Shown here piece by piece: positions 1 to 64,000 of a stretch of 64,000 bases of DNA (position 1 is the first letter of the stretch; the number at the start of each line of letters is the position of its first letter). The stretch spans positions 3,072,001 through 3,136,000 of the forward strand of contig OZ253555.1 of assembly GCA_965262725.1 (NCBI GenBank). The letters run 5' to 3'. Below the pieces are notes generated by a model that was not told the origin of the DNA, ran no database searches, and saw only the letters and a program-made list of their open reading frames with translations. The DNA comes from Dehalococcoidia bacterium (GTDB taxonomy: Bacteria > Chloroflexota > Dehalococcoidia > UBA2979). The translations under genes and the position numbers were made by a program.

Positions 1-31
1 AACGGAGCGACCCGACCACGCGTCTCCCCGG

Positions 32-763
32 CTACGTCGCGGCGCCCTCATCCTCCGGATCGTCGGTCGGAGCCTCGGGGATTGGCTCGTCGTCGAGGGA
101 GGGAAGCGAGAAGTCGTCGATCACGCCGGCCGGGGGCGCCGGAACGTGGGACTCGCCGGCCCCGGCCGTCTCCGGGCCATCCGCGTCGTCCAGCATCAAC
201 GTCCCCACGCCCTGCAACCCCTGCACGGTGTCCCAAGGCGACGGCGCCGACCGAGGCGGCGCCGCCAGCTGCGCGATCCCCGATTCGACGGAGCTCACGA
301 AGGCCTGCAGCTGGCGCTCCAGCCGCTGGAGCAGTTCGCGCGCGTAGTCGTCCGCCGCACGCATCTGCTGCTCGGCAAGCCGGCGCGATTCGTCGATACG
401 CTCGCGGATCTCGGCGTTGGCGCTGGCGATGCGCTGCTCCAGGCGAGCCTCCCCGTCGCGCGCGAACTCCGCCGCGTGTTGCTCCGCCTGCTTCGTGACG
501 GCATGATCGGAGACCAAGCGCTCCGCCTGCTCCTCCGCGCGCGCGATGATCAGCCGCGCCTCCTCCTCGGCCTCCCGCCGCAGCCGCTCGTGCTCGGCGA
601 CGATCTGCTGCGCCTCGCGGATCTCCTGAGGTATCGCCACGCGCATCTGGTCGACAGTGTCCAGGAGCCGACGGCGATCCATCATCACGCGGCTGCCGAT
701 CGGCATGCGCTGGGCGCCGCCGACGAGCTCCTCCAGACGATCGACGAGATGGAGTAGATCCAT
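32..763 (-). CDS. Coiled-coil DivIVA/SepIVA-like protein
   Basis: N-terminus LVDRLEELVGGAQRMP..DRRRLLDTVDQMRVAIP followed by a long heptad coiled coil; sits in the conserved position downstream of rsmD-coaD. Confidence 0.6.
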   Translation of the reverse strand: MDLLHLVDRLEELVGGAQRMPIGSRVMMDRRRLLDTVDQMRVAIPQEIREAQQIVAEHERLRREAEEEARLIIARAEEQAERLVSDHAVTKQAEQHAAEFARDGEARLEQRIASANAEIRERIDESRRLAEQQMRAADDYARELLQRLERQLQAFVSSVESGIAQLAAPPRSAPSPWDTVQGLQGVGTLMLDDADGPETAGAGESHVPAPPAGVIDDFSLPSLDDEPIPEAPTDDPEDEGAAT

Positions 764-851
764 CGGCGCCCCCCCTCTACCGGCGACGACCGAGCCGGAT
801 AGCGACCCCGACGGAACGGCGGCGATGCGAGGCGGCCCAGCGCATCCGCGA

Positions 852-1346
852 CTACGAACCCGACGGCGCCACGGTGCAGCCGAACCTCTCGCACAGGGCC
901 ACCGCCACGCCAGGCGGCACGTGCTCCGAGACGTCGCGGCCGAACGCTGCCAGTTCGCGGATGCGGCTCGCGCTGATGAAGAGGTGCTGTACCGCCGTCA
1001 TCAGGTAGACCGACTCCACCCCGGGCGCCATCTCCCGGTTCATCAGCGCCATGTCGAACTCCGCCGTGAAATCGGTGACGGCGCGCAACCCGCGCACCAG
1101 GACGCGCGCCCCCTCCTCGCGCGCGGCCTCCACCGTGAGCCCCACGTGCGCGCGCACGCGGGTGTTCGGGATGTCAGCCACGGCGTCGGCGAACATCCCC
1201 ACGCGCTGCTCCGTGCTGAAGAGGCTGTTCTCGCTCGCGGCGACGGAAACGACGACCTCGTCGAAGAGGGCAGCCGCGCGGCGCACGATGTCGACGTGAC
1301 CGTTAGTCACGGGATCGAAGCGGCCAGGGTACATCGCGACGGTCAC
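852..1346 (-). CDS. coaD: Pantetheine-phosphate adenylyltransferase
   Basis: YPGRFDPVTNGH (HxGH-type), RGLRAVTDF, ISAS motifs. Confidence 0.95.
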   Translation of the reverse strand: MTVAMYPGRFDPVTNGHVDIVRRAAALFDEVVVSVAASENSLFSTEQRVGMFADAVADIPNTRVRAHVGLTVEAAREEGARVLVRGLRAVTDFTAEFDMALMNREMAPGVESVYLMTAVQHLFISASRIRELAAFGRDVSEHVPPGVAVALCERFGCTVAPSGS

Positions 1347-1360
1347 GGCGCCTCTCCTCT

Positions 1361-1939
1361 CTACGGGTGCGCGCCGGCGTCGGCGCCCTCACCGCCAGCC
1401 GTCCCCCGGTAGAGCGCCACCGCACCGTCTCCCTGCCGGCGGTCGCGCCAGAGCGGGAGTCCGGCGAGCATCGCCGGGGGTTCATGCCGCGCCGCGTGCT
1501 CGACGGCGAGCAGCGCGCCTTCTAGGAGCGCTCCCACCAACGTGCGCTCGATGGCGCCCCACGCGGCGGCATCATCATACGGCGGGTCGGCGAGTACTAG
1601 CGTGAGGCTGCGGTTCGGGCCGGCACGCCAGCGCCCCACGCGGCCGCGCACCACACGCCCGCGCCCCTCAAGCCCAACACGCCGGAGGTTCCCGCGCGCG
1701 GTCAGGCAGGCACGCGCGTCCTGCTCGACGAACGTGCAGTGCCCGGCGCCGCGCGAGAGCGCCTCGATGCCCAGCGCCCCGCTTCCGGCGTAGAGGTCCA
1801 ACGCCTCGCTCATGTCGACGGCGGCCGCGTCGAGCATCGCGAAGAGCGATTCGCGCAGCCGGTCCGAGGTGGGTCGCGTGCCGCGGCCGGGCGGCACCCG
1901 CAGCTCGCGCCCACGGGCCGTTCCCGCGATCACGCGCAC
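1361..1939 (-). CDS. rsmD: 16S rRNA m2G966 methyltransferase
   Basis: MRVIAG..RPTSDRLRESLF, DLYAGSGALGIEALSRGA, DPPY. Confidence 0.93.
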   Translation of the reverse strand: MRVIAGTARGRELRVPPGRGTRPTSDRLRESLFAMLDAAAVDMSEALDLYAGSGALGIEALSRGAGHCTFVEQDARACLTARGNLRRVGLEGRGRVVRGRVGRWRAGPNRSLTLVLADPPYDDAAAWGAIERTLVGALLEGALLAVEHAARHEPPAMLAGLPLWRDRRQGDGAVALYRGTAGGEGADAGAHP

Positions 1940-1973
1940 GCGGTCTTCGCCGTGCTCGCCCCCGGACGGGCGC

Positions 1974-3959
1974 TCACTCGTTACCCGCGGGTCCCGGCGG
2001 TCCGGGCGGGATCGTCGCTTCGGGCGCCGGCTCGGGGGTCGCTTCCGGCGTCGGCTCCGGCGTCGCTTCCGGCGTCGCTTCCGGCGTCGGCTCCGGCGTC
2101 GCTTCCGGCGTCGGCTCCGGCGTCGCTTCCGGCGTCGGCTCCGGCGTCGCTTCCGGCGTCGGCTCCGGCGTCGCTTCCGGCGTCGCTTCCGGCGTCGCTT
2201 CCGGCGTCGCTTCCGGCGTCGCTTCCGGCGCAGATACCCGCATCAGCACTTGCTGCCCGACGAAGGCGACGCCGTCCGAGACCACGAGCGTCACCCCGTA
2301 GACGCCGGGCGCCTCCGGCGCGCGCCAAGTGACAGCTCCCGAGCCGTCGTCACCCTCGACGCTGCCGCCGGTCACGCGCCAGTTCGGATCGAGGTACGGG
2401 CCGTAGGGGAGGAGCAGCGTCGCCCTGCCCTCCTCCTGATACACCGCCAGGAGATCCCAGACGTCGGGCAGCGAATCGTCGGCCGAGGCGGGCTCGATGA
2501 CGGCGCCCGCGAGCCCGAAACGCTCCGCGAGCTCGAGCCGGAACGCGAGCGAGTAGCGGTTCTCGATCCACACCGTGCGCTCGCCGCCGCGACCGACAAA
2601 GCGAACGGCGACGGCGCGCGCCTGCTCGTCCCACGTGAGCCCCGTGCCACCGCGCGAGCGATCGAGGATCGCGGCGCGCACGGTCACGGCGCTCCCCGGC
2701 GCGATCGCGCCGCTCACCTGCGTCTCGATGGCGGTCGCCAGCGAGAGCGCCTCGAGCCGCGAGAGCGGCTCGAGCCCCTCGGGCGTCCGCAGCTGCGAAC
2801 GCCGGTCCACGACGAGCAGAACTCTCTCGATCGGGACGCCGTCCCGCCTGGCGGACTCGAGGGCCTGCTCGAGGCGATCGTAGTAGGCGCCCCGGTCGGC
2901 GGGCGCGTGCACCCACAGCCGCGAGGCGGCGCTCGCGAGCGCGCGCCAGTCGTAGGCGCCAGTGTCCGAGCCGAGCGGCATCGGCACGCTCACGGCAAGC
3001 TCGCGTCCCGAGTCCTCGAGCAACGAGCCGAGCCGCTGCACGAGGCCGGTGAAGGCGTCGCGGCGCGCCGGATCCACGGCGCGGTAGTCGAGGTGGACGC
3101 CGGCCGCGTCGGCGGCGTCGGCCACTGCGGCGATCTCCTGCGCGTGCACCTCGACGAGAGCGGCGTCGGCAAGCACGCGGTCAACGAGGGCCGAGAGCGG
3201 GCCGGCCGGGGCTTCGACGCCGACGTAAACGGCGTCACCCCTGCGCTCCGCGGCCGCCCGCGCGGCCGCGAGCGCCCCCGCCTCGAACTCAATCCCCCCG
3301 AGCGCCCCACCGGTCTCAGGCGTCTCGGGGGACGCGGCGCGTACACTGACCACGGAGCCGGCCGGCGCGCCGTCGTCCGGCTGCTCGCCGGGTCCGACGA
3401 CGAGCGCCAGCTCGCGCGCCAGCGACTCGCGCCTGAGCACCGCGATCGTCCCCGGGACGACCGGCACCTCCCCCAGGGCGGAGGAGCCGTCGCCGATGGG
3501 GATGGCGGAGCCGAGCCGCTCCCAGCTCCCGTCCCGCCAAGTGTAGAGCGCGAGATTGCGCGCGTCGGCGGTCGGCTCGCTCAGCTGGACGGTGAGCCGC
3601 GCCGCACCCGAGAAGGTCTCGGGATCGGCGACTTCGATGTCGTAGAGGGCGGAGAGCGCGATGAGGCCCTCCGGCAGCTCCGGCAGCTCCTCGCGCGGCC
3701 GGATCGCGAACGCCTCGCTCTCCCCACCCCCCGTCCGCTCGAGGATGGAGACCGGGGGAAGCAGCAGGATAGCGATGACGGCCGCGAGGCCAACCACGAT
3801 CGCGGCGACGCGCAGCATCTGCCCGTCGCCATCGCCGCCCTCGTCGTCGGAGCCGTCCCCGTACCCGTAGGGGGGCTTGCCGTCCTCCTCCTCGTCGCCG
3901 AAGAGGACCGGCGCGAAACGCGGCGGCTCGGAGAAGTAGTCGCGCTCGCGATCATCCAT
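1974..3959 (-). CDS. Membrane-anchored protein with GH18-like barrel, PKD/Ig-like domain and Pro/Thr-rich tail
   Basis: One N-terminal TM helix; AAGVHLDY and AYDWRALA GH18-like segments; TWRAPEAPGVYGVTLVVSDG; (PEAT/PEPT)18. Confidence 0.55.
   Translation of the reverse strand: MDDRERDYFSEPPRFAPVLFGDEEEDGKPPYGYGDGSDDEGGDGDGQMLRVAAIVVGLAAVIAILLLPPVSILERTGGGESEAFAIRPREELPELPEGLIALSALYDIEVADPETFSGAARLTVQLSEPTADARNLALYTWRDGSWERLGSAIPIGDGSSALGEVPVVPGTIAVLRRESLARELALVVGPGEQPDDGAPAGSVVSVRAASPETPETGGALGGIEFEAGALAAARAAAERRGDAVYVGVEAPAGPLSALVDRVLADAALVEVHAQEIAAVADAADAAGVHLDYRAVDPARRDAFTGLVQRLGSLLEDSGRELAVSVPMPLGSDTGAYDWRALASAASRLWVHAPADRGAYYDRLEQALESARRDGVPIERVLLVVDRRSQLRTPEGLEPLSRLEALSLATAIETQVSGAIAPGSAVTVRAAILDRSRGGTGLTWDEQARAVAVRFVGRGGERTVWIENRYSLAFRLELAERFGLAGAVIEPASADDSLPDVWDLLAVYQEEGRATLLLPYGPYLDPNWRVTGGSVEGDDGSGAVTWRAPEAPGVYGVTLVVSDGVAFVGQQVLMRVSAPEATPEATPEATPEATPEATPEPTPEATPEPTPEATPEPTPEATPEPTPEATPEATPEPTPEATPEPAPEATIPPGPPGPAGNE
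2013..2228 (-). repeat. 12-bp coding tandem repeat, 18 units (PEAT/PEPT)
   Basis: ccggcgtcgctt / ccggcgtcggct units, 216 bp, in frame. Confidence 0.95.
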
Positions 3960-4022
3960 CGGGCATCTCCTCGGGCGGGGAGCAGGAGGCTCCCGACTGC
4001 CGCGGGTCGGTTCTGAGTCCGC

Positions 4023-5192
4023 TCATACCAGGGGCACCGCCACAACGATCTCACGCTCGTCGCGAACGATCAGCAACTCGGCGATTCCGGAGACGGAGAG
4101 CGCCTTCAGAAGGTTGACAAGCGGTGTGCCGGAGTCGACGGGGCGTCCGTTCACCCCGACGACGATGTCGCCGGGCAGGAGCCCAGCCCCCTCCGCCGGG
4201 CTCCCGGGCTCGACCGCTGTGAGCAGTGCGCCCGACTCAACGGGGAGTGCCAGCTCCTCGGCGAGGCTCTCCGTCACCTCCACGTGGTGGCGGCCGGGCT
4301 GCTCGATGCCGGGCCGCGGGCGCGGGTACGCGCCCGTCTCGATGATCGCCTCGACCTGCGGGCCGAGGGAGTCCATCGACTGGGCGAATGCGACACCCTC
4401 CATCGCCCGGCCGGACGGGTCGAGCCTCACCACCGTGGTGAGCAGGCCCACGACGGAGCCGGCCGCGGTGACGAGCGCGCCACCGGAGTCGCCGTGGTTG
4501 ACGGAGGCGTCGGTCTGCACGAGGTCCTCGAGCACGACGCCGACGCGCGGCCAGCGGATGCCGGTGGCCGAGATCACGCCCGTCGTCACCTTGTTCGCCA
4601 CGCCTATCAGCCCGCCCGAGATCGCCGCGACCGGCTCGCCCGGCCGCGCAATCCGCGCCGAGCCCAAGGAGGCGCGCCTGAGGCCCCCGGGGGGGATCTT
4701 CAGCACCGCCATGTCAGTGTAGGGCGAATCCGAGCCGACCAGTATCGCCTCCCGGCGCTCGCCGGTGGTGAGCACGACGAAGAGCTGCTCGGCCTCCTCC
4801 ACGGTGTGGAAGGTGGTGAGGACGTGGCCGGCCTCGGTCACGACCACGCCGGAGCCGATGTTGTTCCGCCCGACCGTGCGCCCCTCTTCGTCGAGTCGGT
4901 CGGGAAGCTGGGCGACGACAGTGACGACGGTGGGCATGACGCGCGCGATCGCCGTCGCGAGCGGGTCGGGCGGCACGTTGGGCTGAGGCGTGGTCGTCGC
5001 CGGGGTGGAGGTGGCGACTGCGGGCGGCGGCTCCGCCTGGTCGCTCTCCCCGATCAGGAGCAGCGCGCCCACCCCGCCGGTGGCTCCGGCGACGACGCCG
5101 ACCGCGAGGGCGAGGGCCAGCAGCAGCGGCCACGTCGGAGCGAAGCCCGAAGGGCGCCTGTCGCCGGGCGCGGCGGGGGCCGAGTCGTCCAT
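4023..5192 (-). CDS. HtrA/DegP-family S1C serine protease with PDZ domain
   Basis: TM helix; GSGVV, TTFHTV, DMAVLKI, QTDASVNHGDSGGAL; C-terminal PDZ (GSPAEGAGLLPGDIVV). Confidence 0.9.
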   Translation of the reverse strand: MDDSAPAAPGDRRPSGFAPTWPLLLALALAVGVVAGATGGVGALLLIGESDQAEPPPAVATSTPATTTPQPNVPPDPLATAIARVMPTVVTVVAQLPDRLDEEGRTVGRNNIGSGVVVTEAGHVLTTFHTVEEAEQLFVVLTTGERREAILVGSDSPYTDMAVLKIPPGGLRRASLGSARIARPGEPVAAISGGLIGVANKVTTGVISATGIRWPRVGVVLEDLVQTDASVNHGDSGGALVTAAGSVVGLLTTVVRLDPSGRAMEGVAFAQSMDSLGPQVEAIIETGAYPRPRPGIEQPGRHHVEVTESLAEELALPVESGALLTAVEPGSPAEGAGLLPGDIVVGVNGRPVDSGTPLVNLLKALSVSGIAELLIVRDEREIVVAVPLV

Positions 5193-5323
5193 CGGGTCAG
5201 CCGTGGGGGAAGCTCGAGGCGCTCCCCCCGCCTCCCTCCGGTCCGCGTCCCCGCGCGGCCTCAGTCTATCATCTGCCGGCGGCCGGACACCGCGCGCCGT
5301 CGGGGCCCCGGGATGAACGGTAC

Positions 5324-5353
5324 TTTACGGCGCGAGCACGCCGACGGTACGAT
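5324..5353 (+). promoter_or_regulatory. Putative sigma70 promoter of greA (original, upstream of the IS1380)
   Basis: TTTACG (5324-5329), 18-bp spacer, TACGAT (5348-5353). Confidence 0.5.
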
Positions 5354-5378
5354 CGTGACGAGACGGTGCGACACACGC

Positions 5379-5410
5379 GGACTGGCCGCCGGGCGAGTCC
5401 CTTTCTTTGT
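5379..5410 (+). terminator. Intrinsic terminator / attenuator in the greA leader
   Basis: GGACTGGCC-GCC-GGGCGAGTCC hairpin followed by CTTTCTTTGT; no + strand gene ends here. Confidence 0.55.
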
Positions 5411-5442
5411 GATGCGGCCACCTCGTTCCCCTGGAGCTGGGC

Positions 5443-7494
5443 CCCAGATATCCCATCAAGATTCGTAGGCCCGGGAAGCTGACGGTACTGCGTCGGGCCT
5501 GAGCGGCCCGGTGGAGGCCACCCGGGACGCAGATGTACCGTCGGCCGCGCCGATCCGGCCGCCAGAGCCGCATTTCTGACGCCGATCACGCCCCCAGATC
5601 GGCGTTTCCGAGCGTCTCACAGTCCCGGTGAGGCCGCAGCGAGCGCGGTGAAGAGAGAGGTACCTCGCTGGCGCCTTGATCGCTCAAGGCTGGAGAGTGT
5701 CTGTACGAAAAGAAAACTCACCAGCGAGGTGCAGACAGCATGACACGTCAGCGGCTCCCGATCGAGTTCGGCGCCGACACCAACTCCACCGCCCTTACCG
5801 CCAGCTCCGGCCTCGTGCTCCCGCTCCAGTTCATTCAGCGTGCCGGCCTTCTCGACGCCGTCGAACGATTCGTCCCCGATGACTCCACCCAGGGCTGGAC
5901 CGCGTCGGAGATGGTGGAGGCCGTGCTCCTGCTCAACATCGCCGGCGGAGAGTCGCTCTCCGATATCGACCACCTGCAGGGCGACCCCGGGCTCGCGCGC
6001 GCCATCGACGAGGTCTCGGGGCGGGGCCTGAATCGGCGCATGCGGCGCTTGTTCGCCCGGACGGCGGTGCGGAAGCGCTGGCGCTGCCGGCGCACACGGA
6101 GCGTGCCCTCGGGCTCGGCGCTCTCCCGCTGGATCCGCCGCCAGCACGACGAGGAGCAGGAGCGCCTGCGCACCACGGGACCGCCCGCCTTCATCCCGGA
6201 GCCGTCCCCGACCGTGCGCGGTCTGGAGCGCGTCAACGCCGACCTGCTCGCATTCCTGAACACGCACCGGCCGCAGTCCTCCGCGACGCTCGACATGGAC
6301 GCGACGCTGATTGTGACCCAGAAGCGCGAAGCGCTCTACGCCTACACGAAGGAGAAGGCGTACCAGCCGCACACCGTGTACTGGGCGGAGCAGGACACGG
6401 TCGTGCTCTCCGAGTACCGCGACGGCAACGTCCCCGCCGGTCACCAGCAGCTGCGCGTGCTCGAGGAATCGCTGGAGCTGCTCCCTTCTGGCGTGGAGCG
6501 AGTGTCGATGCGCTCGGACACGGCGGGGTACCAGCGGGAGCTGCTCCGCTATATGGCGGAGGGCCGCTCCCGATTCGGCGTCATCGAGTTCGTAGTGGGC
6601 GTGGACCGCACGACCGAGTTCCGTCGGGCCGTAGAGGCGATGCCGGAGAGCGAGTGGAAGCCGCTTTCCCGCACTTCCGACGGGACGGTCATCGAGGAGT
6701 ACGCCGAGGTCGTCTACGTGCCGAACTGGGCCGGCTACAGCGCGAACGCCCCGGACTACCGGTTCGTGGCGACGCGGGAGCCGCTGCGGCAGCAGGTGCT
6801 CCCGGGGATGGAGGAGCAACTGAATCTGGGCATGCCGCTGCTGCGGGGCCGAGCGGGACGTGTCTACCGGTTCTCGGGAGTGGTGACGAACCGCCACGAG
6901 CCAGCGGGCGATGAGGTCATCGCCTGGTACCGGGCGCGGGCGGGGAAGGGCGAAGAGGTCCACGGCGTGATGAAGACGGACCTGGCGGGCGGCAGGCTCC
7001 CGTCGGGGCTGTTCGGAGCGAACGCGGTGTGGTGGGCGCTGACGATGCTGGCGTTCAACGTGATGTCGGTGATCAAGCAGTTGCTGCTGGACACGGGGTG
7101 GGTGAGCAAGCGGATGAAGGCCGTGCGTTTCGCCCTGCTGCAGATCCCGGGGCGCCTGGTGCGGCACGCGCGGAAGCTGACGCTTCGCCTGCCGGAGGGC
7201 CACCCGGGCACGACGCATCTCTTCCGGGCGCAGCGGCGACTGCTGGCGCTGCGCGCTCCGCCCCCGATATAGCCGCTGCTCAGTGCGATTCTCGTTGTAT
7301 GACCCGGCCGCTGCATGCCCGGGTGGTGTCAAATGGGGCCCGCGCCGGCGAGTCGGAGTCCCTGCGCCGCAGCTTCCGGTGCTCGGGAGGCGCTCGGAGC
7401 GGCCTCGCGACCCCGCCAATCCGCGACACGACGCCGATCAGCGTTCCGTGACCGCCTCTCGAGCGCCTCGCCAGCCACAGATGGGAAGTTTGGG
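5443..7494 (+). mobile_element. IS1380-family insertion sequence
   Basis: Imperfect IRs CCCAGATATCCCATC / GATGGGAAGTTTGGG (12/15); 5-bp TSD TGGGC at 5438-5442 and 7495-7499. Confidence 0.88.
5740..7272 (+). CDS. IS1380-family DDE transposase
   Basis: TLDMDAT, RSDTAGY, YRARAGKGEEVHGVMK, FGANAVWW motifs. Confidence 0.9.
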   Translation: MTRQRLPIEFGADTNSTALTASSGLVLPLQFIQRAGLLDAVERFVPDDSTQGWTASEMVEAVLLLNIAGGESLSDIDHLQGDPGLARAIDEVSGRGLNRRMRRLFARTAVRKRWRCRRTRSVPSGSALSRWIRRQHDEEQERLRTTGPPAFIPEPSPTVRGLERVNADLLAFLNTHRPQSSATLDMDATLIVTQKREALYAYTKEKAYQPHTVYWAEQDTVVLSEYRDGNVPAGHQQLRVLEESLELLPSGVERVSMRSDTAGYQRELLRYMAEGRSRFGVIEFVVGVDRTTEFRRAVEAMPESEWKPLSRTSDGTVIEEYAEVVYVPNWAGYSANAPDYRFVATREPLRQQVLPGMEEQLNLGMPLLRGRAGRVYRFSGVVTNRHEPAGDEVIAWYRARAGKGEEVHGVMKTDLAGGRLPSGLFGANAVWWALTMLAFNVMSVIKQLLLDTGWVSKRMKAVRFALLQIPGRLVRHARKLTLRLPEGHPGTTHLFRAQRRLLALRAPPPI

Positions 7495-7527
7495 TGGGCC
7501 GTGCCCGCTTGCACATCGGGGGTTCCT

Positions 7528-8001
7528 ATGACACACGCAGCGGTACTCCTCACCGCCGAGGGCCTCGTGAAGCTCACGGCCGAGCTCCATGAGCTGCGCA
7601 CAAAGGGCCGGGCGGAGGTGGCGCGGGCGATCCACGAGGCGCAGGAACTCGGGATGTCGCAGGTCGACGGCCAGTACGAGGACGCGAAGAACCAGCAGGC
7701 GTTCATCGAGGGGCGCATCCTCGAGATCGAGAAGCTGCTGGAGCGCGCCACCATCATCGACGAGCGGGCGGCGCACGACTCGACGGTGGTTCGCGTCGGC
7801 TCGAGCGTCACGGTGAAGACGGCCGCGGGAAAGGCGCAGACGTTCCAGATCGTCGGCTCGGCCGAGGCCAACCCCGCCGAGGGCCGCATTAGCCACGAGT
7901 CCCCCGTCGGCCAGGCGCTCCTCGGCAAGACGGGGGGCGACATCGTGACGGTCGTGGCACCCGGCGGTACGAACCAGATGACGGTCACCGCCGTCTCCTA
8001 G
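7528..8001 (+). CDS. greA: Transcription elongation factor GreA
   Basis: LTAEGLVKLTAELHELR, YEDAKNQQAFIEGRI, ISHESPVGQALLG; ATG at 7528. Confidence 0.92.
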   Translation: MTHAAVLLTAEGLVKLTAELHELRTKGRAEVARAIHEAQELGMSQVDGQYEDAKNQQAFIEGRILEIEKLLERATIIDERAAHDSTVVRVGSSVTVKTAAGKAQTFQIVGSAEANPAEGRISHESPVGQALLGKTGGDIVTVVAPGGTNQMTVTAVS

Positions 8002-8100
8002 CCCGGCCGGAACCCCGCGTGCCGATCGAGCGTCCCCGGCTGCGCGCGTACGATGGCCGACGCGGCGCCCTGAGTTCGGTCCGCCACGACGGGAGCAGCC

Positions 8101-9621
8101 ATGCCCACCGAGGGTGAACTCATCGCCAACCGGCTGGCAAAGCGCGAGCAGCTGCTCGCCCGTGGGGGCGGCTACCCGGCGCGCGCGCACCGCACTCACA
8201 GCTGCCGGGAGGCGCTCGCCCTCTTCGAGTCGAGCGAGGCCGGAACCGGCGCGGCCGGATCCGGGGCAGAGCCGCACGCCGCGGTGAGCGGCCGCGTGAC
8301 CGGCCAGCGCCTTCTCGGGCGGGCCGCCTTCCTCGACCTTCGCGACGGCTCCGGCGGCATCCAGCTGCACTTGAGGAGCGACCAGCTTCCCGAGGGGGAG
8401 TTCGCGCTCCTTGAGCTCCTCGATGTCGGCGACTTCGTGGAGGCGGAGGGCGGGCTCTTCCGGACACGCAGCGGCGAAGTCACGCTCGCCGTCGAGCGCT
8501 GGCGCATCCTGGTGAAGGCGCTGCGGCCGCTGCCCGAGAAGTGGGCCGGTCTCACCGATCCCGAAACGCGCTACCGAGAGCGCCACCTCGACCTCGTCGC
8601 GAACGAGCGCTCGCGGGAGGTGGCTCGCCTCTCCGCCGCCACCGTCTCGACCGTGCGGCGCTTCTTCGAGGATCGCGACTTCCTGGAAGTCGCGACGCCG
8701 GTGCTGCAGGAGCAGGCCGGCGGCGCCGCCGCCCGGCCCTTCCGCACCTACCACAACGCGCTTGATCGCGAGCTCTTCCTTCGCATCTCAATCGAGCTGC
8801 ACCTGAAGAGGCTGCTCGTCGGCGGATTCGACCGCGTCTTCGAGATCGGACGCGTCTTCCGCAACGAGGGCCTCTCCCACCGCCATAATCCGGAGTTTCT
8901 ACTGCTCGAGTCCTACGAGGCCTACGCGGACTACGAGGACGTGGCGCGGATGGTCGAGGAGCTCGTCAGGCACGTGGCCCGCGCGGTTCGCGGCACGCTT
9001 GAACTCCCCCACGGCGACCTCGTCGTCGACCTCGCCTCCCCGTGGACGCGCACGACCTACCGCAAGGCGCTCTGCAAGCACGCCGGGATCGACTACCGCG
9101 ACTACCCTGACCGCGACGCCCTCGCGGCGGCGGCCGCCGAACGGGGAGTCCCGGTCGCCCCAGCGGCGTCGTGGGCGAGCGTCCTCGACGCGCTGATGCA
9201 ACGGCTGGTCGAACCGCAGCTCGTGCAGCCGACCTTCGTCTTCGACTATCCGACCGATCTCTCCCCGCTCGCGAAGGCGCGCGAGGACGATCCAGCGGTC
9301 GTCGAGCGCTTCGAGCTCTTCATTCTGGGCTACGAGTTCGCGAACGCCTACTCCGAACTGAACGACCCCGTGGAGCAGCGCGCCCGCATGGAGGCGCAGG
9401 CCAAGAAGCGTGCCTCGGGCGATGACGAGGTGGAGGTCGCCGACGAGGCGTTCCTCGAGGCGCTCGAGAGCGGGATGCCGCCGGCCGGCGGCCTCGGAAT
9501 GGGGCTCGAGCGGCTGATGATGCTCATGACCGGCGAGCACTCGATCCGGGAGGTCGTTCTCTTCCCGGCCCTCCGCGAGCGCGGCGGCGACATCCCGAGG
9601 GGGTCCGACGGCGCTCCGTGA
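8101..9621 (+). CDS. lysS: Lysine--tRNA ligase (class II)
   Basis: PLPEKWAGL, RYRERHLDL, GGAAARPF, FRNEG..HNPEF, GMPPAGGLGMGLERL. Confidence 0.97.
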   Translation: MPTEGELIANRLAKREQLLARGGGYPARAHRTHSCREALALFESSEAGTGAAGSGAEPHAAVSGRVTGQRLLGRAAFLDLRDGSGGIQLHLRSDQLPEGEFALLELLDVGDFVEAEGGLFRTRSGEVTLAVERWRILVKALRPLPEKWAGLTDPETRYRERHLDLVANERSREVARLSAATVSTVRRFFEDRDFLEVATPVLQEQAGGAAARPFRTYHNALDRELFLRISIELHLKRLLVGGFDRVFEIGRVFRNEGLSHRHNPEFLLLESYEAYADYEDVARMVEELVRHVARAVRGTLELPHGDLVVDLASPWTRTTYRKALCKHAGIDYRDYPDRDALAAAAAERGVPVAPAASWASVLDALMQRLVEPQLVQPTFVFDYPTDLSPLAKAREDDPAVVERFELFILGYEFANAYSELNDPVEQRARMEAQAKKRASGDDEVEVADEAFLEALESGMPPAGGLGMGLERLMMLMTGEHSIREVVLFPALRERGGDIPRGSDGAP

Positions 9622-10073
9622 GGACGATCGAGGAGGACGTGCACATCCACGCCGAGGCACGCGCCGTGTACCGCAGGCTCGCGGCGCTGGAGTCGCTCGG
9701 CGAGTCGATGCCCGAGCTCTTCCGCAGCGCCGATGCCGGCGCCGGACCTCCGAGCGTCGTCGCCCAGCCAGCGCTCGGCGGCTCAGGCGTGCCGCTCGTC
9801 ATCACCCGGGCGGAGGAGCCGCGCTTGCTGACGCTCGCCCCCGCGGAGGACCGCGCGGCGGGAGACGCGCCTCCGATCAAGTCGTTCCGCTGGGATCTGC
9901 AGCCGGAGGGCGCTGCCGAGGTGCACGTCACTCTCGCCGTGCACTACCGGATGCCGGTCGGCGTGACCGGCCCGTTCCTCGATCTGCTGATCCACCGACC
10001 CCGGCGGCGGCAGGCGCTGCGTAACGCGCTGTGGCGGCTCAAGGGGCTCGTGGAGGAGCGGCTGGCGCCGTGA
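9618..10073 (+). CDS. SRPBCC/polyketide-cyclase-like protein
   Basis: IEEDVHIHAEARAVY N-terminus; C-terminal helix ALWRLKGLVE; GTGA overlap with lysS. Confidence 0.6.
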   Translation: MRTIEEDVHIHAEARAVYRRLAALESLGESMPELFRSADAGAGPPSVVAQPALGGSGVPLVITRAEEPRLLTLAPAEDRAAGDAPPIKSFRWDLQPEGAAEVHVTLAVHYRMPVGVTGPFLDLLIHRPRRRQALRNALWRLKGLVEERLAP

Positions 10074-10184
10074 GCGGGCGGCCACATCGCGCGGTGCCCC
10101 GTCCGGGCGGTCATTCCCCCAGGCGCGCTCAGCGGGCGTGAAACCGGCTCGACCGGGCCGCGGCGCCGCGCTAGGCTCGCGGGC

Positions 10185-10745
10185 ATGGAGCGGATCCCCG
10201 AACCCGAGCCGCTCGTGCGCCACTTCACCGCCACGGGGTTCCTCTCGCGCGACGGGCACACGGCACTCCACTGGCACCGCCTCGGGAAGTGGCTCCCCCC
10301 CGGGGGTCACCTCGATGAGAACGAGGATCCGGTCCAGGCGGTTCTCCGCGAGATCGAGGAGGAGACGGGGATCCCCGCCCGCGTGATCGAGACGGTAACG
10401 CCCTATGCCCACTCGGGCCGTGGGAGAGTGGCGCCCCCGGTCTCGATCGGCCTCTACGCCGTCCCGCGCGACGCCCACTGGCCCGGCGCGCACGAGCACA
10501 TCGACTTCGTCTACTTCGCGCGGCCCATGGAGCCGGGCCCGCGACCGCCGCTCCCGGGGGGCGACGTACCGTGGCTCTGGGTGAGCGAGGCCGAGCTCCG
10601 CTCGGAGAAGCCCCTCGCCGCCAATGGACATCGGGCCCCCATAGATGACGACGTGCGGGTACTCGGCCTCGCCGCGATCGAGGCGGCGCGAGGCAACCGC
10701 GAGCGGGCAACGGTTCCCGCGCAGGCGGGTGGGGGAGCCGCGTAA
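10185..10745 (+). CDS. NUDIX hydrolase
   Basis: Nudix box GGHLDENEDPVQAVLREIEEETG; HEHIDFVYF. Confidence 0.88.
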   Translation: MERIPEPEPLVRHFTATGFLSRDGHTALHWHRLGKWLPPGGHLDENEDPVQAVLREIEEETGIPARVIETVTPYAHSGRGRVAPPVSIGLYAVPRDAHWPGAHEHIDFVYFARPMEPGPRPPLPGGDVPWLWVSEAELRSEKPLAANGHRAPIDDDVRVLGLAAIEAARGNRERATVPAQAGGGAA

Positions 10746-12067
10746 TGCTCCCGCCGCAGACGATCCGCGAGGAGACGGAGCGACTGCGCGCTGACTACCG
10801 CGCCAGGGGCGTCGACACGCCCCTCGATCGAGTGCTCGAGCTCGACGGGGAGCGGCGGGCGCTCCTGCGCGATGTCGAGACGATGCGAGCCCACCGCAAC
10901 CGCGCGGGCAAGGCGATCGGCGCGGCCTCCGACGAGAAGGCGCGCCGGCGTCTGATCGAGGAGCAGCGCGCGCACGCCTCCGACCTCGACACCCGGGAGC
11001 GGCAGTTGCGCGAGGTCGAGGCGGAGCTCGAGCGCCTCTCGCTCGAGCTGCCCAACCTCCTCGACGCGCGCGTGCAGCCGGGAGGTGAGGCCGAGGCGCT
11101 CGTCGTGCGCCGGTCGGTCGGTACGGGTGCCGCGGAGGAGGTCCCCGATCCTCCCGTGAGCCTTGGGGCCACTGGCGACCCACCCGAGTCCGATCCGGCG
11201 CCGCCGCCGCACTGGGAGATCGGGGAATCGCTCGGGATCCTCGACTTCGAGCGGGGCGTGAAGCTCTCGGGGCCGCACTTCTACGTGCTACACGACGACG
11301 GGGCGCGCCTGCAGCGCGCCCTCATCGCCTGGATGCTCGACCTGCACCGCTCGCGGGGCTACCGCGAGGTCTACACGCCCTTCGTCGTGCGCGAGGAGAT
11401 GCTCTACGGCACGGGGCAGCTCCCGAAGTTCGCCGAGACGATGTACCACGACCACGCCGACGACCTCTGGCTGGTGCCGACGGCCGAAGTGCCGGTCACG
11501 AACCTCTACCGCGACGAGATCCTCCACGCCGACAAGCTGCCGATCCTGCACTGCGCCTACACGCCCTGCTTCCGGCGCGAGCGGATGAGCGCCGGGCGCG
11601 AGGTGCGCGGCATCAAGCGCGGCCACCAGTTCGACAAGGTGGAGATGGTGCGCTTCGTGGAACCGGATCGCTCGTGGGAGGCGATCGAGGAGCTGCTCGA
11701 CGACGCGCTCAGCGTGGTGCGGGCTCTGGGGTTGCGCTACCGCGTGCTGCGGCTCGGCGCCGCCGACACGACCTTCGCCGGCGCGATGACCTACGACATC
11801 GAGGTCTGGGCGCCCGGCTCGCGGGAGTGGCTGGAGGTGTCCTCCGTCACGAACTTCCTCGACTTCCAGGCGCGCCGCGCGGGCATCCGCTATCGGGATG
11901 CCTCCGGACGCGTCCGCCACGTGCACACACTCAACGGCTCTGGCCTCGGCCTGCCGCGCACCCTGGCGGCGCTCCTGGAGAAGGGGTGGCGACCCGACGG
12001 GAGCGTCCGTCTCCCGGAGGCGCTTTCTCCTTACCTAGGCGGCCTCGTCACCCTCACCCCCGCCTGA
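10745..12067 (+). CDS. serS: Serine--tRNA ligase
   Basis: GTGQLPKF, LVPTAEVP, CFRRE, HQFDKVEM, EVSSVTNF.DFQARR, HTLNGSG. Confidence 0.97.
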   Translation: MLPPQTIREETERLRADYRARGVDTPLDRVLELDGERRALLRDVETMRAHRNRAGKAIGAASDEKARRRLIEEQRAHASDLDTRERQLREVEAELERLSLELPNLLDARVQPGGEAEALVVRRSVGTGAAEEVPDPPVSLGATGDPPESDPAPPPHWEIGESLGILDFERGVKLSGPHFYVLHDDGARLQRALIAWMLDLHRSRGYREVYTPFVVREEMLYGTGQLPKFAETMYHDHADDLWLVPTAEVPVTNLYRDEILHADKLPILHCAYTPCFRRERMSAGREVRGIKRGHQFDKVEMVRFVEPDRSWEAIEELLDDALSVVRALGLRYRVLRLGAADTTFAGAMTYDIEVWAPGSREWLEVSSVTNFLDFQARRAGIRYRDASGRVRHVHTLNGSGLGLPRTLAALLEKGWRPDGSVRLPEALSPYLGGLVTLTPA

Positions 12068-12100
12068 GCGCCGTCTCCGCACGCTCGCTCGATCGACCGG

Positions 12101-12130
12101 TTGACGTCTGCAGCACGTTTGTTCTACAGT
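12101..12130 (+). promoter_or_regulatory. Promoter with overlapping LexA-box-like site
   Basis: TTGACG-18-TACAGT; AGCACGTTTGTTCT at 12112-12125 is one mismatch from AGAAC-N4-GTTCT. Confidence 0.5.
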
Positions 12131-12195
12131 TCGTCCCTGTTCGGAACACAGAAGGAGACCGGCCGCTGGCCGGAGTGCACGGGGGTTCAAGCAGG

Positions 12196-12414
12196 ATGCT
12201 GTTCATTCTCACAGTGGGAGCGCTGCTCGGAGGGGCCGCCGTGCTGCTCTACCAGCAGTGGGCGGACGAGGTGTTTCGCCCGCCGGAGGAGCAAAGGAAC
12301 GAGAGACTGCGCCGCCGAGCCGTGGTCGCGGCGATCCGCCCCTTCGGCGACGCGGACTGGCGTCCGGCGCGTCCACCCCGAGAGGCTCCCCGCGCGGGGC
12401 GGCGTGCCGCCTGA
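12196..12414 (+). CDS. Small single-TM hypothetical protein
   Basis: MLFILTVGALLGGAAVLLYQQW then a basic tail; start uncertain. Confidence 0.5.
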   Translation: MLFILTVGALLGGAAVLLYQQWADEVFRPPEEQRNERLRRRAVVAAIRPFGDADWRPARPPREAPRAGRRAA

Positions 12415-12459
12415 CGCGATTCCCGCGCAGGCGACCGCCTCTCGGACCGGATGCGGTGC

Positions 12460-12720
12460 ATGGCGCTGAGGCGACCCCCCCACCCGATGCCCGCGTGCGT
12501 GCGACGCGCCCTCGAGGAGAGAGGGATGCTGACGGCCTACGGCGCCCGTCCTCCGTACCAGCAGAACGACTACATCGGGTGGATCACGCGCGCCAAGCGG
12601 AAGGAGACCCGCCGGCGACGGCTCGACCAGATGCTGGATGAACTGAAGGCGGGTGACCTCTACATGAGAATGCGCTGGCGCGCCGGTGGGCGCAGCCCGG
12701 GTTCCGGAGATCCCGACTAG
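12460..12720 (+). CDS. YdeI/OmpD-associated family protein
   Basis: RPPYQQNDYIGWITRAKRKETRRRRLDQMLDEL. Confidence 0.85.
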   Translation: MALRRPPHPMPACVRRALEERGMLTAYGARPPYQQNDYIGWITRAKRKETRRRRLDQMLDELKAGDLYMRMRWRAGGRSPGSGDPD

Positions 12721-12885
12721 CTGTCCGTCGCACACATGATGTCCCTGCGCTGGACGATCGAGAAGACGCACGCCGCGGGCACCGCGCCGATCCGTGGGCC
12801 CGCGCGGAGGGAACGCCGGTGTCGACTCCCCGCGCCGCGGCCATGGAGCCCGCGCACGCCGGCGGCCAGATACACTTCCCCCGTG

Positions 12886-13404
12886 ATGCAGCCCGGACCT
12901 GACCCCCCGCTGCTCGTCAAGATGCAGCTCGACGCTCTCGACGAGCTCGCCCGGGTCGCCGACTTGATGCCGCAGGGCGCGCGCGACGGTGTCGTGCCCG
13001 GGCTCAACGGCGCCGGCTGGACGCTCGCGCATCTCGCTGCGCAGCAGGACCGGTACTGGAACGTCGCGGCGCAATCGCTCGATTCCGATGCCTGGCTCGC
13101 CGGGTGGCGCGCGGCCGACGGCGCGACGGCGGCGCGACCGCCCTTTACCGACGCGCGCGACGCGCTCGCGCGCGTCGACGAGCGCTGCCGCAGCTACCTC
13201 GAATCGGTGCGGCGACCCGACTTCGACACGACTGTGAGCGGGGGGCGGACACTCGGCGATCTGCTGGCGAGAAGCGTCGCGCACATATTCGCGCACGCCG
13301 GGGAGCTCGCGGCAATCGCCTCGCTGTGGGGCGCCCCCGACATGGGCCTGCCGGGCGCCCTGCCTCGCTCCAACTCGCCCCGCGAGAACCGTAACACGAA
13401 CTAA
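12886..13404 (+). CDS. DinB-family four-helix-bundle protein
   Basis: NGAGWTLAHLA ... HIFAHAGEL His triad. Confidence 0.7.
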   Translation: MQPGPDPPLLVKMQLDALDELARVADLMPQGARDGVVPGLNGAGWTLAHLAAQQDRYWNVAAQSLDSDAWLAGWRAADGATAARPPFTDARDALARVDERCRSYLESVRRPDFDTTVSGGRTLGDLLARSVAHIFAHAGELAAIASLWGAPDMGLPGALPRSNSPRENRNTN

Positions 13405-13465
13405 CCCGGACGAGGCGTTGCCCGACTCTCAGGCGTTCGGCCGCACGCCCGCGCCGGGATGGGCC

Positions 13466-14626
13466 CTAGAACTCCTGGACGATCACGCCGCCGGGCTGGC
13501 GACGCCACGTGCGGAAGCGGACGTTCTTGATCCCGGCCGCGCGGGCATAGTCGCGCGCGCTCGCGAGATGGCCGGCCGGGACGTACACGTAAAGCGGGGC
13601 GTCCGCCGTCTGGAGCGGCGCCCAGACACGCTCTGCCTGCTCACGGGTCACGGTCTCCTTCGACTCGACCTGTACCACCATCGCCGGATGATTCCCCGGG
13701 TACTCGACGATCAGGATGTCCGGGTAGAGCGCCCCGACCGCGCCGCCGGCGACGGTCAGGCCGAGCTCCGGTGTCGGGAGGTTGACGTGCGTCCGGTAGT
13801 GAGGAGCCTCGTCGCTGGGATAGGGGAAACGGCCCGCCGCGACGTCCCGGACGACGCCCACGAGCTCGTGCCGCCGCGATTCCTCCGCCCGTCGCCACAC
13901 CACCGGCGCATCCCGCCACGCTGAGAGCCGCCGCTCGTGGCCCGCGGCGAAGCGAGCGAGCTGTAGCGCCTCGCCGATGAGAACGCCGGGCAGGAAGATC
14001 AGCGCGAGCGGAACGGCGATCACGACCGTCGCACCTATGGAGATTCCGCCGACCGTCAACCAGGTCGGTCCCGGGAAGACCCAGGCCGCGTAGAAGGCGG
14101 CCGCGAAAAGAACCAGCGCGATGAGCGGGCGGGGCGAGGGGAGCGCCGCCGCCGCCGCCCCGCGCGGCGCGGGCGGCGGGACCTGGATGGCCGCCGCGGG
14201 CGCGGGCGCGGCCGACGCGGGCGCGCCCGCGGGCGGCGCCTCCGTTCCCGGCCCCGACGGGGCCTCATCCGGGGCCGCCGGCGGCTCATCCAATGCGGCG
14301 GCGGCCGGAGCGGGCTCCGACGGCCCAGCGGCGGCGGCCGCCGCGCCGTCCCCGGCCGGCACCTTTGCGCGCGCGGATGCGGCGTCCTCGAACCAGAGGG
14401 AGTTGATCTCGGTGAAGAAGGCCTGATCGGCGGGGACATCCTCCTCGGGGAAGATCGCCGTGACCGGGCAGGCGGGCTGGCAGGCGCCGCAGTCGATGCA
14501 CTCGACCGGGCTGATGTAGAGCATGCGGTCCGGGCCCTCGTCGAAGTGGATGCAGTCGACGGGACAGACCTCGACGCAGGACTGGTCCATCGTGTCGATG
14601 CAGGGCTGCGTGATGACGAACGTCAC
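13466..14626 (-). CDS. Ferredoxin fused to a TM hairpin and a PD-(D/E)xK-like domain
   Basis: N-terminal FdxA-type Cys pattern (CIDTMDQSCVEVCPVDC..CIDCGACQPACP), Pro/Ala linker, 2 TM helices, YPDILIV..VQVESK. Confidence 0.75.
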   Translation of the reverse strand: MTFVITQPCIDTMDQSCVEVCPVDCIHFDEGPDRMLYISPVECIDCGACQPACPVTAIFPEEDVPADQAFFTEINSLWFEDAASARAKVPAGDGAAAAAAGPSEPAPAAAALDEPPAAPDEAPSGPGTEAPPAGAPASAAPAPAAAIQVPPPAPRGAAAAALPSPRPLIALVLFAAAFYAAWVFPGPTWLTVGGISIGATVVIAVPLALIFLPGVLIGEALQLARFAAGHERRLSAWRDAPVVWRRAEESRRHELVGVVRDVAAGRFPYPSDEAPHYRTHVNLPTPELGLTVAGGAVGALYPDILIVEYPGNHPAMVVQVESKETVTREQAERVWAPLQTADAPLYVYVPAGHLASARDYARAAGIKNVRFRTWRRQPGGVIVQEF

Positions 14627-14744
14627 GGTGAAGCCTCCATCCGGGCCGGGCCGGCCGCCGCGATCGTAGCGGCGGCCCCCACGGGCGTCTATCCGGCGAT
14701 CCGCCTCAGGGATCCGCGCCAGGGAGATTGATGCCCGCGGCCGC

Positions 14745-16513
14745 CTACGCCCCGTTCAGAGTGGCGAGCTCCGCCGCGTGCAGTTCCGCCGCGCGCGCCA
14801 CGACGCCGTCGCGAGCGACGCGTTCGGGCTCGACGGCGGCGCGGAGCCGCAGCTCGACGACGCCTTCGCGCCGGTTGCGGGAGGAGACCGTGAGGCGCAC
14901 GGGGAGCCCGATCAGATCGGCGTCGGCGAATTTCACACCGGGCGACTCGTCGCGGTCGTCGTAGAGCACGTCGAGCCCCGCGAGCCGGAGCTCCTGGAAG
15001 AGGGCGTCGGCCTCCTCCGCCACGGCGGCGTCGCGGGACGCTCCGAGCGCCACCAAGTGCACGTCGTAGGGCGCGATCGTGGCGGGCCAGATGACGCCGT
15101 CTTCGTCGTGATGCTCTTCGACCGCCGCGGCGACGATGCGGTCCACCCCGATGCCGTAGCAGCCCATGGTCGGCACGCGCTGCACGCCCTCCTGGTCGAG
15201 CACGCTGACCCGAAGCAACTCCGTGAAGATCCTGCCCAGGCGGAAGACATGGCCCAGCTCGATGCCGCGCTCGGAGCGGAGACCACGTCCGTCCTCTCCG
15301 GGCTCCCCCGAGCAGCGCGCACAGAGGTGCCCGGGCCCGGCGAGCGCGATGTCCGCCACCTCTGCCTCCCAGTCGCGCCCGTAGTTCACGTTGCGCAGGT
15401 GGATGCCCTCGCGGTTGGCGCCGGCGACGAGGTTCGGCGATCCGGGAATCGAAAGGTCGGCGACGACACGCACGCCGGGCCCCACCCCGATCGGCGAGGC
15501 GTAGCCGGCGACGAGGCCCGCGTGCGCCACCTCCGCGTCCGTCATCGCGCGCAGGCCGGGCGGCGATCCCTCCTCGGCCAAGGCGTTCGCGAGCTTGACC
15601 TCGTTCACCTGCAGGTCGCCGCGCAGCACCGCGAAGATCGGCTGTTCGCGGCCGTCGCCCCAGGCGGCGGTGAAGAAGACGGCCTTCGCCGTCCGCTCCG
15701 GGCCGACGCCGAGGAAGTCGGTGAGCGCTTCGATCGTGGTCACGCCGGGCGTCGCCACCTCCTCCAGGGGACGTTGCGCCTCGTCCGCGGCGGGCGGGCG
15801 CACAAACTCCGCCTTCTCGGCGTTGGCGGCGTAGCCGCAGTCGCAGAGCAGGACCGTGTCCTCTCCGACCGCCGTGAGGAAGAGGAACTCCTGCGAGCCT
15901 TTCCCGCCGATCGCGCCCGAGTCCGCCTCCGCCGCGACGGTGGGTATGCCGACGCGCGCGAAGATGCGCTCGTACGCCCGGAACATCGCGGCGTAGGAGG
16001 CGTCGAGCCCCTCCTCGTCGAGGTCGAAGCTGTAGGCGTCCTTCATCGTGAACTCGCGGACACGAACGAGGCCACCCCGAGGCCGCGCCTCATCCCGGAA
16101 CTTCGTCTGGATCTGGTAGAGCGTGACCGGCAGGTCGCGGTACGAGCGGGCGTGGCCCGCGAAGAGCCGCGTGATGACCTCCTCGTGGGTCGGAGCGAGC
16201 ACGAGCCGGCGCGCACGGCGATCCTGGACGACAAAGAGCGTGTCGCCGAAGGCCCGGTCGCGGCCGGTCTGCTCCCACAGCTCGAACGGGTGGATCGCGG
16301 GGAGCAACACCTCCTCGGCGGCAGCGCGGTCCATCTCCTCGCGCACGATCTGCTCCACGCGGCGCTTGGCCCGCCAGCCCAGCGGCATGTAGGAGTAGAT
16401 CCCCGCCGCGAGTTGATCGATGAAGCCGCGCGCAGGAGCAGCCGGTGCGACGCGAATTCCGCGTCGCTCGGCGCTTCGCGCAGCGTGCGCCCGAAGAGAC
16501 GCGTCATTCGCAT
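14745..16513 (-). CDS. proS: Proline--tRNA ligase (apparent 1-nt frameshift near 16427)
   Basis: MRMTRLFGRTLREAP..SHRLLLRA in one frame, then FIDQLAAGIYSYMPLG, PTHEE, FRDEARPR, GIELGHVF, MGCYGIG in another. Confidence 0.93.
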
Positions 16514-16561
16514 CCCGACCGCCATGGAGGCAGTGTAGCGCGGCCCGGAGCCAAGCACGCG

Positions 16562-17530
16562 CTAGGCACTCCGGCCCGGCGGAGGCACCCTGGGCGGCGT
16601 GATCACGCCCGCCCCGGCGAGCAACTCAAGGCCACGAGCCAGGTCGTCGTCGGCCTCCTCCTGGTCGATCTCAAGCGTCCGCACTGCGCTGGCGGGGAGG
16701 CGCTCGGCGATCCGGCGGAAGTCCACGTCGCCGTTGCCCGGCGCGCGGTGGTCGACGAGCCCGTCCACGTCGGAGAGGTGGACGCCGACCAGACGCTCGC
16801 CGAGTAGATCGAACCAGCTGCCGCGGTCGATGAGGCCGAGACGGTGCTGAACCTCGGCGTGGCCGACGTCGTGGACATAGCCAACGACCTCCGGCGGGTG
16901 CTCCGCGAGCAACTCCGCCGCCTCGGCCGGTAGCGGGATCTGGTGGTGGTAAAGGCGGCACTCGAGGCCGAGCGTCACGCGGTGAGCCGCAGCGATCGGC
17001 GCGAGCTCGGCGAGCGAGCGCCGCGCCCGATCGAGCGCGGGGGCCGCCAGGCGCGACCGCTCGCGCAGCGCCTCCTCCACGGCTGCTCCCCACTCCTCGC
17101 CCGACGTCGAGCCGCGCTCGAAGAGACGCCGGAGCGTGCGCTCCGGGCGGAGCTGCGCGAGCCCGATGGCGCCGAGGTGGAGGACCACGAGCGAAGCGCC
17201 GGCCTCCCCCGCGAGCTCGATGGACCGCACCGCGTAGTGGACCGCGAGCCGGCGCTCCTCGTCGTCCTCGGAGGCGGTGTCGAGCGAGCGGTTCCAGCCG
17301 ACCGTCGGATGTCGCTCGAGCGGCGCCGGCGCGTGCACCGCCACCACGGGAAGAACCCGCTGGGCGAGGATCACGCCGACCTGCGACGCATCCATCGAGT
17401 GGTTGATCTCGATGCCGGAGAAACCGAGCTCAGCGGCGCGCTCGACGAAAGCGTCGAGCGCGTGCTCGAAGCGCGCCTGAACCGCCCACATGGTGGAGAG
17501 CACGGCCTGCCCGGGGGCGAGCGGTCTCAT
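16562..17530 (-). CDS. Sugar phosphate isomerase/epimerase (xylose isomerase-like TIM barrel)
   Basis: GFSGIE, VHAP, LGLEC, DVGH, HLSD..DHRAPGNGDVDF. Confidence 0.8.
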   Translation of the reverse strand: MRPLAPGQAVLSTMWAVQARFEHALDAFVERAAELGFSGIEINHSMDASQVGVILAQRVLPVVAVHAPAPLERHPTVGWNRSLDTASEDDEERRLAVHYAVRSIELAGEAGASLVVLHLGAIGLAQLRPERTLRRLFERGSTSGEEWGAAVEEALRERSRLAAPALDRARRSLAELAPIAAAHRVTLGLECRLYHHQIPLPAEAAELLAEHPPEVVGYVHDVGHAEVQHRLGLIDRGSWFDLLGERLVGVHLSDVDGLVDHRAPGNGDVDFRRIAERLPASAVRTLEIDQEEADDDLARGLELLAGAGVITPPRVPPPGRSA

Positions 17531-17546
17531 GTGGCGGGAAGATGGC

Positions 17547-18698
17547 TCAACGCCCGGTCGTGCCAGCCCGCTGCTCCAAGATCACCGCCTCGAGCAGCTC
17601 GCGCGTTCGTCCTAGGATCGTGTCGTAGGGGTAGTGCCCGACGACATCGGAGCCGCGTTTCAGGTTGACACCAGTCGGGCCGCACCACAGCCCGATGTCG
17701 GCGCTGTCGGTCTCGCCCGGGCCGTTCACGCGGCAGCCCATCACTGCGATCGTGACCCGCTCCTCGCGGGCGAAGGCACTCATCTCCTTCACCTGCCTGG
17801 CGAGATCGACGAAGGCCTCGTTTTCCACGCGGGAGCATGAGGGGCAAGAGATGATGTTGAGGCCGCCGTCGAGGAAGGTCGGGACTGAGCGGAAGCGGCC
17901 TGCGGCGATATCGGCGAGGATCGCGCGGCCGGCGCGCACCTCCTCGCCCTTCTCCTCGAACGGGACCGTGAGCGAGACGCGCACGGTGTCGCCGATCCCC
18001 TGCGAGAGCAGTTGCTCGAAGGCGACGCGGGTCTTGATCACGCCCTCCGGCGGCATCCCGGCCTCGGTCACCCCGAGGTGGAGCGGGACGTCCGGGCGCG
18101 CTGAAGCGAAGCGCCGGTTCGCATCGACTACCTTGCGCCAGTCGGAGTCCTTGAGCGAGACGACGTAGCGCGTGAATCCGAGGTCGTCGAGGAGCGTCGC
18201 GTGTTCGAGCGCGCTCTCCACCATCGCGCCGACGTCGTCCTCGCCGAAGCGCTCGGTCAGTGCAGGATCGACCGATCCGCAGTTCACGCCCACTCGGAGC
18301 GCGACGTCGTGGCGCTCCGCCGTCTCGGCGAGGAAGGCGACCTTCTCCCGGACCGGCTTCGTGCGCTCGTGGTGGTAGAGGTGGCCGGGGTTGTAGCGCA
18401 CCTTGTCGACGAGCGGCGCGACAAGGGGCGCGAGCCGGTAGTTCTCCTGCAGGTCGACGGAGAGCGTCGCCTGCGCGCGGTCCCTGACCTCCGCCAGCGC
18501 CTCGACATCCTTCCGGGAGTCGACCGCGATGCGCACGATATCCGCACCGGCCTCCTGGAGTAGCTCGACCTGTCTCACCGTCGCGTCGACGTCCTGCGTG
18601 CGCGTCGCGGCCATCGATTGCACCACGATCGGGGCGCCGTCCCCGACCGTGACCGGCCCGATCCTGACCGCCCGCGTGCGGTTGCGCTCCGCGCTCAC
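17547..18698 (-). CDS. ispG: HMBPP synthase
   Basis: [58 protein letters not shown]. Confidence 0.95.
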
Positions 18699-18798
18699 CG
18701 GTTCCCCCTGCTCCGCTCCCCGGACGTTCCGGCTCCGGCGGTCGATATTCCCACAGCGGAGCGGGGGCCGCCAGCGACGGCGGCGCTCCAGCGGACCC

Positions 18799-19956
18799 CT
18801 ACCGGAAGAGCGACTCCCCGTTGGCGATGCGGGCGATGTCGGCAAAGGTGATCACCACCGCGAGGCCGATGAAGACCGCGAAGCCGGCAAGGTGGACGAG
18901 CGCCTCCCGCTCGGGCGCCACGCGCCGCCCGCGTCGCGCGATCTCGATCAGGAGGAAGGAGAGTCGGCCGCCGTCGAGCATCGGCAGCGGCAGAAGATTG
19001 AGCACGCCGAGGTTGATCGAGAGCACCGCGGCCAGCGAGAAGAGGGGCGAGATGCCGCCCTCCCGCGCCACCTCCCCCGTCGTCTGCGCGATGCCGACCG
19101 GACCCGCGAGCGCGGGCCCGCCCGATCCCTTCACCCACCCGATCACCTCGTTGCGAAAGAGGACCATCGAGTCGACGGTGGCCCGTAGCCCCGCCCCCGC
19201 CGCCTCCCAGGGGGGCAGCGCGATCGTGTCGGTGAAGGGGTACTGGGCGGCAATCCTGATGCCGGTCGGGCCCTGGCCGGCGGGCGGCGCCCAGCGCGGC
19301 TCCACCACCACCGTGACGAGGCCCTCATCCCCTCGCTTCACCACGAACTCGGTCTCCCGGCCCTGCTGGAGGCGCACCAGTCGCCCGGTCTCGGCCACGT
19401 TCTTCGCGTTGCGGCCGCCGACCTCGAAGATCACGTCTCCTGTTTGAAGGCCCGCCGCCTCCGCCGGAGCGCCCGGCACCACTTCCGCGATCACCGCGCG
19501 CGCCGCCGACTCCTCGTGCGGGACCGCGTAGGCGACCGCGAAGAGCAGCACCGGCAGCAGCAGGTTCGCGACCGCGCCCGAGACGATCACTACGAAGCGC
19601 TTCCACCGCGCCTGCGCCGCCAACGAGCGCGGATCCTCCGGATCCTCCTCGCCCAGGAGGCGCACGAAGCCGCCGAGGGGCAGCCAGTTGACCGAGTAGA
19701 TGGTCTCACCCCACCGCACGGCGCCGATGCGCGGCGGGAAGCCGACGCCGAACTCGAGCACCTGGACGCCGAAGAGCCTCGCCGTGACGAAGTGCGCCGC
19801 CTCGTGCGCGAGCACAAGCCCGGTGATCATGAGCACGAAGAGCGCCGCCGAGTGCACGGCGTCTCCCGCGCGCGGGAGGACGACGGCGACTACGGCCGCC
19901 GCCAGCAGCAAGGCGAGCGCGGCGGAGCCGAGGCGCCCGCCGAGGCGGCGGCTCAC
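18799..19956 (-). CDS. rseP: RIP metalloprotease RseP (M50) with PDZ
   Basis: [22 protein letters not shown]. Confidence 0.92.
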
Positions 19957-21176
19957 GTGTCGCGCCCCCCGTGGCGACTCTTGGCGCGGCCACCGGCGGG
20001 GGACGGTGCGCGCAGGCTCGGGCCAGTCCCGTCCACGGCACGGTCGACGAAGTCCCGGCCCCATGCCTCGGCCACGAGCAGCGCGTCGAGGTCGTCCTCG
20101 GCGACCGGCTCGTGCGCGTCGAGCACGGCGTGAAGCAGCCGCGGAATCTCGGTGAAGCCGCAGCGGCCGCCGAGGAAGTGGGCGACCGCCGCCTCGTCGG
20201 CGCCGGAGAGGGCCGCGGCCGATCCATCCGCGCGCCGCCCCGCCTCAAGCGCCAGCGCGAGCGCCGGGAAGCGATCGTGGTCGACCGGCTCGAAGTGGAG
20301 CCGGCCGGTGCGCGCGAGATCGAGCGGCGCGACGTGCTGCGCCGGCAGTCGCTCCGGGTAGGTCAGCGCACACTGGATCGGGAGCCGCATGTTCGGCTCG
20401 CCGAGCTGTGCCTTCACCGAGCCGTCGACAAACCGCACCATCGAGTGCACGACGCTCTCGCGGTGCTGCACGATGTCGATGCGCGAGAGCGGCACGTCGA
20501 ACAGCCAGCGCGCTTCTATCGCCTCGAGTCCCTTGTTGAAGAGCGTGGCGCTGTCGACGGTCACTTTGCGCCCCATCGACCAGGTGGGGTGCTCGAGCGC
20601 CTGCTCGGGCGTCACGCGCTCGAGCTCGCCGGCCTCAAGGTCGCGGAAGGCACCGCCCGAGGCGGTCAGAGTCAGCTGCTCGACGGCCTCCGGCCGTTCC
20701 CCCCACAGGCACTGCCAGATCGCCGAGTGCTCGGAGTCGACCGGGCGGAGCTCCGCCCCGGTCGGCTCGCCCTCGGCGAGCGCGCGCCGCACCTCGGCGC
20801 CGGCCACGACGAGCACCTCCTTGTTCGCGATCGCCACCTTCTTCCCGGCCCGCAGGGCGGCGAGCGTCGGCGCGAGTCCGGCGAGCCCCGTGGTGGCTAC
20901 CAGCACGACGTCGACGTCGTCCCGCACCGCCAGCTCCTCGAGCGGGGCTAGGGACACAGCGCCGGCCCCGGGCGGCGACCACCCGTCCGGGGGCGCGTCC
21001 GCCCACACGGCGGATGGACGGTGCTCGGCGAGCTGTGCCCCCAGCTCCTCGACGTTGCTGCCACAGGCGAGCGCGGAGACGCGGAGACGGTTCGGGAGCA
21101 TACGGACGACGTCGAGGGCCTGTCGCCCGATGGAGCCCGTCGAGCCGAGGATGGCGAGACCGATTATGTCGCCCAT
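19953..21176 (-). CDS. dxr: 1-deoxy-D-xylulose 5-phosphate reductoisomerase
   Basis: LGSTGSIG, ANKE, PVDSEHSA, HPTWSMGRKVTVDSAT. Confidence 0.96.
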   Translation of the reverse strand: MGDIIGLAILGSTGSIGRQALDVVRMLPNRLRVSALACGSNVEELGAQLAEHRPSAVWADAPPDGWSPPGAGAVSLAPLEELAVRDDVDVVLVATTGLAGLAPTLAALRAGKKVAIANKEVLVVAGAEVRRALAEGEPTGAELRPVDSEHSAIWQCLWGERPEAVEQLTLTASGGAFRDLEAGELERVTPEQALEHPTWSMGRKVTVDSATLFNKGLEAIEARWLFDVPLSRIDIVQHRESVVHSMVRFVDGSVKAQLGEPNMRLPIQCALTYPERLPAQHVAPLDLARTGRLHFEPVDHDRFPALALALEAGRRADGSAAALSGADEAAVAHFLGGRCGFTEIPRLLHAVLDAHEPVAEDDLDALLVAEAWGRDFVDRAVDGTGPSLRAPSPAGGRAKSRHGGRDT

Positions 21177-21991
21177 ACCAAGAGCCAGTATAGGGTCGGA
21201 CCCGCCAGCAGAATCGAATCCATCCGGTCGAGGAGACCGCCGTGCCCCGGCAGCAGACGGGAGAAGTCCTTCCTCCCGAGGCGTCGCTTGATGGCGGAGG
21301 CGAGGAGGTCGCCGCCGTGCGCCGCGACGGGCAGGGCCAGCGCGACGGCGGCGAGTTCAGGCAGGAGGGAGGCCCCGCCGTCGCCTGCGAGATCGAGCAC
21401 CCAGGCCGCGCCGAGCGTCGCGAGGGCGCCGGCGAGGAGCCCCCCGACCGCCCCCTCCCAGGTCTTGCCGGCGGAGAGCTGCGGCGCGAGCGCGTGCCGC
21501 CCGAGCGGGCGGCCGACGGCGTAGGCCCCCGTGTCGGTCGCGAAGACGGCGGCGAGCAGGACGACCAACCACCGCTGCCCCTCCGGCTCCATCCGGAGCA
21601 GCACCACGTGCACGAGCAGGACGCCGACGTAGAGCACGCCCGCCGCCCACCAGAGCACGGACACGCGGCGGCTCGCAGGCGCCCGCAGCGCCGCCGCGAG
21701 CACGAGCACGCAGACGGCGAGCGCAGCCGCACTCGCTCCCCGATCGACCGAGGAGAGACCGGCGGCGAGGGCTGAGGAGGCGCCGGCGGCGGAGGCGATC
21801 ACCCCCGCGCCTCCGCCCGCGGCGCGCAGGAGCTCGCCGGCGCCTACCGCGGCGAGGAGCACCAGCGCGACGAGAAACGCCCGATCCGGGAGCGCCAGCA
21901 ACGCGGCGAGCGCGGGGAGTCCGATCAGCGCGACGCCGAGCCGGGCCCGGAGGGCGCCCTGAGGCGGAAATGCTGCGCGGCCTCTCTCCAC
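21164..21991 (-). CDS. cdsA: Phosphatidate cytidylyltransferase
   Basis: DTGAYAVG, SAGKTWEG, GDLLASAIKR..KDFSRLLPGHGGLLDRMDS. Confidence 0.93.
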   Translation of the reverse strand: MERGRAAFPPQGALRARLGVALIGLPALAALLALPDRAFLVALVLLAAVGAGELLRAAGGGAGVIASAAGASSALAAGLSSVDRGASAAALAVCVLVLAAALRAPASRRVSVLWWAAGVLYVGVLLVHVVLLRMEPEGQRWLVVLLAAVFATDTGAYAVGRPLGRHALAPQLSAGKTWEGAVGGLLAGALATLGAAWVLDLAGDGGASLLPELAAVALALPVAAHGGDLLASAIKRRLGRKDFSRLLPGHGGLLDRMDSILLAGPTLYWLLVWAT

Positions 21992-22017
21992 GGCGCCTCG
22001 ATCCTGCGCCGGACCGG

Positions 22018-22773
22018 CTACGCGCCGGCGGACGTGGTCAGCTCATCCGGAGCGCACGGGCTCTCCGGGACGAGGCCGAAGCGACGTCGGCGGCGGCCGT
22101 ACTCCAGAAGCGCGGCGTCGACCGCACCCGCATCGAAGTCGGGCCACAGCGTCGGGGTGAAGTAGTACTCCGCGTAGGCGGCCTGCCAGACGAGGAAGTT
22201 CGAGATGCGCCGCTCGCCGCCGGTGCGGATGAGCAGGTCGGGCTCCGGGAGGTGGGCGGTCGCGATGCGCTCCGCGATCGCCTCCTCGGTGATGTCCTCC
22301 GAGCGCACCCCGTCGTCGACGAGACTCCGCACCGCGTCCACGATGTCGGCGCGGCCGCCGTAGCTGAAGGCGACGTTGAGCACGAGGCCCGTGTTGGAGG
22401 CCGTCCGCTCGACGGCGTGCCGCACCTTGCCCCGGAGCGCCCTCGGGAGCCGCCCGATATCCCCGATGTGCGCCAGGCGCACGCCGGCCTCGTCAAGCTC
22501 CGAGAGCCTGGTGTCGATGAAGTCGGCGGCGAGGCCCAGGATCGCCTCGACCTCGACACGCGGCCGGCCCCAGTTCTCCGTCGAGAAGGCGAAGAGCGTG
22601 AGCACCGGGACGCGGTGCTGCGAGAGCCGCTCGGCGACGGTCCGGATCACGAGGGCGCCCGCGCGGTGCCCCTCCGCGCGGGCGAGACCGCGCGCTGTGG
22701 CCCAGCGGCCGTTCCCGTCCATGATGATCGCGACATGGCGCGGCACGCTCGAGAGCGCCGGGAGCGGCGGCAT
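22018..22773 (-). CDS. uppS: Undecaprenyl diphosphate synthase (start uncertain)
   Basis: PRHVAIIMDGNGRWA, FSTENWGRP, PDLLIRTGGERRISNFLVWQ. Confidence 0.94.
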   Translation of the reverse strand: MPPLPALSSVPRHVAIIMDGNGRWATARGLARAEGHRAGALVIRTVAERLSQHRVPVLTLFAFSTENWGRPRVEVEAILGLAADFIDTRLSELDEAGVRLAHIGDIGRLPRALRGKVRHAVERTASNTGLVLNVAFSYGGRADIVDAVRSLVDDGVRSEDITEEAIAERIATAHLPEPDLLIRTGGERRISNFLVWQAAYAEYYFTPTLWPDFDAGAVDAALLEYGRRRRRFGLVPESPCAPDELTTSAGA

Positions 22774-22876
22774 CTCCGCGGCGTGCGGGGCTTGCCCTGC
22801 TACCACGCGCGTCCTCCGCTTCCCAGCTGCCCGGCCCGAACGGTCCGGCCGCGCCGCCGGCTCCCCAGCGCGGCGC

Positions 22877-23434
22877 TCATACCTCCAGCAGCTCGCGCTC
22901 CTTCTCCGCCGATAGCTGCTGCAGCGCCTCGACGTGCTCCTGCGTGGTGCGCTCGAGTCGCTCGATCTCGCGGCGCTCCTCGTCCTCCGAGAGATCGCCC
23001 GCGCGGAGCTCCCTGCGCAGCCCCTCGACGGCGTGGCGCCGCACGTTGCGCACGGCAACGCGCGAGTCCTCGAGCTTCCCACCGAGCTGTCGCACCAGCT
23101 CGCGGCGGCGCTCCTCCGTGAGTGGGGGGATGGGGAGCCGGATCACGACGCCGTCCGAGGCAGGGTTGATGCCGAGATCGCTCTGCTGTATCGCGCGCAC
23201 AATCGGATCGACGGCGCCCCGGTCCCACGGCTGCACGGTGATCAGCTGCGCGTCCGGCGCCGCCAGCGTAGCGAGCTGGTTGAGCGGGAGCGTCTGGCCG
23301 TAGTGCGAGACGGGGAGGTGCTCCACGAGCGCGGTGTGGGCGCGCCCCGTGCGGATCGTCACAATCGAGCTGGCGAACGCATCGACGGCCTTGTCCATGC
23401 GCCGGGCCGCGTCGTCGAGTATCTCCTCCGACAT
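22877..23434 (-). CDS. frr: Ribosome recycling factor
   Basis: IRTGRA, PPLTEERR, VAVRNVRR. Confidence 0.95.
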   Translation of the reverse strand: MSEEILDDAARRMDKAVDAFASSIVTIRTGRAHTALVEHLPVSHYGQTLPLNQLATLAAPDAQLITVQPWDRGAVDPIVRAIQQSDLGINPASDGVVIRLPIPPLTEERRRELVRQLGGKLEDSRVAVRNVRRHAVEGLRRELRAGDLSEDEERREIERLERTTQEHVEALQQLSAEKERELLEV

Positions 23435-23551
23435 CGCCCCCTCCCCCCCGCGCGAGCCGCCCCGCCACCGATCCGTCCGGGGCCGGTGCATCTAGTCCCC
23501 CACGATAGCGCAGCCACCACCGCCGCGGCAGGCCGCCGCCCGGGGGTCCGT

Positions 23552-23587
23552 GCTAGGCGGCGGGGAGGGGCGGAGCCGCCGCCTAGC
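23552..23587 (-). terminator. 12-bp stem hairpin at the tsf stop codon
   Basis: GCTAGGCGGCGG / CCGCCGCCTAGC; no U-tract. Confidence 0.4.
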
Positions 23588-24083
23588 CGCCGAGCTCGAA
23601 GCGGGCGAAATTGGCGACGCGGATGTTCTCGCCCGTCTGCGCGACCGCCTCCCTCAGCAGCTCCCCGATGGTCTGCGAGGCGTCCTTAATGAAGGGCTGC
23701 TCTAGGAGCGCGTGCTGGGATCGATCACCCTCCACGTCCTCTGGAACGTCCTCTTCGGTCACGCCGAGCGGGTTCATCGCCGCGACCTGCATCGCGACGT
23801 CCCGCGCGAGGCGGCGGAAGGTGTCGGTCCTGGCGACGAAGTCCGTCTCGCAGTTCACCTCGACCAGCGCGCCGATGCGGCCGTCTCCATGGATGTACGC
23901 CTCGACGAGACCCTGTCCGGTGGCGCGGCCGGCGCGCTTCGTCGCAGCCGCGATGCCGCGCTCGCGCAGCAGGCGGCGCGCCGCCTCGAAGTCCCCCTCG
24001 GACTCCTCCAGCGCGCGCTTGCTGTCCATCACACCCGCGCCGGTCTCGGCGCGGAGCCTCTTCACGTCCTCCGCAGTGACCAA
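23583..24083 (-). CDS. tsf: Elongation factor Ts (short form)
   Basis: VKRLRAETGAGVMDSKRAL, EVNCETDFVA, GENIRVANFARFELG. Confidence 0.95.
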   Translation of the reverse strand: MVTAEDVKRLRAETGAGVMDSKRALEESEGDFEAARRLLRERGIAAATKRAGRATGQGLVEAYIHGDGRIGALVEVNCETDFVARTDTFRRLARDVAMQVAAMNPLGVTEEDVPEDVEGDRSQHALLEQPFIKDASQTIGELLREAVAQTGENIRVANFARFELGG

Positions 24084-24155
24084 TGCGCACTCCTCGCACA
24101 GCCGAGCGTCCTGCCCGCCACGTTCACGGATCCCGCCCGACCGGGCGGTCTCAGG

Positions 24156-24944
24156 CTAGTCCCTGGGCGCCGCGGCCTCGGGCGGGGCGGCGCCCCGCGC
24201 CTCCTCCTGGGACTCGGCGGCGGCCATTGCACGCTGCCGCGCGGCGAGTTCCTCCTCCACCTCACTGTAGGCCCGCCCCTCGAGGACGGCGTCGGCGACC
24301 CGGCCGGTGATCAGTTGAATCGCCCGGATCGCATCGTCGTTGGAGGGGACCGGGAAGTCGACGATGTCCGGATCGGCGTTGGTATCGCACATCGCGACGA
24401 CCGGAACCTTGACCCGGTTCGCCTCCTTGACGGCGATCTCCTCCATCGTCGGGTCGACGACAAAGACGATGCCCGGCGGCCGGGTGAGCCGGCGGAGGCC
24501 GCCGAAGGCGCGCTCCATGCGTGCGCGCTCCTTCTCGAGCCGGAGTCGTTGCTTCTTCGGGAGCGCCAGATCGGCCTCCGTCTCCGCCCGCTCGTCGAGC
24601 TCCTTGAGGCGCTCGATGCGCCGAGCGATCGTCTGAAAGTTCGTGAGCGTGCCGCCCAGCCAGCGCGTGTTGACGAAGGGCATGCCGCAGCGCTCGGCCT
24701 CCCGGCGCACGATCTCGCGGGACTGCTTCTTCGTGCCGACGAAGAGCACGGAGTCCCCGGCCGAGACCGACTCGCGGACCTGCGTCAGCGCCTCCTCGAG
24801 GCGGCGCACCGTCTGCGAGAGGTCGAGGATGTGGATCCCGTTGCGCTCGGTGAAGATGAACGGCCGCATCCGCGGATTCCAGCGGCGCGTCTGGTGGCCA
24901 AAGTGGACGCCCGCTTCGAGCATCTCGCGCATCGTCGTGGCCAC
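24156..24944 (-). CDS. rpsB: 30S ribosomal protein S2
   Basis: MLEAGVHFGHQTRRWNPRM, RWLGGTLTNF, PSNDDAIRAI; GGAGG RBS before GTG. Confidence 0.97.
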   Translation of the reverse strand: MATTMREMLEAGVHFGHQTRRWNPRMRPFIFTERNGIHILDLSQTVRRLEEALTQVRESVSAGDSVLFVGTKKQSREIVRREAERCGMPFVNTRWLGGTLTNFQTIARRIERLKELDERAETEADLALPKKQRLRLEKERARMERAFGGLRRLTRPPGIVFVVDPTMEEIAVKEANRVKVPVVAMCDTNADPDIVDFPVPSNDDAIRAIQLITGRVADAVLEGRAYSEVEEELAARQRAMAAAESQEEARGAAPPEAAAPRD

Positions 24945-25123
24945 GGTTCCTCCAGCGTCGGCGCCTCTCCCGGTCAAGGCCGCGCAAAACGCGGCGCCGA
25001 CCGTCGGCGCTCTCCAATTCCGATCGAATCCCCGCGCTCGGTGTCGGCGGTCGGGCATCAGGGCCGTCCGCCAGCGACGGTGCGGTGCGCGCCAGGCGCT
25101 CCCGCGAGTTCGCGGTCAGTATA
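24945..25123 (-). promoter_or_regulatory. rpsB promoter and structured leader (possible S2 autoregulatory RNA)
   Basis: TATACT -10 at 25123-25118; about 170-nt GC-rich leader with complementary ACCGTCG / CGACGGT segments. Confidence 0.4.
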
Positions 25124-25301
25124 GGGTGCCCCCGCGCGCAGCGGCCAGCGAGGTGCACGGGAGCAGACCGGCGGTCGTTGTCCCGTATGAGGCCTCCCCG
25201 TACACTACACGCCCACCTTGTCGACGGGCGTCGATGACGAGCCGCAGCCGCAGCGGTGAATGCGCTCCGATAGACGGACGCAGCCGGGGGAGGAGACGCA
25301 C

Positions 25302-25721
25302 GTGCCGCGCTACGACTTCGCCTGCGAGGCGGGACACCGCTTCGAGCTCGAACTCCCGTTCAAATCGGCGCTGGAGCAGCCGTGCACCCGCTGCGACAAG
25401 AGGGCGAGGCGCGGCTTCAACCCGCCGCTCTTCCGTTACCGGGGGATGGGCTTCTACACCACCGACACGCGCAAGAACCGCCGCAAGCCCGAGAAGGACC
25501 CAGAGTCCTCAGGGCGCAGCGAGGAGCCCCCGGAGGGCGGGTTGCCCCAGGAGAGCGAGACGAGGCACGGCGACGCGAAGGCTCCCACCGCCGGGATCGT
25601 CCGAGACTCGCCGGCGCCGCAAGCCTCGGAGAACGGCCCGGCTGGGGGCGGCGCCTCCACCACGCGACGCGGCGGCGCTCGCCGCGGCGGATCCGCGCGG
25701 CGGCGCTCGTCCGCCGACTGA
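25302..25721 (+). CDS. FmdB-family zinc-ribbon protein
   Basis: MPRYDFACEAGHRFE..CTRC..FRYRGMGFYTTD. Confidence 0.85.
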   Translation: MPRYDFACEAGHRFELELPFKSALEQPCTRCDKRARRGFNPPLFRYRGMGFYTTDTRKNRRKPEKDPESSGRSEEPPEGGLPQESETRHGDAKAPTAGIVRDSPAPQASENGPAGGGASTTRRGGARRGGSARRRSSAD

Positions 25722-25782
25722 GCCACCCTCTCGCGGCGATTCCGCTCTCGCCTCCGACACACGCGCCCGGAGAGCGACGCTA

Positions 25783-26283
25783 GTGCGAGCGGTCGTCCAG
25801 CGAGTCCGCTCCGCGAGCGTGCTCGTCGCGGGCAACGAGGTAGGCTCCATCGGCCCGGGTCTCCTCGCCTACGTCGGGGTCGCCGACGACGACGCGGAGC
25901 AGGACGCGGCGTGGATCGCGCGCAAGCTCGCGGAACTGCGGCTCTTCGAGGGAGAGGACGGGCGCCTCGACCGCTCACTCGCCGACCGGCTCCGGGCCGG
26001 CGAACCGGCGGCCGCGCTCGTCATCTCGCAGTTCACGCTCCTCGCCGACATCCGCAAAGGACGGCGCCCCTCCTTCGTCCGGGCGGCGCCCCCCGAGCGG
26101 GCCGTGCCGCTATACGAGTCCGTCGTGGACGCGCTGCGCTCCGACGGCGTCGAGGTTGCGACGGGGAGTTTCGGCGCCCGGATGCTCGTTCAGAGCGAGA
26201 ACGACGGGCCGGTCACGCTCTGGCTCGACTCGGCGCGCTCGGTGCGCCGTCCGGGCGGGTTCGGCGCCGGGCCACAGCGCTAG
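25783..26283 (+). CDS. dtd: D-aminoacyl-tRNA deacylase
   Basis: MRAVVQRV, SQFTL, GRRPSF, NDGPVT. Confidence 0.95.
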   Translation: MRAVVQRVRSASVLVAGNEVGSIGPGLLAYVGVADDDAEQDAAWIARKLAELRLFEGEDGRLDRSLADRLRAGEPAAALVISQFTLLADIRKGRRPSFVRAAPPERAVPLYESVVDALRSDGVEVATGSFGARMLVQSENDGPVTLWLDSARSVRRPGGFGAGPQR

Positions 26284-26843
26284 CCCGACGGCGGACGCTC
26301 CGCGATGGCAAGCGCCTCCCCGGAGGCGACGGCATCCTGCACGCGGTCGGCCGTGTAGTGCTCGCCGGGGTCGAGCGAGGTGTCGAGCACCACGCCCGGG
26401 ATGAGCCCCGACGCCGCCTCCCGGCCGAAGGCGGCGTGCAGGCTCTCCAGACCCCCCGGCACGGCCGCGTCGCGGCCCGCGCCGCGCGACCGCGCCACCT
26501 CCAGGGACGGAAGGAGCGTGACCGCGTGCACAGGCGCGCCCGCCCCGGCGACCGCCGCCCGGTAGGCATCGATGTCGGTTGAGAGCGCCGTGTCGTCGAT
26601 GAGGCAAGCGTAGCGGAGCGCGGAGCACTCGACGGCGATGGCCGAGGCGTTCCTGATGGCCAGCAGCCGCTGCTCGCGCGCCTGCTCATCTTGGGCCCAC
26701 GGGTGGCGGTAGCCGGCGCGGACCCAGCCGCGGAGCACGTCGACATCGACGTGGAGCATGCGGTCGAAGCGCTCGCAGAGCGCCCGGGAGACGGCGGACT
26801 TCCCGACTCCGGGCGGCCCAGTGATCAGCACGATCTGGTGCAC
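26280..26843 (-). CDS. P-loop kinase (AAA_33/phosphotransferase-like)
   Basis: LITGPPGVGKS, HVDVDVLR. Confidence 0.75.
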   Translation of the reverse strand: MHQIVLITGPPGVGKSAVSRALCERFDRMLHVDVDVLRGWVRAGYRHPWAQDEQAREQRLLAIRNASAIAVECSALRYACLIDDTALSTDIDAYRAAVAGAGAPVHAVTLLPSLEVARSRGAGRDAAVPGGLESLHAAFGREAASGLIPGVVLDTSLDPGEHYTADRVQDAVASGEALAIAERPPSG

Positions 26844-26862
26844 GGCCCACCCTCCCACGCGC

Positions 26863-27756
26863 TCACGACGACGCCGACACGCGGCCCGGCACCACATCGA
26901 GCGCCACGTCGAGCGCGGGCGCGGAGTGCGTGAGCGCCCCCGAGGAGATCAGGTGTACGCCGGAGGCGGCGACCTCGCGCACGTTCTCAAGCGTGATGCC
27001 ACCCGACGCCTCGAAGAGGACGCGCCCGTCCCCTGTGCGCTCGATGACCTCGCCCATGGCTCGGGGGTTCATGTTGTCGAGGAGGATCACGTCGGCACCA
27101 GCCGCGACCGCGGCGCGCGCACCCTCCTCGTCGGTGACCTCCACCTCCAACCGCAGCGTGTGCGGGACCGCCCTTCGCGCCTCCCGGATCAGCTCCACGA
27201 CGCTCACCCCGCGCGCCTCCCCCGCGCGCAGGTGATTGTCCTTGATGAGCACGCCGTCCTCGAGCGTGTTGCGGTGATTGAAAGCGCCCCCGACGCGGAC
27301 CGCGTAGCGCTCCAGATCGCGCAGACCGGGCGTCGTCTTGCGCGTGTCGACCACCCGCGCCGGACCACCCGCGGCCGCGCGCTCGACGAACTGCCGAGTC
27401 ACGGTCGCGATGCCCGAGAGGCGTTGCACGAAGTTGAGTGCGACGCGCTCCGCCTGGAGCAGAGGCGCGAGAGGCCCCGAGACCTCCGCGAGCGCCTCGC
27501 CCGCCTCGACGGAGGCGCCCTCGTCGACGAGCGGCACGAGGACGAGCTCATCCGAGAGCTGCGCGAAGGCCTCGCGCGCCGCCGCGAGCCCGCAGAGGAC
27601 GCCCGCCTCACGCGCGCGAAGGACGGCTCTCCCGCGCTGCCCGGCGGGCACGACGGCCTGCGTCGTGACGTCTCGCCGTGCGCGATCCTCCTCGAGGGCA
27701 CGGGCGATCGCCGAGCGCAGGGAGGCCGGATCGTAGGGCCGGACCGCTCGCTCCAT
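26863..27756 (-). CDS. nadC: Nicotinate-nucleotide diphosphorylase (carboxylating)
   Basis: DTRKTTPGLR, LIKDNH, EVEV, LLDNM, EASGGI, GALTHSA. Confidence 0.96.
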   Translation of the reverse strand: MERAVRPYDPASLRSAIARALEEDRARRDVTTQAVVPAGQRGRAVLRAREAGVLCGLAAAREAFAQLSDELVLVPLVDEGASVEAGEALAEVSGPLAPLLQAERVALNFVQRLSGIATVTRQFVERAAAGGPARVVDTRKTTPGLRDLERYAVRVGGAFNHRNTLEDGVLIKDNHLRAGEARGVSVVELIREARRAVPHTLRLEVEVTDEEGARAAVAAGADVILLDNMNPRAMGEVIERTGDGRVLFEASGGITLENVREVAASGVHLISSGALTHSAPALDVALDVVPGRVSASS

Positions 27757-27825
27757 CGCCGCCCTCCCGCGAGCCTGTGCCGCGTTCCCCGGCCGATGCC
27801 CCCGGCGGCGCCGCTCCCGTGCGTG

Positions 27826-29022
27826 CTAAGCTAGGGCGAGCATGCGCTGGAGCGCGCGGCGCGCGTGCTCCTTCTGCTGCTCCGGCACCTCGATCCGGTT
27901 CACGACGCGCCCCTCCGCGAGCTCCTCCATCACCCACGCGACGTAGGCCGGATGCACGCGGTACATCGTGCTGCACGGACAGACGACGGGGTCGAGGCAG
28001 AAGACGGTCTTGTCCGGGTTCTCGTTGGCGAGCCGGGAGACGAGGTTGATCTCGGTCCCGACGCCGATCACGGAGCCCGCGGGGGACTCCTCGACGTAGC
28101 GCACGATGTAGGCGGTGGAGCCGACGGCGTCGGCTGCGCGTACCACCTCGGCGCGGCACTCGGGGTGCACCACCACGCGCACGCCGGGATGCTGCTCGCG
28201 GGCGCGCTCCACCTGCGTGAGCGAGAAGCGCTGGTGCACGGAGCAGTGGCCCTCCCAGAGGATGACGCGAGACCGGCGAAGTTCCGTCGCGGAGAGGCCG
28301 CCCCGGCTCCCCGGGGGGAGTCGCCAGTTCCACAGCGCCATGTCCCCCTCCGGTATCCCCATCGCGTGCGCGGTGTTGCGGCCGAGGTGCTGGTCCGGGA
28401 AGAAGAAGACGCGACGCCCGCGCTCGAGCGCCCAGGCGAGCACGTTTCCGGCGTTCGAGGAGGTGCAAACGATACCGCCGTGCTCGCCACAGAAGGCCTT
28501 GAGCGCGGCGGCGGAGTTCATGTAGGTGACGGGGACGATCCCCGCGGTGCCGCCGAACTCCTCCGAGAGCTCCCGCCAGGCGCCGAGCACGTCCGGCTGC
28601 GCCGCCATGTCCGCCATCGAGCAGCCGGCCGCGAGGTTCGGCAACACGACCTGCTGGTGGGGGGCGGAGAGGATGTCGGCTGCCTCCGCCATGAAGTGCA
28701 CGCCGCAGAAGACGATGTACTCCGACGCCGGGTGCGAGGCGGCGTAGCGCGCGAGATCGAAGGAGTCGCCGCGCCGGTCCGCGAACTGGATCACGTCCTC
28801 GCGCTGGTAGTGGTGGCCGAGCACGACCGCCCGCTGGCCGAGCACCGCGCGCGCAGCGCGCACGCGCTCCACGAGCTCCGCGCCGCCGAGGCCGTGGTAG
28901 CGCTCGGGGATGTCTATCTGCCAGCTCGCGAAGGCGCCCTCGCTCGCGAGCGGGACGGTGGCGATGCCGACGTCGGACTCGCACTGCAACTGCGGCAGCG
29001 GCGGCGTCGCCATCATCGTCAT
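27826..29022 (-). CDS. nadA: Quinolinate synthase A
   Basis: GHHYQR, FCGVHFMAE, AGCSMADM, CTSSNA, PDQHLGRN, CSVH, HPEC, CSTM. Confidence 0.96.
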   Translation of the reverse strand: MTMMATPPLPQLQCESDVGIATVPLASEGAFASWQIDIPERYHGLGGAELVERVRAARAVLGQRAVVLGHHYQREDVIQFADRRGDSFDLARYAASHPASEYIVFCGVHFMAEAADILSAPHQQVVLPNLAAGCSMADMAAQPDVLGAWRELSEEFGGTAGIVPVTYMNSAAALKAFCGEHGGIVCTSSNAGNVLAWALERGRRVFFFPDQHLGRNTAHAMGIPEGDMALWNWRLPPGSRGGLSATELRRSRVILWEGHCSVHQRFSLTQVERAREQHPGVRVVVHPECRAEVVRAADAVGSTAYIVRYVEESPAGSVIGVGTEINLVSRLANENPDKTVFCLDPVVCPCSTMYRVHPAYVAWVMEELAEGRVVNRIEVPEQQKEHARRALQRMLALA

Positions 29023-29076
29023 CCCGCCATCCCCACCCCGCCAGCCACTCGCTTCGCCGATCGTCCCTTGATGCCT

Positions 29077-29099
29077 CTTCGTGTACCTGATACACAAAG
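29077..29099. promoter_or_regulatory. Putative NrtR operator
   Basis: Palindrome CTTCGTGTA-cctga-TACACAAAG between nrtR and nadA. Confidence 0.7.
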
Positions 29100-29169
29100 C
29101 GATGAGGCTAGATGGTACGGCGCGGGCGCCCCGACGGTCAACGCTCCCCGGGCGTGGGCAACTGGCCGC

Positions 29170-29865
29170 CTACAGGAAGACGGGCTCGCGCGTGGTGAAG
29201 CGATAGAGGCGGGCGGGTCGGTGGGCGCCGCGCCGGCGCAGCTCGCCGGTCGGCTCGATGATGCCGGCGCCGAGCATGCGCTTGCGGAAATTGCGGCGAT
29301 CGAGCGAGCGGCCGGCGATCGCCTCATAGATGCCTTGGAGCTCGGGCAGCGTGAACTCCTCCGGCAGCAGCCCGTACGCCACGTTCGTGTACTCGAGTTT
29401 CGCCCGGACGCGCGAGACGGCCTGCGCGATCACCTCCTCGTTTCGGAAGGCGAGATCGGGGAGCGTATCCACGCCGTGCCAGTCGGGCCGCCACGTCTCG
29501 CCGCTACGCAGCCTGACCGTTCCCGCCTCGACCAGCGCGACGTAGCAGACGGCGACGGCCGCCGGCTGCGTCGCGTCGAGGCCGGAGGTCGTGAAGAGCT
29601 GCTCCAGATAGAGGTCGGTCGCGCCGGTCTCGTCGACGAGCTTGCGCTGCGCGGCCCCCTCCAGCGTCTCGGTGCCGTCCCAGCGCCCGCCGGGGAGTGC
29701 CCAGCTCCCGCCCGCGGGTGGCGCGGATCGCCTGACGAGCAGGACGCGCAGCCGCCCGTCGCGCACGGTGAAAATGACGACGATCGTCGCCACGAGGGCG
29801 TGGACGCCCGGGCCGCCCGACCGCTCATCCGCGATCGGCCCCGGGTGCACGGCGCCGCCGTCCAC
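29170..29865 (-). CDS. nrtR: NrtR-family regulator (Nudix + wHTH)
   Basis: WALPGG, YLEQLFT, LAF, LLPEEFTLPELQ..DRRNFRKR..HRPARLY; adjacent to nadA-nadC. Confidence 0.9.
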   Translation of the reverse strand: MDGGAVHPGPIADERSGGPGVHALVATIVVIFTVRDGRLRVLLVRRSAPPAGGSWALPGGRWDGTETLEGAAQRKLVDETGATDLYLEQLFTTSGLDATQPAAVAVCYVALVEAGTVRLRSGETWRPDWHGVDTLPDLAFRNEEVIAQAVSRVRAKLEYTNVAYGLLPEEFTLPELQGIYEAIAGRSLDRRNFRKRMLGAGIIEPTGELRRRGAHRPARLYRFTTREPVFL

Positions 29866-29873
29866 GACGCCGC

Positions 29874-31211
29874 CTAGAGCACCGCGAGCGTTAGGTCGTC
29901 AGCTCGCCGGCCCTGGAGCGACCACGGGCTCACCTCATCCACGTCGACCTCGACAAGCTGGCCGACGAGGCCCGGCCCATCGAAGTGCACGAGTTGGCCG
30001 CCCCTCGCGCGGCCGCTCGAGCGCCCCTCCTTCTCCCGCTCCACTAGCACCTCGAGGCGGCTGCCGAGCAGCGGCTGGTTGTGGTGCGCCGCCGACTCGG
30101 CGTGGAGGCGCTCGATGACCTGCAAACGCTCCCGCTTCACCTCCCGGGGAACGTCGTCCTCCATCTTGCGGGAGGCGTAGGTGCCGGGCCGTGGCGAGTA
30201 GGCGGCGGCGTGGATCACGTTGAAGCGCGTCCGCTCCAGAAGCTCGACCGTCGCGCGGAACTCTCCCTCGGTCTCGCCGGGACAGCCGACGATCACGTCG
30301 GTGGCAAGGGACGCGTGCGGCATGCACTCGCGGATCCGCGCCACGCGCTCCTCGAACTGCGAGACCGTGTAGCCGCGCCGCATCCGCGCGAGCATCGAGT
30401 CGGAGCCCGACTGCACCGGGATGTTGAAGTGCTCGCAGACGCGCGGGAGGTCGGCGACGGCCTCGACGATGCGGTCGGTCATGTCGCGCGGGTAGGAGGT
30501 GAGGAAGCGGATACGGTCGATCCCCTCGACGCGCTCGATCCCCTCGAACAGCGTCGCGAGGTCGGGGCGCGCACTTGCTCCGGCGCCCGGCTCGAGGTCG
30601 TTGCCGTAGGCCTCCACGGTCTGCCCGACGAGCGTCACCTCCCGGACGCCGCGCTCGGCGAGGTATGAAACCTCGCCGAGCACCTCCGCCACCGGCCGTG
30701 AGCGCTCGCGGCCGCGACGCAGGGGGACGATGCAATAGGTGCACATCTTGTCGCAGCCGTGCACCACCGGAACGTAGGCGGTCGGACCCTCGGGGCGGCC
30801 GTAGGTCGACGGCCAGAACTCTCCCTCCGAGACGTCCCGCAGCGTCAGGGGATCGAGGGCGCCGGCCGAGCGCGCCGCCTCCAGGATCGGATCGAACTGC
30901 TGCGGTCTGGCCCACGCATCGACGAACGGGAAGCGTCTGGCGAGCACCTCCGTGCGCGGGCCAACCATGCAACCCATCACCGCGAGTGTGAAGCGCTCCC
31001 CCCGGCGCTTGCGTTTCGCGAGGACGCCGAGGCGCGAGTAGGCGCGGTCCTCGGCGTGCTGCCTGACGGAGCAGGTGTTGATGACCACGAGGTCGGCCTC
31101 GGCGTCGGAGGGAGCCGCCTCGAATCCGAGGCGTTCGAGGCCCGCGGCGAGCTTGAGAGAGTCCGCCTGGTTCATCTGGCAACCGAGCGTCCAGATATGG
31201 TAGCGCGCCAT
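29874..31211 (-). CDS. miaB: tRNA methylthiotransferase MiaB
   Basis: TLGCQMN, NTCSVR, GCDKMCTYCIVP, PVQSGSD, C-terminal TRAM. Confidence 0.93.
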   Translation of the reverse strand: MARYHIWTLGCQMNQADSLKLAAGLERLGFEAAPSDAEADLVVINTCSVRQHAEDRAYSRLGVLAKRKRRGERFTLAVMGCMVGPRTEVLARRFPFVDAWARPQQFDPILEAARSAGALDPLTLRDVSEGEFWPSTYGRPEGPTAYVPVVHGCDKMCTYCIVPLRRGRERSRPVAEVLGEVSYLAERGVREVTLVGQTVEAYGNDLEPGAGASARPDLATLFEGIERVEGIDRIRFLTSYPRDMTDRIVEAVADLPRVCEHFNIPVQSGSDSMLARMRRGYTVSQFEERVARIRECMPHASLATDVIVGCPGETEGEFRATVELLERTRFNVIHAAAYSPRPGTYASRKMEDDVPREVKRERLQVIERLHAESAAHHNQPLLGSRLEVLVEREKEGRSSGRARGGQLVHFDGPGLVGQLVEVDVDEVSPWSLQGRRADDLTLAVL

Positions 31212-31261
31212 GCGGAAACCTCCCGGCGCCCGCCCGTGCGGGCGCGATCGGTGCTTGGGGA

Positions 31262-31351
31262 TGGCGGAGGGGGTGGGAGTCGAACCCACGACCCCGAAAC
31301 CGGGGTAAGCGCTTAGCAGGCGCCCGCACTAGGCCACTATGCGACCCCTCC
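31262..31351 (-). tRNA. tRNA-Ser (GCT)
   Basis: GGAGGGG acceptor stem, anticodon arm GGCGC-CTGCTAA-GCGCT, long variable arm, GGTTCGACT T-loop, encoded CCA. Confidence 0.95.
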
Positions 31352-32176
31352 GCGCCGCGTCGATCCTAGACCGTACGTGGTGACCGGCGCCAATGCGCTC
31401 TGCGGGGGTGCGGCGGCATCCGGCGGACCAGTGAGCACACGCCGCCCACGCGACGGCGCCACCCGCCCCGAGGCGGTTCGAGTGCGTCGGGCGCATACCC
31501 GAGCGCCTCGGGGACGAACGCGCCTCAGGGAGGAGCCCCTCTCGTGAGTCGAAGCGGCCCGAGGGGACGGCACGGGACCGCCCTTGCCCATCCCTCGACC
31601 TCCGAGATGCCGTCCTCGTGGGCCGCATCCGCACGACGGTGAGCACGGTCGAATTCTCGACGACAGAACCGTTCGCGTTCGGTGCCGTGGTCGCTCCTTC
31701 AGCGGCGCGGATCGACCCGGGCCAAGTGGGGGGGCGGGCGGCAGATGGGAGGACGACGAGGGCCAACTGAGGTGAGAGCAACAACGGGACCTGAGGCGGG
31801 CACCCGCCCGCCCCGCTGGCGAGCAACGTCCATCTGGTGCCCGGATGGATCGCGGCGACTTCGGCCGCCAACGCGCTCTTCTGGCTCGCAACGTGGACGC
31901 TCTACCACTGTAGTCCGCCGTTCGCGGACACGGTGGTCGCTGTCGTGGCCAAGATGAGCCGCGGCCTGTTCATCGGCGTCCTCATGATGCTGCGCGTGTC
32001 CGTGGTCTCGGTGGGTGGCGAGCCGCGCCGCTCTTCCGCCGCTAGGTCCTCCCACGCCAGATTCGGTCGCCCGGCGGGTGCTGCGGAGGGAACGCTGTCG
32101 GTTCCGGGCTGAACGGGGACACCGGGCAGCCGCACCGCTGGAAGCCAAGCGTCGTGCCCGGGTCGGGGAGGCGCTT

Positions 32177-33058
32177 CTAGAGCAGACCGCCCTCGCGGAG
32201 CACACGCTCCATCGTCGCGCCGATCTCTGCCGGGGACTCCACGACCACGGCGCCAGCGGCGCGCAGTGCCTCCTGCTTCGCGGCGGCCGTCCCGGCGCGG
32301 CCGGCGATAATGGCGCCAGCATGGCCCATCCGGCGGCCCGGCGGCGCTGTCGCACCCGCGATGAAGGCGACGACCGGCTTCGACATCCCGCGCACGTAGT
32401 CGGCCGCCTCCTGCTCGGCGGTGCCGCCGATCTCGCCGATCAGCACCAGCGCGGCCGTCTCGGCGTCCGCCTCGAAGAGTTCGAGCGCCTCGCGCTGGGT
32501 CGTGCCGATGATCGGGTCGCCGCCGACGCCGACCGAGGTCGACTGGCCGATGCCGAGGCGGGTGAGCTGGTCGACCGTCTCGTACACGAGCGTGCCGGAG
32601 CGCGAGATCACGCCGACGTTGCCAGGGAGGTAGACGTCGGGCGGCATGATGCCGGCACGCGCCCGCTCGCCGGGCGACATCACGCCGGGGCAGTTCGGCC
32701 CGATCAACCGCGTGCCGGATCCGCGCAGGCGGTGCCGCACCCGCACCATGTCGAGGGTCGGGATCCCCTCCGTGATGCAGATCGCAACGGGGACGGAGGC
32801 GTCGGCGGCCTCGGCGATGGCGTCGGCCGCGAAGGGCGCCGGCACGAAGATCACCGAGACGTTGGCGCCGAACTCGTCGACGGCCTCGCGCACGGTGTCA
32901 CGCACCGGCACGCCGGCGAGCTTCTGGCCGCCACGCCCGGGGGTGACGCCGCAGACCACCTGCGTGCCGAAGGCGCGGCTCACGGTGGCCTCGCGCTGCC
33001 CGGCGGCGCCCATCCCCTGGATCACGACGCGGCTCGCCTCATCGAGCAGTACCGCCAC
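32177..33058 (-). CDS. sucD: Succinyl-CoA synthetase alpha subunit
   Basis: [38 protein letters not shown]. Confidence 0.95.
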
Positions 33059-33097
33059 GCGTGCCTCCTCCTCGGAGCCGGTCCCGGCCGGCTGCGG

Positions 33098-34279
33098 CTA
33101 CTCGGCGCTGCGCGCGGCCGCCGCGACCGCCGCGACCGCCAGACGCGCTCCCTCAGCGAAGCCCTCGGCGCGGATCACGTCCACGCCCGCCTCATCGAGA
33201 ATGCGCCGGCCGTCGGAAACGTTCGTGCCGGCGAGCCTGACGACCGTGGGCTGCGGGATGAGTCCCATCTGCTTTGCGCGCACGACGCCCTCGGCGATTA
33301 CGTCGGTGCGCGCCAGACCGCCGAAGATGTTGACGAGCACGGCGCGGACGTCCGCATCGGAGCCGATGAGGCGGAGCGCGGCGATGACGGCGTCGGCGCT
33401 ATTCGCCGTCCCGATGTCGAGGAAGTTTGCGGGCTCGCCCCCCGCGTACTGAATGGCGTCCATGGTCGCCATCGCGAGGCCGGCGCCGTTCACGAGGCAT
33501 CCGATAGAGCCGTCGAGCTTCACGTAGTTCTGAATCCCGGCGTCCTGCGCCTCGACCTCCAGCCGATCCTCCTGGGCACGGTCGCGCTCCTCGAACAGCG
33601 CCTGCTGACGGAAGTCGGCGCTATCGTCGACGGAGAGCTTCGCGTCGGCGGCGAGCAGTCGCCCGTCTCCCGTCACGACCAGCGGATTGATCTCAACGAG
33701 GGAGCAGTCGGCCTCGAGAAAGGTCCGTGCGAGGGCCTCCAAGAGGGCGACCGCCGGTCGCAGCAGATCGCCACCGAGACCGAGCGCGAAGGCGAGCTGG
33801 CGCGCCTGGTACGGCATGAAGCCGAGCGTCGCGTCGATCGGAGCGCGGTGGATCTGTTCGGGATGCTCCTCAGCGATCTGCTCAATCTCCATGCCGCCGG
33901 CCGCCGAGCCGATCACAACGGGTGCGCCGGCCGCGTTGTCGATCACGACGCCGACGTAGATCTCACGCGCGATCTCGATCTGCTCCTCGACGAGCACGGA
34001 ATCGACGGGAAGCCCCGCGGGGCCGGTCTGCTCGGTGACGAGCCGCATTCCGAGCATGGCGGCCGCGGCCTCGGATGCCGCGGCCCCGGTGGCGGCGAGC
34101 TTGACGCCTCCGCCGCGGCCGCGGCCGCCGGTGTGCGCCTGTGCCTTCACCACGACGGGCCCGCCGAGTTCTCTGGCCGCCGATTCGGCCTCCTCGGGCG
34201 TCCGGACCACCCGCCCGACCGGTACGGGTACACCCCGCGCCGCGAGGACAGCCTTCGCCTGGTATTCGTGGAGCTTCAT
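33098..34279 (-). CDS. sucC: Succinyl-CoA synthetase beta subunit
   Basis: MKLHEYQAK, KAQ..GGRG.GGGV, EINPL, NGAGLAMATMD, NIFGG. Confidence 0.95.
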   Translation of the reverse strand: MKLHEYQAKAVLAARGVPVPVGRVVRTPEEAESAARELGGPVVVKAQAHTGGRGRGGGVKLAATGAAASEAAAAMLGMRLVTEQTGPAGLPVDSVLVEEQIEIAREIYVGVVIDNAAGAPVVIGSAAGGMEIEQIAEEHPEQIHRAPIDATLGFMPYQARQLAFALGLGGDLLRPAVALLEALARTFLEADCSLVEINPLVVTGDGRLLAADAKLSVDDSADFRQQALFEERDRAQEDRLEVEAQDAGIQNYVKLDGSIGCLVNGAGLAMATMDAIQYAGGEPANFLDIGTANSADAVIAALRLIGSDADVRAVLVNIFGGLARTDVIAEGVVRAKQMGLIPQPTVVRLAGTNVSDGRRILDEAGVDVIRAEGFAEGARLAVAAVAAAARSAE

Positions 34280-34440
34280 CGACCGCCGCTCACCCCCGCC
34301 AGCCCCCGCGACTCGCGCCGGGCATCGTAGCCGCCGCCCCCCGCAAGGCCAAGGCGACGGAACGCCGGTGAACGGGGCCAGCCCCCGGGCCGACCGTATA
34401 CTCGCCGCCGGGACGCGCAGCGCGGAGGAGGGGGTCGACG

Positions 34441-35535
34441 ATGGCGGCGAGCTACCGGGTGGGTGTGATCGGGACGTCGTGGGCGGCCAAGAGCCCGCTC
34501 CCCACCTTCCAGAGCTACCCCGGCATCGAGATCGCGGCGATCTGCAGCGGGCGGCTGGAGCGGGCCCGGGAGGCCTGCGAGCGCTTCGGCGCGCCGGTCG
34601 CCCTCGACGACTATCGCGAGCTGGTCGCGATGCCCGAGGTCGACATCGTCTACGTGGGGAGCCCTGTCGCTCTCCACGACCCGATGGCGATCGCCGCCGC
34701 CAAGGCGGGGAAGCACCTCCTGCTCGAGAAGCCGCTCTCGCTCGACGCCGTCCGCGGGCAGGCGATGCTCGATGCCGCCGAGCGCTCGGGCGTCTCGCAC
34801 ATTGTCGCGTTCACGATGCGCCATTTTGCGACGCACGTCCTCGTGCGCAGGCTCATCGACGAGGGGGTGATCGGGGAGCCGCGTCACCTCGCCATCGCCC
34901 ACTTCGGGGGCAGCGCGGTCGGCGCACCGCCCCGCGGCTGGAGCTGGTGGTCGGACCGGGAACAGGGCGGGGGTCTGCTCGGCGCGATGGGGAGCCACTA
35001 CGTCGACCTGGCGCGCTACTGGCTCGGCGACTTCGCGGAGGTATCGGGGAGCCTCCGCACATGGCAGCGCACGACCCCCGACGGCGAGGGGCGATGGCGC
35101 GAGGTCACCTCCGACGATGGCTTCGCGCTCGTCGGCACGACGCGCTCAGGCGCCGCGGTGACGATCCACATGAGCCTCGCGGTGCGACCGGGTCCGCCGC
35201 GGCGGGTGGAGCTCTACGGCGAGCAGGGCTCGGTCGCTATCGAGGGGGACGAGCTCGCGCCCGGCGGCGCGCGGGTCCTTCTCACGCGACCCGGCGAGAG
35301 CGCCCCCTCGGAGGTCGAGGTCCCGCCGCTTGCGCTCGGCGGCGCGGCGCGCGGGAGCGCCGTGCCGCGCTTCGGGCTTATGATCGAGAAGCTGGTCCGG
35401 GCGATCGAGGACGGCGAGCGCCCCTCCCCCGACATCGAGGAGGCGCTGCGCTGCCAGGAGGTTCTCGACGCCGTGCGCCGCTCCTCAGAGGAGGGCAGGA
35501 GCGTCCGCCTGCCGGCCGCCACGGACGCGGCGTAG
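34441..35535 (+). CDS. Gfo/Idh/MocA-family oxidoreductase
   Basis: AGKHLLLEKP, GGGLLGAMGSHYVD. Confidence 0.9.
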   Translation: MAASYRVGVIGTSWAAKSPLPTFQSYPGIEIAAICSGRLERAREACERFGAPVALDDYRELVAMPEVDIVYVGSPVALHDPMAIAAAKAGKHLLLEKPLSLDAVRGQAMLDAAERSGVSHIVAFTMRHFATHVLVRRLIDEGVIGEPRHLAIAHFGGSAVGAPPRGWSWWSDREQGGGLLGAMGSHYVDLARYWLGDFAEVSGSLRTWQRTTPDGEGRWREVTSDDGFALVGTTRSGAAVTIHMSLAVRPGPPRRVELYGEQGSVAIEGDELAPGGARVLLTRPGESAPSEVEVPPLALGGAARGSAVPRFGLMIEKLVRAIEDGERPSPDIEEALRCQEVLDAVRRSSEEGRSVRLPAATDAA

Positions 35536-35583
35536 CGGGACTCCGTTCCCGGTCGGAGGTCCCCCCGGTGCGCGTGCGGCGCC

Positions 35584-36783
35584 TCAGCCCAGGGTGCCGG
35601 CCGCCGCGAGGTCAGCGATCTCCTCCGACTCGAGGCCGAAGTCACGGAGGACCTCGTGCGAGTGCTCCCCGGGCTCAGGAGCGCGGGAGCGGACGCGCAC
35701 GTCGGCGCCGTCGATGGAGAAGGGGGCGGCTATCGTCTCGAAGCCCTCCATGGCCGGGTGCTCGACGGCGGTGAAGGCGCGCTGGTGGCGGAGTTGTGGG
35801 CTCTGGACGACCTCGGGAAGCTCGGCCACGGGCGCCCACGTGAGGTCGAACTCGTCGAGGCGCGCGCCCCAGTGGGCGAGGTCGTGCTCGAGGAAGCGCC
35901 GCTCGATCTCGGGCGCGAGTTCCTCTGCGCCCCCAAGCAGCGAGTCGAAGTCAGGGTAGCGCTCGGCCCAGTCGGGGCGCTCCAGCATCAGGCAGAAGCG
36001 CCCCCAGTAGCGGTCGGTCTGCGCCATCGCGAGCATCACCCAGCGGCCGTCAAAGGTGGGGTAGCTGTTGAAGATCGGGTTCGAGGGGCGCACGCGATCG
36101 TGCCGCGGCGGCTGCTCGCCGGTGACGAGCGCGCGCTGCACGTCCCCGGCGATGGTCCACATCCCGGTTCGCTGGAGCGCCACCTCGCAGCGCTGTGCCT
36201 TCCCGGTTGCGTCGCGCACCCTGAGCGCCGCCAGAGCGGCGGCGAGCAGGTTCAAGGCGGAGGTGTGATCCCCCTGCGAGCGGCGGCACAGCGGCGGCGG
36301 CGAGGGGGGCTCTCCGATCACGGACTGGATACCGGAGTGCGCCCAGAACGAGGTGAAGTCGAAGCCGCGGCGACCCGAATCGGGCCCGCTCGTCCCGTAG
36401 CCGGAGAAGACGGCGTAGACGACGCGCGGGTTGACCCCGCGAAGCGCCTCGAAGGTGAGTTCGAAGCGCTCCGCTCGAGGCTGCGTGAGGTTGGTGACGA
36501 AGATGTCGACGTCGCGGGCGAGGCGCCGCACCAGCGCGGCGCCGCCCGGGCGCTGCATGTCGATCACGATCGAGCGCTTGCCGCGGTTGTCGAGCTCGAA
36601 GGTGAGGTTGCCGGGGAAGCTCTCGACGGGGGGATGCTCGATGATGCCGCGGAGCGCGTCACCCCCGGGCGGCTCCACCTTGACAACGTCGGCGCCCATA
36701 TCCGCCATGAGCGCGGCGCAGCTGGGCGCAGCTACCCAGTTCGCCACCTCCAGCACGCGTATCCCCTCAAGCGGCGCGACCAT
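35584..36783 (-). CDS. Class III (CaiB/BaiF) CoA-transferase
   Basis: PLEGIRVLE, ADMGADVVKVEPPGGD, NRGKRS, APEPGEHS. Confidence 0.9.
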   Translation of the reverse strand: MVAPLEGIRVLEVANWVAAPSCAALMADMGADVVKVEPPGGDALRGIIEHPPVESFPGNLTFELDNRGKRSIVIDMQRPGGAALVRRLARDVDIFVTNLTQPRAERFELTFEALRGVNPRVVYAVFSGYGTSGPDSGRRGFDFTSFWAHSGIQSVIGEPPSPPPLCRRSQGDHTSALNLLAAALAALRVRDATGKAQRCEVALQRTGMWTIAGDVQRALVTGEQPPRHDRVRPSNPIFNSYPTFDGRWVMLAMAQTDRYWGRFCLMLERPDWAERYPDFDSLLGGAEELAPEIERRFLEHDLAHWGARLDEFDLTWAPVAELPEVVQSPQLRHQRAFTAVEHPAMEGFETIAAPFSIDGADVRVRSRAPEPGEHSHEVLRDFGLESEEIADLAAAGTLG

Positions 36784-36969
36784 CTCGAACTCCCCCCTGC
36801 CGCGGCGTGCCGCAGGTGCGGCCGTCGCCGGGGGGTGGTAGCACGCGGGCGGCGGCGGGACAACGGAGGAGCGGGGCCGGCGGCTCGAACCGGGACCGGA
36901 GCGCCGGAAACGGTGGCCCGCTATCCTCGCGCGGGCGGGGAGCGGGAGGGGAGCGGGAGGGGAGCAACG

Positions 36970-37845
36970 ATGGACTTCGAGTACCGGAAGACGGCGCGAT
37001 TCCGCGTGGGGGCGCTCGAGATCGTGCAGCTCTCCGACGGCTCGTTCGGGCGCGACGCACGCAACTTCTTCGACGGCGTCGACCCCGGAGAGTGGACGCA
37101 CGCCTGCGGCATCGCCTCACCCGAGGAGCCGGTGCCGTGGGCCTACAGCGGCTACCTGGTGCGGGGTGACGGGCACACGACGCTCATCGACACCGCGCTC
37201 GGAGAGCGCCCCTGCGAGCCCGGCATCCTCTCCTGCGCCGAGTTCCCGGAGCGCCTCGCGGAGTGCGGCGTGGAGCCGCAAGAGGTCGACGTGCTGCTGC
37301 ACTCGCACCTGCACTGGGATCACGTCGGCTGGGACGTGACGCGAGACGGCACCGTCGCCTACCCGAACGCCGAGGTCCACCTCTCTGGTGCCGAGCTCGA
37401 CTTCTGGATGACGCCGCACCGCGACGCGCCCGAGCGCCACGTGCTCTTCGCCAGTGAGCACTTTCGCCCGCTGCTCGACGCAGGGCAGGTCCGCACCTTC
37501 GATGGAGACGCCCAGGTCACGCCGTCGATCACGATGATCGCGACCCCCGGCCACACGCCCGGTCACACGGTCCAGCTCGTCAGCTCGGAGGGCGAGGCGC
37601 TCATCCTCGTCGGGGACGCGATGCACCACTGGACGCACGTCGAGCACCACGACTGGCTCTCGATCCACGAGTGGGACCCGGAACAGTCGCGCGAGGCGCG
37701 ACGGCGCATCTGTGAGCTCGCGATCGAGACGGATGCGCTTGTGACGGGGCCGCACTTCCCGCTCCTCACAGTCGGCAAGGTCCGGCGCGACGGCTCGGAC
37801 TACCGCTACGAGAAGATCCACCCGCCCTCGGCGAGCCTGCGTTAG
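36970..37845 (+). CDS. MBL-fold metallo-hydrolase
   Basis: HSHLHWDHVG, TPGHTPGH, GDAMH. Confidence 0.9.
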   Translation: MDFEYRKTARFRVGALEIVQLSDGSFGRDARNFFDGVDPGEWTHACGIASPEEPVPWAYSGYLVRGDGHTTLIDTALGERPCEPGILSCAEFPERLAECGVEPQEVDVLLHSHLHWDHVGWDVTRDGTVAYPNAEVHLSGAELDFWMTPHRDAPERHVLFASEHFRPLLDAGQVRTFDGDAQVTPSITMIATPGHTPGHTVQLVSSEGEALILVGDAMHHWTHVEHHDWLSIHEWDPEQSREARRRICELAIETDALVTGPHFPLLTVGKVRRDGSDYRYEKIHPPSASLR

Positions 37846-37895
37846 CAGGAGCCCCCGGAGACCCAGGGAACCGCTCGGGGGCCGGCGACGTTTAG

Positions 37896-39103
37896 GGCAA
37901 GTCTGATCAGGTGGGTCTAGCGACCCAGTTTCGCCGCGGTCAGGCGCTCTCAGGCGGATTCCCGATGACAGTGGTCATATCCGCCCCCTCGCGGGCCCCT
38001 GTGGCTCCCCTCCTCGCCCCGTGTGGGGCGGGGAGGGCGCACTCCACCCACGGTCAGGCACGGTGCGGCTTCGCGGTGAGCAGGTTGTGGAACCCCAGCA
38101 AGACCGCACACCGCTCGTGGTTCTTGAAGAGACCCCGGTACCGCACCTTGGCGTAGCCGAAGCGCCGCTTCACGCTGTAGAACGGGTGCTCCACCAGCGC
38201 TCGCACCGATGCCTTCCGCTTCTCCTCGACGGCCTCAGGACTCTCCGGGTCGAGCGCACGCCGGAGGCCCGGGCGCATCGCCACGTTCCAGTCCTTGACC
38301 CTGGAGTCCGCGTTCTCGGGTCTCTTCTGCACGCCCCGGTACCCGGCGTCGCCGTAGACCTCGGCTTCCTCGCCGTGCAGCAGGCGGTGCGTCTCAGACA
38401 CGTCCGACACGTTCGCAGGCGTGGTCGTGAAGTTGTGGACCAGTCCAGTATCCCTGTCGGCGCCGATGTGCAGCTTCATCCCGAAGAACCACTGTTTCCC
38501 CTTCTTGGTCTGATGCATCTCCGGGTCCCGCGCCCGCCCGCGATTCTTCGTCGACGATGGCGCCGAGATGATGGTCGCATCCACGATGCTGCCCTCGCTC
38601 AGCTTCAATCCCTTGCTCGTGAGGTGCTCGTTGATGAGTTGGAGGATCCTGCTACCCAGGGAGTGGCGCTCGAGCAGGTGCCGGAAGTTGAGGATCGTCG
38701 TCTCGTCGGGGATGGGCTCGGAGAGCGTGAGGAAGCAAAAGGCTCGCACCGACTCGGCCTCGTGGAGCAGATCCTCCATGCCGGGGTCGCTGAGGTTGTA
38801 GCAGAGTTGCACGGTATGGATGCGCAGCATCACGGAGAGCGGGTAGGGCCTCCGCCCGCGGCCCGGTTTCGGGTAGTGGGGCTCGATGGCTGCTTCGAAC
38901 CTCTGCCACGGGACGAGGCCATCCAGCCGTTCGAGGAACTTCTGGCGGCGCGTCTTGTAGCCATCCCGCTCGAACTCGACTCTCGCGAATGTCGGCTGAT
39001 GCATGGCAGCGCTCCCCTTTCCCGGAGGAGTGCCATGATCGCATATAGTCATCGGAGTGTGCATGTGCTCCAGTAACGACGCGGCGACCTGTTCAGAGAA
39101 CCC
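37896..39103 (-). mobile_element. IS5-family insertion sequence
   Basis: Imperfect 16-bp IRs GGCAAGTCTGATCAGG / CCTGTTCAGAGAACCC; TSD TTAG at 37892-37895 and 39104-39107. Confidence 0.88.
38054..39004 (-). CDS. IS5 transposase
   Basis: GRRPYPL, IPDETTILNFRHLLE, VDATII, WFFGMKLH, GDAGY, RALVEHPF. Confidence 0.93.
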   Translation of the reverse strand: MHQPTFARVEFERDGYKTRRQKFLERLDGLVPWQRFEAAIEPHYPKPGRGRRPYPLSVMLRIHTVQLCYNLSDPGMEDLLHEAESVRAFCFLTLSEPIPDETTILNFRHLLERHSLGSRILQLINEHLTSKGLKLSEGSIVDATIISAPSSTKNRGRARDPEMHQTKKGKQWFFGMKLHIGADRDTGLVHNFTTTPANVSDVSETHRLLHGEEAEVYGDAGYRGVQKRPENADSRVKDWNVAMRPGLRRALDPESPEAVEEKRKASVRALVEHPFYSVKRRFGYAKVRYRGLFKNHERCAVLLGFHNLLTAKPHRA

Positions 39104-39110
39104 TTAGTCA

Positions 39111-40529
39111 GTGAGGACACGAACGCCGCGGCAGGAGGAGGCCCTGTTGGCGAGATGGATGTGGCTGGCCGTCGTCCCGCTGCTGCTGGCGATCGTGCTT
39201 GCGGCCTGCAGCGACGACTCGGATGCCGAGGAGAGCGACGCTACGACCCGCGCCTCCCCGTCGGAGCGCGCGCTGCAGGTGGCGGCCCCGGCCGCCGCCG
39301 GCGCCGCCACCTTCGCGGTGGGCGAGTCGGCTGGCGACGCTGACGGGAGCGCCTCCAGCGCCGCGGTCGGCGGTGCGGACGGTGCTCCCGCCCCGGTCGC
39401 CTTCCAGCAGATCGACTCGGGACGCTCGATCGTCTACGTGGGCTCGATGCTCGTCGAGGTGGAGAACGTCCGCCAAGCGACGCAGCAGGCGCAGGTGGCG
39501 ATCGCCGGGCTCGGGGGTCTCGTCTTCGGCCAGGAGACCATCAGCGAGCCGGTCGTGCGCACCGATCTCACCTTCAAGGTGCTGCCGGAGGACTTCCCGG
39601 AGGCGATGCGGCGCCTCGAGGCCCTCGGCGAGCTGAAGAGCCAGCGGATTTCGGCCGACGACGTCACCGAGCGCGTCGTCGATCTGGAGAGCCGCATCAT
39701 CACGGCCCGGGCCTCGGTGGAGCGGCTCCGGAACTTCCTCCAGAACGCGACCGACCTCGAGGCCGTCGCGGTACTCGAGCCCCAGCTCCTGAGCCGCGAG
39801 ACCGACCTCGAGCGGCTGCGCGGACAGCTGCGCACACTCCAGGATCAGGTGGCGCTGGCGACGATCTTCCTCACGCTGGTGGAGCCGGCGCCCGAGGAGC
39901 CCGAGGCGCGCGTCGAGTTCGTCGAGACGGCCTACTCGGGGGACGACGACGGCCTGCGCTGCCCCGCCGACGACGACCTGGCCGTCGACGAGAGCGAGTC
40001 GGTCACGATCTGCGTCGCCGTGGAGAACACCGGAAACGTCGCGCTGGTCGAGATCGAGATTCGCGACTTCGGCCTGGGCCTCGACGACCGCGACTTCGTC
40101 GCGCTCGAGGGCTCGGTCGCCGGCCCGCTTCAGCCCGGCGAGCGCCTGCTCGGCTACTTCCAGACCGAGGCCCAGACGGAGCGCTGGCCGGAGCCGGGAT
40201 TCTCTGCCGTGCCGGTGAGCGAGGACGGCGAGCCGCTGCGCATCCCGATCCGCACCGACTACGACGTGTTCGACTACCGCGTCGCCCCCGACGACTCACT
40301 CCCGACCTTCGTCGACGGGCTCCGGGCGAGCTGGGGCGCCGTCGTGACCCTCAGTCGGATCGGGGTGCTGGCGGCGGGCGTCGCGATCCCGTTCTTCTGG
40401 CTGCCGCTGGTTGCCCTTGGGCTGCTCTGGCTTGGTCGTCGGCTACGTCCCCTGGTGAGGCCGGACGCAGCGCCCGGTGCCGCGGACCCCGCCGCGGAGG
40501 GCGACGGCGCCGAGGCGTCCAATCGCTGA
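39111..40529 (+). CDS. DUF4349-domain lipoprotein with inserted Ig-like domain and C-terminal TM
   Basis: Lipobox LAAC; DDVTERVVDLESRI..LERLRGQLRTLQDQVALATI; start uncertain. Confidence 0.75.
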   Translation: MRTRTPRQEEALLARWMWLAVVPLLLAIVLAACSDDSDAEESDATTRASPSERALQVAAPAAAGAATFAVGESAGDADGSASSAAVGGADGAPAPVAFQQIDSGRSIVYVGSMLVEVENVRQATQQAQVAIAGLGGLVFGQETISEPVVRTDLTFKVLPEDFPEAMRRLEALGELKSQRISADDVTERVVDLESRIITARASVERLRNFLQNATDLEAVAVLEPQLLSRETDLERLRGQLRTLQDQVALATIFLTLVEPAPEEPEARVEFVETAYSGDDDGLRCPADDDLAVDESESVTICVAVENTGNVALVEIEIRDFGLGLDDRDFVALEGSVAGPLQPGERLLGYFQTEAQTERWPEPGFSAVPVSEDGEPLRIPIRTDYDVFDYRVAPDDSLPTFVDGLRASWGAVVTLSRIGVLAAGVAIPFFWLPLVALGLLWLGRRLRPLVRPDAAPGAADPAAEGDGAEASNR

Positions 40530-40597
40530 TGAGAATCGTCCCGGCCGGGTCTCCGGGGGGTCTCCGGGGGTTCACGCGGGGGCCGGGCCGGACGGCC

Positions 40598-41338
40598 TCA
40601 GCGCGGCGGTGCCGGCGACCCGCCGTTCGCCCCGGCGGCCGGATCGCCCTTCATCCCCGAGACGGCCTCGGCGATTTCGTGGCGAAGCCGCCCGAATACC
40701 TCGGTGACGCTGCCGCGGGCGTCGACAACGGTGAAGGCGTGCTTCTCCGCGAGCCGGCGAAACTCGCCCAGGAGCTGCGTCTGGTAGGTCACGAAGCTTC
40801 CGTAGACATCGTTACCGCCGATGTAGTCGCGCCCCGACTCCCAGTAGTCGAAGCCGCCGCGCGCGAGGACGCGCGGGAGGAGTTCCGGCACGTCGATGTC
40901 GAGGTAGATGACACGGTCGGGGACCAGCGCGAAACCGTAGAGGTCCTCGATCCAGCCTCGCGGTACGCCGCGCACGACGGCGCGCGCCACCATCGAGAAG
41001 ATGTAGCGGTCGACGAGCGCGACCATCCCGGCGCGGAGCGCTGGGAGTATCTGCCGCTCGAGTTGATCCCAGAGGTCGGTCGCATAGAAGAGGTTGAGCG
41101 TGATCGGGTCGAGCGTGTGCCCGCGCTTCGCGCGCTCGATGCCCGAACCGGCGAGCTGCGAGCGTCTCAGCCCCGTGTCGACGACGGCGTAGCCATCGTC
41201 CTCCAGCCACTCCTTGAGCATCGAGACCTGCGTGCTGCGGCCGACGCCATCGGTCCCCTCGATGACGATCAGGCGCCCCGGGAGCGGCTCGTCCCACTCG
41301 CCCGGGGGCGCGACGCCGTAGAAGTGCGGGGTGCTCAT
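40598..41338 (-). CDS. Thymidylate-kinase-like protein (degenerate P-loop)
   Basis: LIVIEGTDGVGRSTQ, DRY, FDYWESG. Confidence 0.85.
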   Translation of the reverse strand: MSTPHFYGVAPPGEWDEPLPGRLIVIEGTDGVGRSTQVSMLKEWLEDDGYAVVDTGLRRSQLAGSGIERAKRGHTLDPITLNLFYATDLWDQLERQILPALRAGMVALVDRYIFSMVARAVVRGVPRGWIEDLYGFALVPDRVIYLDIDVPELLPRVLARGGFDYWESGRDYIGGNDVYGSFVTYQTQLLGEFRRLAEKHAFTVVDARGSVTEVFGRLRHEIAEAVSGMKGDPAAGANGGSPAPPR

Positions 41339-42159
41339 TCCCGCTCCTCCGACCGGAGCGCAGGTAGCCGCACGTAGCGCCCGGAGAGGCCGGCGGCGCG
41401 GAGCGCCTCCTGCACGTCCCCGCCCTCCACGCGCCGCACGCCCTCGAGGTGCGGCGCCACGAGGGCGCGGATCTGCTGCTGCTGGCGCACGAGCGTGCCG
41501 GTGGCGTCGATGCGCGTGAGCCCGAACTCCTCGGTCAGCCGCCCGTACTCGTCAACGATCCGACCCTGGAAGATGCGGAATGACTCGACGATGTCGTCGG
41601 AGAGCCCGAGATCCATCCCCGCTTCGTAGTACTTGATACTGGCGCGCGCCGAGGCGATGCGCCGCATTGCCTCATCGAGCGGCACGTCGAAATAAAACGC
41701 GAGCGTCGGCGTCACCGCGAAGGAGTAGAGGCGGCGCAGCCACTCCCGCGGCACGCCGCGGGCGTGGTCGCGGGCGAATGCCGTGTAGGCGTAGCGGTCG
41801 GCGAGCACGACCGCGCCCGCCCGCATCGCGGGCAGCACTTGCGAGTAGACGCGATTCGCGAAATCCGCGGCGTGGATGAGCGAGAACGACATCGGGGTGA
41901 GCAGCTGGCGCCGCTTCCCGCGGCGCGTGGTGGAGCGCACGATCGGCGCCGAGTTCCACTCCGTGTAGATCGTCAGATAGCCTCGCCCGACGAGCCACTT
42001 GTAGAGCAGATCGATCTGCGTGCTCTTCCCGGAGCCGTCGATGCCCTCGACGATGATCAGGCGGCCCGGAAGCGTCGCGGCGTCGACCCCCAGGTCGGCG
42101 CGCGCCTGCTCCGAGGCGCGGTTGGCGGCCTCGACCACCTCCCCCCCCACGATGCTCAT
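41335..42159 (-). CDS. Thymidylate-kinase-like protein (intact P-loop)
   Basis: LIIVEGIDGSGKSTQ, TEWNS, DRYAYTAFARD, YYEAGMD. Confidence 0.85.
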   Translation of the reverse strand: MSIVGGEVVEAANRASEQARADLGVDAATLPGRLIIVEGIDGSGKSTQIDLLYKWLVGRGYLTIYTEWNSAPIVRSTTRRGKRRQLLTPMSFSLIHAADFANRVYSQVLPAMRAGAVVLADRYAYTAFARDHARGVPREWLRRLYSFAVTPTLAFYFDVPLDEAMRRIASARASIKYYEAGMDLGLSDDIVESFRIFQGRIVDEYGRLTEEFGLTRIDATGTLVRQQQQIRALVAPHLEGVRRVEGGDVQEALRAAGLSGRYVRLPALRSEERE

Positions 42160-43658
42160 CGCCCCGACCCCGCAATCTCCAGCTTGAAGCCGAGCTCCTC
42201 GCGCACCCGCTCCGAGATTACCCCAGGGCGCCAAGCCCGCCCACCCTCGGGGGTGACCCGGAGCACCGAACCCTTCGCGCAGAGGAGGGAGCCAGGCGCG
42301 CGACGCGACCCCGGCGGCTCGCGCCGGAGCAGCTCGTCGGCGAGCGCGAGCACCGTCGCCCCGCGGCAGAGCAGCGCCTGGTCGGCAGGGCGCAGCAGCG
42401 GCGCCAGCTGTCGGATCCGCCACGCCGGCTTCTCCGCGAGCCGCAACAGCGCTGCGATCTCAGCGAGCGAGCGGTGGGTGAAGCCCGCCAGATCGCTTTC
42501 GAGGGCAAGCTCGGCCGCGGTCCGGTGACGGTTGTAAAAGCCGATCGCCGCGCCCACGTCCAGGAGGCGCGCCGCGTGCCCGAGGGACTCCCCGAGCGCG
42601 GCGTCGAGGTCCAGGTCCACGAGCGCCGCGATCTCGCGCGCCATCGCGCGGCGCCTCGCCGGCCGTCCAGGATCCGCGAGCCGGAAGCGAGCGAGCAGCG
42701 AGTCCACGGAGTCCTCGCGCACCTGTGCGGGCGGAGGCAGCGTGTCGCCGAGCGCATCGCGCAGTACTCCCTCGCGCAGCCCCTGCCCGGAGACGAGCAG
42801 TTCCTTCGCGCGCATCGCGTCGGCGACGGCACCCAGCACCAGCGCCCCCGCCACGATCGTGTCGGCGCGCTTCGGGTTGAGCCCCGGCACCGAGCCCGCG
42901 TGCGAGCCGAGCGAGCAGAGCAGTTCGGTGGCGGCCCGCAGGCGGGAGCGCCTGAGCTCGTAGCCGTGCAGCGCCGCCACCGGGTAGCGTGGGCGGCGGG
43001 CGCGGTCAATCTTCGCCAGGTTGCGGGCGGCGCCGCCGGTCACGACCAGCGCCTCGTCCCGCCCGAGCCTCCGGAAGCCGGCGGCGCGGACGGCCTTCCG
43101 GGTCCACTCGCGCAGCGCCTGCGCCTCTTCGCCGGTCGGCGGGTCGCTCGCGAGGAAGCGTGCGCCGGCGCGGAGCGTGCCGAGGGGGAGCGTCGCGGTC
43201 TCCACCAGCGTTCGGTCCCGGAAGCGCACGAGGTCCAGGCTGCCGCCGCCGAGATCGACGAGCACACCGGAGGAGACGGGCATCCCGTAGACGGCGCCCA
43301 GGAAAGCGTAGCGACCCTCGACGGAGGCGTCCGCCACCTCGAGCACGATTCCCATCTCGCCCACGAGCCTCGCGAGATCCGGTCCGTTGCGCGCGTCGCG
43401 GACCGCGGCCGTCCCCACGACGCGAAGGTCGCGCGCACCGGCGCCCACCGCGAGTGCGCGGAAGTCGGCGATGGCCTCGACCACCGCGTCGAGGGCCTCC
43501 CGCGGGAGCCGGCCGCGCTTGTCGAGCCGGCGAGCGAGGAGAAGCCGGCGGTCGAGCTCGTCGACCACCTCGACGTGGGCGCCCGCGCCGCGACGCGCGA
43601 CGAGCACGCGCGTGGTGTTCGATCCGAGATCGACGACTGCGGCGCATTCGGCGGACAG
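42156..43658 (-). CDS. ppx: Ppx/GppA phosphatase family protein (probable CTG start)
   Basis: VVDLGSNT, TAAVRDARN, DLGGGS, GLREG, C-terminal HD-like helical domain. Confidence 0.85.
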   Translation of the reverse strand: MSAECAAVVDLGSNTTRVLVARRGAGAHVEVVDELDRRLLLARRLDKRGRLPREALDAVVEAIADFRALAVGAGARDLRVVGTAAVRDARNGPDLARLVGEMGIVLEVADASVEGRYAFLGAVYGMPVSSGVLVDLGGGSLDLVRFRDRTLVETATLPLGTLRAGARFLASDPPTGEEAQALREWTRKAVRAAGFRRLGRDEALVVTGGAARNLAKIDRARRPRYPVAALHGYELRRSRLRAATELLCSLGSHAGSVPGLNPKRADTIVAGALVLGAVADAMRAKELLVSGQGLREGVLRDALGDTLPPPAQVREDSVDSLLARFRLADPGRPARRRAMAREIAALVDLDLDAALGESLGHAARLLDVGAAIGFYNRHRTAAELALESDLAGFTHRSLAEIAALLRLAEKPAWRIRQLAPLLRPADQALLCRGATVLALADELLRREPPGSRRAPGSLLCAKGSVLRVTPEGGRAWRPGVISERVREELGFKLEIAGSGR

Positions 43659-43797
43659 CGGTGCTCACCTCCGGGGACTCCGCGGTAGCGCCCGGCGACG
43701 GCGGGGCCTCGCTCTCCGCGGCGACGACATCCGCTCCCACCCGCGCGGGAATTCGTCCCTCTGACGTTAGAGGGACGGGCCCCTAGGCTACAGCCCT

Positions 43798-44265
43798 ATG
43801 GTCCCACGCTTCGCCCCTCTCCCCGTCCCCGCTCCCGTGCTCGCCTGTATCGCGATCGCCCGCTCCGACCACGACGCCGAACACGACAACATCAGCGCCG
43901 AGATGAGCGCGGACCTCGACGTGGGCCGCGTGCTCGCGGCGATCGAGGTCGGGCCGGGCCCACCCTCGTGAATTCGTTCCCGGGCGATCCCGCCTCCGTC
44001 GAGCGCGGCCGACCGCTCACCAGGCGAACTACGTGACCTGCCACGGGCCCGTGGGCGCGGACACGGGCCGGACGCCGTCGGGCTCTCACCGGCGCCCGAC
44101 GACCTCGCCCTGCACGTCCTCCTCCACCACGACGCCGACACCTTCGCCTTCATCGCGCGGGGCTTCGCCGGCCCGGCGATGACAGGATGGACCGGCGTGC
44201 TGAGCGACGAGCCGATCTCGGATCTCGTCAACTACCTCCGCGAGCTCGGCGCGCCCGGGCGGTGA
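43798..44265 (+). pseudogene. Decayed c-type cytochrome gene fragment
   Basis: NSFPGDPASVERGRPL..QANYVTCHG (CxxCH with the first Cys lost) and AMTGWTGVLSDEPISDLVNYLR in different frames, with a stop. Confidence 0.65.
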
Positions 44266-44359
44266 GCGGGTTGCGGGGCGGGTGCGCACGGTCGGCGCCC
44301 GATGGTGCATCATCGCCTTCCCGGCCGGCCGCGCGGCCCCGGGGCGTGGGGAGGGACGG

Positions 44360-45559
44360 ATGATGGAGCAGCCATTCGTGGGCGCCCGCGTGGTGGAAGT
44401 CGGAGACGGTGTGGCGGTCGCGGCCGCCTCGAAGCAGTTCGCCGATTTCGGCGCGCGCGTCGTGAAGGTGGAGCGGCCTGCAGGCGGCGAGGTGCGACGC
44501 CTCGCCCCCTTCGCCGACGACCGCCCCCACCTTGAGACGGGCGGCATGCATCTCGCGCTTGACACCGGGAAACGCTCGCTCGCGCTGGACGTGCGCACAC
44601 CCTCGGGGCGCGAGGTGCTCACGCGACTCGCGGGCGCCGCCGACCTGCTCCTCGTCGAGCTGCCGCCGGACGAGTGCGAGCGCGTGCTGGGCGCGGCGCG
44701 CCGCGCCCAGCACGCGCCGGACACCGTCGCTATCACGCCGCACGGGCTGAGCGGGCCCTACCGCGATCGCCGCGAGTCCGAGATGTCCATCTTCGCGTGG
44801 AGTAACCGGATGGCGCGGCAGCGCCCGCCGGAAGGGCCGCCCCTGCGCTACGCGCCCCACACCACCGCCATGCAGGTCGGTTTCACGGCCGCGGCGGTCG
44901 CCTCGGCGGCGCTCTGGGATCGCGAGCGCGGCGGCAAGCGGCGCGACGTCGACATCTCTGCGGTCGAGGCGCATTCCGGGAACGTCGACACGAACTTCAC
45001 GGCGTGGTCTCTCAACCAGGGGATCGCGCCGCTCTCGGCGACGCGCTCTGCGCGCGTCTTCCCGGTCGGCACCTACCGCTGCCGCGACGGATTCGTGCAG
45101 TTCACTGCCGCGGAGCCGCCGTTCTTCCAGCGCTCGTGCGCGGCGATCGGCCGCCCCGAGTGGCCGGAGGACCCGCGCTTCCACGATCCGGCCGTCCGGC
45201 CCGACTACCACGACGACTACATGGAGGTGTTCCTCCCCTGGCTCGCCGAGCGCACGAAGCAGGAAGTCTTCCACGAGATGCAGGGCCACGGCGTCCTTTG
45301 CACGCCGGTGCTCTCGGTCGAGGAGGCCGTGGCCGAGCCCGTGGCCGTCGCCCGGCGCTCCTTCGTCACGGTGGAGCAGCCGGTCGTCGGCGAGATGCTG
45401 CTCGCCGGCGCTCCGTTCCGCCTCGGCGGGATCGAGGGCGAGGCCTTCCGGGCGCTTCCGGCCCCGCGGCTCGGGGAGCACAACGCAGAGATCCTCGACG
45501 AGCTCGGCTACAGCCGCGACGAGCAGATAGCTCTCTTCCGGGCGGGGGTCACTGCATGA
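44360..45559 (+). CDS. Class III CoA-transferase (possibly non-catalytic subunit)
   Basis: GARVVE, ADFGARVVKVE, GKRS, APRLGEHN. Confidence 0.88.
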   Translation: MMEQPFVGARVVEVGDGVAVAAASKQFADFGARVVKVERPAGGEVRRLAPFADDRPHLETGGMHLALDTGKRSLALDVRTPSGREVLTRLAGAADLLLVELPPDECERVLGAARRAQHAPDTVAITPHGLSGPYRDRRESEMSIFAWSNRMARQRPPEGPPLRYAPHTTAMQVGFTAAAVASAALWDRERGGKRRDVDISAVEAHSGNVDTNFTAWSLNQGIAPLSATRSARVFPVGTYRCRDGFVQFTAAEPPFFQRSCAAIGRPEWPEDPRFHDPAVRPDYHDDYMEVFLPWLAERTKQEVFHEMQGHGVLCTPVLSVEEAVAEPVAVARRSFVTVEQPVVGEMLLAGAPFRLGGIEGEAFRALPAPRLGEHNAEILDELGYSRDEQIALFRAGVTA

Positions 45560-46821
45560 CCACGACGGCACTTTCGGGCGTGCGCGTCGTCGAGCTCTCG
45601 GAGGTGTGGGCGGGTCCCTTCGGCGGCTGCCTGCTCGGCGACCTCGGCGCCGACGTGATCAAGGTCGAGTCCTACCCCCGCACGCCACCGACACGGCCGG
45701 TGCAGGTTCCGGACTGGCGCGTCTCCCCCGGCGAGGGGCCGCCGTACGAGCGCTCGTGGGCACAGCACCAGGCGAACCGCAACAAGCGCACCGTGGCGCT
45801 CAACGTCCGCTCGCCCCGCGGGGCGGAGGTGATGCGGCGGCTCGTGAGCACGGTCGATGTGATCATCGACACCTTCTCCGCCGGCACGATGGAGCGGCTC
45901 GGCTTCGGATGGGAGACGCTCCACGAGCTCAACCCCCGCCTCACGGCGATGTCCCTACCCGGATGGGGGGTCGAGGGCCCCTACCGGGGCTACGTGAGCT
46001 TCGGCGTCGGCTTCGACTGCGTGACGGGGCACAGCTTCGTACGCGGCCACCCCTGGCGGCGAGAGGACGACACCCCCGGCTCCACGCACTCCGACGCCAC
46101 GGTCCCGCTCTCTATCGTCTTCGCGGCCGTGGCGGCGCTCCGGCTGCGCGAGCGCACGGGTGAGGGGAGCTTCATCGACCTCTCGCAGGTGGAGCAGCTC
46201 GCCTCCCAGCTCCCGTGGGTGTACGCGGAGTGGGCGCTGAACCGTCGCGAGCCACCGCGCATCGGCGACGGCGACCCGCACATCGCCCCGCACGGCTGCT
46301 ACCAGACGGCCGGCGAGGACGCGTGGGTGGTGATCATCGCCCAGGACGACGAGCAGTGGGCGGGGCTCGCAGCCGCCGCCGGCCACGCGGAGTGGGCCGA
46401 GGACGGCCACCCGTGGGCATCCGTCGCGGGACGGATCCGCGAACGCGACGCCGTCGAGAGCACGATCGCCGCGTTCGCGCGCTCGGCACCGCGCGATGAG
46501 CTGGTCGAGTCGGTGCAGACGCGGGGAGCGATCGCCGCTCCCGTCGCGGATCCGCAGGATCACCTGCTCTCGCCGCAGCTCGCGGCGCGCGAGTGGCTTC
46601 AGACCGTGGATCACCCGTTCACCGGCCCCCGGATGCAGCCCGGCTTTCTCTGGCGGCTCGAGCCAGACGGCCCCTCGTGGGATCGCCCGTGCGGGCTCGT
46701 CGGTGAGCACAACCGTGAGGTGCTCGGGGAGATCGGCTTCGATGCGGAGGAGATCGCCCGGCTCACCGCCGAGGGCGTGATCGGGACGAGCTACGGCGAC
46801 TTCCCGCCGCGCGCCGAGTAG
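45556..46821 (+). CDS. Class III CoA-transferase
   Basis: LSGVRVVE, WAGP, DLGADVIKVE, NRNKR, HSD; ATGA overlap with the upstream gene. Confidence 0.9.
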   Translation: MTTTALSGVRVVELSEVWAGPFGGCLLGDLGADVIKVESYPRTPPTRPVQVPDWRVSPGEGPPYERSWAQHQANRNKRTVALNVRSPRGAEVMRRLVSTVDVIIDTFSAGTMERLGFGWETLHELNPRLTAMSLPGWGVEGPYRGYVSFGVGFDCVTGHSFVRGHPWRREDDTPGSTHSDATVPLSIVFAAVAALRLRERTGEGSFIDLSQVEQLASQLPWVYAEWALNRREPPRIGDGDPHIAPHGCYQTAGEDAWVVIIAQDDEQWAGLAAAAGHAEWAEDGHPWASVAGRIRERDAVESTIAAFARSAPRDELVESVQTRGAIAAPVADPQDHLLSPQLAAREWLQTVDHPFTGPRMQPGFLWRLEPDGPSWDRPCGLVGEHNREVLGEIGFDAEEIARLTAEGVIGTSYGDFPPRAE

Positions 46822-48019
46822 CAACGCCGCCGCCGTCCGCCCGCGGAGGGCCGCCTCCTAGTGTCCTGAATTGGAAATGCGATTGAGATATCCGGTGAGG
46901 TTGGTGTGTCCCGAAGTCGAAGGGCGGGTGACGTGATGACGTAACCGGTCTGGAGACATGCTCGTCGTTGCCAGCCGGTGCGAGTCCGGCACGGGTAACT
47001 GTCAGGAGGCCCGTTAGCAGGTCGGCGGCGCGGACGGGAAACGGTCCACGTCGAAGCCCGACGTCAAGAGCCCTATCAGGGGGAGCAACCAGGCGGTCCG
47101 CAGCATCAAGCGAAGCCTGCCGCGTCGTTAACGGATAGTGGAGGAGCCGAGCCCGGCAATTCAGGGCGAAGGCCATGGACGAGGTGAAGATCCTGAATGC
47201 GCGTTGCGCTGCAGCCTCAAGGAACCTCCCGGCGTAAGGGGCGTGGAACGTTTGGAAGGTAGCGACGGGAACGGGAGAAGCCCTCCCCGGCCCGGCACCC
47301 TGCGAGATGGTGTCGGAGCGAGGTGCCCTATAACCGGTCAAAGCCGGGAAGTGGGCAGCTAGCCGGAAGGGTGACGGAGGGGGTCGTAGTACCGCTTGAG
47401 CCGGACGGACAACACAACCGCCGGTGATGGGAAGGACCCCTGCTTTGCTCACGCGTGGGGAGTAGGGATGAATCGGTGAGTGCCCAAGCGGCTAACTCCA
47501 TCCAAGACAAGGTCCGAACACTACAACGCACGCTTTACCGGGCGGCCAAGGCCGACCCCAATAGACGCTTTCATGCGCTCTACGACAAGGTTTATCGCAG
47601 AGACATTCTGGAGCGCGCGTGGGAGCAGGTGCGTCGCAATCGCGGCGCAGCCGGTATCGACGGCGTCACGCTCGCCGAGGTCGAGCGCTACGGCGTGGAG
47701 CGCCTGCTGGATGAACTGGCCACGGAACTGAAGGAGGGAAGCTACCGGGTGCAGCCGAGCCGCCGGGTCTGGATACCCAAGCCCGGTCGGTCGGAAGAGC
47801 GCCCGCTCTCGATTCCTTCGGTCCGCGACCGCATCGTGCAGGCGTCGCTGAAGCTCGTGACGGAGCCGGTCTTCGAGGCCGACTTCCTGCCATGCAGCTT
47901 CGGCTTCCGCCCGAAGCGTTCGGCCCATGACGCCCTGCAGGTCCTCATTGACGAGGCGTGGCGGGGCAGGCGGTGGGTAGTGGAGACGGACATCGCCTCG
48001 TGTTTCGAGTCGATACCGC

Positions 48020-48881
48020 GTGCGTCCGGAAGTCGAAGGGGTGGTGACGTGATGACGTGACCGGTCCGGAGACATGCTCGTTGCTGCCAGCCGGTGAGAG
48101 TCCGGCACGGGTAACTGTCAGGAGGCCCGTTAGCAGGTCGGCGGCGTGGACGGGAAACGGTCTGCGTCGAAGCCCGACGTCAAGAGCCCTATGAGGGGGA
48201 GCAAACGTGCGGTCCGCAGCATGACGCGAAGTCTGCCGCGCCGTGAGACTCGCCTGTCTATTGACAGGACCAAGGAGGAGCCGAGCCCGGGTGGTCAGGG
48301 CGAAGGCCATGGACGAGGTGAAGATCCTGGAATGCAGCCTCAAGAAACCTCCCGGCGTATGGGACGTGGAACGTACGGAAGGTAGCGACGGGAACCGGAG
48401 AAGCCCTCCCCGGCCCGGCACCCTGTGAGAGGGCGTCGGAGCGAGGCGTCCTATAACCGGTCAGAGCCGGGAAGTGGACAGCCAGCCGGAAGGGTGGCGG
48501 AGGGGGTCGTAGTACCGCTGGAGCCGGACGGACAACATAACCGCCGGTGATGGGAAGGACCCCTACTTTGTCCGTGCATGTTGCTGGGGGTGTGGACTGG
48601 TGAGTGCCCCTCGGGGCTAGCAACCACTTGGTAGGGTTCGAGGCTCTCCGCACATGCTGTACCGGCTGGCCAAGGCACGACCCACGTTGTGGGGAGCGCT
48701 GCATGCCATCTGGTGAAGGGCATCGGTGAGCCGGATGAGGGAGAACCTCACGTCCGGTTCGATGTGGCAGGGGCTGGAGACGGACGCTGCTATGGCCGTG
48801 GAGTTGGGCACCACCGGGAAACCGGCTTGGAACTGATGCGCCACCGCCTACGGCTCGCACCGCGCCAGCCCCTGACCCTAC
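48020..48881 (+). mobile_element. ORF-less group IIB intron, inner, copy 1 (862 nt)
   Basis: 5' GTGCG; DV; 3' CTGACCCTAC; removal restores the RT codon C|AC (SIP-H-DRL). Confidence 0.93.
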
Positions 48882-49347
48882 ACGACCGTCTGATGACGGC
48901 CGTCGAGGAACGGATATGCGACCGCAATCTCCTGAAGCTGGTACGGGCGATGCTGCGTGCCGGTGTGATGGAGTCGGGGGTCGTGCAGCACAGCGCGACG
49001 GGTACGCCGCAGGGCGGGGTGATGTCCCCGCTGCTGGCCAATGTCTACCTGCACCGGTTGGACCGGGACTGGGAGGCGAAGGGTGATGGCGTGCTGGTGC
49101 GCTATGCGGATGACCTCGTGGTGCTCTGCCGGAGCCGGGAGGAAGCGGAGCGGGCGTTGGCCCTGCTGCGTGACCTGCTGGGTGAGCTCGGACTGGAGCT
49201 CAAGGCGGAGAAGACGCGCATTGGGAATGATGCTCTGAATTGGCCCCACCTGGAGCCGTTTTGATCCTTTGAATTGGCCCCACCCCCGACCCATCCAGGA
49301 CCTACGCTCGGGTGACTGCATGACTCCCGGAGCGAGGGAAGAGGAGT

Positions 49348-50982
49348 GTGTCGAGAGTGGAGCTGTTCGAGTCTATCCGACGGATGGCGAGGGAGGAGGA
49401 GCTGTCGATCCATGAGCTGGGACGCCGGCATGGCGTGCACCGGCGCACGGTGCGGCAGGCTCTTGGGTCGGCGATACCCCCGGAACGCAAGCAGGCGACC
49501 CGCGTGGCCCCGAAGCTCGGGCCGTACGTCTCGGTCATCCGGGGCTGGCTCGTGGACGACCTCAGCGCGCCGCGCAAGCAGCGGCACACGGCCCGGCGCA
49601 TCTGGGAGCGCCTCGTCGACGAACACGGGGCGACGGTGGCCGAGCCCACGGTCCGCGCCTGCGTCGCGCGCCTGCGTCGCGAGATCCAGGGCGGGCGCGC
49701 GGTTGTGACGATCCCGCAGGTCCATCCTCCCGGCGAGGAGGCGGAGGTCGACTTCGGCACGGTGACGGTGTGGCTGGAGGGCGTCGAGACCCGGCTGGCG
49801 ATGTTCGTGATGCGGCTCTCGCATTCGGGGCGGGCGGCGCACGTCTGCTTCGTCGGCGAGGGCCAGGAGTCTCTGCTCGAGGGGCACGTGGTCGCCTTCG
49901 AGCGGCTCGGCGGAGTGCCGCGGCGCATCCGCTACGACAATCTGACGGCGGCCGTCACCACCGTGCTGCAGGGACGCGAGCGCCTGCAGACCGAGCGCTT
50001 CATCGCGCTCCGCTCGCATTACGGCTTCGACAGCTTCTTCTGTGAGCCCGGCATCGAGGGCGCGCACGAGAAGGGCGGTGTGGAGGGCGAGGTCGGCCGC
50101 TTCCGCCGGCGGCACTTCGTGCCGGTCCCGAAGGTGGCGACCCTCGGCGAGCTGAACGAACGAGTGCGGGAGGCGGACCGCACCGACGACGCCCGGCACA
50201 TCGAGAGCCGCCTCGCCACCGTCGGCGAGATGGGAGAGAACGAGAAGGCCTCGCTGCGTCCGCTTCCGGCGGAGCGCTTCGACCCGTCAATCCCGCTGCG
50301 CGCGAAGGTCGACCGCAAGGCGCGCATCGCCGTGCGTAGCTCCCGCTACTCGGTCCCGGCGGCCTATGCAGGCCGGAAGCTGGACGTGCGGCTGTCCGGG
50401 AACAGCCTGACCGTGTGGGCCGAGGGGCGTGAAGTCGCCCACCACGAGCGCAGCGCCCGCACCGGAGCAGAGGTCCTGCTGCTCGACCACTATCTGGAGG
50501 TGCTCGCGCGCAAGCCCGGGGCGGTCCCGGGCTCGGTGGCGCTCCAGCAGGCGCGTGCGAAGGGACACGTCACAGCCGAGCATCAGCGCTTCTGGGACCG
50601 CGCCCGCCGCAAGCTCGGCGACCGCGCGGGCACGCAGGCGTACATCGAGGTCCTGCTCCTGCATCGCCATCTTCCCTTCACGGCGGTGCACGCCGCGCTC
50701 GGGACGGTCAACAGGATCCAGTCGGTGAACCCCGAACTGGTCGCCATCGAGGCGCGCCGTCTCGCCGACCGCAGGCCACCAGACGCCGCCGTCGAGAGAC
50801 CGCACCTGGAGCGCTACGACCGACCTGCCCCGCTCCTCGATGGCTACGATGCGCTGCTCTCGGGTGATTCCCGATGGCCCGGCACGTCGCCGGGCGGGCG
50901 CTCCCGCGCTCCGCGGTCTGCCGAGAACGCGTCGCACACCACCACAACCGCCGTCACCGCTGCGGTGTCGACGGCACGCTGA
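49348..50982 (+). CDS. istA: IS21 transposase
   Basis: PRKQRHTARRIWERL, PGEEAEVDFG, YDNL, HEKGGVE. Confidence 0.93.
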   Translation: MSRVELFESIRRMAREEELSIHELGRRHGVHRRTVRQALGSAIPPERKQATRVAPKLGPYVSVIRGWLVDDLSAPRKQRHTARRIWERLVDEHGATVAEPTVRACVARLRREIQGGRAVVTIPQVHPPGEEAEVDFGTVTVWLEGVETRLAMFVMRLSHSGRAAHVCFVGEGQESLLEGHVVAFERLGGVPRRIRYDNLTAAVTTVLQGRERLQTERFIALRSHYGFDSFFCEPGIEGAHEKGGVEGEVGRFRRRHFVPVPKVATLGELNERVREADRTDDARHIESRLATVGEMGENEKASLRPLPAERFDPSIPLRAKVDRKARIAVRSSRYSVPAAYAGRKLDVRLSGNSLTVWAEGREVAHHERSARTGAEVLLLDHYLEVLARKPGAVPGSVALQQARAKGHVTAEHQRFWDRARRKLGDRAGTQAYIEVLLLHRHLPFTAVHAALGTVNRIQSVNPELVAIEARRLADRRPPDAAVERPHLERYDRPAPLLDGYDALLSGDSRWPGTSPGGRSRAPRSAENASHTTTTAVTAAVSTAR

Positions 50983-50998
50983 CCACAGGAGGCACCCG

Positions 50999-51781
50999 AT
51001 GACAGCACCCCTCACCGACCAGGCCGCGGAGCTGACAATCGAGGCGATCTGCCGCGAGCTCCGTCTCCCCACCGTCAGGAAGCAGGCGCTCCCGCTCGCC
51101 GAAGCCGCGGTCCGAGACCGGATCACCCATCTGGGCTATCTCGCCGAAGTGCTGGGAGCCGAACGCGATGACCGTGAGGAGCGGCGCCGTCAGCGCCGTA
51201 TCGTCGAGGCGCGGTTCCCGCGTTTCAAGTACCTCGCCGACTTCGACCTCGAGGCGGCGCCGACAGTCGACGCGCCGGCGCTCGCCACGCTGGAGCGCTG
51301 CGACTGGGTCGAAAGGGGCGAGCCCGTCGTCCTGCTCGGTGACAGCGGCACCGGGAAGTCACACCTGCTCATCGGCCTCGGCATGGCCGCCTGCCACCTG
51401 GGGCTGCGCGTGCGGTACATGACCACGGCCGCCCTGGTGAATGAACTGGCCGAAGCGTCGGATGATCGCGCGCTCTCACGCCTCGTCGCCCGCTACGGCC
51501 GCCTCGACCTGCTCTGCCTGGATGAGTTCGGGTACGTCCACCTCGACCCGCGCGGTGCCGAAATGCTGTTCCAGATCCTGACCGAGCGCGAGGAACGGGC
51601 ATCGGTCGCCGTCGCCTCCAACTCCCCGTTCTCCGAGTGGGGCCGCATCTTCACCGACCCTCGTCTCGCCGCGGCCGTCGTTGACCGCCTCACCTACCGT
51701 GCCCATATCATCGAGACCGGCACCGAGTCCTACCGGCTCCGGGCCTCGACCTCCCCGAGAGGAGGTGCCCCAACGACCTGA
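50999..51781 (+). CDS. istB: IS21 helper ATPase
   Basis: GDSGTGKSH, LCLDEFGY, AAVVDRL. Confidence 0.93.
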   Translation: MTAPLTDQAAELTIEAICRELRLPTVRKQALPLAEAAVRDRITHLGYLAEVLGAERDDREERRRQRRIVEARFPRFKYLADFDLEAAPTVDAPALATLERCDWVERGEPVVLLGDSGTGKSHLLIGLGMAACHLGLRVRYMTTAALVNELAEASDDRALSRLVARYGRLDLLCLDEFGYVHLDPRGAEMLFQILTEREERASVAVASNSPFSEWGRIFTDPRLAAAVVDRLTYRAHIIETGTESYRLRASTSPRGGAPTT

Positions 51782-52035
51782 TCCCGGTCCCCGGGGGTGG
51801 GGCCAGATCAGAGGATCAAAGTGGGGCCAGATGTAAGCATCATTCCCACGCGCATCGTGCACCTGCGGGAGGGAGGCGAGGGGCTGGAGTTCCTCGGCTT
51901 CGAGCATCGCTGGGTACGTGCGAAGCGCAACAAGAATATCCAGTTCCTCGCACGCTGGCCCTCACGGCGAGCGATGCAGCGGGCGCGGGACCGCATCCGT
52001 GAAATCACGGCGCGGTTGCGTCTGCTGCTGAGTCC

Positions 52036-53453
52036 GGTCACGTCCCGGCAAGTGGTGTCACTGCGCATCATCCTTATCATTTGTTAGCCGGCAGCCTGCA
52101 GCAGCACCTCCTTGCCTGACGTGAGCTCACTCCCCGGCGGGGAGAGCAGCGTCATCATCGTCATGTAGCGCCGCCCCACGGCCCACTCGTCGTGCTGCTC
52201 GGAGAGCACCGCACCGATGAGCCGGATGACCGCTGAGCGGTTGGGGAAGATGCCGACCACGTTGGTGCGCCGGCGGATCTCCTTGTTGAGCCGCTCCTGG
52301 GGGTTGTTCGACCAGATCTGCCGCCAGTGCGCCACCGGGAAGGCCGTGAACGCCAGGATCTCCTCCGCGGCGTCGGCGAGCATTGCCGCGGCCTGCGGGA
52401 AGCGCGCACCGAGCTGCTCCACGACCCGCGTGTGCTGGGCGTGCACCTCGGAGGCCGAGGGCTGCTGGTAGATGGTGCGCACGGTCGTCGCCACCAGCGC
52501 CTCGGCGCTCTTCGGCACGCGTGTGAGCAGGTTCCGCATGAAGTGGGTACGGCAGCGCTGCCAGGAGGCGCCGCCGAAGACGGTCGCGATCGCTCCCCTC
52601 AGGCCCTGGTGGGCGTCGGAGGTCACCAGCTCCACGCCGGAGAGCCCTCGTGCTACGAGGCCGCGGAGAAATGCCAGCCAGAAGGCCCCGTCCTCGCTGG
52701 TACCGACGTCGATGCCCAGCACCTCGCGCTTCCCCTCCACGTTGACCGCGGTGGCGACGACGACGCTCACCTGGGCGATGCGGCCCTCCTCGCGCACCCG
52801 CTGGGTGAGCGCGTCGAGCCAGAGGTATCGGTAGGGGCCGGAGTCCAGGGGCCGGCCGAGGAAACTTGTGACGACCGTGTCGAGCTCCGAGCAGATACGC
52901 GAGACCTGGCTCTTGGAGATGCCCTCGCAGCCGAGCGAGCGCACGAGGTCGTCGACGCGGCGAGTGGAGACGCCCTCCACGTACGCTTGCTGGACGACGG
53001 CTAGCAAGGCGCGCTCTGAGCGGCGCCGGGGCTCGAGCAGCGCCGGGAAGTAGGACCCCTGGCGGAGCTTCGGGATCTGCAGGTCGATGCTGCCCACCCG
53101 CGTGTCCCAGCGTCTTTGCCTGTAGCCGTTGCGCCGGGTGGTGCGCATCTCGCTGCGCTCGCCGTAGCCGGCGCCGACCTGCGCCGAGACCTCCTGGTCC
53201 ATGACCGCCTCGGCGAGCACAGCCACCGCTTCGCGCAGGAAATCGAGGTCAGCTCCCGATGCCTGCTTGCGGAGCAGTTCCAACACGTCCACGCTCTCTC
53301 TGACCACCGTCGTCCTCCTCCACGTTCGTCATAACTTCGTGAAGGATGATGCGGTGGTCTCTTACGTCCACCTGCATGGGCACCGTGGTCGGTAGTAGGT
53401 CCCCCTGCGGAGACCGTCTCCCCGCCTGTGACACCACTTGCTGGGACGCTACT
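52036..53453 (-). mobile_element. IS256-family element
   Basis: 25-bp imperfect IRs (GGTCACGTCCCGGCAAGTGGTGTCA / TGACACCACTTGCTGGGACGCTACT); 8-bp TSD CTGAGTCC at 52028-52035 and 53454-53461. Confidence 0.92.
52084..53307 (-). CDS. IS256 (Mutator) transposase
   Basis: RNGYR, IPKLR, GVSTRRV, YLWLDA, SDAHQG, WQRCRTHF, ERLNKEIRRR. Confidence 0.94.
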   Translation of the reverse strand: MVRESVDVLELLRKQASGADLDFLREAVAVLAEAVMDQEVSAQVGAGYGERSEMRTTRRNGYRQRRWDTRVGSIDLQIPKLRQGSYFPALLEPRRRSERALLAVVQQAYVEGVSTRRVDDLVRSLGCEGISKSQVSRICSELDTVVTSFLGRPLDSGPYRYLWLDALTQRVREEGRIAQVSVVVATAVNVEGKREVLGIDVGTSEDGAFWLAFLRGLVARGLSGVELVTSDAHQGLRGAIATVFGGASWQRCRTHFMRNLLTRVPKSAEALVATTVRTIYQQPSASEVHAQHTRVVEQLGARFPQAAAMLADAAEEILAFTAFPVAHWRQIWSNNPQERLNKEIRRRTNVVGIFPNRSAVIRLIGAVLSEQHDEWAVGRRYMTMMTLLSPPGSELTSGKEVLLQAAG

Positions 53454-54040
53454 CTGAGTCCCCGGCAGGTCGTGGAGGAAGTCAATCGCTACCTCCGCGG
53501 CTGGATGAGCTACTTCCGCTACGGCAACTCGGCGAGGGCGTTCGACGTCCTGCACTGGTTTGCCATGTGGAGACTCAAACTCTGGCTGGGGAAGCGGTTG
53601 CGTTGGCGGCGACGCCATCGCGGGCACCCGTTTCCCGTCGCCGACCGTCTGGGGCTCATCTCGCTAGCTGGACAGCGCGTCGTGGCACCACGGCCATATC
53701 GACCGTGGCGGGGCACCCCGCATGCCGCCCGGTGAAGGGCATCGGTGAGCCGGATGAGGGAAAACCTCACGTCCGGTTCGAGGCGGCAGGGGCTGGAGAC
53801 GGACGATGCTACGGCTGTGGAGATGGGCGCCACCGGGAAACCGGCCTGGCAATATGCGCCACCGCCTACGGCTCGCACCGCGCCAGCCCCTGACCCTACT
53901 CAAGGATCTGGTCCGCGGACTTGTGCCAGATGAAGCGCCTCCGGTGCTCGTTTCCAGTTGCGACCCAAGCCTCCACTGAGCGGACCAGGCCTGCGAGGCT
54001 CGGTGCGATTGTTTTCAGCATTTGCAACTCGGGACACTAG

Positions 54041-55957
54041 GACGCTGGTTGCAAATTCGAGTCTCGGTGGCCGCAGTCGGTGTGAGAGGGAAGTGTAGCG
54101 TCGGGTGGGCGCGGGTCGGGAGTTGCGCCGCTGGGGAGTGAGCGGGGCCGGCATCGACCCGGGATCGGGACCCCCGGACGCAGGCTCTCCCGCAGTGGCC
54201 CCCGCCTCCGTCTCCCCTACGAGGGCGCTGTGACCGCCCACCGGGTTGGTGTGTGATGCAGGCCCAGGACCGCCAACCGCGCCAGGTTGACTGAGGCGGC
54301 GAGCAGGTTGTGGTCGGCGTCGACCTTGAGACGGCCCCGGACACGGGCGACGCGGCCCCCGTGTCTGCGACGGGTCGTATGCGCCACCTTGCGTTCGACT
54401 ATCGAGCGGACCGTGCGGTAGCCGGAGAGCCACCCGGGAGCCTCCTGGCGTGCCCGGGCGGCCGCGAGGCTGGCCTCGCGTGGATCCCGACCTCGACGGT
54501 GCGGCCCGCAGGCGATGTGGTGCACTGGGCGCGAAGCGGACAGGGGCTGCAGGCGCCGCGGAAGTAGGCGGTCCCCGGGCCGTCGGAGGCGCGGCGAATC
54601 GGCACGGTCACCTCCGCGGGACAGGTGACGCTCCCCCTCTCCAGGTCGACGGTGAATCGCTCCTTGCTGAAACGGTGATGCGGTGCGGTCGCTCTCTGAG
54701 TGCGGCAGCGGGACTCGACCCCGTGCTCCTCCAGCAGCGACTGGAACGCGCCCGAGCCGTAGGCCGAATCGCCGTAGACGGTCGCCGTCCCGGTGCTCGC
54801 CTCCGCAGCCGGGTCGTCGGCATCGTCGTGTTCGCCTGCGTCCTCCAGCAGGTCCGTGATCAACTCCTCCGCGACATCGCCGTCCGCCACGTTGCCTGCG
54901 GTCACCGTCGTGTGGGTGATGAGCTCCGACTCCGGGTCGATCGCCAGGTGCCCCTTGTAGCCATCGAAGCCGTGCGCAGAGCTCTTGCGCCCGTGGCGGG
55001 CGTCGGGGTCCACGGTCGAGATGATGCGGTCCCTCGCCACCCGCCGCGCAATCACGAAGCGGCCGCCTTCGTCCTGCTCGAGGTCCTGCCCCACCACGGC
55101 CGCACACAGCTCGCCTGCCCGCGCAACGCGCTCGTCGAGCTCCCGTCCCTCCAGCACCCGGAGGCAGCTGGAGACATCGGTCGCCAGTTCGTCGATGAGC
55201 GCCCGCGCAGCCTCGCGGTCCTCCCAGTCACACGGAGGCTTGCCGGGAGCTCGATAGTCGTCATCGCGCCTCAGCACCGCCCGCAGCTCGGCCTCGAGCC
55301 CGGACTCACCGAGGCGCTCCGCCTCCCGCAGCAGCCCGCGGACCGACGACCGGAGCAATGTCACCGTGTCCTGCGTCGCGACCGCGTCGTAGAGCGGCGT
55401 CGAGTCCAGCACTCGCTGCGCAGAGAGCAGCTTCGCCTCGCGCGCCACCACAAGCGTGGCCTCGAAGATGCGCCGGGGGCGCTCGGAGCGGGCGAGGCGC
55501 GCCCGCATCGAGACCAGCACCGTGTGCACGAAGCCCGGCGCGTCGTAGTCGAGTCCGCCGCAGGCGAACTTCCAGCGGGCGTCCCACTCGAAGGCAGCCA
55601 CCGCCTCGCGGTCGGACAGGCCGTGGAGACGCTGCAGCACCATGACCGTGGCGACCACCCGTGGCGGAACGCTCCCGCGGCCGCGAGCGGAGAAGAGGTC
55701 GGCGAACATCTCGTCGGGGAAGAGGCGTTCGCCGTGGCGGGCAAGGAGGGTCCAGATGGAGTTCCCGGGGAGCCTCTCAGCGACGTAGGCGGTGCTCTTG
55801 AAGAAGGTAAGGGGCTGCCTGGAGGTCTCTCCCTGTGTCATGAGCGAGACTTTCACTGCGAACAGAACTGATCACCAACATGATCGCATTCCGTGACTGC
55901 TCGCAACGATGCCCCGCCTCCAGAAGGCACCCACCGCCCCACAAAAACACCAGGCTC
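54041..55957 (-). mobile_element. IS1182-family element
   Basis: Flanked by CTAG (54037-54040, 55958-55961); weak IRs GACGCTGGT / ACCAGGCTC. Confidence 0.75.
54217..55841 (-). pseudogene. IS1182 transposase with a frameshift near 54480
   Basis: LSDREAV..WKFACG, DSTPLYDAVATQDT, DPDARHGRKS, GDSAYG in one frame; YRTVRSIVERK..NLARL in another. Confidence 0.8.
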
Positions 55958-57337
55958 CTAGGCCCGCCCGGCCGCTCCGCCGGGCCGCGGCAGGTAGCGG
56001 CCGTGGCCGGGGCCGGCGGGGAACGCGCCCTCATCGTAGACGGTGATTCCCCTCACCAGGGTGCGCACCGCGGCCCCCGTGAGGAGGCGCCCTTCGAAGG
56101 CCGACCATCCCGCCTTCGTCCGCACCTCCCCCCGGCGCATCAGGCGCTCGCGCGCCGGGTCGACGAGCACGATGTCGGCGTCTGAACCCGGCTGAAGCAC
56201 GCCCTTGCGGGGGTAGAGGTCGTAGGCGCGGGCCGGCCCCTCGCACATCAGTGCCACCACCGTCGGCATGTCGACGAGGCCCTGCGCCACGCCGGTCAGC
56301 ATCGCGGGGAGCGTCGTCTCTAGCCCTGGGAGCCCGAACGGGCATTCCCAGATGTCGCTCTCGCCGGCGAGCTTCTCCTCGATGGTGGTCGGCGCGTGAT
56401 CGGCAGAGATGAGGTCGACCTCACGGTCGGCGACCCTCCGCCAGAGACCCAGGCGCGCCTCCTCGGAGCGCGCGGGCGGCGTGCACTGTGCCCAAGGGCC
56501 GCGCGCGCGCACGTCGGCGTCGGTGAGCCAGAGGTAGTGCGGGCAACTTTCGATGCGGAGCCTCGCGCCCCGTCCGCGCGCCGCGCGCAGGCGGTCGACG
56601 ACGGCCGGGTGCGAGGCGTGCGCAACCACCGCCCGGGCGCCCGAGGCGCGGAGAGCCTCGCCCATCGCATCGGCGGCGGAGAGCTCCGCCTCGAGCGTGC
56701 GCCAGGCGAGCAGCGCCTCGCCCCCGCCCGCCCCGGCCCGGCGCAGCTCGCGCCCGGAGGCGGCCGTCATCTCCTCGTCCTCGCAGTGCGTGAGCACAAG
56801 GCCGTCGAAGGAGGCGACCGCGGCGAGCGCTCGTGCGAGCACGTCGCCCGTCACCGCCGGGGCGCCGTGGAGCGCGCAGGTGAAGAGCTTGAAGGCGTAG
56901 GCGCCGGCCTCCCAGAGCGCGGCGAGGCGGTCGATGTTGCCGGGGTGCACCGCCCCGATCAGCCCGACGTCGACGTGGAGGCGGCCGGAGAGATAGCGCG
57001 ACTTTCTGGCGAGCGCCTCCGCGTCGAGCACCGGGGCCGAGTGGTGGTGCTCGAGCAGGAAGGTCGTCCCGTTGCTGGCGGCCGCCGCGGTGCCGCTCGC
57101 GAAGTCCTCGCGGTCGGAGCGGACCGGGTCGGGGATGTGTACGTGGCCGTCGACGACGCCCGGCATCACCCAGAGGCCGCCTGCATCGATGCTCTGCGCC
57201 GCCTCCCGAGTCGGCCCCCCCACGGCGATCACGCGGCCCCCGGCGATGTAGAGATCGGCCTCGGCCGCACCCCCGGGCGACCACACCGTGCCGCCACGGA
57301 TCGCGAGCTCGGCCCGGCCACCGTGCACTGCCGCCAT
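55958..57337 (-). CDS. Cyclic amidohydrolase (allantoinase/dihydroorotase family)
   Basis: PGVVDGHVH, FKLF, HCED, ESCPHYL, PPAR, ADHAP, GSDADIV. Confidence 0.85.
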   Translation of the reverse strand: MAAVHGGRAELAIRGGTVWSPGGAAEADLYIAGGRVIAVGGPTREAAQSIDAGGLWVMPGVVDGHVHIPDPVRSDREDFASGTAAAASNGTTFLLEHHHSAPVLDAEALARKSRYLSGRLHVDVGLIGAVHPGNIDRLAALWEAGAYAFKLFTCALHGAPAVTGDVLARALAAVASFDGLVLTHCEDEEMTAASGRELRRAGAGGGEALLAWRTLEAELSAADAMGEALRASGARAVVAHASHPAVVDRLRAARGRGARLRIESCPHYLWLTDADVRARGPWAQCTPPARSEEARLGLWRRVADREVDLISADHAPTTIEEKLAGESDIWECPFGLPGLETTLPAMLTGVAQGLVDMPTVVALMCEGPARAYDLYPRKGVLQPGSDADIVLVDPARERLMRRGEVRTKAGWSAFEGRLLTGAAVRTLVRGITVYDEGAFPAGPGHGRYLPRPGGAAGRA

Positions 57338-57459
57338 CCAGGCCTCCCGCGCCGCGCCGGGCGCAGCGTAGCCGCGCGCCCCGCGCCGGGCGAGCGCGCG
57401 GCGAGGTGGGGTACCCTCGGTGGCGCGCCGTTGGGCCGGAGCCGGAGGGATGGGCGGGC

Positions 57460-58269
57460 GTGGACCTCGGCATAGCGGGGAGGGTGGCGATCGTCAGCGG
57501 CGGGAGCCGCGGCATCGGCTACGCAGCGGCCGAGGTGCTCGCAGAGGAGGGCTGCCACGTCGCCATCTGCGCGCTCGACCCCGGACGGCTCGACGCCGCC
57601 CGTCAGCGGCTCGCCGGGCGCGCGGCGCCGGGCGCCACCATTCACGCGGCGCGCTGCGACCTGCGCGATCCCGCCGCGATCGAGGACTTCGTCGCGGGGG
57701 TCGCCGAGCGCTTCGGCAGCGTCGACATCCTCGTCAACAACGCCAGCCCCACCGGCTCGCCCGCGATGTGGGGACCCATCCTCGACGAGGTCGACGACGA
57801 GGAGTGGCTCGACACGTGGCGGGCGAAGTTCATCGGCTACGTGCGCTTCTCGCGGGCGGTGCTGCCACACATGCGCCGGAGGCGCTGGGGGCGCATCGTC
57901 CATGTCTCCGGCATGGGTGGCCGCGGCCCCAACCGGCGCTATCTCGCCGGGGGGCCGGTCCACGCCGCGCTGCTCGCGCTCGCGAAAGGGATGGCCGACG
58001 AGTACGGACCCGACGGGGTCCTAGTGACGGCGCTCTCGCCAGGGCCCATCGACACGGGGCACCACGGGCTGATCCTCGACGCGCAGGCGCACGAGGCCGG
58101 CATCACCGCCTCGGAGGCGCGTGCTCGTTTCGTCTCGGGGGTGCCGCTGCGCCGTTACGGGACGCCGCGCGAGACCGGCGAGGCGATCGCCTATCTCTGC
58201 TCGGAGCGCGCGAGCTTCGTGACGGGGGTGGAGCTGCTCGTCGACGGCGGGCGCTCGCGGAGCTTCTAG
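57460..58269 (+). CDS. SDR oxidoreductase
   Basis: MDLGIAGRVAIVSGGSRGIG, DILVNNA, FVTG..LLVDGG. Confidence 0.88.
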   Translation: MDLGIAGRVAIVSGGSRGIGYAAAEVLAEEGCHVAICALDPGRLDAARQRLAGRAAPGATIHAARCDLRDPAAIEDFVAGVAERFGSVDILVNNASPTGSPAMWGPILDEVDDEEWLDTWRAKFIGYVRFSRAVLPHMRRRRWGRIVHVSGMGGRGPNRRYLAGGPVHAALLALAKGMADEYGPDGVLVTALSPGPIDTGHHGLILDAQAHEAGITASEARARFVSGVPLRRYGTPRETGEAIAYLCSERASFVTGVELLVDGGRSRSF

Positions 58270-58280
58270 CGGGAGGCGGG

Positions 58281-59018
58281 ATGCTCGACCTTGGGCTCAC
58301 GGGACGACGCGCCCTCGTCAACGGCGGCGCGTCGGGGCTCGGCCTCGTCGCCGCGCGCGCGCTCGCCGCTCAGGGGGTCGAGGTCGCCCTCTTCGATCGG
58401 GACGAGGGAGCCCTTCGCCGCGCCGCCCGCGAGATGGGCGCGCTCGCCCTCACCGGCGATCCGGGGAGTCGCGAGCAGATCGAGGAGGCGGTGCGTGAGG
58501 CCGAGCGCGCCATGGGCGGCGTCGACATCCTCATGAACGCCGCGCCGGTCGTGACCGAGCCGGCCCCGCTCCACGAGGTGGACGACGCCGACTGGGAGCG
58601 GGCCGCGCGCGATCACGTGCTCTGCTACCTGCGCTTCATGCGTGCCGTGACGCCGGGGATGAGGGAACGCGGACACGGCCGCGTTCTCAACCTCACCGGC
58701 GTGGCCGGACGCAACCCGGATCCGCGGCGCCTCCCGGAGAGCACGGCCGCGATCGCGCTCCTGAACCTGACCAAGGCGATCGCCGACGAGTTCGCCCCGT
58801 TCGGCGTCACCGTCAACGCCCTCTCCCCCGGGGACTTCGAGACGCCGGGGGAGAGGCGCAGCGTGGGGCTCGTGCCGCCCGCCGCCGCGATCCCCGTGGG
58901 TCGCCCCGGGGTGCCCGGGGAGTTCTCAGACCTCGTGCTCTTCCTCTGCTCGGAGCGGTCCGGCTACGTGACCGGTACCAGCATCACCATCGACGGCGGC
59001 CAAAGCCGCGGTATCTGA
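58281..59018 (+). CDS. SDR oxidoreductase (tandem paralog)
   Basis: NGGASGLG, DILMNAA, YVTGTSITIDGG. Confidence 0.88.
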   Translation: MLDLGLTGRRALVNGGASGLGLVAARALAAQGVEVALFDRDEGALRRAAREMGALALTGDPGSREQIEEAVREAERAMGGVDILMNAAPVVTEPAPLHEVDDADWERAARDHVLCYLRFMRAVTPGMRERGHGRVLNLTGVAGRNPDPRRLPESTAAIALLNLTKAIADEFAPFGVTVNALSPGDFETPGERRSVGLVPPAAAIPVGRPGVPGEFSDLVLFLCSERSGYVTGTSITIDGGQSRGI

Positions 59019-59055
59019 GGCAGCGGGGCGGCGCCGACGGGACGCGAGGGGATCG

Positions 59056-59280
59056 TCAGCGCGAGCCGTTGCGACGGCGACCGGTTATCCAGCCGAGCGG
59101 GAGGGCGAAACGCCTGCGGTGGCCGGGCTCTGCGCTCTCCTGGGAACTCCCGGCCGGGCGCTCGATGGGCTGGTGGCCGGCCGACTCCCCCGCCCGCAAC
59201 GCGACCGACGCGAGCAGCATGATCGCGCCGAGCAGCGCGAGCGAGAGGATCCAGGCGAGAGCGTCGTCGTACATGTCCAC
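59056..59280 (-). CDS. Small membrane hypothetical protein
   Basis: YDDALAWILSLALLGAIMLLASVAL TM segment; start uncertain. Confidence 0.4.
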   Translation of the reverse strand: MDMYDDALAWILSLALLGAIMLLASVALRAGESAGHQPIERPAGSSQESAEPGHRRRFALPLGWITGRRRNGSR

Positions 59281-59662
59281 CCGTCCGGCTCCGGCCACCC
59301 TCCGGCGAACCGAGCCGCATCCTACCGCCGAGTCGCCGTAGGGGCCCACCGCCGCGTCCGGCGGAGCGCCGGGCGCCTGCTACCGTGGCGGCATGCCTTA
59401 CGGCGAGCGGGCGGAGCTGGCGGAGGCGAGAGGCGGACGGTGCGCCCATTGCCGGGCGCCTACCGAGCGCGCCTGCCTCGCCTGCGCGCAGCTCGTCTGC
59501 CCCGGCTGCGAGGAGCGGCACGACCGTGAATGGCCCCACCGAGCCTACGGGGAGATCTAGGCCGATCAGTGGCTGGTCTAGTGTCCTGATTCGTAATAGC
59601 GACAGATAACGGGTATGGTGGCACAGCGGGGTTTTGCCCCATGGGGCAGACTCTGGAGTGTC

Positions 59663-62600
59663 ATGAGCACCCGAATCGGACGGCCGACGGTCGCGATCGT
59701 CCTGAGCGACGAGGAGCGTGAGACGCTGGAGCGGTGGGCGCGCCGGCCGACATCGGCCCAGGCGCTGGCGCTGCGCTGTCGCATCGTCCTGGCAGCGGCC
59801 GAGGGGACATCGAATAAAGCGATCGCCGCGGCGCTCGATTGCCATCCGGTCACCGTCGGCAAGTGGCGCCGGCGCTTTGCGCAGGGGCGGCTCGATGGGC
59901 TACAGGATGAGCCGCGCCCCGGGGCGCCGCGCACGATCGCCGATGCACAGGTGGAAGCGGTGATCGTCACGACGCTGGAGGAGCAGCCTCCCAACGCGAC
60001 GCACTGGTCGACCCGATCGATGGCAGCCGCGGTCGGGATGTCGCAGTCGGCGATCTTCAGGATCTGGCGCGCCTTCGGCCTGAAGCCGCACCTCGTGGAG
60101 AGCTTCAAGCTGTCGCCCGACCCGCAGTTCATCGACAAGGTGCGCGACGTGGCCGGGCTCTATCTCAACCCGCCCGACGCGGCGGTTGTGCTGTGCGTGG
60201 ACGAGAAGACCCAGATCCAGGCACTCGACCGCACCGCGCCGACGGTGCCGATGATGCCCGGCGTCCCCGCCCGCCAGACGCACGACTACATCCGTCACGG
60301 CACGACGAACCTCTACGCGGCGCTCGATGTCGCCTCGGGATGCGTGATCACGGAGATGACCCCCCGGCACCGGGCTCGGGAGTTCCAGCAGTTCCTCGCC
60401 CTCATCGACCAAAGCGTTCCCCGTGAGCTGGCGGTGCATGTCGTGCTCGACAACGTCTCCACGCACCGCACGCCCGCCATCCAGCGCTGGCTCCAGCGCC
60501 ATCCCCGCTTCACCTTCCATTTCACGCCGACCTACAGCTCCTGGATGAACCTCGTGGAGCGCTGGTTTGCAGAGCTCACCAGCAAGTGGCTCCGGCGCGG
60601 CACGCACCATAGCGTCCCTGATCTGATCCGCTCAGTGGAGATGTGGGTCGCCAGCTGGAACGAGAATCCGAGGCCCTTCATCTGGCACAAGTCCGCGGAC
60701 CAGATCCTTGAGTAGGGTCAGGGGCTGGCGCGGTGCGAGCCGTAGGCGGTGGCGCATATTGCCAGGCCGGTTTCCCGGTGGCGCCCATCTCCACAGCCGT
60801 AGCATCGTCCGTCTCCAGCCCCTGCCGCCTCGAACCGGACGTGAGGTTTTCCCTCATCCGGCTCACCGATGCCCTTCACCGGGCGGCATGCGGGGTGCCC
60901 CGCCACGGTCGATATGGCCGTGGTGCCACGACGCGCTGTCCAGCTAGCGAGATGAGCCCCAGACGGTCGGCGACGGGAAACGGGTGCCCGCGATGGCGTC
61001 GCCGCCAACGCAACCGCTTCCCCAGCCAGAGTTTGAGTCTCCACATGGCAAACCAGTGCAGGACGTCGAACGCCCTCGCCGAGTTGCCGTAGCGGAAGTA
61101 GCTCATCCAGCCGCGGAGGTAGCGATTGACTTCCTCCACGACCTGCCGGGGACTCAGCAGCAGACGCAACCGCGCCGTGATTTCACGGATGCGGTCCCGC
61201 GCCCGCTGCATCGCTCGCCGTGAGGGCCAGCGTGCGAGGAACTGGATATTCTTGTTGCGCTTCGCACGTACCCAGCGATGCTCGAAGCCGAGGAACTCCA
61301 GCCCCTCGCCTCCCTCCCGCAGGTGCACGATGCGCGTCTTCTCCGCCTTGAGCTCCAGTCCGAGCTCACCCAGCAGGTCACGCAGCAGGGCCAACGCCCG
61401 CTCCGCTTCCTCCCGGCTCCGGCAGAGCACCACGAGGTCATCCGCATAGCGCACCAGCACGCCATCACCCTTCGCCTCCCAGTCCCGGTCCAACCGGTGC
61501 AGGTAGACATTGGCCAGCAGCGGGGACATCACCCCGCCCTGCGGCGTACCCGTCGCGCTGTGCTGCACGACCCCCGACTCCATCACACCGGCACGCAGCA
61601 TCGCCCGTACCAGCTTCAGGAGATTGCGGTCGCATATCCGTTCCTCGACGGCCGTCATCAGACGGTCGTGTAGGGTCAGGGGCTGGCGCGGTGCGAGCCG
61701 TAGGCGGTGGCGCATCAGTTCCAAGCCGGTTTCCCGGTGGTGCCCAACTCCACGGCCATAGCAGCGTCCGTCTCCAGCCCCTGCCACATCGAACCGGACG
61801 TGAGGTTCTCCCTCATCCGGCTCACCGATGCCCTTCACCAGATGGCATGCAGCGCTCCCCACAACGTGGGTCGTGCCTTGGCCAGCCGGTACAGCATGTG
61901 CGGAGAGCCTCGAACCCTACCAAGTGGTTGCTAGCCCCGAGGGGCACTCACCAGTCCACACCCCCAGCAACATGCACGGACAAAGTAGGGGTCCTTCCCA
62001 TCACCGGCGGTTATGTTGTCCGTCCGGCTCCAGCGGTACTACGACCCCCTCCGCCACCCTTCCGGCTGGCTGTCCACTTCCCGGCTCTGACCGGTTATAG
62101 GACGCCTCGCTCCGACGCCCTCTCACAGGGTGCCGGGCCGGGGAGGGCTTCTCCGGTTCCCGTCGCTACCTTCCGTACGTTCCACGTCCCATACGCCGGG
62201 AGGTTTCTTGAGGCTGCATTCCAGGATCTTCACCTCGTCCATGGCCTTCGCCCTGACCACCCGGGCTCGGCTCCTCCTTGGTCCTGTCAATAGACAGGCG
62301 AGTCTCACGGCGCGGCAGACTTCGCGTCATGCTGCGGACCGCACGTTTGCTCCCCCTCATAGGGCTCTTGACGTCGGGCTTCGACGCAGACCGTTTCCCG
62401 TCCACGCCGCCGACCTGCTAACGGGCCTCCTGACAGTTACCCGTGCCGGACTCTCACCGGCTGGCAGCAACGAGCATGTCTCCGGACCGGTCACGTCATC
62501 ACGTCACCACCCCTTCGACTTCCGGACGCACGCGGTATCGACTCGAAACACGAGGCGATGTCCGTCTCCACTACCCACCGCCTGCCCCGCCACGCCTCGT

Positions 62601-63692
62601 CAATGAGGACCTGCAGGGCGTCATGGGCCGAACGCTTCGGGCGGAAGCCGAAGCTGCATGGCAGGAAGTCGGCCTCGAAGACCGGCTCCGTCACGAGCTT
62701 CAGCGACGCCTGCACGATGCGGTCGCGGACCGAAGGAATCGAGAGCGGGCGCTCTTCCGACCGACCGGGCTTGGGTATCCAGACCCGGCGGCTCGGCTGC
62801 ACCCGGTATCTTCCCTCCTTCAGTTCCGTGGCCAGTTCATCCAGCAGGCGCTCCACGCCGTAGCGCTCGACCTCGGCGAGCGTGACGCCGTCGATACCGG
62901 CTGCGCCGCGATTGCGACGCACCTGCTCCCACGCGCGCTCCAGAATGTCTCTGCGATAAACCTTGTCGTAGAGCGCATGAAAGCGTCTATTGGGGTCGGC
63001 CTTGGCCGCCCGGTAAAGCGTGCGTTGTAGTGTTCGGACCTTGTCTTGGATGGAGTTAGCCGCTTGGGCACTCACCGATTCATCCCTACTCCCCACGCGT
63101 GAGCAAAGCAGGGGTCCTTCCCATCACCGGCGGTTGTGTTGTCCGTCCGGCTCAAGCGGTACTACGACCCCCTCCGTCACCCTTCCGGCTAGCTGCCCAC
63201 TTCCCGGCTTTGACCGGTTATAGGGCACCTCGCTCCGACACCATCTCGCAGGGTGCCGGGCCGGGGAGGGCTTCTCCCGTTCCCGTCGCTACCTTCCAAA
63301 CGTTCCACGCCCCTTACGCCGGGAGGTTCCTTGAGGCTGCAGCGCAACGCGCATTCAGGATCTTCACCTCGTCCATGGCCTTCGCCCTGAATTGCCGGGC
63401 TCGGCTCCTCCACTATCCGTTAACGACGCGGCAGGCTTCGCTTGATGCTGCGGACCGCCTGGTTGCTCCCCTGATAGGGCTCTTGACGTCGGGCTTCGAC
63501 GTGGACCGTTTCCCGTCCGCGCCGCCGACCTGCTAACGGGCCTCCTGACAGTTACCCGTGCCGGACTCGCACCGGCTGGCAACGACGAGCATGTCTCCAG
63601 ACCGGTTACGTCATCACGTCACCCGCCCTTCGACTTCGGGACACACCAACCTCGCCGGATATCTAGAGCGCATCCCTGAATCGGGACACTAG
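59663..63692 (+). CDS. IS630 transposase, join(59663-60711, 63647-63692); as interrupted it reads to a stop at 60715
   Basis: HWSTR, CVDEK.QIQAL, YIRHGT, LDNVSTH, SSWMNLVERWF; the rejoined end reads DQILDNLAGYLERIPESGH*. Confidence 0.92.
60876..63075 (-). CDS. ltrA: Group II intron RT/maturase lacking an En domain, join(63075-62532, 61669-60876), 445 aa after inner-intron splicing
   Basis: RT motifs including RYADD, X domain LRGWMSYFR; 544+794 nt = 446 codons. Confidence 0.92.
61670..62531 (-). mobile_element. ORF-less group IIB intron, inner, copy 2
   Basis: Inverted copy of 48020-48881 at the same RT codon. Confidence 0.93.
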
Positions 63693-63836
63693 GAGCGGTC
63701 GGAACAGTTGCGGATGAGCGCCTTGCTCTCTGGTACCTAGTGCTTGCAGTCGATCCCCGCTCGGCGCGCTGCCAAACGCACCATGCGCACGCCACTCCAC
63801 CTGTTCAGACGATCCCTACGTCGCCGCCTGCCCGCC

Positions 63837-64000
63837 TCAGCCGGGGAGCTGCATCAGCTGCAGCGCGTTCCCGTCGGGATCGGCGAAGGTCGCGATGATC
63901 CCGCCCCAGGGCTCGCGCTCCGGCGGACGCGAGAAGGGTACGCCGGCGGCGAGCAGGCGGCGGTGGGCCGCCACGACGTCCCCGACGCGGAGGTTGATCA
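63837..64000 (-). CDS. VOC/glyoxalase family protein (3' part; truncated by window)
   Basis: INLRVGDV..GVPFSRPPEREPWGG..FADPDGNALQL. Confidence 0.8.
   Translation of the reverse strand, partial: INLRVGDVVAAHRRLLAAGVPFSRPPEREPWGGIIATFADPDGNALQLMQLPG

What the first reader, a model, noticed from the sequence alone, without database searches (positions are those of the whole stretch)
48020..48881. ORF-less satellite intron reprogrammed at EBS1, EBS2 and EBS3 to home into its own lineage's RT gene (twintron, two copies)
Seen: the 862-nt inner intron is colinear and similar to the outer ribozyme, but all three exon-binding sites differ and covary with its own target. Outer: EBS1 CAATT (47157-47161) pairs with IBS1 GGTTG (46899-46903), EBS2 CGGATA (47132-47137) with TATCCG (46889-46894), and EBS3 A47237 with T53900. 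Inner, at the aligned positions: EBS1 GTGGT (48291-48295) pairs with ACCGC (48015-48019), EBS2 GACTCG (48247-48252) with CGAGTC (48006-48011), and EBS3 T48360 with A48882. It lies in the sense orientation inside the His codon of the RT motif DIASCFESIP-H, so only its precise splicing yields the 445-aa RT. The same arrangement is at 61670-62531. Established: nested and ORF-less group II introns are known, e.g. in Methanosarcina and Thermosynechococcus, so the concept is not new. Inference: this is a dedicated hyperparasite that targets a conserved helper motif, ensures co-transcription with the maturase it needs, and makes RT expression depend on splicing.
Basis: partly seen in the sequence, partly recalled or inferred. 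Interest (0 to 1): 0.85.

Follow-up and report, generated by a model that had tools for sequence, protein, structure and literature searches.

The report
ORF-less intron nested in helper RT gene
An 862-base self-splicing group II intron that has lost its own reverse-transcriptase gene sits inside the reverse-transcriptase gene of its relatives, a known kind of nested parasite that here occupies every helper copy in the genome.

Summary
Window 48020-48881 (+), with an identical copy at 61670-62531 (-), is a complete ORF-less group II intron. It has 5' GUGCG, a D1 core (RF02003, 102.8 bits), D5, and an enlarged D6 with a bulged A. It is colinear with the surrounding RT-encoding intron and lies in sense inside the His codon of RT motif DIASCFESIP|H. 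Removing it in silico restores a 445-aa RT (RVT_1 + GIIM, no endonuclease domain).

The 3.67-Mb genome holds 28, of which 24 are full length and 100% identical:
- 12 lie in all 12 family-A outer introns.
- 3 lie in all 3 copies of a second outer family, about 80% identical to A.
- 1 is a tandem repeat.
- 12 lie at other sites.

The 12 other sites carry the predicted IBS2/IBS1/IBS3. EBS1 covaries with the 5' exon in 30 of 33 further family members. No outer copy in this genome is empty. Empty relatives exist in other genomes.

The element is therefore retargeted and recently mobile, but not exclusively dedicated to the RT site. Splicing and trans-mobilisation are inferred, because no RNA junction was found.

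The closest precedents are the Thermosynechococcus TeI3/TeI4 and Methanosarcina nested introns. I rate it a new member of a known kind.

The parts
48020..48881 (+). Inner ORF-less group II intron, copy 1 (862 nt; 5' GTGCG, 3' CTAC)
   Evidence: RF02003 matches 48088-48224 at 102.8 bits. RF00029 matches 48726-48881 at 37.5 bits.
61670..62531 (-). Inner ORF-less intron, copy 2, identical to copy 1
   Evidence: 862/862 identical. (RF02003 at 62327-62463, minus strand).
48247..48252 (+). Inner EBS2 GACTCG, 5' of an 18-nt inserted hairpin that outer family A lacks
48291..48295 (+). Inner EBS1 GTGGT, a terminal loop closed by a CCCG/CAGGG stem
48360..48360 (+). Inner EBS3 (T). The aligned base is A in family A, family B, G003 and the three G008 copies aligned.
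48006..48019 (+). Homing site in the RT gene: IBS2 CGAGTC (48006-48011), 3-nt spacer, IBS1 ACCGC (48015-48019). 48019 is the first base of the His codon.
48728..48760 (+). Inner domain 5 (AGC triad, 2-nt bulge)
48766..48877 (+). Inner domain 6, enlarged by an insert of roughly 90 nt. The bulged branch-point candidate is A48875, 7 nt from the 3' end.
48570..48727 (+). Inner domain 4 remnant. It keeps about 100 nt of the ORF 5' end, including the GTGAGTGCCC start region, and about 30 nt of the ORF 3' end. About 1.2 kb of ORF is deleted. Limits are approximate.
46904..53899 (+). Outer RT-encoding group II intron (family A), copy 1. It holds the inner intron and two IS insertions.
60712..63646 (-). 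Outer family-A intron, copy 2 (2935 nt; 2073 nt without the inner intron)
47476..48019 (+). RT coding part 1 (codons 1-181 plus the first base of His182), copy 1. The matching part of copy 2 is 62532-63075 (-).
   Evidence: RVT_1 profile positions 1-83
60876..61669 (-). RT coding part 2 of copy 2 (rest of His182 through the stop): RVT_1 profile positions 90-204 plus the GIIM maturase domain
49222..51847 (+). IS21-like insertion in the RT gene of copy 1 (IstA-like 49348-50982, IstB 50840-51781), with an 8-bp target duplication
52036..53453 (-). Mutator-family IS insertion in the RT gene of copy 1 (transposase 52084-53307), with an 8-bp target duplication
59615..60712 (+). IS630-type (DDE_3) transposase frame. 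Its 3' end is the homing site of outer family A, and the intron is antisense to it.

Best explanation
The 862-nt element is a structurally complete, non-autonomous (ORF-less) group II intron. It arose from an RT-encoding intron of the same family by deletion of about 1.2 kb of the domain-4 ORF. Changes at EBS1, EBS2 and EBS3 redirect it to a 15-nt site (IBS2, 3-nt spacer, IBS1, then A) that encodes the conserved RT motif ...CFESIP|H of its relatives.

It spread recently by retrohoming and retrotransposition. It filled all 15 family-A and family-B RT genes of this genome and 12 other sites that resemble the target. Because the RT lacks an endonuclease domain, insertion most likely used replication forks.

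Inferred steps: the family-A RT, translated from mRNA from which the inner intron has been spliced, acts in trans as maturase and reverse transcriptase for the inner intron. RT production in this genome therefore depends on inner-intron splicing.
For: Ribozyme hallmarks:
- RF02003 scores 102.8 bits for the inner intron, against 93.7 for outer copy 1.
- D5-D6 matches RF00029 at 37.5 bits, E 1.3e-5, ending exactly at 48881.
- The fold gives a D5 with a 2-nt bulge and a D6 with a bulged A 7 nt from the end.

Deletion origin: the inner intron keeps the start and end of the ORF, and G003's 2073-nt intron carries about 1.2 kb between them.

Targeting:
- 10 of 12 ectopic sites carry IBS1 and IBS2, p about 1.6e-15.
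- EBS1-IBS1 pairs in 7 close lineages. EBS2-IBS2 pairs clearly in 5 of them; the two G008 copies need an IBS2 about 6 nt further upstream.
- At the EBS3 column six outers have A with T at +1, while the inner has T with A at +1. G018 reads differently and its 3' end was not located.
- 30 of 33 further family members have at least 4 of 5 EBS1-IBS1 pairs. The mean is 4.30, against 2.13 for shuffled exons, with a maximum of 2.88 in 2000 shuffles.
- The consensus fold leaves all three sites unpaired.

Recent mobility:
- There are 28 copies, of which 24 are full length and 100% identical.
- The identical intron sits in family B, which is only about 80% identical to A.
- One tandem copy sits at the occupied 5' junction.

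Helper integrity: 9 of 12 family-A copies give an intact 445-aa RT after excision.

RT type: RVT_1 + GIIM, with no endonuclease domain.

Strand bias: 9 of 9 ectopic copies in replichores with clear GC skew have the intron sense strand on the G-rich strand.

Empty forms:
- G003 has an uninterrupted 87%-identical outer intron.
- In run X6 (library kind unknown), two contigs join 61669 to 62532, skipping exactly 862 nt.
Against: No spliced RNA junction or lariat was seen, and no strand-specific expression data are available.

Every family-A and family-B RT gene in this genome is interrupted, 15 of 15. Maturase-dependent splicing therefore faces a bootstrapping problem unless the inner intron self-splices or another protein helps.

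The D5-D6 match is 2.5 bits below Rfam's gathering score.

Intact RT frames and identical copies could simply reflect a very recent burst, or copy homogenisation during assembly polishing, rather than ongoing function.

The inner intron is about 13% diverged from family A in D1-D3. It is an old separate lineage, yet it was found in no other genome searched (0 of 40 relatives).
Confidence: 0.8

Rival explanations
1. Spent parasite. The inner intron spread while uninterrupted helper RT genes still existed. It has now inactivated all of them. It no longer splices efficiently, so families A and B and the inner intron are all dead in this genome and will decay.
For: 15 of 15 A/B RT genes are interrupted and no empty copy exists in G000. 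No RNA junction was found. IS elements have already landed in several twintrons. Three of 12 family-A copies no longer give an intact RT.
Against: 24 copies are still 100% identical. 9 of 12 RT frames are intact after excision. The inner ribozyme fits the D1 model better than the outer. All catalytic hallmarks are intact.
Confidence: 0.15
2. The inner intron is spliced and mobilised by the RT of the unrelated Rfam D1D4-6-class introns in the same genome, not by the family-A RT. These have about 10 copies with uninterrupted 379-residue tblastn matches and are 38% identical to the family-A RT.
For: Uninterrupted RT matches of that class exist at about 10 places, and the class was identified. This would remove the bootstrapping problem.
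Against: The inner intron keeps the domain-4 start region and a ribozyme 87-92% identical to family A. [quoted passage not shown] From established knowledge, group II maturases are as a rule specific for closely related introns. The T. elongatus assays show relaxed specificity only among 87%-identical IEPs (PMC2882425, passages read).
Confidence: 0.07
3. It is not an independent intron. It is a segmental duplication of the outer ribozyme or an assembly artefact.
For: Inner and outer introns share 87-92% identical stretches, which can confuse assemblers.
Against: The 862-nt unit has the same exact ends at 28 places, 12 of them outside any outer intron. Contigs in an independent run skip exactly 862 nt. 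It has its own EBS set, matched by its own flanks.
Confidence: 0.01

Closest known systems
Thermosynechococcus elongatus TeI3 (ORF-less) inside TeI4 (RT-encoding) twintrons (Mohr, Ghanem and Lambowitz 2010, PMC2882425; passages read)
   Same: - The ORF-less intron derives from the RT-encoding lineage by one ORF deletion, with N- and C-terminal ORF remnants.
- Diverged EBS sequences give new targets.
- The inner intron is inserted in the helper's IEP ORF.
- Inner copies are identical to one another.
- The genome also holds 28 introns.
- There are insertions into IS elements.
   Different: - There the insertion lies between two start codons, so the IEP can be made from the second ATG without splicing, and two introns keep continuous ORFs.
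- Here the site is codon 182, inside the RT domain, and 15 of 15 helper genes are occupied.
- The structural class and host differ. The Rfam model here is D1D4-4, the RT has no endonuclease domain, the DNA is high in G+C, and the RT's nearest relatives are in Actinomycetota MAGs.
Methanosarcina acetivorans nested ORF-less and RT-encoding introns (Dai and Zimmerly 2003, RNA 9:14). The paper is not held; I know it from its title in reference lists and from the description in Zimmerly and Semper 2015, PMC4424553.
   Same: - Site-specific homing of group II introns into the sequences and ORFs of related group II introns.
- Multi-level nesting.
- No host gene at stake.
   Different: - It is archaeal, with up to five nested levels balanced by recombinational deletion.
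- I could not read which ORF positions are hit, so the identity of the target motif is untested.
Trichodesmium erythraeum Tery_4732 twintron (Pfreundt and Hess 2015, PMC4649490; abstract and outline read)
   Same: A bacterial group II twintron for which sequential splicing was demonstrated. This is the kind of proof missing here.
   Different: That twintron interrupts a conserved host gene, and the inner intron does not target the helper RT.
Non-autonomous elements that use a relative's machinery, such as SINE/LINE pairs and MITE/transposase pairs (general knowledge, recalled)
   Same: An internally deleted derivative that keeps the parts the helper protein recognises and outnumbers the helper: 28 inner copies against 15 outer copies.
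   Different: Here the parasite physically interrupts the helper gene and can remove itself at the RNA level.

Membership tests
Group II intron ribozyme | Conserved boundaries: 5' GUGYG and 3' AY | tested here: met
   GTGCG at 48020 and CTAC ending at 48881. The Rfam D5-D6 alignment ends at 48881.
Group II intron ribozyme | Domain 1 core fits a curated covariance model | tested here: met
   RF02003 at 102.8 bits, against a gathering score of 49, at 48088-48224.
Group II intron ribozyme | Domain 5 (AGC triad, 2-nt bulge) followed by domain 6 with a bulged A | tested here: met
   The fold shows both. RF00029 spans 48726-48881 at 37.5 bits, E 1.3e-5, which is 2.5 bits under the gathering score of 40. 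The outer intron has the same enlarged D6 and scores 41.5.
Group II intron ribozyme | EBS1/2/3 pair with IBS1/2/3 of the flanking exons | tested here: met
   Home site. 10 of 12 ectopic sites. Covariation in 7 close lineages and in 30 of 33 further members. All three sites are unpaired in the consensus fold.
Group II intron ribozyme | Splices through a lariat to give ligated exons | not testable with these tools
   The RNA-labelled runs held only short contigs inside the intron.
ORF-less (non-autonomous) group II intron | No RT ORF in domain 4, with remnants of one | tested here: met
   Alignments show that about 100 nt of the ORF 5' end and about 30 nt of the 3' end are retained and about 1.2 kb is missing.
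ORF-less (non-autonomous) group II intron | A closely related RT-encoding intron is present in the same genome | tested here: met
   12 family-A and 3 family-B copies.
ORF-less (non-autonomous) group II intron | Spliced and mobilised in trans by that RT | not testable with these tools
   Inferred from 28 near-identical copies at IBS-matching sites.
Twintron | One intron lies inside another, in sense, with exact boundaries | tested here: met
   Excision restores a 2073-nt outer intron and its RT frame.
T. elongatus-type helper-ORF twintron | The inner intron lies upstream of an alternative start codon, so the IEP can be made without inner splicing | tested here: not met
   The insertion is at codon 182, splitting the Pfam RVT_1 match at profile positions 83 and 90.

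The most novel reading that the evidence does not exclude
In this genome the helper RT and its ORF-less parasite form an obligate autocatalytic loop. Every A/B RT gene is split in its catalytic domain. No RT can be made unless the inner intron is first spliced, and that splicing in turn is stimulated by the RT. Intron activity would then be gated by a positive-feedback, possibly bistable, switch seeded by basal self-splicing. The parasite would in effect have become the regulator of its own helper.
Probability: 0.3. Interest if true: 0.6.

Novelty: new member of a known kind. Interest (0 to 1): 0.45.

Why it matters
- It is a clean natural example of a group II intron retargeted at all three exon-binding sites. 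The genome supplies its own specificity data: 16 home-site and 12 off-target insertions.
- The target lies in a conserved RT motif. The target-like nucleotide sequence is present at 35 of 46 motif sites in related RT genes from other species.
- The helper is completely saturated, 15 of 15 copies. This poses a testable question: how is RT made when every gene copy needs splicing first? The T. elongatus system avoids that question through a second start codon.
- For annotation, automated pipelines are reported to miss the outer introns of twintrons (PMC8919778, passage read). Such genomes will therefore be under-annotated.

Tried and rejected
RNA evidence. The look-up of sequencing runs listed one run on record as RNA (X19, share 0.06) and guessed RNA runs (X20, share 0.05). 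Read laying put only a 263-nt contig (62118-62380) from X19 and a 179-nt contig (61890-62068) from X20 inside the inner intron. There was no spliced junction, and the rest of the twintron had no cover. The tool warns that DNA can be present in such libraries. I draw nothing from this about transcription or splicing.

Papers. Dai and Zimmerly 2003 (PMC1370365) and Simon et al. 2008 (PMC2525955) are not held. What I say about them comes from reference lists and from the review PMC4424553. No supplements were opened. Figures S1-S5 of PMC2882425 may bear on how closely the T. elongatus deletion and target sites resemble this case.

No report of this genome's twintrons turned up in three searches: (terms: group II intron / twintron / ORF-less; homing into related group / Methanosarcina; group II intron / ORF-less / sponge / symbiont). 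This is not proof of absence from print.

Interrupted RTs in other species. In the best 80 loci from the search for related loci, 0 of 80 had the RT match split near residue 181. The tool keeps the best contiguous matches and leaves out the window's own genome and near kin, so the sample is biased against twintrons.

Context of ectopic sites. Of 20 flanking frames sent to Pfam, 7 had hits and 13 had none. Five ectopic sites (genome 294653, 1853597, 1963038, 2536486, 3058071) remain unannotated.

G008 EBS2. For the G008 copies I could not place IBS2 at the usual distance. A GACTC-compatible match lies about 6 nt further upstream, so those two lineages are not counted as clear EBS2 support.

Split RT. 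An open frame of 328 codons (60876-61862, -) starts at a GTG inside the inner intron and runs in frame into the RT C-terminal half. I saw no convincing ribosome-binding site, and long chance frames are common in this G+C-rich DNA. I rejected it as evidence that a split RT is made.

Origin and terminus. They were placed only from cumulative GC skew, which is flat from 0 to 0.45 Mb and from 2.1 to 2.55 Mb. Three ectopic copies at 0.29-0.38 Mb and one at 2.536 Mb were therefore left out of the 9-of-9 strand count.
Full report
WHAT IS THERE

Window 48020-48881 (+) is an 862-nt element that starts with GTGCG and ends with CTAC. An identical copy lies at 61670-62531 on the minus strand.

Rfam places a group II domain-1 core in it (RF02003, 48088-48224, 102.8 bits, gathering score 49). 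The same model also hits the surrounding element (46972-47108, 93.7 bits) and both minus-strand copies.

At the gathering threshold, the D5-D6 model RF00029 hit only the outer introns (53745-53812 and 60799-60866, 41.5 bits). A permissive scan of the inner intron gives RF00029 over 48726-48881 at 37.5 bits (E 1.3e-5), ending exactly at the proposed 3' end.

Folding 48700-48881 gives a D5 hairpin with the AGC triad and a 2-nt bulge (48728-48760). It also gives a long D6 (48766-48877) with a bulged A 7 nt from the end. The outer intron has the same enlarged D6.

THE TWINTRON

- Outer copy 2 is 60712-63646 (-), 2935 nt. Removing the 862 nt leaves 2073 nt with one 461-codon open frame through ...DIASCFESIPHDRL....
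- From its GTG the RT is 445 aa. The halves carry RVT_1 (profile positions 1-83 and 90-204) and GIIM. No endonuclease domain was found.
- The inner intron sits in sense after the first base of the His codon.
- Outer copy 1 (46904-53899, +) also carries an IS21-like element (49222-51847) and a Mutator-family IS (52036-53453), each with an 8-bp duplication. Its RT is dead regardless of splicing.

ORIGIN

The inner intron is colinear with the outer ribozyme.
- BLAST gives 86.7% identity over inner 1-551 and 91.7% over 682-862.
- The differences concentrate in four places: the EBS2 region, where the inner has an 18-nt hairpin insertion; the 5-nt EBS1 loop; an 11-nt deletion; and the single EBS3 base.
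- Its domain 4 keeps the ORF start region and about 100 nt of coding sequence, then jumps to about 30 nt before the ORF end.
- A same-genus genome, G003, has one uninterrupted 2073-nt intron, 87% identical to family A. About 1.2 kb of it lies between the two points that are adjacent in the inner intron.

The inner intron is thus an ORF-deletion derivative of this family. About 13% divergence from family A says that it is not a fresh derivative of the present outer copies.

GENOME-WIDE CENSUS

The window lies in a single 3.67-Mb contig. BLAST and end-anchored searches find 28 inner introns.
- 24 are full length and 100% identical.
- One is 857 nt long with one mismatch.
- Three are interrupted by other insertions.

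Their locations:
- 12 are at the same RT position in all 12 family-A outer introns.
- 3 are at the homologous position in all 3 copies of family B, about 80% identical to A.
- 1 is a second, tandem copy at an occupied site (genome 549500-551223).
- 12 are elsewhere.

No BLAST match of the excised outer sequence spans position 1115, so no empty A or B copy exists in this genome.

After in silico excision, 9 of 12 family-A copies give the intact 445-aa RT.

About 10 uninterrupted tblastn matches, 38% identical, belong to an unrelated class (Rfam RF02005).

ARE THE EBS ASSIGNMENTS RIGHT?

Four independent lines agree.

1. The 12 ectopic sites are a natural specificity experiment.
   - All 12 have C or T at positions -4, -3 and -1, and G or A at -2. 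Each is a standard or wobble partner of the EBS1 base opposite it.
   - 10 of 12 have at least 4 of 5 IBS1 pairs together with at least 5 of 6 IBS2 pairs (shifts of -2 to +1 allowed). Only 2.2% of 200,000 random genome positions do (p about 1.6e-15).
   - A follows at +1 in 7 of 12, against 14.6% at random (p 6e-4).

2. Covariation in close lineages. The lineages are the inner intron, families A and B, G003, two G008 copies and G018.
   - In all seven, the 5-nt loop at the EBS1 column pairs with the last 4-5 exon bases.
   - The EBS2 column pairs with an upstream exon block in five lineages. The two G008 copies fit only with a shifted IBS2.
   - At the EBS3 column, family A, family B, G003 and the three G008 copies have A with a T at +1, while the inner has T with an A at +1. 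G018 reads differently there and its 3' end was not located.

3. Wider family. The RT's relatives gave 80 loci from other species, mostly Actinomycetota MAGs.
   - 33 of the 80 had a recognisable 5' end and an aligned loop column.
   - 30 of these 33 have at least 4 of 5 EBS1-IBS1 pairs.
   - The mean is 4.30, against 2.13 for shuffled exon assignments, with a maximum of 2.88 in 2000 shuffles.

4. Structure. A consensus fold of seven family members puts EBS1 in a terminal loop and leaves EBS2 and EBS3 unpaired.

Neither is met.

TARGET

The home site encodes the conserved RT motif D-I-x-x-C-F-E-x-I-P-H. I recall this as RT block 3 of group II RTs; no call tested that naming.

I scanned the 80 related loci with a pattern for this motif. 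46 motif sites matched, and 35 of them have at least 4 IBS1 and at least 5 IBS2 pairs. The G003, G008 and G018 RTs have 6 of 6 IBS2 and 4 of 5 IBS1 pairs yet are unoccupied.

The site is therefore a broadly conserved landing pad. However, the inner intron was found only in G000 among the 41 genomes searched with it. None of the 80 loci had the RT split there, though that sample is biased against interrupted genes.

MOBILITY MECHANISM

Cumulative GC skew rises from about 0.46 to about 2.5 Mb and falls afterwards.
- All 8 ectopic copies between 0.54 and 1.96 Mb are on the + strand, and the one at 3.06 Mb is on the - strand.
- So 9 of 9 in clearly skewed regions have the intron sense strand on the G-rich strand.
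- From established knowledge, that strand is the lagging-strand template. The bias fits endonuclease-less introns that insert at replication forks (review PMC4424553, passage read).
- Four copies in flat-skew zones were left out of the count.

The tandem copy is what re-insertion at the 5' junction of an occupied site would give. IBS2 and IBS1 are intact there and +1 is G, and two ectopic sites also have G at +1.

WHAT THE ECTOPIC COPIES HIT

In sense:
- An RNase T/ExoX-like exonuclease gene.
- An NAD kinase gene.
- A large LRR/cadherin-repeat gene.
- The RT of a D1D4-6-class intron, at a different RT motif from the home site.

In antisense:
- An IS630-type transposase gene.
- A phosphotriesterase-family gene.
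- A histidine-kinase gene.

Five sites remain unannotated. 'Dedicated' is therefore too strong: the element prefers the RT site and spills over to look-alike sites.

POPULATION DATA

- In run X6 (library kind unknown), two contigs (summed depth 20) join 61669 to 62532, skipping exactly the 862 nt. X6 also shows many base differences from the window, so it holds diverged relatives. These contigs are either empty-site DNA alleles or spliced cDNA.
- In X1, one contig joins 60711 to 63647. This is the IS630 target without the outer intron.

COMPARISON WITH WHAT IS KNOWN

In T. elongatus, 17 ORF-less TeI3 introns share one ORF deletion with N- and C-terminal remnants.
- The introns diverged into families with different EBS sequences.
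- Five TeI3 introns sit in the TeI4 IEP ORF between its first two ATGs. The IEP can therefore be made from the second ATG.
- Two TeI4 introns keep continuous ORFs.
- The inner introns are identical to one another while the outer introns have diverged.
- The TeI4c IEP mobilises both inner and outer introns (PMC2882425, passages read).

M. acetivorans shows repeated homing of introns into other group II introns (PMC4424553). The primary paper is not held.

The present case is the same kind of system. It differs in three respects:
- The site lies deep in the RT domain, with no bypass start.
- All 15 helper genes are occupied.
- It belongs to a different intron class and host lineage.

VERDICT

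The element is a new member of a known kind.

What is shown:
- Its structure.
- Its origin by deletion.
- Its retargeting.
- Its recent spread.
- The fact that the RT frame depends on precise removal of the inner intron.

What is inferred:
- In vivo splicing.
- Use of the family-A RT in trans.
- Any regulatory role.

One caveat on '100% identical': assembly polishing can homogenise repeats.

Noticed in passing
G000 genome 733701-736485 (locus L029, about 2202-4986); also G008 loci L011, L012, L013: There is a third nesting level. An RT-encoding intron of another class (Rfam RF02005 D1D4-6; RT about 40% identical to family A) is inserted between inner-intron positions 722 and 723. By my reading of the sequence, that is the loop of domain 5. 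Introns with a similar RT lie at the corresponding place in three outer-like introns of G008. This looks like a second lineage that homes into this family's D5.
   Followed up: partly
G000 genome 549500-551223 (locus L030): Two inner introns lie in direct tandem inside one family-A RT gene. Re-insertion at the 5' junction of an occupied site would give this arrangement.
   Followed up: partly
window 46889-46903 and 53900 onwards; 60711 and 63647-63661 (-); 59615-60712 (+): All 12 family-A outer introns sit in the same target, ...GATATCCGG(T/C)GAGGTTG|TCAAGGATCTGG. It lies at the 3' end of an IS630-type (DDE_3) transposase frame, antisense to it, so the intron cannot be spliced out of the transposase mRNA.
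   Followed up: partly
window 49222-51847 and 52036-53453: An IS21-like element (IstA-like plus IstB) and a Mutator-family IS have inserted into the RT gene of outer copy 1, each with an 8-bp duplication. Several other twintrons in the genome carry IS insertions too. The genome is heavily loaded with mobile DNA.
   Followed up: partly
window 60876-61862 (-): A 328-codon frame starts at a GTG inside the inner intron and continues in frame into the RT C-terminal half (RT motifs and maturase domain). I saw no clear ribosome-binding site. It is probably a chance frame in G+C-rich DNA, but it would matter for the bootstrapping question.
   Followed up: no
G000 genome 1524130-1524991 (locus L023): One 'ectopic' inner copy lies in sense inside the RT gene of a D1D4-6-class intron, at a different RT motif (before ...YGFSHGFRPG...). 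Counting it, 17 of 28 copies interrupt an RT gene.
   Followed up: partly
G000 genome, all 28 inner copies: There is a strong strand bias that switches near 0.45 Mb and 2.55 Mb, matching the turning points of cumulative GC skew. The exceptions are two home-site copies (1452845 and 3120020), whose orientation is set by their outer intron.
   Followed up: partly
window 31265-31351 (-): An 87-nt tRNA match (RF00005, 52.4 bits), long for a tRNA. I did not look further.
   Followed up: no

Follow-up and report, generated by a model that had tools for sequence, protein, structure and literature searches.

The interrupted IS630-family element

The window, that is, the whole 64,000-nt stretch of DNA analysed here, carries an IS630-family element at 59581-63689. 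It is interrupted by a group II intron that is itself interrupted by a second, ORF-less group II intron. The features of the locus are as follows, in window coordinates.

59579..59580, no strand: left TA target duplication, inside CTAG
59581..59618, plus strand: left inverted repeat of the IS630-family element (GTGTCCTGATTCG...), an imperfect inverted match to the right end that is visible in the sequence
59615..60715, plus strand: truncated IS630 transposase ORF with DDE_3 and HTH domains (NF033545, 270.9 bits)
60712..63646, minus strand: outer group II intron of 2,935 nt, the inner intron included, delimited by Rfam, an exact empty site and copy comparison
60712..60866, minus strand: domains 5 and 6 of the outer intron (RF00029, 41.5 bits; fold -83.7 kcal/mol, z = -4.9)
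60876..61667, minus strand: RT/maturase ORF, C-terminal part, 263 aa (RVT_1 positions 90-204, GIIM; TIGR04416 positions 140-352)
61670..62531, minus strand: inner ORF-less group II intron, 862 nt, 5' GTGCG ... CCCTAC 3', inside a His codon of the outer RT ORF
62533..63096, minus strand: RT ORF, N-terminal part, 188 aa (RVT_1 positions 1-83; TIGR04416 positions 2-137)
63390..63394, minus strand: proposed EBS1 of the outer intron (CAATT), pairing with GGTTG with two G-U pairs; its position co-varies
63414..63419, minus strand: proposed outer-intron EBS2 (CGGATA), which matches the 5' exon sequence TATCCG by complementarity; co-varies
63647..63689, plus strand: last 43 bp of the IS, which form the right inverted repeat; the minus strand carries IBS1 and IBS2
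63651..63647, minus strand: IBS1 (GGTTG), in the right end of the IS
63661..63656, minus strand: IBS2 (TATCCG), in the right end of the IS
63690..63691, no strand: right TA target duplication; in intact copies TA and the next G form the transposase stop codon

Terminal inverted repeats and a TA duplication at a CTAG-type target, present at both ends, place the element in the IS630 family. All copies share the flanks C-TA/GTGTCC...GGACAC/TA-G (slashes mark the element ends). TA borders 23 of the 23 listed elements, nearly all of them in a CTAG context. Comparison with these copies shows that both inverted repeats and both TA duplications survived the insertion, as the initial annotation had stated. 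Its right end of 63692 was close but includes the TA and a G, the IS itself ending at 63689. Nearly all of its other sequence statements were likewise borne out after small corrections of coordinates.

The transposase lacks a conserved tail

The transposase probably starts at the ATG at 59663 (M17 of the ORF), judging by homologues of 363-364 aa. Matches to NCBIfam IS630 (NF033545, residues 54-347, 270.9 bits against a cut-off of 100) and Pfam DDE_3 (residues 192-337, E = 7.5e-24) identify it as an IS630-type DDE transposase. Both matches stop short of the break, and the DDE core is spared, in line with the initial annotation. Among 51 homologues D180 and D263 are invariant and E299 is conserved in at least 90%; these are candidate catalytic residues. 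A PDB sequence search with the transposase profile gave no meaningful match.

The protein here ends in ..DQILE and a stop codon, where the intact ORF ends in ..DQILDNLAGYLERIPESGH and a stop codon. The stop (TAG, 60713-60715) comes from the antisense 3' end of the intron. An in-frame stop from this source at the cost of about 15 residues had been proposed; exactly 15 are lost and one is added. In intact IS copies, the lost residues are encoded by 63647..63689. They rank among the best-conserved residues of the transposase family (Y 100%, R 97%, I 96%, S 95%, G 94%, H 97%), and 118 of 119 homologues terminate at the same column. The idea of a 'low-cost site' is therefore unsupported. Conservation of the tail suggests that the truncated protein is likely altered in function.

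Seven intact IS copies in the genome each carry a full-length transposase ORF. The tail-less transposase is a by-product of intron insertion and no natural short isoform, and it should be annotated as such.

The antisense intron or the tail-less transposase could have a regulatory effect, damping IS630 transposition by antisense RNA or by a dominant-negative protein; occupied copies would then act as brakes, and this would be compatible with an origin by retrohoming. The likely altered function of the truncated protein fits, and for RmInt1 a role in restraining the spread of its host IS has been proposed (PMC4238363). We nevertheless regard such a role as quite improbable, as seven of the intron copies are borne by MITEs that encode no transposase and no sequence feature demands a regulatory function.

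An endonuclease-less outer intron with a nested ORF-less intron

The outer intron lies antisense to the transposase gene, with its 5' end reading GTGTG and its 3' end ..CCCTAC. Rfam recognises it with RF02003 (91.8 bits, cut-off 49) and RF00029 (41.5 bits, cut-off 40). Its conserved ends and its domains 5 and 6 with a bulged A mark it as a group II intron. The predicted fold contains the domain 5 hairpin, and domain 6 is unusually long (~115 nt) with the bulged A 7 nt from the 3' end. The intron's own sequence amounts to ~2,073 nt, with a 1-nt gap at intron position 180 that is private to this copy. Upstream of the intron, neither a sigma-70 promoter-like site nor a terminator was found with a search model that may not suit this organism.

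The intron encodes an RT/maturase in two parts, the C-terminal one comprising the second half of the RT domain and the maturase X domain. RVT_1 is matched over positions 1-83 and 90-204, followed by GIIM. TIGR04416 scores 172.4 and 214.5 bits on the two pieces, its cut-off of 300 applying to the whole protein. Upon removal of the inner intron the pieces are in frame and form a protein of ~452 aa. RVT_1 and GIIM were the only families found in it, with no HNH or other endonuclease family at E <= 0.01, and only ~38 residues extend beyond the X domain. In a tblastn search against plasmids the closest plasmid-borne RTs were those of Streptomyces and Rhodococcus (56-61% identity); this route was abandoned as a means of classification, as these relatives yielded no intron class.

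The inner intron has its own conserved ends and matches RF02003 with 102.8 bits; RF00029 reaches 37.5 bits, below the cut-off of 40. Its excision rejoins the RT reading frame at a split CAC (His) codon, and the restored RT reads like the uninterrupted ..CFESIPHDRLM.. of a relative, the same-genus genome G003. A contig of a near-identical strain (sequencing run X5) joins 61669 directly to 62532 without the inner intron. The nested intron that had been proposed is thus real, and the whole is a twintron. The RT gene is split at the same codon in 12 of 12 outer copies and in all three copies of a second related RT intron.

In addition, the genome holds 24 full-length, 100%-identical copies of the inner intron and several partial or interrupted ones. 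Solo copies sit at many non-IS sites that have just IBS-like motifs in common. By their positions, these solo copies show the inner intron to be retromobile, presumably with RT supplied in trans.

Target recognition

Seven uninterrupted IS copies read CCAGATCCTTGA followed directly by CAACCTCGCC across the insertion point, which makes the insertion point CTT GA/C AAC exact. Its distance of 43 bp (63647-63689) from the IS end agrees with the initial annotation. The 15-nt target TA[TG]CCGG[CT]GAG[GA]TTG has 26 matches in the genome, all of them within IS630-type elements, either a full IS or a 184-bp MITE. Twelve are occupied and 14 are empty, a count that the initial annotation had suggested making.

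The target pairs with two loops of the intron, the proposed EBS2 and EBS1. The proposed EBS1 sits in a 9-nt loop closed by GCCC/GGGC. In the outer intron and five related introns, the same two loop positions pair with the respective 5' exon in six of six cases, EBS1 forming 5/5, 5/5, 4/5, 4/5, 5/5 and 4/5 pairs. Pairing and covariation together point to exon recognition through EBS1/EBS2 and IBS1/IBS2; no EBS3/IBS3 pair was located. With 12 of 26 sites filled, the pairing and its covariation also uphold the proposed antisense homing of the intron to a specific site at the extreme 3' end of IS630-type elements.

Occupancy follows replication direction

The dnaA gene lies at 0.478 Mb, and the cumulative GC skew has its minimum at ~0.40-0.45 Mb and its maximum at 1.95-2.55 Mb; the replichore borders are approximate, as the skew is flat over 3.65-0.45 Mb and 1.95-2.55 Mb. 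Relative to these landmarks, 10 of the 12 outer copies run in the direction of the fork (binomial p = 0.019), including 5 of the 5 IS-borne copies. The ratio of favourable to unfavourable orientation is 10:2 for occupied and 5:9 for empty sites (Fisher p = 0.021; 0.065 and 0.041 without the ambiguous zones), although these tests overstate independence because the copies are related to one another. Outside the ambiguous zones, all 10 solo inner copies are also co-directional. Five favourably oriented sites with intact IBS motifs remain empty. A fork bias is as expected of an endonuclease-less intron.

Both counter-oriented outer copies (genome positions 1453961 and 3118904) are borne by MITEs. 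The second lies in a block that is colinear with G003, and a local inversion therefore does not explain it. Fine-scale GC skew was tried as a detector of local inversions and discarded, since the elements' own base composition distorts it.

Host elements are more diverged than their introns

The initial annotation had proposed that IS630, intron and satellite travel as one 4.1-kb unit by DNA transposition. Under this reading, transposase from intact copies would move IS::twintron (4.1 kb) or MITE::twintron (3.1 kb) as a whole, perhaps including the window copy. The seven intact IS copies are a possible source of the enzyme, and in principle they could mobilise an interrupted IS in trans, both of its ends being intact.

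Sequence divergence argues for another route. The host elements differ by up to 4.9% and the nested introns by at most 0.1%. The 12 occupied hosts comprise 10 distinct sequences, and the twintrons within them differ at no more than 3 of 2,936 positions. Among the MITE hosts (7 of the 12 copies) differences reach 9 of 185 positions. Of the IS hosts, one is 5'-truncated with just 97.6% identity, and another has five private SNPs. As hosts are far more diverged than the introns nested in them, the twintron appears to have spread mostly by independent retrohoming. The copy at 15734 lacks its left end and cannot transpose. Transposition directed by CTAG should also be blind to orientation, and yet all five IS-borne copies face favourably. 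The initial annotation had named a distinct sequence in every intron-bearing IS as one sign of independent homing only. The 10 distinct hosts among 12 copies and the occupancy by replication direction both speak against travel as one unit, and composite transposition would be occasional.

Individual pairs of copies give a mixed picture. Occupied and empty MITEs of identical sequence exist (294688 and 996021; 1591281, 3118859 and 2581931), and the occupied/empty pair 1422574 and 2585218 also shares its immediate flanks. The search for composites with identical hosts that the initial annotation had advised yielded one identical MITE::twintron pair. These two copies, 1183390 and 1450886, have the same MITE and a shared private SNP 4 nt from the insertion and yet opposite replication orientations, as DNA transposition of the composite could produce. 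The second counter-oriented element (3118859) has a host-identical, favourably oriented partner, 1591281, which fits as well, but the two differ at both variable twintron sites and their MITE type also exists empty. Similarly, the window copy and the genome copy 2974407-2978520 both carry 843G in the IS and the rare 189G in the twintron, as one-step movement could yield, but 2974407 has a MITE-type right end that the window copy does not.

This last copy is one of two chimeras in which an IS-A body and the twintron are followed by a right 43 bp of MITE type; the other is at genome 548339-553314. As proof of composite transposition they were rejected, since their IS and twintron variants differ and one of them has flanks that are non-adjacent in relatives. 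They speak for spread of the twintron from one IS or MITE copy to another by homologous recombination or gene conversion, which would use the flanking IS homology and no reverse transcription. In G003 the flanks of the 548339-553314 chimera lie inverted and at a distance of 115 kb, and the two variable twintron sites occur in all four combinations, as recombination would allow. We consider such spread very improbable. Gene conversion should ignore the replication direction that occupancy follows, the homology on the right side is a mere 43 bp, no reciprocal chimera occurs in the genome, and the solo inner copies at non-IS sites with IBS-like motifs show active retromobility.

Two further observations were set aside. 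An IS5-family element adjoins the right end of five empty IS copies; rather than composite movement, the simpler explanation is that both use CTAG-type targets, for which IS5 presumably has a preference. ORF continuity over restored empty sites was uninformative, as CTAG contains a stop whichever strand is read and the majority of sites fall between genes or within other ISs.

Related strains, genomes and transcripts

In the near-identical strain (run X5), the site is empty. A 6,745-nt contig joins 59577 to 63689 with a 4-nt CTAG overlap and 0 mismatches in the flanks, lacking the entire 4,111-bp unit. This difference could reflect a single event and in that respect suits composite transposition; no IS-only intermediate was seen at the window locus in this comparison. 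The flanks of the locus are 12 nt apart in G003, by which the insertion in the window is apparently a simple one.

G003 has an intron that is 86-88% identical, lacks the inner intron and lies in sense orientation in a transposase gene. We take this host gene to be an IS256-type transposase. The position of the G003 intron in a different transposase gene suggests retargeting within the lineage.

None of 98 other genomes of the family contains the intron/IS junction, a further point against composite movement. Searches with two exact junction patterns each in collections of genome contigs and metagenome contigs, from which the genome itself was perhaps excluded, gave no match. In two metatranscriptome runs (X18 and X19) there are IS-like pieces of 95-99% identity, with one empty IS copy elsewhere; the intron is covered by almost no contigs, apart from a 42-nt piece of the inner intron.

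Proposed mechanism

We infer, with a probability of roughly 0.8, that a twintron with an endonuclease-less RT/maturase reached the IS630-family element by RNA-guided retrohoming. The ORF-less inner intron would be a derivative of the outer intron's kind that lodged in the outer RT gene. EBS2 and EBS1, both in intron domain 1, pair with the sequence TATCCG..GGTTG, which lies antisense to the transposase gene. The 184-bp MITE, derived from a related IS630, keeps this site, and IS and MITEs together offer 26 dispensable landing sites. As the intron protein has no endonuclease domain, insertion most likely takes place into the single-stranded lagging-strand template at replication forks, and correctly facing sites would be filled preferentially. 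At the window locus, the IS would have come first and the intron second. Being antisense, the intron cannot be spliced from the transposase mRNA, and this copy would make a transposase without its conserved last 15 residues. Splicing and retromobility of the outer intron are indirectly supported by near-identical copies at 12 sites and by exact empty sites.

It is less likely, at about one chance in five by our reckoning in either form, that composites have moved as DNA or that the IS630 ends serve the intron as a second, DNA-based route, on which the nest would be cut and pasted in trans and fork orientation would no longer be needed. The counter-oriented MITE::twintrons and the all-or-nothing difference between strains would then be products of such jumps.

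Known systems and significance

The closest precedent is RmInt1 of Sinorhizobium meliloti, whose natural homing site is reported to lie in the IS630-family element ISRm2011-2 (PMC4238363). The initial annotation had rightly pointed to it, though RmInt1 is described as lying sense within the transposase coding region, with splicing needed for the transposase (PMC4238363). The two systems share an RT/maturase without endonuclease, a high copy number and a homing site in an IS630-family element, as far as RmInt1 is characterised in that account. RmInt1 is further reported to use the lagging-strand template (PMC8914252; PMC1802570), and endonuclease-less group II introns are described as using replication forks (PMC4424553). 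EBS/IBS-guided targeting and the lagging-strand-template preference attributed to RmInt1 in these accounts are here deduced from sequence. By contrast, the present intron and the transposase gene occupy opposite strands, minus and plus respectively, which makes the intron unspliceable from the transposase mRNA. Its site is 43 bp from the IS end; MITEs serve it as hosts too, and every copy has a nested intron. RmInt1 is a IIB3/class D intron.

Nested introns of Methanosarcina acetivorans are described as comprising an ORF-less intron inserted site-specifically in a related RT-encoding intron, outside housekeeping genes (PMC4424553), much as here. Bacterial twintrons are reported from Thermosynechococcus and Trichodesmium (PMC2882425, PMC4649490). 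In the present case all 12 outer and three related copies are interrupted at the same codon, and the entire nest lies within DNA transposons. Under the phrase 'hiding in mobile elements', Waldern et al. 2020 describe introns as often located in transposase genes and beside other introns (PMC7306698). That account concerns a general tendency, whereas the target here is antisense, at the end of an IS and shared with MITEs.

We conclude that this is an independent case, far from rhizobial RmInt1, of an endonuclease-less intron in an IS630-family element whose sites are filled by replication direction, a pattern that can be read from one genome with 26 targets, 12 of them filled. New, with no earlier example turned up by word searches, are the antisense target at the very end of the IS, its presence in derived MITEs and the nested intron that splits the RT gene in every copy. 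Composite DNA movement, if true, would clearly exemplify a retroelement that borrows the mobility of a DNA transposon. The locus would then hold a three-layer element of DNA transposon, RT intron and ORF-less intron that combines RNA and DNA transposition.

A twintron at the end of an IS630-family element

The window carries an IS630-family insertion sequence (IS-A) that is interrupted near its right end by an antisense group II intron that codes for a reverse transcriptase (RT). The RT gene of this outer intron holds a second, ORF-less group II intron (the inner intron), and the two together are referred to as a twintron. The features are, in window coordinates:

59581-63689, transposase on plus strand: IS630-family insertion sequence, TA-flanked and matching in transposase family
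59579-80 and 63690-91: TA duplications, each within a CTAG
60712-63646, minus strand: outer group II intron, 5' GTGTG, 3' end ..CCCTAC (Rfam RF02003, 91.8 bits; RF00029, 41.5 bits)
63096-62533 and 61667-60876: RT/maturase ORF in two pieces, split by the inner intron
61670-62531: inner intron, ORF-less, 862 nt, 5' GTGCG (RF02003, 102.8 bits)

The transposase gene matches the NCBIfam IS630 model NF033545 (270.9 bits, cut-off 100) as well as the Pfam DDE_3 and HTH domains. Since homologues are 363-364 aa long, translation probably begins at the ATG at 59663. The 3' region of the outer intron comprises D5 and then a D6 of unusual length with a bulged A. Excising the inner intron in silico joins C|AC to a His codon and restores the RT frame; the product reads ..CFESIP-H-DRLM.., as it does in a same-genus relative whose 444-aa RT is uninterrupted. 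Protein family profile searches found no endonuclease domain in the RT/maturase. By sequence comparison the inner and outer introns are related: their 5' ends are 86% identical over ~550 nt, and their 3' ends nearly match. A private 1-nt gap in this copy of the outer intron, located in a run of Gs, possibly reflects an error of assembly; the longer form is the one in collapsed short-read contigs.

No outer intron with an uninterrupted RT gene was found in this genome. One contig from X5, a sequencing run containing a near-identical strain, bridges the inner intron by joining window positions 61669 and 62532, with a shorter side of 29 nt. From this contig, uninterrupted-RT outer introns may exist in another strain or sample. 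Half or more of the words sampled from this sequence occur in 17 runs belonging to 7 studies.

Insertion site and transposase tail

Elsewhere in the genome the same IS occurs in seven uninterrupted copies, where the empty site reads CCAGATCCTTGA|CAACCTCGCC. The insertion point is thereby placed exactly 43 bp from the right end of the IS, as the initial annotation had it. The antisense intron terminus does supply a stop codon, also as proposed there: the interrupted ORF ends ..DQILE*, and the intact ORF ends ..DQILDNLAGYLERIPESGH*. Intact IS-A transposase ORFs have no stop within the IS, their TAG being formed by the duplicated TA and the G of the CTAG target (window 63686-63692).

The intron break falls past the catalytic domain, and the site had been suggested as a low-cost one. 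The lost tail, ILDxLAxYxxRIxDSGH, does not support this: in 119 homologues of 74-97% identity its conservation equals that of the core (Y 100%, R 97%, I 96% and H 97%), and 118 of these 119 proteins end at one common column. Encoding of the tail by the inverted repeat may explain part of its conservation. The occupied copies would not have to rely on the truncated protein for mobility, since transposase could be supplied in trans by the seven intact copies.

Target recognition

Two domain 1 loops of the outer intron pair with its target. CGGATA (window 63419-63414) is complementary to the exon's TATCCG (positions -15 to -10), and CAATT (63394-63390), which lies in a loop of 9 nt, pairs with GGTTG (-5 to -1). 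The same two loop positions match their own 5' exons in the inner intron, in a second RT intron of this genome and in three introns of relatives. From this loop/exon covariation we infer that the insertion probably originated by RNA-guided retrohoming, to which we assign a probability of about 80%.

The genome of a same-genus relative (G003) encodes an outer-type intron (locus L010, 1908-3980) that is 86-88% identical, lacks the inner intron and sits in sense orientation within a gene. The translation of this gene has motifs that we take to be those of IS256-type transposases, and the EBS loops of the intron, which pair with the target, are altered to fit its own exon.

Copies in the genome

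Twelve outer introns are present in the 3.67-Mb genome, and in each of them the inner intron interrupts the same codon. The second RT intron (three copies, 75-80% identical) is interrupted in the same way, and there are about 12 solo copies of the inner intron. Other group II families contribute 12 more RT genes, which are uninterrupted and have open frames of 475-500 aa; one of them sits within one of the second RT intron's copies (genome positions 735033-736154). Group II intron copies total well over 40.

The outer intron always occupies the same site, five times in IS-A and seven times in a 184-bp MITE that has IS630-type ends and retains the terminal ~130 nt of a related IS. A search with the 15-nt target, including observed variants, retrieved 26 genomic sites, all in IS-A or MITE elements, of which 12 are occupied and 14 empty. 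Relatives hold the IS without the intron, and the intron/IS junction was not found in 98 other genomes of the family or in two public contig collections.

Several copies have further insertions or neighbors. The window contains a second twintron at 46859-54039 (genome 3118859-3126039, plus strand) in a 184-bp IS630-type MITE, disrupted by further nested insertions. At genome 549500-551223 (locus L001), one outer intron carries two inner introns head to tail, the 3' end of one being followed immediately by the start of the other. The IS-A copy at genome 380618-382659 has an empty outer-intron site and carries the inner intron alone, antisense, where the transposase start codon probably lies, ~80 nt from its left end. 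A 1.2-kb IS5-family element (NF033581, 305 bits; window 37893-39106, minus strand; others at genome 189051, 741995, 1417603, 1631298 and 3510415) adjoins the right end of five of the seven intron-free IS-A copies in one constant orientation, and four of these five have SNP 843A in common. No such element was found at the right end of the intron-bearing IS copies. Directly beside IS630-type MITEs, at genome ~2582115-2582190 and in the left flank of 1450886, lies a CTAG-flanked perfect palindrome of ~70 bp that looks like another tiny TA-targeting MITE.

Replication orientation

dnaA lies at 0.478 Mb. The minimum of the cumulative GC skew falls near 0.40-0.45 Mb, and its plateau maximum spans 1.95-2.55 Mb.

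Orientation of intron copies relative to the replication fork (copies are related to each other and replichore borders are approximate)
Intron set; co-directional with fork; binomial p
Outer copies; 10/12; 0.019
IS-borne outer copies; 5/5; 0.031
Second RT intron; 3/3; count only
Solo inner copies outside ambiguous zones; 10/10; 0.001

Occupied sites are 10 favorable to 2 unfavorable versus 5 to 9 for empty sites (Fisher p = 0.021; 0.065 and 0.041 without the ambiguous zones), subject to the same relatedness and approximate borders. The bias matches the pattern described for introns without an endonuclease domain in PMC4424553 and PMC8914252.

One unit or separate events

The initial annotation suggested that IS630, intron and satellite may travel as one 4.1-kb unit by DNA transposition as well as by retrohoming. 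The evidence is against this as the main route: the 12 twintron hosts comprise 10 distinct sequences, and a distinct sequence in every intron-bearing IS was part of what it had named as pointing to independent homing only. The twintrons have only three differing positions in 2,936 nt. Among MITE hosts, differences reach 9 of 185 positions; one IS host, at 97.6% identity, is without its left end, and another has five private SNPs. MITEs of identical sequence occur in the genome both occupied and empty, and one occupied/empty pair has common immediate flanks. The clearly different host types alone call for at least six independent homing events, and the pattern suggests that composite movement is not the main route of spread.

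Occasional transposition of IS::twintron or MITE::twintron as one unit may occur, at a low probability, and several observations favor it. A 6,745-nt X5 contig joins 59577 to 63689 with zero flank mismatches, so a near-identical strain lacks the whole 4,111-bp unit here; the IS-only state was not seen. The MITE::twintron copies at 1183390 and 1450886 are identical, have a private SNP in common and face opposite ways relative to replication. The two counter-oriented twintron copies are both MITE-borne, and the one at genome 3118859 belongs to a stretch colinear with G003, so local inversion is not the cause of its orientation. Finally, the window's copy and that at 2974407 have two variants in common, 843G in the IS and 189G in the twintron. 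The probability of the three-tier DNA-mobility scheme is likewise low.

Two chimeras (genome 548339-553314, L001; 2974407-2978520, L003) combine an IS-A body and twintron with a MITE-type right 43 bp and carry differing IS and twintron variants. In G003 the flanks of the first map with a separation of 115 kb and in inverted arrangement. No reciprocal chimera was found in the genome. Both chimeras look as if they arose by recombination between dispersed twintrons.

Relation to known systems

The closest system is RmInt1 in ISRm2011-2, whose host is also an IS630-family element. RmInt1 sits in sense orientation and its splicing is required for the transposase, according to a portion of PMC4238363, whereas the intron here is antisense. 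Nested homing into related introns is described for Methanosarcina and some bacteria in part of PMC4424553, and a section of PMC7306698 treats group II introns "hiding" in transposase genes as a recognized habit. In a full-text literature search on group II introns and MITEs, no title or abstract opening among the papers listed described a MITE-carried intron. The window presents a real, neatly resolved case of a known phenomenon, and its new features are the antisense end-of-IS target common to IS and MITEs and the obligate nested intron.
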